Made by a program: the position numbers and the translations under genes. The notes under the pieces were generated by a model. The model saw nothing but the letters and a program-made list of their open reading frames with translations, had not been told where the DNA came from and made no database searches. From Candidatus Hadarchaeales archaeon (GTDB lineage Archaea > Hadarchaeota > Hadarchaeia > Hadarchaeales > Hadarchaeaceae): a stretch of DNA of 10,982 nt. The stretch spans positions 1-10,982 of the forward strand of contig JAVZGN010000026.1 of assembly GCA_038872135.1 (NCBI GenBank), in the 5' to 3' direction. Of this stretch, positions 1 to 10,982 are shown one piece after another (within the stretch, counting starts at the first letter, position 1; each line of letters begins with the position of its first letter).

Positions 1-102
1 CCTTCAAGGGAAAGACTTCTTTCTCTAGCTGGTGTCGCCAAACGAGCCGGGGTAAAAGAGGTAAAGATTTTCACCACCGAAAAGGGCCTGGAAAAGGTAT
101 AG
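1..102 (+). CDS. 3' end of an unidentified protein-coding gene (partial)
   Basis: Frame +1 is open from base 1 (PSRERLLSLAGVAKRAGVKEVKIFTTEKGLEKV) to TAG at 100-102, just upstream of topA. Too short to assign a product. Confidence 0.55.
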   Translation, partial: PSRERLLSLAGVAKRAGVKEVKIFTTEKGLEKV

Positions 103-144
103 GTAGACTTCAATCATTTAACCTTGAGAGTTGAGGTTGAGCGG

Positions 145-2202
145 ATGAAGACTCTGATCATCTGCGAGAAACCTGCGGCCGCTGTGAAAATTGCTGGAGC
201 CCTCTCAGAGAAAAAGCGGAAGAAAGAGCTCAACGGCGTCACCTATTTTGAGGTTGAGAGGGATGGAAAGACTCTGATAGTTGTGCCGGCGATTGGCCAT
301 CTTTTCACGCTCAAAAGCAAACGCCCATTGAAGGACTATCCTGTCTATGACATCGAGTGGGTTCCAAGCTATGTTGCGGACAGAAAGGCTGCGAAAACTA
401 AACCATTCATCGAGACCATAAGAGAGCTGGCAAAGGATGCTACCGAGTACATCAGCGCATGTGATTTCGATATCGAAGGCTCTGTGATAGCATATAACAT
501 CTTGAAAAATCTGTGTGGTGAGGAGGCCGTCAAAAAAGCCAAGAGGATGAAGTTCTCCACTCTCACCGCCGAAGAGTTGCGACAGGCCTATGAAAACCTC
601 ATGCCAAGATTGGACTTTGAGATGATAGACGCTGGCCTCACCCGTCACATCGTGGACTGGTATTGGGGAATGAACGTGAGCAGGGCGATGTCCGCGGCGG
701 TTGAGGCGGCCGGCAAAAGGTTCATCAAGCTCTCGGCTGGGAGGGTGCAAACCCCAACGCTGAAGATTCTTGCTGAGAGGGAAAAGGAGATTGAGGCGTT
801 CAAGCCCACTCCATACTGGCTTGTGAGGCTCATCTTGCGCATCGGGAGTTCTGATCTCGTGGCGGAGCACTCAACCGAGCGCTTCTGGAGGAAGGAGGAG
901 GCAGAAAAAATTGTAACTGCGTGCAAAGGGAAAAAAGCTGTGGTGAAAAAAATTGAGGCCAGGACATACCAGAGGATGCCCCCCTACCCATTTGACCTCG
1001 GCAGTCTTCAAGCTGAAGCCTACAGATGCTTTGGGTATACTCCAATGAGAACTCAACAACTTGCGCAGGATCTCTACCTCATGGGTGCTATCAGCTATCC
1101 AAGAACCAGCAGTCAAAAGCTGCCTCCCTCCATCGGATATGAGACGATTATCAAAAGGCTTGGAGAGATTTCAACCCAATATAGGGAAATCGCAAATGAG
1201 CTACTCAAGATGCCGACGCTGGCCCCGAGGGAAGGGCCGAAGAGTGACCCGGCCCATCCGAGTATCTACCCAACCGGAGAAAAGGTAGAAGGGCTAAAAG
1301 GACCGCAGGCAAAACTCTATGATTTAATTGTAAGGAGATTTTTCTCGGTCTTCGGGAGACCTGCGGTGGTCAAGAGTGAGAGGGTTGACATAGATATCGG
1401 CGGAGAGACGTTTTACCTTCACGGGCGGGTGGTGGTTGATGAAGGATGGCTGAGGTACTACGGAAAATATGGTGAAACTGAAGAGGAGATTCTTCCTGAA
1501 ATGAGGGTGGGGCAGGAAATAGAGATCAAGGACATTTTGCTTGAGGAGAAAGAGACCCAGCCCCCGCCGAGATACAATCCTGCATCCCTTGTGAAAGAGA
1601 TGGAGGAAAGAAATCTTGGGACGAAAGCCACAAGAGGGGAGATAGTCCAGACCCTTTACTCGCGAAATTACATTTATGGCCAGCAGATTTTCGTCACAGA
1701 GCTCGGGATGAAGGTTGTAAAAACCCTGGAAAAATACTGCCCAGAAATCGTCAGCGAAGAATTGACGGCAAAATTAGAGATGGAGATGGAAAAGATACAG
1801 GAAGGAAAAATCAAAGGTGAGGAGGTAATCAAAAAGGCGCGGTTGGAGCTGGACAAGATTCTGGAGAAATTCAAGAGCAGGGAGGTTGAGATTGGCGAAG
1901 AGCTCGACCAGGCAAGAAGTGCCATCGTTGCCAGACAGTATGTGTTGGGTCGATGCCAGGCCTGTGGCGGAGAAATTCGAATCTTGAGGTCAAAGAAAAC
2001 TCGCAAGCGTTTCGCCGGGTGCACAAATTACCCTACATGCCGGCAAGCCTTTCCTCTCCCGCAAGCTGGAACAATAGTTTCACTCGGGAAGAGCTGCGAG
2101 AAGTGCGGTGCCCCGATGATTCAGGTGAATTCACCCGGCCGCAGGCCTTACAGGATGTGCCTTAATCCATCCTGTGAGACAAAGACCAACTGGAAAAAAT
2201 AA
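145..2202 (+). CDS. topA: DNA topoisomerase I (type IA, archaeal TopA/TopoIII-like)
   Basis: TOPRIM start LIICEKP, GHLF, ACDFDIEG, SAGRVQTP, catalytic ISYPRT, AHPSIYPT, LGTKATR. Two C-terminal Zn ribbons (CQAC..CTNYPTC; CEKC..CLNPSC). ATG145 is preceded by SD GAGGT (133-137); the ORF track's TTG124 is an alternative start. Confidence 0.96.
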   Translation: MKTLIICEKPAAAVKIAGALSEKKRKKELNGVTYFEVERDGKTLIVVPAIGHLFTLKSKRPLKDYPVYDIEWVPSYVADRKAAKTKPFIETIRELAKDATEYISACDFDIEGSVIAYNILKNLCGEEAVKKAKRMKFSTLTAEELRQAYENLMPRLDFEMIDAGLTRHIVDWYWGMNVSRAMSAAVEAAGKRFIKLSAGRVQTPTLKILAEREKEIEAFKPTPYWLVRLILRIGSSDLVAEHSTERFWRKEEAEKIVTACKGKKAVVKKIEARTYQRMPPYPFDLGSLQAEAYRCFGYTPMRTQQLAQDLYLMGAISYPRTSSQKLPPSIGYETIIKRLGEISTQYREIANELLKMPTLAPREGPKSDPAHPSIYPTGEKVEGLKGPQAKLYDLIVRRFFSVFGRPAVVKSERVDIDIGGETFYLHGRVVVDEGWLRYYGKYGETEEEILPEMRVGQEIEIKDILLEEKETQPPPRYNPASLVKEMEERNLGTKATRGEIVQTLYSRNYIYGQQIFVTELGMKVVKTLEKYCPEIVSEELTAKLEMEMEKIQEGKIKGEEVIKKARLELDKILEKFKSREVEIGEELDQARSAIVARQYVLGRCQACGGEIRILRSKKTRKRFAGCTNYPTCRQAFPLPQAGTIVSLGKSCEKCGAPMIQVNSPGRRPYRMCLNPSCETKTNWKK

Positions 2203-2261
2203 CCCATCAACTTTTTTACCTCATCGCTTCTGCAAAAATCTGTGAAATGCAGCGCACCCAA
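2203..2261. terminator. putative oligo-T terminators between convergent topA and minD-like genes
   Basis: T-tract (aactttttta, 2209-2218) follows the topA stop on +. An A5 tract at about 2234-2238 (T5 on -) follows the ATPase stop. Archaeal termination typically occurs at U-tracts. Confidence 0.4.
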
Positions 2262-3098
2262 CTATTTTTTCACAAACTCCTCAACGCGCCCGATGGCCCT
2301 CTCCAGCCGCTCCAGAACATTTACCTTTTTAGCAACTTTTATCTCAGCCAGCTTTCGGGCGATTTTCTTTAACGCAAGACTTGCTGGAGATTTTGGGTAT
2401 GCGGCCACAACTGGTAGGTTCTCCCTGAAAGCGACATCGACAGCCTCATCAAAGGGGATTGTCCCGAGAACCGGAGCTATTCCTGAAGCTTTTTTCACCC
2501 AGGTGGAAAGATGAACCCCCTTCATAACTTTCGAAACCACAACCCCGGCCGCTTCGACGTCCATCAACTTAGAAAGCCCCTGGGCAGTTGCAAGGGTTGA
2601 GGAGATCGAGTCATCATTGGCCTCGCACACATAGAGGATCTTGTCTGATACTCCGGTCAGGAGAATGTGCTCATAGGAGACTGAGGCAGGGGTGTCGATG
2701 ATTATCCTGCTGAACTTTTCTCTCATCTCAGAAAACGTGCGGTCTAGTATCCTGCAGCATCTCAAAAATTTTTCGCCGACATCACCCCTCCCAAAAGAAA
2801 TGAACCTTCCGCCTGCCGGCATTATCGCGAGGTTTGGATAAAGGAGATCCTCACCACTTGTGAGCTGGCAGGTGTAGGTTGCATCTCTCCAGGATCTCCT
2901 CCCGATCATCACATCGAAAAGGGTGGCATCTTTTGTCGGGCACATCTTCAGCTCAACCGATCTCACGTGAAGGTCTCCATCCACCAAGAGGATTTTTTCA
3001 TCTGGCTTCATGAGAGACATCCAGATGGAAACCCCCATCGCCACGGTTGTCTTTGAGACACCACCCTTTGTGCCGACCACAGAGAAAACTGTGCCCAT
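2262..3098 (-). CDS. MinD/ParA-family (deviant Walker A) ATPase
   Basis: SVVGTKGGVSKTT, LLVDGDL, IIIDTPA, GVVVSKV, LGTIPFDEAV and LPVV..YPKSPAS are all MinD-like. C-terminal amphipathic-looking helix VLERLERAIGRV. ATG3098 has SD GGTGA 6 nt upstream; alternative GTG3104 overlaps the upstream stop. Confidence 0.88.
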   Translation of the reverse strand: MGTVFSVVGTKGGVSKTTVAMGVSIWMSLMKPDEKILLVDGDLHVRSVELKMCPTKDATLFDVMIGRRSWRDATYTCQLTSGEDLLYPNLAIMPAGGRFISFGRGDVGEKFLRCCRILDRTFSEMREKFSRIIIDTPASVSYEHILLTGVSDKILYVCEANDDSISSTLATAQGLSKLMDVEAAGVVVSKVMKGVHLSTWVKKASGIAPVLGTIPFDEAVDVAFRENLPVVAAYPKSPASLALKKIARKLAEIKVAKKVNVLERLERAIGRVEEFVKK

Positions 3099-3100
3099 CG

Positions 3101-3466
3101 TCACTCACCCTGAACAGGCCGCAGGTATGTCTGAATTCTCACATCTTTGCTCCTGTAGATGAGCTTGCTCCTGACACCGCCCTTCACCGTGTCAACATGC
3201 CCGATGAGCCCTGCTCTTTCTAGTATCCTGAGGTGGTGGAGCAATGATTTCACCCCGCCCTTCTTCCCCGTTGCCTCGCCCAGGAGATTTAGAAGTTCTT
3301 TCTGCCTGAGGGGCCCCTCGTCGAGAAGTTCCAGAATTTTTCTTCTGAGGGGATTCGCGAGAGCTGCGCAGATTTCTCCAGCGGCTTCTGGTGAAACTGT
3401 GGTCCATCCCTCCGTCGCCTCAAAGGGAAGAGGCTTCTCTATTTTCTTTATCTCTTGGGGTTCCAT
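3101..3466 (-). CDS. ArsR/SmtB-like winged helix-turn-helix protein
   Basis: ALANPLRRKILELL, LLHHLRILERAGLI and wing segment KGGVRSKLIY. ATG at 3466 (TTG 3469 alternative). Abuts the MinD-like gene. Confidence 0.85.
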   Translation of the reverse strand: MEPQEIKKIEKPLPFEATEGWTTVSPEAAGEICAALANPLRRKILELLDEGPLRQKELLNLLGEATGKKGGVKSLLHHLRILERAGLIGHVDTVKGGVRSKLIYRSKDVRIQTYLRPVQGE

Positions 3467-3469
3467 CAA

Positions 3470-3546
3470 TATACACTTTTTCCGCTGCTTAAATCGCTCT
3501 TTCCCAACACATTTTTAATAAAAACACGAACTAAATCGGGTGAAAG
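3470..3546. promoter_or_regulatory. divergent promoter region (wHTH-ATPase operon / transporter)
   Basis: On - strand, TTTAAG (3493-3488) with a purine-rich BRE-like upstream sequence lies about 22 nt before ATG3466 (possibly leaderless). On + strand, TTTTTAATAAAA (3512-3523) and SD GGTGA (3539-3543) precede GTG3547. Confidence 0.5.
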
Positions 3547-4815
3547 GTGATTGACTCCATCACAAAAACCGTTGCATTGGTGATTTTTCTCTCCTGCTAC
3601 ATCCTAGCAATCACCAGGAAGATAAAGCTGGCATATGTGGGCATCGGAAGCGCAATCGCTTTGCTCTTTGTTCTTCTCCCGACCGGTGGAATCACCCCCG
3701 AAGCTGCTTTTAGTTCAATCAACTGGGGCGTTCTGGCGATTTACTGGGGCTTTTTGATGATGGCAATCACTTTCTCAAAGAGCGGTGTTCCAACAAAAGT
3801 AGCCAGATCCATTTTGAAAAAAACGAGAAACGAAGGGATAGCTCTTTTCATTCTCTGTGGACTCACAGCGCTGATTTCCTCCTTCATGGAAAATGTTGGG
3901 ACAGTAATACTCATGGCACCGATTGCAATAGAAGTCGCAAAAATTGCTCGCTCATCTCCTTTTCTCCATCTCGTTTCAATCGCCATCAGCAGCAACATGG
4001 TCACAACTGTGACGATGATTGCAGATCCACCGGCCTTGATCCTCGCCGAAAACATTGGGATGAAATTCACAGATTTCTACCTCTTCAATGGGAAAATTGG
4101 TTTGGGAGCCATAAGCATCCTTGGAGTAATCGCCGGGCTGGCAGTCATGGCCCTGATAAATTTCAGGAAGATGAGGAAGAAAATTCTCCTCAAAGAAGAA
4201 AAGGTTGAAGTCACATATCTTCCAACGATTCTTTTTGCAGCAGGAATCATTGCCCTTGCCCTTATCCCCTATCTTGGTGTTTGGAATGGGTGGGTGGGAA
4301 TTGGAGTCGGAATCCTTGCCATCCTCGCAGGGAGAAAATTCATTGGAAAGATGTTCCGGGAATTTGACTGGAACTCCTTTTTCTTCATCTTTGGGATTTT
4401 CATTGTCGTTGGCGCCGTAAACTTCATTGGCCTCCTCCGAGATTTCGCCGGCTTCCTGCTGGGGCTTGGACTGAACAATCCCGTCGTGGTGCTGGCGGTG
4501 ATCACTTGGATATCAGTCATTTTATCTAGTTTCATCGACAATGTTCCATTCACAATGCTCATGATCCCCGTCTGCACCACCATCGCAGGTTCCATCAGCA
4601 TGAGCGCCTATCCTCTGCTCTACGGGATGGTGGTCGGAACAGGAATCGGTGGAAATGTTCTCCCCATCGGGGCCACAGCAAATGTCTTTGCATGTGGAAT
4701 GCTTGAGAAGATGGGCCATAAAATCAGGTTGAGAGAATATCTTAAACTCAGTCTCCCCTCCACAATAGTCTCAGTTGGAGTTGCACATCTCCTCCTTCAG
4801 CTCCTTTGGATGTGA
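3547..4815 (+). CDS. ArsB/NhaD/CitMHS-type ion transporter (IT superfamily) permease
   Basis: 422 aa, highly hydrophobic with many TM segments. Repeated family motifs ISSFMENVGT / LSSFIDNVPF, SSNMVTTVTMIADPP and GGNVLPIGATANV. Substrate cannot be determined. Confidence 0.85.
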   Translation: MIDSITKTVALVIFLSCYILAITRKIKLAYVGIGSAIALLFVLLPTGGITPEAAFSSINWGVLAIYWGFLMMAITFSKSGVPTKVARSILKKTRNEGIALFILCGLTALISSFMENVGTVILMAPIAIEVAKIARSSPFLHLVSIAISSNMVTTVTMIADPPALILAENIGMKFTDFYLFNGKIGLGAISILGVIAGLAVMALINFRKMRKKILLKEEKVEVTYLPTILFAAGIIALALIPYLGVWNGWVGIGVGILAILAGRKFIGKMFREFDWNSFFFIFGIFIVVGAVNFIGLLRDFAGFLLGLGLNNPVVVLAVITWISVILSSFIDNVPFTMLMIPVCTTIAGSISMSAYPLLYGMVVGTGIGGNVLPIGATANVFACGMLEKMGHKIRLREYLKLSLPSTIVSVGVAHLLLQLLWM

Positions 4816-4830
4816 AAGGTATTTAAAAGA
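4814..4830 (+). promoter_or_regulatory. putative rRNA operon promoter (BRE + TATA)
   Basis: GAAAGG (4814-4819) then TATTTAAAA (4820-4828), immediately after the transporter stop. Predicted start near 4850, where a structured leader begins. Confidence 0.6.
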
Positions 4831-4990
4831 TGCAGAGGATATTCTATATGGTCCACACCGCGGTATGGACGGCGTCAATCGGAGTATTTGGGCAAATCTT
4901 TGCCCTTGCGATGAGAGATTGTGCTCTTGGTGTGGATAAAAAATGTGGACCTGAACAAACCAGGCCACTGGAAGGCTCAGGTCCGAGATA

Positions 4991-5009
4991 GGTCCAGCGC
5001 TCCACAACG
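4991..5009 (+). other. 5' arm of the pre-16S processing stem
   Basis: GGTCCAGCGCTCCA (4991-5004) is the exact reverse complement of TGGAGCGCTGGACC (7446-7459). AACG (5006-5009) pairs with CGTT (7439-7442). Confidence 0.85.
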
Positions 5010-5365
5010 CCAATTTCTAAAGCTTGCGGCCATCTAACACCGGTTGATTCTGCCGGAGGCCACTGCTATTGGGGTCCGACTAAGCCATGCAAGTCATAGG
5101 GCCTCGGGGCAACCCGAGGTACCTGGCGCACGGCTCAGTAACACGTCGTCAACCTACCCTAGGGACGGGGATAACCTCGGGAAACTGAGGATAATACCCG
5201 ATGGGCGAGGGAAGCTGGAATGCTCCTTCGTCGAAAGGCCGAAAGGCGCCCTAGGATGGGACGGCGGCCTATCAGCTAGTTGGTGGTGTAACGGACCACC
5301 AAGGCTACGACGGGTACGGGCGACGAGAGTCGGAGCCCGGAGATGGGGACTGAGACAAGGCCCCA

Positions 5366-5396
<31 letters not shown>

Positions 5397-5782
5397 CCGC
5401 AATGCGCGAAAGCGTGACGGGGGGACCCCAAGTGCCGCTGGCCTTTGGTCGGCGGCTTTTGCCAAGTCTAAAAAGCTTGGCGAATAAGGGCTGGGTAAGT
5501 CGGGTGCCAGCCGCCGCGGTAATACCCGCAGCCCAAGTGGTGGCCACGTTTATTGGGCCTAAAGCGCTCGTAGCCGGATCGGTGAGTTCCTCGTGAAATC
5601 GACCAGAAGACTGGTCGGCGCGCGGGGAATACCACCGGTCTAGAGGCCGGGAGACGCCGAGGGTACTCCGGGGGGAGCGGTGAAATGCTGTAATCCTCGG
5701 GGGACCACCAGTGGCGAAAGCGCTCGGCGAGAACGGGCCTGACGGTGAGGGGCGAAGGCTAGGGGAGCGAACGGGATTAGAT

Positions 5783-6700
5783 ACTACAAAGTGTCCCCCT
5801 CGGTAGCGATACCGAGGTGCGCACCCAACTATATCGGTGGAACCTCGTCTTGCACGGGCGAGGCAACACCGAGGGAAGTCGCTTAAAGCGACCCCGTAGA
5901 GACTAGAGCGCGTGGAGGTGATAGAAGATGGTGAACCCATCTTTGTCCGAAAGCGTGCGGGCAGTGGTGTTAGGCAGCATACTTGGCGATGGCAGTCTGA
6001 GAAAGTTCAAAAATTACGAAAACGCGCGGTTTTGTTTCAGACACTCACTAAAGCAGAGAGAATACTTTCTGTGGAAAGTCTCGCTACTGAAAGAAATCTC
6101 GGATGAGAACTGCTGGCGCGAACAGCCGCCAGACGGGTGGAGCAAGACTCCAAAGCTACACTACTGTAGCAAGGCGCTGCCAGAGCTCACGAAACTGTAC
6201 GAGCTGACACATAAGAAGGGCAAGTTAGAAGTTAGAAGAAAGTGGCTCAACATGATGACGCCATTGTCGCTGGCAATACTCTGGTTTGACGACGGTTCCA
6301 TAATAGGCAACGGGCGCAAAGGGGTCCTCTGCACTGACAATGTGCCACTCAGAGGACAACTTGTGTTTTGTAAATACCTGCGCAAAGTATGGGGCATCAA
6401 AGCCAGAGTCGGGAGAAAAAGAAAAGGTAGCGATGTCTACAGAGTATGGATACGCTCCGCCGAAAGTCTCAAAAAACTTCTCCGCATCGTGATGCCATTC
6501 GCCAAGGTTGAGTCAGTACTGCCGAAGCTGCTACTACTATACAAGGACGCACGCGCTCAAAAACGTTGGGTCTCTGAAGTGTCTGCTACCACGGGATTTC
6601 CCGAAGAGGTAGTGTGGAAATACCTCAACGAGAAGAAATCCCGGTGGCGTGGCTTCAGAGAATGATATAGTCCTACCCTCACGGCGACGTGAGAAGGTTG
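5783..6700 (+). mobile_element. group I intron (IA-like, with P7.1) after 16S U793 (E. coli numbering), 918 nt
   Basis: P1 5780-5785/5790-5795 with U5782.G5793 at the splice site. P2 5798-5817 (GCGA loop). P3 5823-5829/6565-6571. P4 5834-5839/5867-5872. P5 5843-5850/5856-5863. P6/P6a 5873-5895. P7 GACTA 5901-5905/TAGTC 6668-6672. P7.1 5906-5914/6550-6558. P8 6572-6580/6652-6660. P9 6678-6693 (GCGA loop). Terminal G6700. Confidence 0.95.
5928..6665 (+). CDS. intron-encoded LAGLIDADG homing endonuclease (two motifs, I-SceI/LAGLIDADG_2-like)
   Basis: Motif 1 VVLGSILGDGSL, then HSLKQREYFLWK; motif 2 TPLSLAILWFDDGS; CTD motif. SD GGAGGTGAT (5914-5922) matches this genome's anti-SD. Confidence 0.92.
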   Translation: MVNPSLSESVRAVVLGSILGDGSLRKFKNYENARFCFRHSLKQREYFLWKVSLLKEISDENCWREQPPDGWSKTPKLHYCSKALPELTKLYELTHKKGKLEVRRKWLNMMTPLSLAILWFDDGSIIGNGRKGVLCTDNVPLRGQLVFCKYLRKVWGIKARVGRKRKGSDVYRVWIRSAESLKKLLRIVMPFAKVESVLPKLLLLYKDARAQKRWVSEVSATTGFPEEVVWKYLNEKKSRWRGFRE

Positions 6701-7273
6701 ACCCCGGTAGTCCTAGCTGTAAAGGATGCGGGCCAGATGTCGGGTGCTCTTAGAGGGCATCCGGTGTCGGAGGGAAGCCGTTAAGCCCGCCGCCTGGGAA
6801 GTACGGCCGCAAGGCTGAAACTTAAAGAAATTGGCGGGGGAGCACCACAAGGGGTGGGACCTGCGGTTCAATTGGATTCAACGCCGGAAAACTCACCTGG
6901 GGCGACTGCTGGATGAAAGCCAGGCTGACGACCTTGCTGGACTAGCAGAGAGGTGGTGCATGGCCGTCGTCAGCTCGTACCGTGAGGCGTCCTGTCAAGT
7001 CAGGCAACGAGCGAGACCCTCGCCCCTAGTTGCCATCGGTGGGAAGCCGGGCACTCTAGGGGGACCGCTGGCGCTAAGCCAGAGGAAGGAGAGGGCGACG
7101 GTAGGTCAGTATGCCCCGAATCCCCAGGGCCACACGCGGGTCACAATGCGCGGGACAATGGGACGCAACCCCGTGAGGGGAAGCCAATCCCCTAAACCCG
7201 CGCCCAGTTCGGATCGGGGGCTGCAACTCGTCCCCGTGAAGCTGGAATCCCTAGTAATCGCGGGCCAACACCC

Positions 7274-7316
<43 letters not shown>

Positions 7317-7386
7317 GCCACTCGAGTGGGGTTCGAGTGAGGCCTGCTCTTCTTGGGCGGGTCGAACTCTAGCTCCGCAAGAGGGG

Positions 7387-7425
<39 letters not shown>

Positions 7426-7438
7426 CGATCACCTCCTA

Positions 7439-7459
7439 CGTTACTTGGAGCGCTGGACC
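7439..7459 (+). other. 3' arm of the pre-16S processing stem (BHB-like)
   Basis: CGTT + 3-nt bulge ACT + TGGAGCGCTGGACC, complementary to 4991-5009. Confidence 0.8.
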
Positions 7460-7465
7460 CTCGAT

Positions 7466-7537
7466 GGGCCTGTAGCTCAGTGGCAGAGCGCTGGCTTTGC
7501 AAGCCAGAGGTCGCGGGTTCAAATCCCGCCAGGTCCA
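7466..7537 (+). tRNA. tRNA-Ala (TGC), 16S-23S spacer
   Basis: Acceptor stem GGGCCTG/CAGGTCC with G3.U70. Anticodon arm CTGGC-TTTGCAA-GCCAG, anticodon 7498-7500. T arm GCGGG-TTCAAAT-CCCGC. CCA not encoded; no intron. Confidence 0.97.
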
Positions 7538-8144
7538 TACCATCAAAAGATGCGGTGCTTGAAGTCACCTTCATGCACTAAGGGCATATTGCGCTCAAGC
7601 GCAAGATGATTGCCGTGCACAGGTTGCGCCAGGCAAGCTGGGTAGAAGAACAGGGAACCCACCTGGGGGATGGCTTGGCTCCAGCGCCGAGGAAGGTCGT
7701 GGCAAGCGGCGAAACGCCCAGGGTAGGCGCATGCAGCCTTTGATCCTGGGATTGCCGAATGGGACCTCCTGCTAGGGAAAAACCCTGGCGCTCGCGGCAG
7801 CGAGCGGGAACCCCGGGAACGGAAACATCTTAGTACCGGGAGGAGAAGAAAGCAACTGCGATGCCCTGAGTAACGGCGAGTGAAAAGGGCAGAGGGCAAA
7901 CCGAACCTGGTGGCGAAAGTCACTGGGGATGTGGAGTTGCAGGACTCTCCTCAATCTCTCGCGCGGGAAGCCGAAGTCGGCTGGAAAGCCGCACCTCAGA
8001 GGGTGAAAGTCCCGTAGGTGTAACTGCGCAGGGTATGAGGGAGAGGATCCTGAGTAGGGCGCCTTGGAAATGGCGTCTGAAGCTGGGAGGCATCAACTCC
8101 CAACCCTAAATACTGCTGGAGACCGATAGCGGACGCAGTACCGC

Positions 8145-8195
<51 letters not shown>

Positions 8196-9683
8196 AGGTG
8201 GGGATAGTAGGACATGGCTCGAAAGAGTTGATTTCTCCCGAAGGAGGCCGTCGCGAGACGGCGTTACGAGGGAGAAGGATCAGGGTCATGTCGTCCGTCT
8301 AGAATCACGGGCCAGGGAGTTTCGTGCCGTGGCGAGGCTAAGGAGTCTTATCTCCGGAGCCGGAGCGAAAGCAAAAGGTCCGCAGCCCGAAAGGGTGAGG
8401 GACTGGGTGTTAACAGCGCCCGGAGTCACGGCGCGAATACCCGAAACCGGGCGATCTAGTCCGGGGTAGGCTGAAGCCGAGCGTATGCTCGGTGGAGGGC
8501 CGAACCGGTCTTGATGTGCAATTCGGTCGGATGACCCTGGGCTAGTGGCGAAAGATCCATCAAGCCCGGTGACAGCTGGTTCCCTCCGAAGCTGGCCGCA
8601 GTCAGGCCCAGCGCGAGGTAGCCAGCGGTGTAGAGCACCGATTGGGGGAAGCTGGGGGGAAACCCTCACTCTCCCTGTCGAACTCCGAAGCCGCTGGCGC
8701 CGTAGACCGCTGGAGACGGGGTGCGGGGGGTAAGCTTCCGCTCCGAGAGGGAAACAACCCAGACCGGGGTTAAGGCCCCAAAATGCCGGCTAAGTGTAGA
8801 AATCCAAAGGGCGTCTTCTTCCTCAGACAGCGGGAAGGTAGGCTCAGAAGCAGCCATCCTCTAAGCAACGCGTAAAAGCGGACCCGTCGAGGGAGGAGGC
8901 CCCGAAGATTCACGGGACTAAGCCGGCTGCCGAGACCCCGGGGAGGCCGAAGGTTAGTAGGCCTATCCGGTAGGAGGGCGTCCGGCGCGGGGAGAAGCTC
9001 GGCCGTGAGGTCGGGTGGACCGCGTTGGAATGAGGATCCTGGTGGTAGTAGCAGCAGAGCCGGGTGAGAATCCCGGCCACCGAAGGGGCTCGGGTTCCCA
9101 GGCAATGTTGATCAGCCTGGGGTTAGCCGGTCCTAAGGGCGTCCTCAACCAGAGACGCTCGAAAGGGAATCCTGTTAACATTCAGGAGCCGCCCAGGTAC
9201 CTGCGGCAACGCAAGCCTGCTTCCTGACGCTTCGGGATAGGCCGAGTGGGGCCGTCGCTCCATCTAACCTCTCAAGCCCGGGGAGTTCCGTAATGGAGAG
9301 AACCGGGTGAAGGAGGGAATGGCCTGCCGTATGGTGGGTTCGGCCGATTCCTGGAGCCCGTGAAAAGGGAGGCGGGAAATGGGATCCTGGGTGACCGTAC
9401 CTAGAACCGACACAGGTGCCCCTGGGTGAGAAGCCCAAGGTGCATCGGGAGACACCGGGCCAGGGAATTCGGCAAGTTGGCCCCGTAGCTTCGGTAGAAG
9501 GGGTGCCTGCCCAGCAGTGGGCAGGTCGCAGTGACAAGGGGGCTACGACTGTTTAATAAAAACGTAGCATCCCGCGAGTCCGAAAGGATGAGTACGGGAT
9601 GTGAATCCTGCCCAGTGGCGGTACGTGAAAACCCGGTCCAACGGGCAGAAGCGCCGCCAAACGGCGGGGGTAACTATAACCCT

Positions 9684-10530
9684 CGAGTAAGGGGGTTGTA
9701 AAACCCTGCTATATGCGGGGAAAACTAGAGGTGCAGACTACTCACATGAGTAACAATGTCTGCATCGGTGAGGTTGACCCGCAGGAAACCCCTATGACAG
9801 AAAAACCGTAAATATGCCGAGTTCCTCTTCTTAAAAGAGGAAACAACATGTCATTGGCATACCTGGTAGGTCTCATGCTTGGGGACGGTGGAGTTTACGG
9901 GAATACCTATACAGTTTTCTGCAGGGACAGGGATAAAGAATTCGTGGAATCCTGCGCGAGGATGGTCAAAGAGTTGTTTGACATACAACCAAAGGTTCAC
10001 AGGGTTGCTGTGAACTGCTGGGCTACAAGCACAAACCGGCGGGACATTCACCAATACTTTTGTAAAATTGGATATCCAAAAGGACGAAAGTTGACCACCG
10101 CTAAGATTCCAGCGGTATTTCTGGAGAAGAGCAGCGATAGAATCGATGTTTTAAAAGGGCTTTTTGATGCGGAAGGATATTGCGGAGTCGATAGACAAAA
10201 GCATGGGGACAAAATTTACGAGTATCCCTACGTCGGCTTAGACATGATTGCGAGGCCGATCGTCAAAGAAGTTCAAAAGATTCTGAGAGAACTGGGGATA
10301 GAAAGCAATGTTCTAGTGAAGAGACCTCGTGCTAGAGGAAAACATCCGCAATGGTCGGTGTTGATCAAAGGAAAAGATAGAGTCCAGAAGTTTGCGCAGA
10401 CACTTGGATTCAGGCATCCAGTAAAATTTGTCCGACTGAAAGAAATCCTTGAGGGGGATCCTCAGAGACCATACGCAGGGCATCCGAAAGGATGATGATA
10501 TGGTCCACCTTTTCCTAATGGAAAAGGGTG
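9684..10530 (+). mobile_element. group I intron (IB-like, no P2, no P7.1) after 23S U1923, 847 nt
   Basis: P1 9675-9684/9691-9700 with U9683.G9692. P10 9688-9691/10531-10534. P3 CCCTGC 9704-9709/GCAGGG 10475-10480. P4 9714-9719/9778-9783. P5 extension 9730-9766. P6 9784-9786/10459-10461, P6a 9789-9793/10452-10456. P7 GACCA 10467-10471/TGGTC 10501-10505. P8 10481-10494 (GAAA loop). P9 10508-10527. Terminal G10530. Confidence 0.95.
9848..10495 (+). CDS. intron-encoded LAGLIDADG homing endonuclease (two motifs, intein/archaeal DOD-like)
   Basis: Motif 1 AYLVGLMLGDGG; KGRKLTTAKIP; motif 2 VLKGLFDAEGY; LRELGIES; FAQTLGFRHPVK. SD-like GAGGA at 9837-9841. Inserted in the P6 loop. Confidence 0.92.
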   Translation: MSLAYLVGLMLGDGGVYGNTYTVFCRDRDKEFVESCARMVKELFDIQPKVHRVAVNCWATSTNRRDIHQYFCKIGYPKGRKLTTAKIPAVFLEKSSDRIDVLKGLFDAEGYCGVDRQKHGDKIYEYPYVGLDMIARPIVKEVQKILRELGIESNVLVKRPRARGKHPQWSVLIKGKDRVQKFAQTLGFRHPVKFVRLKEILEGDPQRPYAGHPKG

Positions 10531-10545
10531 CTTAAGGTAGCGTAA

Positions 10546-10577
<32 letters not shown>

Positions 10578-10982
10578 GGGATCAACGATAGCCCCACTGT
10601 CCCGGTCCGGAACCCGGTGAACCCGCTTGCCGGCGAACATGCCGGGGATCCCCGAAGGGAAACGAAGACCCCGTGGACCTTTACTGCAGCCTGTCGTTGG
10701 GGCGCGGCTGTGGGTGCAGAGCGTAGGCGGGAGCCTTCGAAGCAGGGTCTTCGGGCCCTGTGGAGGCGTCAATGTAACACCGCCCTCTTGCGGCTACGTT
10801 TCTAACCTCGAAAGGGGGACAGCGGCAGGTGGGCAGTTTCGCTGGGGCGGCAGTCCCTCGAAAAGGTAACAAGGGAGCCCAAAGGTCGGCTCAGGCGGGT
10901 CAGAACTCCGCCGTGGAGGGCAAGGCCATAAGCCGGCCTGACTGTGAGCTCACCACCAAGGCTCGCAGGGGCGAAAGCCGGG

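Follow-up and report, generated by a model that had tools for sequence, protein, structure and literature searches.

Group I introns have been known in archaea since 2018, when Nawrocki, Jones and Eddy reported 39 of them in rRNA genes from metagenomes, including two in LSU genes (IA3.2 and IA3.3, at LSU/2500) from Hadesarchaea records (PMC6125680). The Rfam model RF00028 found none of the 39, for which the IA3 and IB4 subgroup models were used, and Table 1 of the same paper gives LSU sites plus SSU/1498 only, SSU/793 being absent. The usual introns of archaeal rRNA genes are of a different kind, the bulge-helix-bulge (BHB) type, often with LAGLIDADG genes (PMC6125680). Among CPR rRNA genes, group I introns with LAGLIDADG_2 genes occur at several 16S sites according to PMC11270868, which also cites the 16S introns of giant sulfur bacteria as experimentally characterised.

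The window analysed here is the whole of a stretch of 10,982 nucleotides from a Candidatus Hadarchaeales archaeon (GCA_038872135.1, JAVZGN010000026.1:1-10982). Its 16S rRNA gene is interrupted at position 793, very probably by a mobile group I intron that sits in the 790 loop, splices by the mechanism proposed below and carries a homing endonuclease gene. Like the introns of PMC6125680, it lies in archaeal rRNA of metagenomic origin, has a LAGLIDADG gene (as is often the case there), is missed by RF00028 and was found through its structure, and the Hadesarchaea hosts reported in 2018 belong to the same broad lineage as the present host; it differs in its site, SSU/793, and in having its ORF in P7.1. 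With the CPR introns of PMC11270868 it shares LAGLIDADG_2, conserved 16S sites, ORF-less and degenerate copies, and homing across distant hosts, and one of the CPR sites, or that in the sulfur bacteria, may equal 793. The initial annotation of this DNA overrated the novelty of such an intron in an archaeon, since 39 had already been published (PMC6125680) and the present family is abundant in bacterial 16S genes. A literature search returned no paper on a group I intron at S793 or on a 16S intron at S795, nothing by title on 16S introns of Hadarchaeota and, judged at record level, no experimental work on archaeal group I self-splicing; as far as checked, site 793 is new for archaea. Self-splicing 16S introns of giant sulfur bacteria were reportedly described by Salman et al. 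in PNAS in 2012; one of these lies, we presume, at about position 795, and may occupy the very site seen here.

The interrupted 16S rRNA gene and its host

As contig C26, the window forms part of a 1.08-Mb genome (a metagenome bin of 34 contigs, 91% complete), and the host of the intron is an archaeon of a Hadarchaeota family. An archaeal rRNA operon is present, comprising an SSU rRNA gene (5037-7437, plus strand; Rfam SSU_rRNA_archaea, RF01959, 1398.5 bits), a gene for tRNA-Ala (7465-7538) and an LSU rRNA gene that starts at 7642 and continues up to the window's end. The SSU match measures 2401 nt, as against 1478 positions in the Rfam model; it extends across both exons, in keeping with the archaeal origin first assigned to the gene. 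The assembly has one SSU gene, the interrupted copy.

The insertion stands between GGGATTAGAT, which ends at 5782, and ACCCCGGTAGTCC, which starts at 6701. From the RF01959 match and the reading of the junctions, exon 1 covers 5037-5782 and ends in GGGAUUAGAU, while exon 2, placed by the RF01959 match and by exon restoration, covers 6701-7437 and starts with ACCCCGGUAGUCC; the 918-nt intron between them (5783-6700) was delimited by junction reading, homologues, covariation and exon restoration. The exons, the intron, its helices and its ORF are all on the plus strand. An AC occurs at both ends of the intron, so that the boundary can be shifted by up to 2 nt and written in three ways, which permits the site names 793, 794 or 795; with 5783-6700, and with no other choice, the last base of the 5' exon is U and that of the intron is G. 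We take the insertion to follow position 793 of the E. coli 16S rRNA, on the numbering we assume for the 785F primer site.

Exon 1 was used as a query in five relatives (G001, G002, G003, G010 and G013). The site is uninterrupted in all four that have the gene (G001, G003, G010 and G013), and two of them (G010 and G013) read GGGATTAGATACCCCGGTAGTCCTAGCTGTAAAG, which is the window's joined exons letter for letter; the search gave no match in G002, which is 88% complete. Thus a 918-base insert interrupts the archaeal SSU gene and its removal restores the sequence of intron-less relatives, which bears out both the position and the exact restoration of the 790 loop claimed at the outset. The insert is also seen outside the assembly: a DNA run labelled hot springs metagenome (X1) contains 0.81 of the words and covers the intron at a depth of about 4 with identical unitigs, and independent contigs from this run match 5738-6291, across the exon-intron junction, with 0 differences.

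The ribozyme fold

All the core helices P1-P9 that had been paired by eye are present, and every named helix is without a non-pair in the window. P1 (5780-5784/5791-5795) pairs GAU|AC with GUGUC around a UACAAA loop and contains the splice-site wobble U5782.G5793; it has 3 exon base pairs only. Four of its pairs are invariant in 26/26 aligned introns and the U-G pair is found in 26/26, so that the wobble offers no covariation evidence, because its exon side is invariant rRNA. No P10 was found in the window's intron. P2 (5798-5805/5810-5817) is a helix of 8 bp, based on pairing and covariation, closed by the GNRA loop GCGA; L2 is a GNRA loop in 26/26 introns, with its G and A invariant. P4 (5834-5839/5867-5872) and P5 (5843-5849/5857-5863), both backed by covariation and by minimum free energy (MFE) folding, are linked by A-rich J4/5 and J5/4 segments, and are followed by the P6 hairpin (5878-5882/5888-5892), backed by covariation.

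J6/7 and the 5' strand of P7 (CCCGUAGAGACUA) occupy 5893-5905 and include G5899, the bulged A5900 and G5901. P7 is formed by 5899 and 5901-5905 with 6668-6673, A5900 being bulged, and is 100% paired in 26/26 introns. G5901 belongs to the putative guanosine-binding pair, G5901-C6672, which stands beside the bulged nucleotide and which we take to be that pair from the structure of the Tetrahymena ribozyme. The 3' strand of P7 (UAGUCC) follows J8/7 (AUGAUA) at 6662-6673, as judged from sequence reading and alignment. P3 pairs 5824-5829 (CCCAAC) with 6565-6570 (GUUGGG), and is backed by covariation and by the alignment of an ORF-less homologue to RF00028 described below. A P3 drawn earlier by eye, from GCGC at 5820-5823 and GCGC at 5909-5912, was rejected when the homologue L003 proved unable to form it; its bases belong to J2/3 and P7.1. 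P8 extends over 6571-6661 with a covarying 9-bp base (6571-6579/6653-6661), and P9 (6678-6683/6688-6693) is a covarying 6-bp hairpin, again with a GCGA loop, of which the G and A are conserved in at least 90% of the 26 aligned introns. The intron ends in the terminal (omega) G, G6700, which is G in 26/26 rows, a G being required there by the selection pattern; a degenerate relative (L223) has A in its place.

Between P7 and the 3' strand of P3 lies P7.1, which pairs 5906-5914 (GAGCGCGUG) with 6550-6558 (CACGCGCUC), as checked sequence by sequence. Its loop is 635 nt long (5915-6549), which is exactly the segment that the initial annotation had proposed to cut out before a covariance-model search; without it the ribozyme measures about 280 nt. 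Within the loop, the hairpin P7.1a (AAGAUGG/CCAUCUU, 5925-5943) contains the ATG of the ORF, at 5928. Subgroup IA is said, after Michel and Westhof in 1990, to have an extra P7.1 (with P7.1a or P7.2) between P7 and the 3' strand of P3, and the arrangement P7.1/P7.1a in this very place supports the IA-like architecture first suggested for the intron.

Covariation and folding energy

The model was projected from the window on to an alignment (A1) of 26 introns at the same site, the window itself being one row. Standard pairs are formed in 84.4% of 2285 cells, as compared with 71.3% after shuffling (0/500 shuffles reach the observed value) and 38-48% once partners have been displaced by 1-3 columns. 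Covariation scores are 0.413 for the alignment as it stands, 0.172 for shuffled and 0.09-0.14 for displaced versions, and 58/91 pairs show changes on both sides. Compensatory change is found throughout P2 (99.5% paired, 8/8 pairs), P7.1a (97.3%, 7/7 pairs) and P9 (97.3%, 6/6 pairs), and in 6/7 pairs of P5 (79.4%), 4/5 pairs of P6 (96.2%), 4 pairs of the P8 base (96.6%), 2 pairs of P3 (99.4%) and 1 pair of P4 (99.4%). P1 and P7 are uninformative here because neither ever varies. The 22 metagenomic rows of A1 were found with a pattern over part of the 3' strand of P4, J6/7 and the 5' strand of P7, so the selection of homologues explains in part why the P7 5' strand, a portion of the P4 3' strand and the terminal G are invariant; the invariance of the P7 3' strand is not a product of the search pattern.

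In the columns of A1, P7.1 is 42.9% paired, because the bacterial copies are offset by one column. Taken sequence by sequence, a P7.1 helix of 4-12 bp lies right after P7 and 5-6 nt before the 3' strand of P3 in 26/26 introns, with many differing sequences among them. The long extension of P8 (6589-6647) is not conserved, its helices being 54-68% paired in A1. MFE folding of 5776-5924 recovers P1, P2, P4, P5 and P6, and that of 6559-6706 recovers P8 and P9; the two halves of the ribozyme have z-scores of -3.73 and -5.46, and 0/200 shuffles fold equally well. The P3-P9 core with its P3/P7 pseudoknot is therefore kept by compensatory change, P7 itself being uninformative.

Relationship to recognised group I introns

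A covariance-model search, in which the lack of a match was to count against a group I intron according to the initial annotation, was negative for the window's own copy and positive for a same-site homologue. RF00028 leaves the intron unmatched at the gathering score (50 bits), has no match up to E 10 in searches of 5760-6730 and of the 5' half alone (5776-5935), and in the host's whole genome reports nothing on the 16S intron, its sole match there being an LSU intron. The window's copy is missed because the 635-nt insert in the P7.1 loop exceeds the tolerance of the model. The best same-site homologue tested, the ORF-less L159, aligns to the model over its whole length (1-253) with a score of 45.2 bits (E 1.4e-10), 4.8 bits below the gathering score. 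In this alignment the columns of P2, P3, P4-P6, GUAGAGACUA, P8, GAUAUAGUCC and P9 agree with the model drawn for the window, those of P3 being P3 in RF00028 as well, and P7.1 is treated as an insert that follows the GUAGAGACUA element and precedes the 3' strand of P3. The conserved core elements GUAGAGACUA and AUGAUAUAGUCC are both present in the window and, through L159, match consensus stretches of RF00028. Two further introns that share the core pattern score above the gathering threshold, L162, whose junctions are read as placing it at position 788 of a 16S gene, at 76.4 bits and L206, from a 23S gene, at 53.2 bits. The window's intron is homologous to introns that Rfam recognises as group I. 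Covariation on 26 introns, folding z-scores and the alignment of L159 all uphold the group I identity proposed initially.

Distribution and history

With the intron as query, 201 related genomes were searched. A full-length copy, 70% identical over 1-918, occurs in G024, of the same family; in G012 a contig ends with the intron's first 67 nt; and short core matches in G050 and G060 led to full introns of 876 and 875 nt at the same site. Complete introns at this site are thus found in G024, G050 and G060, all of the host's order. Within the host's family the intron is patchy in its presence, the pattern expected of a mobile element.

A 24-base core pattern (P4 3' strand, P6, J6/7 and P7) was found in at least 119 metagenomic stretches. 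Of all the loci collected, from genomes and metagenomes alike, at least 47 non-duplicate rows have the core preceded by an exon resembling GGATTAGAT (two further ones are exact duplicates). By a pattern for the 3' exon, 30 of those 47 are complete introns, the other 17 not having been completed because of a contig end or a miss of the pattern. A1 took 26 of the 30, leaving out the ORF-less L159 and L175, L221 with its decayed ORF, and L162, whose site proved on a closer look to be position 788. Archaea account for four rows of A1 (the window, L003, L006 and L008) and metagenomes for the other 22; all 12 metagenomic rows that were tested score best as bacterial SSU (12/12), and the remaining 10 have exons that look Patescibacteria-like by eye. 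A pattern scan of genome contigs gave at least 119 stretches, nearly all of them chance matches outside 16S genes; the real ones among the matches listed are L039, L059, L078 (= L003) and L115 (= L006). Copies in MAGs of Thiotrichaceae (L039/L255) and Syntrophaceae (L059) have a bacterial 16S context, and the Thiotrichaceae intron is complete, with 929 nt and a 247-aa ORF. Among the matches listed, then, the intron's relatives are mostly those of bacterial 16S genes.

The bacterial introns at 793, in Patescibacteria-like contigs, Thiotrichaceae and Syntrophaceae, have the site and helices of the window's intron and a LAGLIDADG_2 gene in the P7.1 loop, and the Thiotrichaceae and Syntrophaceae copies share its P1 loop, UACAAA. 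They differ from the window's intron in that, for most bacterial copies, the P1 loop is enlarged by a long inserted hairpin, the joiner between P7.1 and P3 measures 5 nt rather than 6 nt, and the G+C content is much lower. In a tree of the endonucleases, the window's protein and that of L003 fall inside a bacterial group (support 94/92), and those of L006 and L008 lie elsewhere on a long branch; a tree that forces the four archaeal endonucleases together is not rejected (AU p 0.211). The simplest reading of a shared intron family is transfer between the domains, once or more often and in either direction.

The SSU exons have 62.4% G+C and the 5' domain of the ribozyme 59.1%; the body of the ORF has 49.3%, as against 49.2% in the window's coding DNA and 31-46% in most bacterial copies. 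The G+C-rich helices noted at first sight are borne out by 33 G-C pairs among 53 core pairs, with no mismatch, and the four archaeal copies rank 1, 2, 4 and 5 of 26 in the comparison of G-C pairs in the core. This composition fits adaptation to a warm host. In the genome, 91% complete, a search for reverse gyrase (TIGR01054) found none above cut-off, its top match (173 bits) being the window's own topoisomerase I, and so gives no support to hyperthermophily; the claim is kept to that of a candidate thermostable self-splicing ribozyme.

The homing endonuclease gene

An ORF of 245 aa (5928-6665) encodes a double-motif LAGLIDADG protein, with a match to Pfam LAGLIDADG_2 (PF03161) over residues 11-179 (E 3.5e-31; 108.9 bits against a cut-off of 25). 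The initial annotation was silent on this ORF. Its translation contains the two motifs as LGDGS near residue 20 and FDDGS near residue 121, and a Shine-Dalgarno-like GGAGGUGA at 5915-5922 stands five bases upstream of the ATG. A phmmer search of PDB sequences gave no solved relative. The LAGLIDADG_2 ORF is intact, and its product is predicted from the family match to be an active endonuclease.

The ORF exceeds the P7.1 loop, running through the 3' strand of P7.1, the joiner, the 3' strand of P3 and P8 into J8/7, where its stop codon, TGA, lies at 6663-6665. The last third of the ORF thus also encodes the P7.1 and P3 3' strands, the joiner between them and all of P8, and the P3 3' strand doubles as codons of a conserved KRW motif.

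The product would be expected to cut intron-less 16S genes at the conserved site, whereupon repair would copy the intron in; such homing would explain the presence of one intron in bacteria and archaea. The P7.1a hairpin, which encloses the start codon, probably keeps translation in check for as long as the RNA stays folded.

Splicing and its alternatives

It is proposed that the primary rRNA transcript would fold into the P1-P9 core, and that exogenous guanosine, bound at G5901-C6672 of P7, would attack the phosphate after U5782, which would be held during this first step by the U.G wobble of P1. G6700 would then take the place of the guanosine in P7, and the 3' end of exon 1, by now free, would attack just beyond G6700; GAU would thereby be joined to ACC and the 790 loop restored. 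The wobble, the guanosine-binding helix P7, the GNRA loops on P2 and P9 and the terminal G, all listed in the initial annotation, are in place; catalysis and guanosine dependence are predicted from these elements. There are strong grounds for supposing that the intron is removed in vivo: the 790 loop of the small subunit is conserved universally, and with its sole SSU gene interrupted the organism needs the intron removed. RNA runs contain 5-6% of the words. Exon-exon joints (5781 to 6700/6701) occur in X1, X3, X7 and X15 with short sides of 18-24 letters in conserved rRNA, and show neither splicing nor an intron-less allele, because intron-less organisms could supply them.

Two alternatives leave the intron in place and change the manner of its removal. 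It might be derived from group I and require a protein helper, either its own LAGLIDADG product as a maturase or a host factor: P1 is short and P10 was not found, the overlap of the ORF with the 3' strands of P7.1 and P3 and with P8 couples RNA and protein tightly, and some LAGLIDADG proteins are known maturases. No core helix or joining segment is disrupted, however, and all are under covariation; the ORF-less copies L159 and L175 persist in bacterial 16S genes, where the RNA evidently manages without the protein, so that we regard a need for a helper as unlikely. Alternatively, a tRNA splicing endonuclease and a ligase might remove a classical BHB intron in which the group I-like fold is a relic, and this is the usual, often LAGLIDADG-bearing, kind of intron in archaeal rRNA (PMC6125680). 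A scan of both junctions for a 4-bp helix with 2-4-nt flanking bulges and outer helices gave no credible motif and one arrangement only near the splice sites, GAUU (5775-5778) with GGUU (6696-6699); of the four pairs in this weak candidate three are G.U and one is Watson-Crick, the inner helix amounts to 0-1 bp, and the 3-nt bulge (5779-5781) misses the cut required to restore the gene. Moreover, the same intron lives in bacteria, which to our knowledge lack an archaeal-type tRNA splicing endonuclease (EndA), and covariation keeps a ribozyme core that a relic would not need. The lack of a BHB motif and the bacterial hosts make endonuclease-ligase splicing very unlikely, in agreement with the initial view of the intron.

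The remaining alternative, that a bacterial intron was stitched into an archaeal contig during assembly, draws on the bacterial hosts of most relatives found and on the nature of the genome, a bin of 34 contigs. Archaeal exons nevertheless lie on both sides of the intron within one rRNA operon, unitigs from X1 span the 5' junction with 100% identity, the intron occupies this site in four further genomes of the host's family or order, and the G+C content of the ORF equals that of the host's coding DNA and exceeds that of most bacterial copies; such an artefact is scarcely credible. A mobile group I intron that splices by the steps proposed above remains by far the best account of the insertion.

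Significance

The finding leaves unchanged the picture drawn in 2018, that archaea possess group I introns; what it contributes to the few examples on record is an SSU site, 793, and a host from a hot spring. By enlarging the 16S gene by 0.9 kb at the 785F/805R primer site, the intron would cause its host to be missed or mis-sized in amplicon surveys. The ribozyme is small and G+C-rich, which would make for an easy test of self-splicing at high temperature.

It is quite possible, if still tentative, that this is the first archaeal group I intron to be described at 793, and an active, heat-tolerant ribozyme that crossed the boundary between bacteria and archaea by homing and has since become adapted to its host, with P7.1a tying translation to folding; the adaptation would lie in G+C-enriched helices and in an ORF composition equal to that of the hot-spring host. 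If this is true, the intron would serve as a small natural model in which group I catalysis and cross-domain homing could be studied at high temperature. One family of intron plus endonuclease that is common to archaea and several bacterial phyla offers material for the study of homing across the domains.

Related introns in archaeal and bacterial 16S rRNA genes

Two archaeal copies of the intron inserted after E. coli position 793, at L006 449-1323 (genome G060) and L008 777-1652 (genome G050), come from the same order as the host. In both, P2 and P3 are separated by an additional hairpin, there is no P8 extension (6589-6647 in the window), and the endonuclease ORF runs on across P8, P7' and P9 as far as the 3' end of the intron, where its TGA stop codon spans the 3' splice site, so that the final base of the stop is the first base of the exon. 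In X7, another hot-springs run, one contig joins window position 6577 to 6655 (side 29); this is a relative of the 793 intron without the P8 extension.

Among the matches listed, bacterial 16S genes house ORF-less 793 introns of 284 and 279 nt (L159 and L175) and copies with a decayed ORF (such as L221); in the degenerate copy L223 the terminal G is replaced by A. Some bacterial 16S genes with a 793 intron contain additional introns: L237 9042-9321 is a further match to RF00028, the Rfam group I intron family, with 65.6 bits, and L230 10478-10540 matches group II D1-D4 with 45.4 bits. The same 790 loop is also interrupted five bases upstream, at position 788, by related group I introns (L162 1917-2093, L197 and L196), which are ORF-less or otherwise built and have no P7.1, and which share with the 793 introns a P3-P7 core of about 80% identity by eye.

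Other features of the window

The protein-coding genes upstream of the rRNA operon span 124-4815 and encode a topoisomerase I with a zinc ribbon (124-2202), a ParA/MinD-like ATPase (2262-3104, minus strand), an ArsR-type HTH protein (3101-3469, minus strand) and a CitMHS/ArsB-type transporter (3547-4815). A profile search of the host genome found no reverse gyrase above cut-off.

A second intron, 847 nt long (9684-10530), interrupts the LSU rRNA gene; its 5' exon ends in AACCCU, its last base is G, and its insertion site lies near E. coli position 1923. It houses a LAGLIDADG_3 ORF (9848-10495, E = 3.6e-17). The RF00028 match (10337-10526), at 25.9 bits, falls under the gathering score of 50 bits and aligns UCAGAGACCA, P8 (CAUCC/GGAUG), GAUAUGGUCC and P9, so that the entire catalytic core coincides with sequence in the final third of the ORF. 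The insert is probably a group I intron of IB4-like type, such as PMC6125680 tabulates at LSU/1923.

A conserved hairpin at the endonuclease start codon

Within the P7.1 loop of the 793 intron, the P7.1a hairpin (5925-5943) is conserved across an alignment of 26 introns at this site (columns 334-399), in which all seven of its pairs covary. The endonuclease start codon is enclosed by this hairpin in the window, as it is in many bacterial copies; where the insert is longer, the ATG sits in the hairpin loop instead. P7.1a looks like a structural element, and it could act as a gate on translation.

Follow-up and report, generated by a model that had tools for sequence, protein, structure and literature searches.

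We analysed a stretch of 10,982 nt from a Candidatus Hadarchaeales archaeon (contig JAVZGN010000026.1), hereafter the window, of which the last third is occupied by a 23S rRNA gene. This gene is interrupted by a single insertion of 847 nt at positions 9684-10530 of the forward strand, which has the fold of a group I intron and contains the gene of a predicted homing endonuclease. The features of the locus are as follows.

7642..10982, + strand: host 23S rRNA gene, truncated after model position 2480 (of 2987), where the contig ends
9677-9683 with 9692-9698, + strand: P1, 5' exon UAACCCU pairing with the internal guide GGGGUUG, the 5' splice site being marked by the wobble pair U9683.G9692
9684..10530, + strand: group I intron, 847 nt, in helix 69 of the 23S rRNA gene, where it interrupts the 3' strand directly after U1923 (E. 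coli numbering)
9688-9691 with 10531-10534, + strand: P10, guide UAAG pairing with 3' exon CUUA, 4 bp in the window
9704-9709 with 10475-10480, + strand: P3, 5' strand CCCUGC, pairing across the ORF
9715-9719 with 9778-9782, + strand: P4, enclosing P5/P5a
9730-9766, + strand: extended P5/P5a, with a conserved GUAACAA bulge
9784-9792 with 10453-10461, + strand: P6/P6a, 5' strand GGA..CCCC, pairing across the ORF
9848..10495, + strand: gene of a predicted double-motif LAGLIDADG homing endonuclease of 215 aa, its last ~10 codons overlapping P7, P3' and P8
10467-10472 with 10500-10505, + strand: P7, catalytic core, one compensatory pair
10475-10480, + strand: P3', catalytic core
10481-10494, + strand: P8 hairpin, catalytic core, three compensatory pairs
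Within the catalytic core at 10467..10505, + strand: J8/7, AUGAU
10508-10527, + strand: P9 hairpin, three of eight pairs covarying
10530, + strand: terminal guanosine, G being the last base in all seven homologues

Alignment of window positions 7642-10982 to the Rfam archaeal large-subunit (LSU) model places the insertion between U1923 and C1924, where 852 nt stand against 5 in the consensus, flanked by GGGGGUAACUAUAACCCUC and GUAGCG (model positions 2027/2033). The 3341 nt of 23S sequence comprise 2480 model positions together with the 847-nt intron; a preliminary description of this DNA had advised inspecting the rest of the gene for more introns, and no further large insertion is found in the part that is present (7642-10982). 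The same description had put the intron at 23S position 1923, in agreement with the excess that the LSU model places after U1923, and had held that its removal restores the exon junction. Excision indeed yields TAACTATAACCCT joined directly to CTTAAGGTAGC, and the identical sequence is present uninterrupted in two relatives (L012 and L013). At the DNA level the boundary is ambiguous by one C, and 9684-10530 is the sole register in which a U precedes the 5' splice site and a G ends the intron. Both junctions are spanned with no differences by contigs of a DNA run (records 2 and 3, covering 9611-9802 and 9790-10560) that is possibly the source sample and hence not independent.

The insert is a genuine group I intron by its fold, by the U.G pair of P1 and by its terminal G. 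The core follows the canonical order P3-P4-P5-P6-P7-P3'-P8-P7' with the P3/P7 pseudoknot, all of it present in the window; P2 is absent and nothing lies between P7 and P3' (no P7.1). In an alignment of seven related sequences only, from which two extra homologues (G058 and G060) were left out, as they were from the trees, 92.8% of 417 cells are paired, compared with 36-54.5% when the partners are slid by one to three columns, and both sides have changed in 21 of 60 pairs, a number reached by none of 500 shuffles. Compensatory changes fall in P1, P3, P5, P5a, P6, P7, P8 and P9, and the pairings of P3 and P6 bridge an ORF of ~660 nt. Every cell (100%) is paired in P3, P4, P6, P7 and P8 across the seven homologues: both sides differ in two of the six pairs of P3, P6/P6a, itself 100% paired, shows two compensatory changes from C-G to U-A, and P4, invariant in the seven introns, shows a change from G-C to U-A once the intron of G042 is added. 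All seven pairs of P1 are kept in all seven sequences with an invariant U.G, and one of them, A-U in six sequences, becomes G-C in G001, whose exon itself differs. Covarying pairs number seven of nine in P5 and two of three in P5a. The helices named by the preliminary description (P1 and P3-P9, with the U.G wobble and terminal G) are all present in the window, and the helix map agrees with it on the missing P2 and P7.1 and the extended P5. Two of its details need qualification. P10 is present, with 4 bp in the window, but weak: two of its four pairs are common to all seven sequences, 78.6% of its cells are paired and most homologues have 3 bp. The ORF, which had been assigned to L6, does start there but continues through P6', P7 and P3' into P8.

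The Rfam model Intron_gpI (RF00028) matches 10337-10526 with 25.9 bits (E 2.5e-4), where the gathering score is 50 bits; it aligns P7-P3'-P8-P7'-P9, that is, the 3' core alone, with its 5' half misaligned into the ORF, because the model is unable to bridge the ORF. Among the introns of six relatives, only two match Intron_gpI at E<=1, with 32.8 and 20.5 bits, and all six stay under 50 bits; Nawrocki et al. had no archaeal hits with RF00028 either (PMC6125680). Two covariance models made from the halves of the intron family match an ORF-poor intron at L1931 in G015 (45.9 bits, E 3.4e-11, and 38.2 bits, E 4.4e-9), which also passes the Rfam gathering score (53.6 against 50). The extra homologues in G058 and G060 are supported by matches to these half-models only.

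The ORF, whose stop codon at 10493-10495 forms part of the 3' strand of P8, has as its predicted product a double-motif LAGLIDADG_3 homing endonuclease. The Pfam family LAGLIDADG_3 scores 62.8 bits against a cut-off of 22.5 (E 3.6e-17) in two stretches. At the ends of the two LAGLIDADG helices, the acidic residues D13 and E109 and the glycines that follow them (G14 and G110) show conservation of 90% or more, as seen in an alignment of 30 sequences. A structure model of the protein (pLDDT 92.5, residues 206-215 disordered) has I-Tsp061I as its best Foldseek match (PDB 2dch; E 5.6e-14, TM 0.72), after which come intein endonucleases and I-DmoI; the matches to I-Tsp061I, PI-PfuI and I-DmoI all have E<=1e-8, and the LAGLIDADG maturase bI3 and I-AniI are also included. 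Searching the PDB with phmmer likewise returns I-Tsp061I (E 3.9e-5). As the closest solved structures, I-Tsp061I and I-DmoI have the monomeric two-motif fold in common with the window nuclease, the alpha-beta-beta-alpha-beta-beta-alpha fold being present twice, but they are encoded in protein-spliced (bulge-helix-bulge) introns, they have other target sites and their identity to it is ~18%. The reading frame is open in all seven homologues; variable columns make up 55%, 39% and 96% at codon positions 1, 2 and 3, synonymous sites are saturated between homologues (pS 0.60-0.94), and dN/dS is 0.04-0.16 in the six of 21 pairs with unsaturated dS. By these measures the gene is intact and under purifying selection.

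The double-motif family of the nuclease is small: at E 1e-30 it has three representative clusters in a set of 1.84 billion proteins. Scans of genome contigs and of metagenomes with the single window protein gave no match; the neighbouring topoisomerase I has archaeal matches at just 37-47% (DPANN, Bathyarchaeota, Methanosarcinales, Thermoplasmatota), none of them a close relative. The metagenome loci were found with a 16-sequence nuclease alignment, the 30-sequence alignment being too diverse. The 5' ribozyme half lies upstream of the nuclease gene in all 18 of these loci, and the 3' half lies downstream in 17, the exception ending with its contig.

The companion intron occupies positions 5783-6700, in the 16S rRNA gene, and is also of group I, with P2 present and its ORF placed between P7 and P3'; over four sequences 99.1% of its cells are paired and 17 of 54 pairs covary. 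Hence the 23S element could rightly be called the second group I intron of its operon, and one of different architecture. Its nuclease shows no meaningful kinship with that of the 16S intron (E 0.046). When 40 relatives were searched for both elements, the 16S intron was found in G024, G012, G029 and G039 and the 23S intron in G037, G030, G025, G001, G007 and G029, so that G029 and the window genome are the only ones with both. The independent acquisition of the two introns, as originally proposed, fits these differing distributions.

With high probability, positions 9684-10530 represent a mobile intron of group I that interrupts helix 69, after U1923, in the sole 23S gene found in the assembly. 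We infer that it splices itself, that its endonuclease is active against the target given below, and that it is still mobile. The pre-rRNA would fold with the guide GGGGUUG paired to UAACCCU, the end of the 5' exon, to form P1, with the U.G at the cleavage site; an external guanosine bound by P7 would attack after U9683, P10 (UAAG/CUUA) would recruit the 3' exon, G10530 would occupy the guanosine site, and ligation of the exons would restore helix 69. Other LAGLIDADG enzymes encoded in introns suggest by analogy that the nuclease would cleave 23S genes lacking the intron, across the 1923 junction, and that repair of the cut from an intron-plus copy would insert the intron (homing).

It is improbable that the insert is instead a decayed group I relic, removed by host RNases or merely cut by them, so that the 23S rRNA is left in fragments as happens with intervening sequences in bacteria, or an element spliced with the aid of a protein maturase. 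The short P10, the extension of the ORF into the core and the structural matches to the maturase bI3 and I-AniI (a nuclease doubling as splicing factor) would suit such a reading, as would the public contigs, in which no splicing is seen. Decay is, however, hard to reconcile with the pairing of P1, P3, P6, P7 and P8, which is kept by compensatory changes, or with the invariant U.G and terminal G; that the pairing is kept despite saturated synonymous sites argues for long selection on the ribozyme fold. Furthermore, helix 69 is an essential bridge element, and the assembly, which is 91% complete, yielded just one copy of the 23S gene.

Very improbable is an archaeal bulge-helix-bulge (BHB) intron, excised by the tRNA-splicing endonuclease and a ligase as in the LAGLIDADG rRNA introns known from Thermoproteales and Desulfurococcus. 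In its favour are the archaeal host and the closest solved relatives of the nuclease, I-Tsp061I and I-DmoI, whose PDB titles name them as intron-encoded archaeal proteins. G024 moreover has, in the loop of helix 69, an insert with a LAGLIDADG ORF and no group I signal (the product of this ORF shows no meaningful kinship with the window nuclease, E 0.026). The strict 3-4-3 form of the motif, with 3-nt bulges and a 4-bp helix, sought in both junction registers, nevertheless occurs in none of the seven homologues, and on this ground the BHB reading of the insert was rejected; in all seven at best three of the four central pairs form, and the helices on either side have 0 bp and 0-1 bp. Every group I helix, in contrast, is present and covarying, and conservation sits in the P3-P9 core rather than in a junction helix.

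A bacterial or organellar intron misjoined into an archaeal rRNA contig by contamination or by chimeric assembly, the latter a concern of the preliminary description, is scarcely credible: the contig is metagenome-assembled and ends within the 23S gene, and rRNA operons are often misassembled, but homologous introns occupy the identical site in 18 metagenome contigs and in nine further genomes from the phylum, the DNA-run contigs (possibly from the source sample) cross both junctions without differences, and the guide fits the archaeal exon, having changed together with it in G001.

The distribution of the group I intron within the phylum is patchy. Among 29 genomes with the region assembled, the L1923 intron is present in ten and the site is uninterrupted in 15. 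The intron-less junction occurs, for example, in G004 and G018. Intron and exon trees conflict, which implies past mobility of the intron. The host clade of G037, G025 and G029 is rejected by the intron data (AU p 4.5e-53), as is the same-genus pair of the window and G001 (p 0.002), and the exon data reject the intron clade of the window, G037 and G030 (p 1.5e-4), a clade chosen after the intron tree had been inspected. This conflict, the patchy presence and an intact nuclease gene under selection suggest that homing is active.

Mapping of metagenomic reads for intron-minus alleles had also been recommended at the outset. A joint from 9683 to 10531, skipping exactly 847 nt, occurs in three contigs, one from an RNA run and one from each of two DNA runs, with just 21-25 letters on one side. 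In the RNA run this side has 21 letters and the contig has 11 differences over 177 nt, so that the joint probably derives from an intron-less relative. Given the short sides and these differences, splicing and an empty allele of the window organism were both rejected, and we read the joints as probable intron-less 23S genes or rRNAs from other organisms. Public contigs contain no usable spliced junction of the window organism; intron-bearing contigs in the RNA run have a depth of 10-38, which says nothing on transcription or splicing.

A different nuclease accompanies the homologous L1923 ribozyme of G042; it has 186 aa and a single motif and matches I-CeuI (2ex5) with E 2.1e-18. I-CeuI itself possesses a single LAGLIDADG motif. 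The window nuclease shows no meaningful kinship with that of G042 (E 0.35), and membership of the I-CeuI family was rejected for it, as it has two motifs and 2ex5 is not among its eight PDB sequence matches at E<=1. Tentatively, we raise the possibility that within one archaeal phylum, and on a single lineage of L1923 ribozyme, the passenger nuclease has been swapped between the double-motif LAGLIDADG_3 type, which most copies and that of the window carry, and the I-CeuI/I-OnuI type of G042. If both nucleases cut the 1923 junction, the double-motif family would represent an independent and probably thermostable way to recognise the I-CeuI site. This family would then be of a type that is known elsewhere from inteins and from the protein-spliced introns of archaea and, if the swap is true, it would bear on the proposal of group I ancestry for archaeal protein-spliced introns. 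The nuclease, which is compact and has a universally conserved rDNA site as its predicted target, is possibly useful to meganuclease engineers.

Elements of this kind were already catalogued in archaea in 2018, and the understanding of introns is unchanged by the present one. Nawrocki, Jones & Eddy (2018, PMC6125680) listed ten archaeal group I introns at LSU/1923, which belong to subtype IB4 (IB4.7,.9,.11,.13,.17,.18,.20,.21,.28 and others), and several archaeal rRNA operons with more than one intron. The window intron has an archaeal 23S host and the insertion position in common with these; its size lies within their range of about 250-1130 nt, roughly half of them contain a LAGLIDADG ORF, and for both the general Rfam model fails where structure-aware analysis works (PMC6125680). 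Having no P2 and occupying the same site, it is most likely a member of the IB4-like type of archaeal LSU/1923 and LSU/1931 introns, which lack P2. Since the table gives for Hadesarchaea only IA3 introns, at LSU/2500 (PMC6125680), L1923 would be new for Hadarchaeota, which is probably a phylum without earlier listing of this site. Our literature searches yielded no paper on an L1923 intron in Hadarchaeota or Hadesarchaea, and nothing relevant on archaeal 16S group I introns since 2019.

Beyond archaea, L1923 had been named as the I-CeuI site, and a passage of PMC3315327 does state that this enzyme cuts the 'n.1923 LSU target site' of Chlamydomonas eugametos chloroplast DNA. Like that of the window, the chloroplast intron is of group I, lies at 1923 and contains a LAGLIDADG gene, whereas I-CeuI is described there as an 'asymmetric, homodimeric LHE', in contrast to the two-motif LAGLIDADG_3 protein of the window. 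The L1917 and L1931 introns of Synechococcus, Thermotoga and Simkania, as characterized in passages of Haugen et al. (2007, PMC1995217), likewise lack P2, have a complex P5, lie in the helix 69-71 region and contain an ORF running from P6 through P7, P3 and P8; they differ in their bacterial hosts, in their single-motif nucleases and in occupying positions 1917 and 1931 instead of 1923.

The window thus adds a well-supported archaeal group I intron, its fold proven comparatively, to the known set, whose members have moved between hot-spring archaeal lineages and may exchange their nuclease genes. For annotation, such rRNA introns break pipelines based on 16S and 23S genes, and their ORFs are better called homing endonucleases than hypothetical proteins. 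Like the archaeal IB4 introns already described (PMC6125680), those reported here co-occur with other rRNA introns, including the tandem arrangement of 1923 and 1931 introns, which is present in six metagenome loci.

The window is one complete contig (G000:C26) from an archaeal assembly (1.08 Mb, completeness 91%). Pfam identifies four protein genes, for topoisomerase I, a ParA/MinD-type ATPase, an ArsR-type regulator and a CitMHS transporter; after them comes an rRNA operon with these features:

5037-7437: 16S rRNA gene
5783-6700: 918-nt insert in the 16S gene, after the U of GGAUUAGAU and ending in G
5928-6665: ORF in the 16S insert, 245 aa, LAGLIDADG_2
7466-7537: tRNA, read by eye as tRNA-Ala
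7642-10982: 23S rRNA gene, which the contig end truncates at position 2480 of the 2987-position model
9684-10530, plus strand: 847-nt insert in the 23S gene, the feature under study
9848-10495: nuclease ORF in the 23S insert, 215 aa, matching Pfam LAGLIDADG_3 in two stretches (62.8 bits)

Alignment to the archaeal LSU model is continuous through the 23S gene except for 852 nt, against 5 in the consensus, between GGGGGUAACUAUAACCCUC and GUAGCG, in agreement with the 847-nt insertion proposed in the preliminary description; intron-less relatives have an uninterrupted TAACTATAACCCTCTTAAGGTAGC at the junction. By the E. coli helix 69 sequence (pseudouridines at 1911, 1915 and 1917), the U preceding the insert is U1923. 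A relative's intron occupies the classic 1931 site, 8 nt downstream (GGU|AGCG), in keeping with this numbering. PMC3315327 gives the LSU 1923 site as the I-CeuI target. There is no additional large insertion in the rest of the gene up to model position 2480 (3341 nt equal 2480 model positions plus 847 plus 14). The missing 3′ ~500 nt, and any further 23S piece, are absent from the whole assembly; the known archaeal IA3 intron positions 2500 and 2593 lie beyond the end of the gene as assembled, and four relatives with complete 3′ parts have no more large inserts.

Reading of the 23S insert gives the elements of a group I ribozyme, with no P2:

P1: UAACCCU/GGGGUUG, with U.G at the splice site
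P10: UAAG/CUUA
P3: CCCUGC/GCAGGG
J3/4: UAUAU
P4, then a long P5/P5a
P6/P6a: closes over the ORF
P7: GACCAU/AUGGUC
P8, J8/7 (AUGAU), P9 and terminal G

The general group I model of Rfam matches 10337-10526 only (25.9 bits, E 2.5e-4; cut-off 50 bits), aligning the P7-P3′-P8-P7′-P9 core and misaligning the 5′ half into the ORF. The decisive test of the fold was comparative. Six genomes among 40 relatives have an intron at the same site, 69-76% identical, and in the alignment of all seven sequences (60 proposed pairs, 417 cells) the pairs are formed in 92.8% of cells; sliding the partners by 1-3 columns lowers this to 36-54.5%. Both sides change in 21 pairs, which none of 500 shuffles reached. Compensatory changes occur in all helices except P4 and P10, and they include the P1 exon-guide pair and long-range P3 and P6 pairs across the ORF; covariation in P4 (G-C to U-A) appears on adding the more distant intron of one relative, G042. 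Covariance models of the 5′ and 3′ halves of this intron family match the ORF-poor 1931 intron of another relative, G015 (38.2 bits, E 4.4e-9, and 45.9 bits, E 3.4e-11, respectively), which itself exceeds the cut-off of Rfam Intron_gpI at 53.6 bits; these scores make the 23S intron a homologue of an intron that is recognised as group I. An archaeal bulge-helix-bulge (BHB) intron was rejected, the strict motif being absent at both junction registers in all seven homologues.

Just 5′ of the ORF start, at 9820-9847, a possible hairpin UUCCUCUU/AAGAGGAA would cover a GAGG Shine-Dalgarno-like motif, and the six relatives have a conserved GUCCCUCUUAA block at that place (columns ~170-185 of our alignment A1); these may serve in control of nuclease translation or in a tertiary contact.

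The 16S insert lies at about E. coli position 793 by the 785F primer numbering. Rfam detects no group I intron in it up to E 10, and its sequence offers P1, a P2 hairpin, P3 (CCCAAC/GUUGGG), P4-P6, P7 (GACUA/UAGUC), a long P8 and P9, with the ORF between P7 and P3′. Among four homologues, 17 of 54 pairs covary and 99.1% of cells are paired, slid controls reaching at most 38.8%; by this covariation it is also a group I intron, and the 23S intron is indeed the second in the operon. The architectures differ as previously described, the 23S intron lacking P2 and closing P6/P6a over its ORF. Independent acquisition is supported by distribution: the 16S intron occurs in 5 of 21 genomes having the region (the window's own, G000, with G024, G029, G039 and, partially, G012; 15 have abutting exons and one is unclear), and the two introns occur together only in G000 and G029. 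Archaeal SSU introns are tabulated by Nawrocki et al. at position 1498 only (PMC6125680), and the ~793 site may be unlisted for archaea.

In the 23S nuclease each motif ends in an acidic residue, D13 and E109 respectively, and both are kept by at least 90% of 30 relatives. Its AlphaFold model (pLDDT 92.5, pTM 0.87) is confident except for residues 206-215, whose codons are those overlapping P7, P3′ and P8; since the frame of this tail differs among homologues, constraint from the RNA, and not a need of the protein, probably accounts for it. Foldseek ranks I-Tsp061I best (E 5.6e-14, TM 0.72), with the PI-PfuI and TliVMA intein endonucleases and I-DmoI; I-Tsp061I is also the sole clear PDB sequence match (E 3.9e-5), and I-CeuI is not matched at E up to 1. 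The frame is open in all seven homologues, 55%, 39% and 96% of columns vary at codon positions 1, 2 and 3, and dN/dS is 0.04-0.16 in 6 of 21 pairs, synonymous sites being saturated in the other 15. The family is small, with 24 close proteins in a word-indexed search and, among 1.84 billion representatives, 3 at E 1e-30, 38 at 1e-10 and 832 at 1e-3. All 18 metagenome loci encoding relatives have the 5′ ribozyme half upstream, and 17 have the 3′ half downstream, the exception ending at a contig end.

This 23S region is present in 29 of the 66 genomes of the phylum in our collection. Nine have a full homologue (G000, G001, G007, G025, G029, G030, G037, G058 and G060), 15 have abutting exon halves, four are other cases (G015, with the L1931 intron; G024, with an insert in the helix 69 loop; G034; G039), and the L1923 intron of G042 combines a homologous ribozyme with a different nuclease. 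The intron and 23S exon trees conflict: intron data reject the host clade of G037, G025 and G029 (AU p 4.5e-53) and the same-genus pair of the window and G001 (p 0.002), and exon data reject the intron clade of the window, G037 and G030 (p 1.5e-4), a clade named post hoc from the intron tree. Together with selection on the nuclease gene, this conflict suggests that horizontal transfer or replacement of the intron has happened repeatedly, the pattern expected from homing; present-day mobility is not implied.

Relatives have the following inserts at or near helix 69:

L110:189-907 (G042:C4): L1923 intron
L110:312-872: its nuclease ORF, 186 aa, single-motif LAGLIDADG
L015:128-539 (G015:C10): group I intron, 412 nt, at 1931, 8 nt 3′ of the 1923 site
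L016:612-1259 (G024:C8): insert of ~648 nt in the loop of helix 69, following GGGGGUA
L016:1286-1319: 34-nt mini-insert slightly downstream, with a GCGUAA repeat on its flanks

The G042 nuclease matches I-OnuI-type halves (~1e-40), 3e54 (3.8e-28) and I-CeuI (2.1e-18) and is not similar to the nuclease in the window (E 0.35), which looks like replacement of the nuclease gene inside a single intron lineage.

Archaeal introns at LSU/1923 are already known. Nawrocki, Jones and Eddy (2018; PMC6125680) describe 39 archaeal group I introns, 10 at LSU/1923 and 16 at LSU/1931, all with IB4 as best model; 21 of the 39 have LAGLIDADG_1, _2 or _3 ORFs, and operons with several introns occur. RF00028 had no archaeal matches, a failure repeated here, and Hadesarchaea are tabulated with IA3 introns at LSU/2500 only. 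Haugen et al. (2007; PMC1995217) describe bacterial L1917/L1931 introns whose layout is that of the 23S intron: P2 is missing, P5 is complex, and the ORF extends from P6 through P7, P3 and P8. The preliminary observation and most of its interpretation were right, and our additions are modest: a fold proven by comparison, probably a new host phylum for the LSU/1923 site, evidence of lateral movement, and an apparent nuclease swap in a single ribozyme lineage.

The core of the G015 intron has visible sequence similarity to the window's intron, and no long ORF was noticed by eye. The G024 loop insert encodes a 157-aa LAGLIDADG ORF, gives no group I signal with Rfam or with the half-models, and may be a protein-spliced (BHB) intron. 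In six metagenome loci (L117-L121 and L131), second, weaker half-model matches (42 and 30 bits, at ~1885-2240) lie directly 3′ of the L1923 intron and look like a short, ORF-less 1931 intron in tandem with it, an arrangement likewise found in KP308720.1 (Nawrocki et al., PMC6125680). In the same-genus relative (L009, G001:C3) the loop of helix 69 is a variant, UAACUCUGACCCU against UAACUAUAACCCU, with the intron guide changed to match; without an intron, this variant exon also turns up as loose ends in two hot-spring DNA runs.
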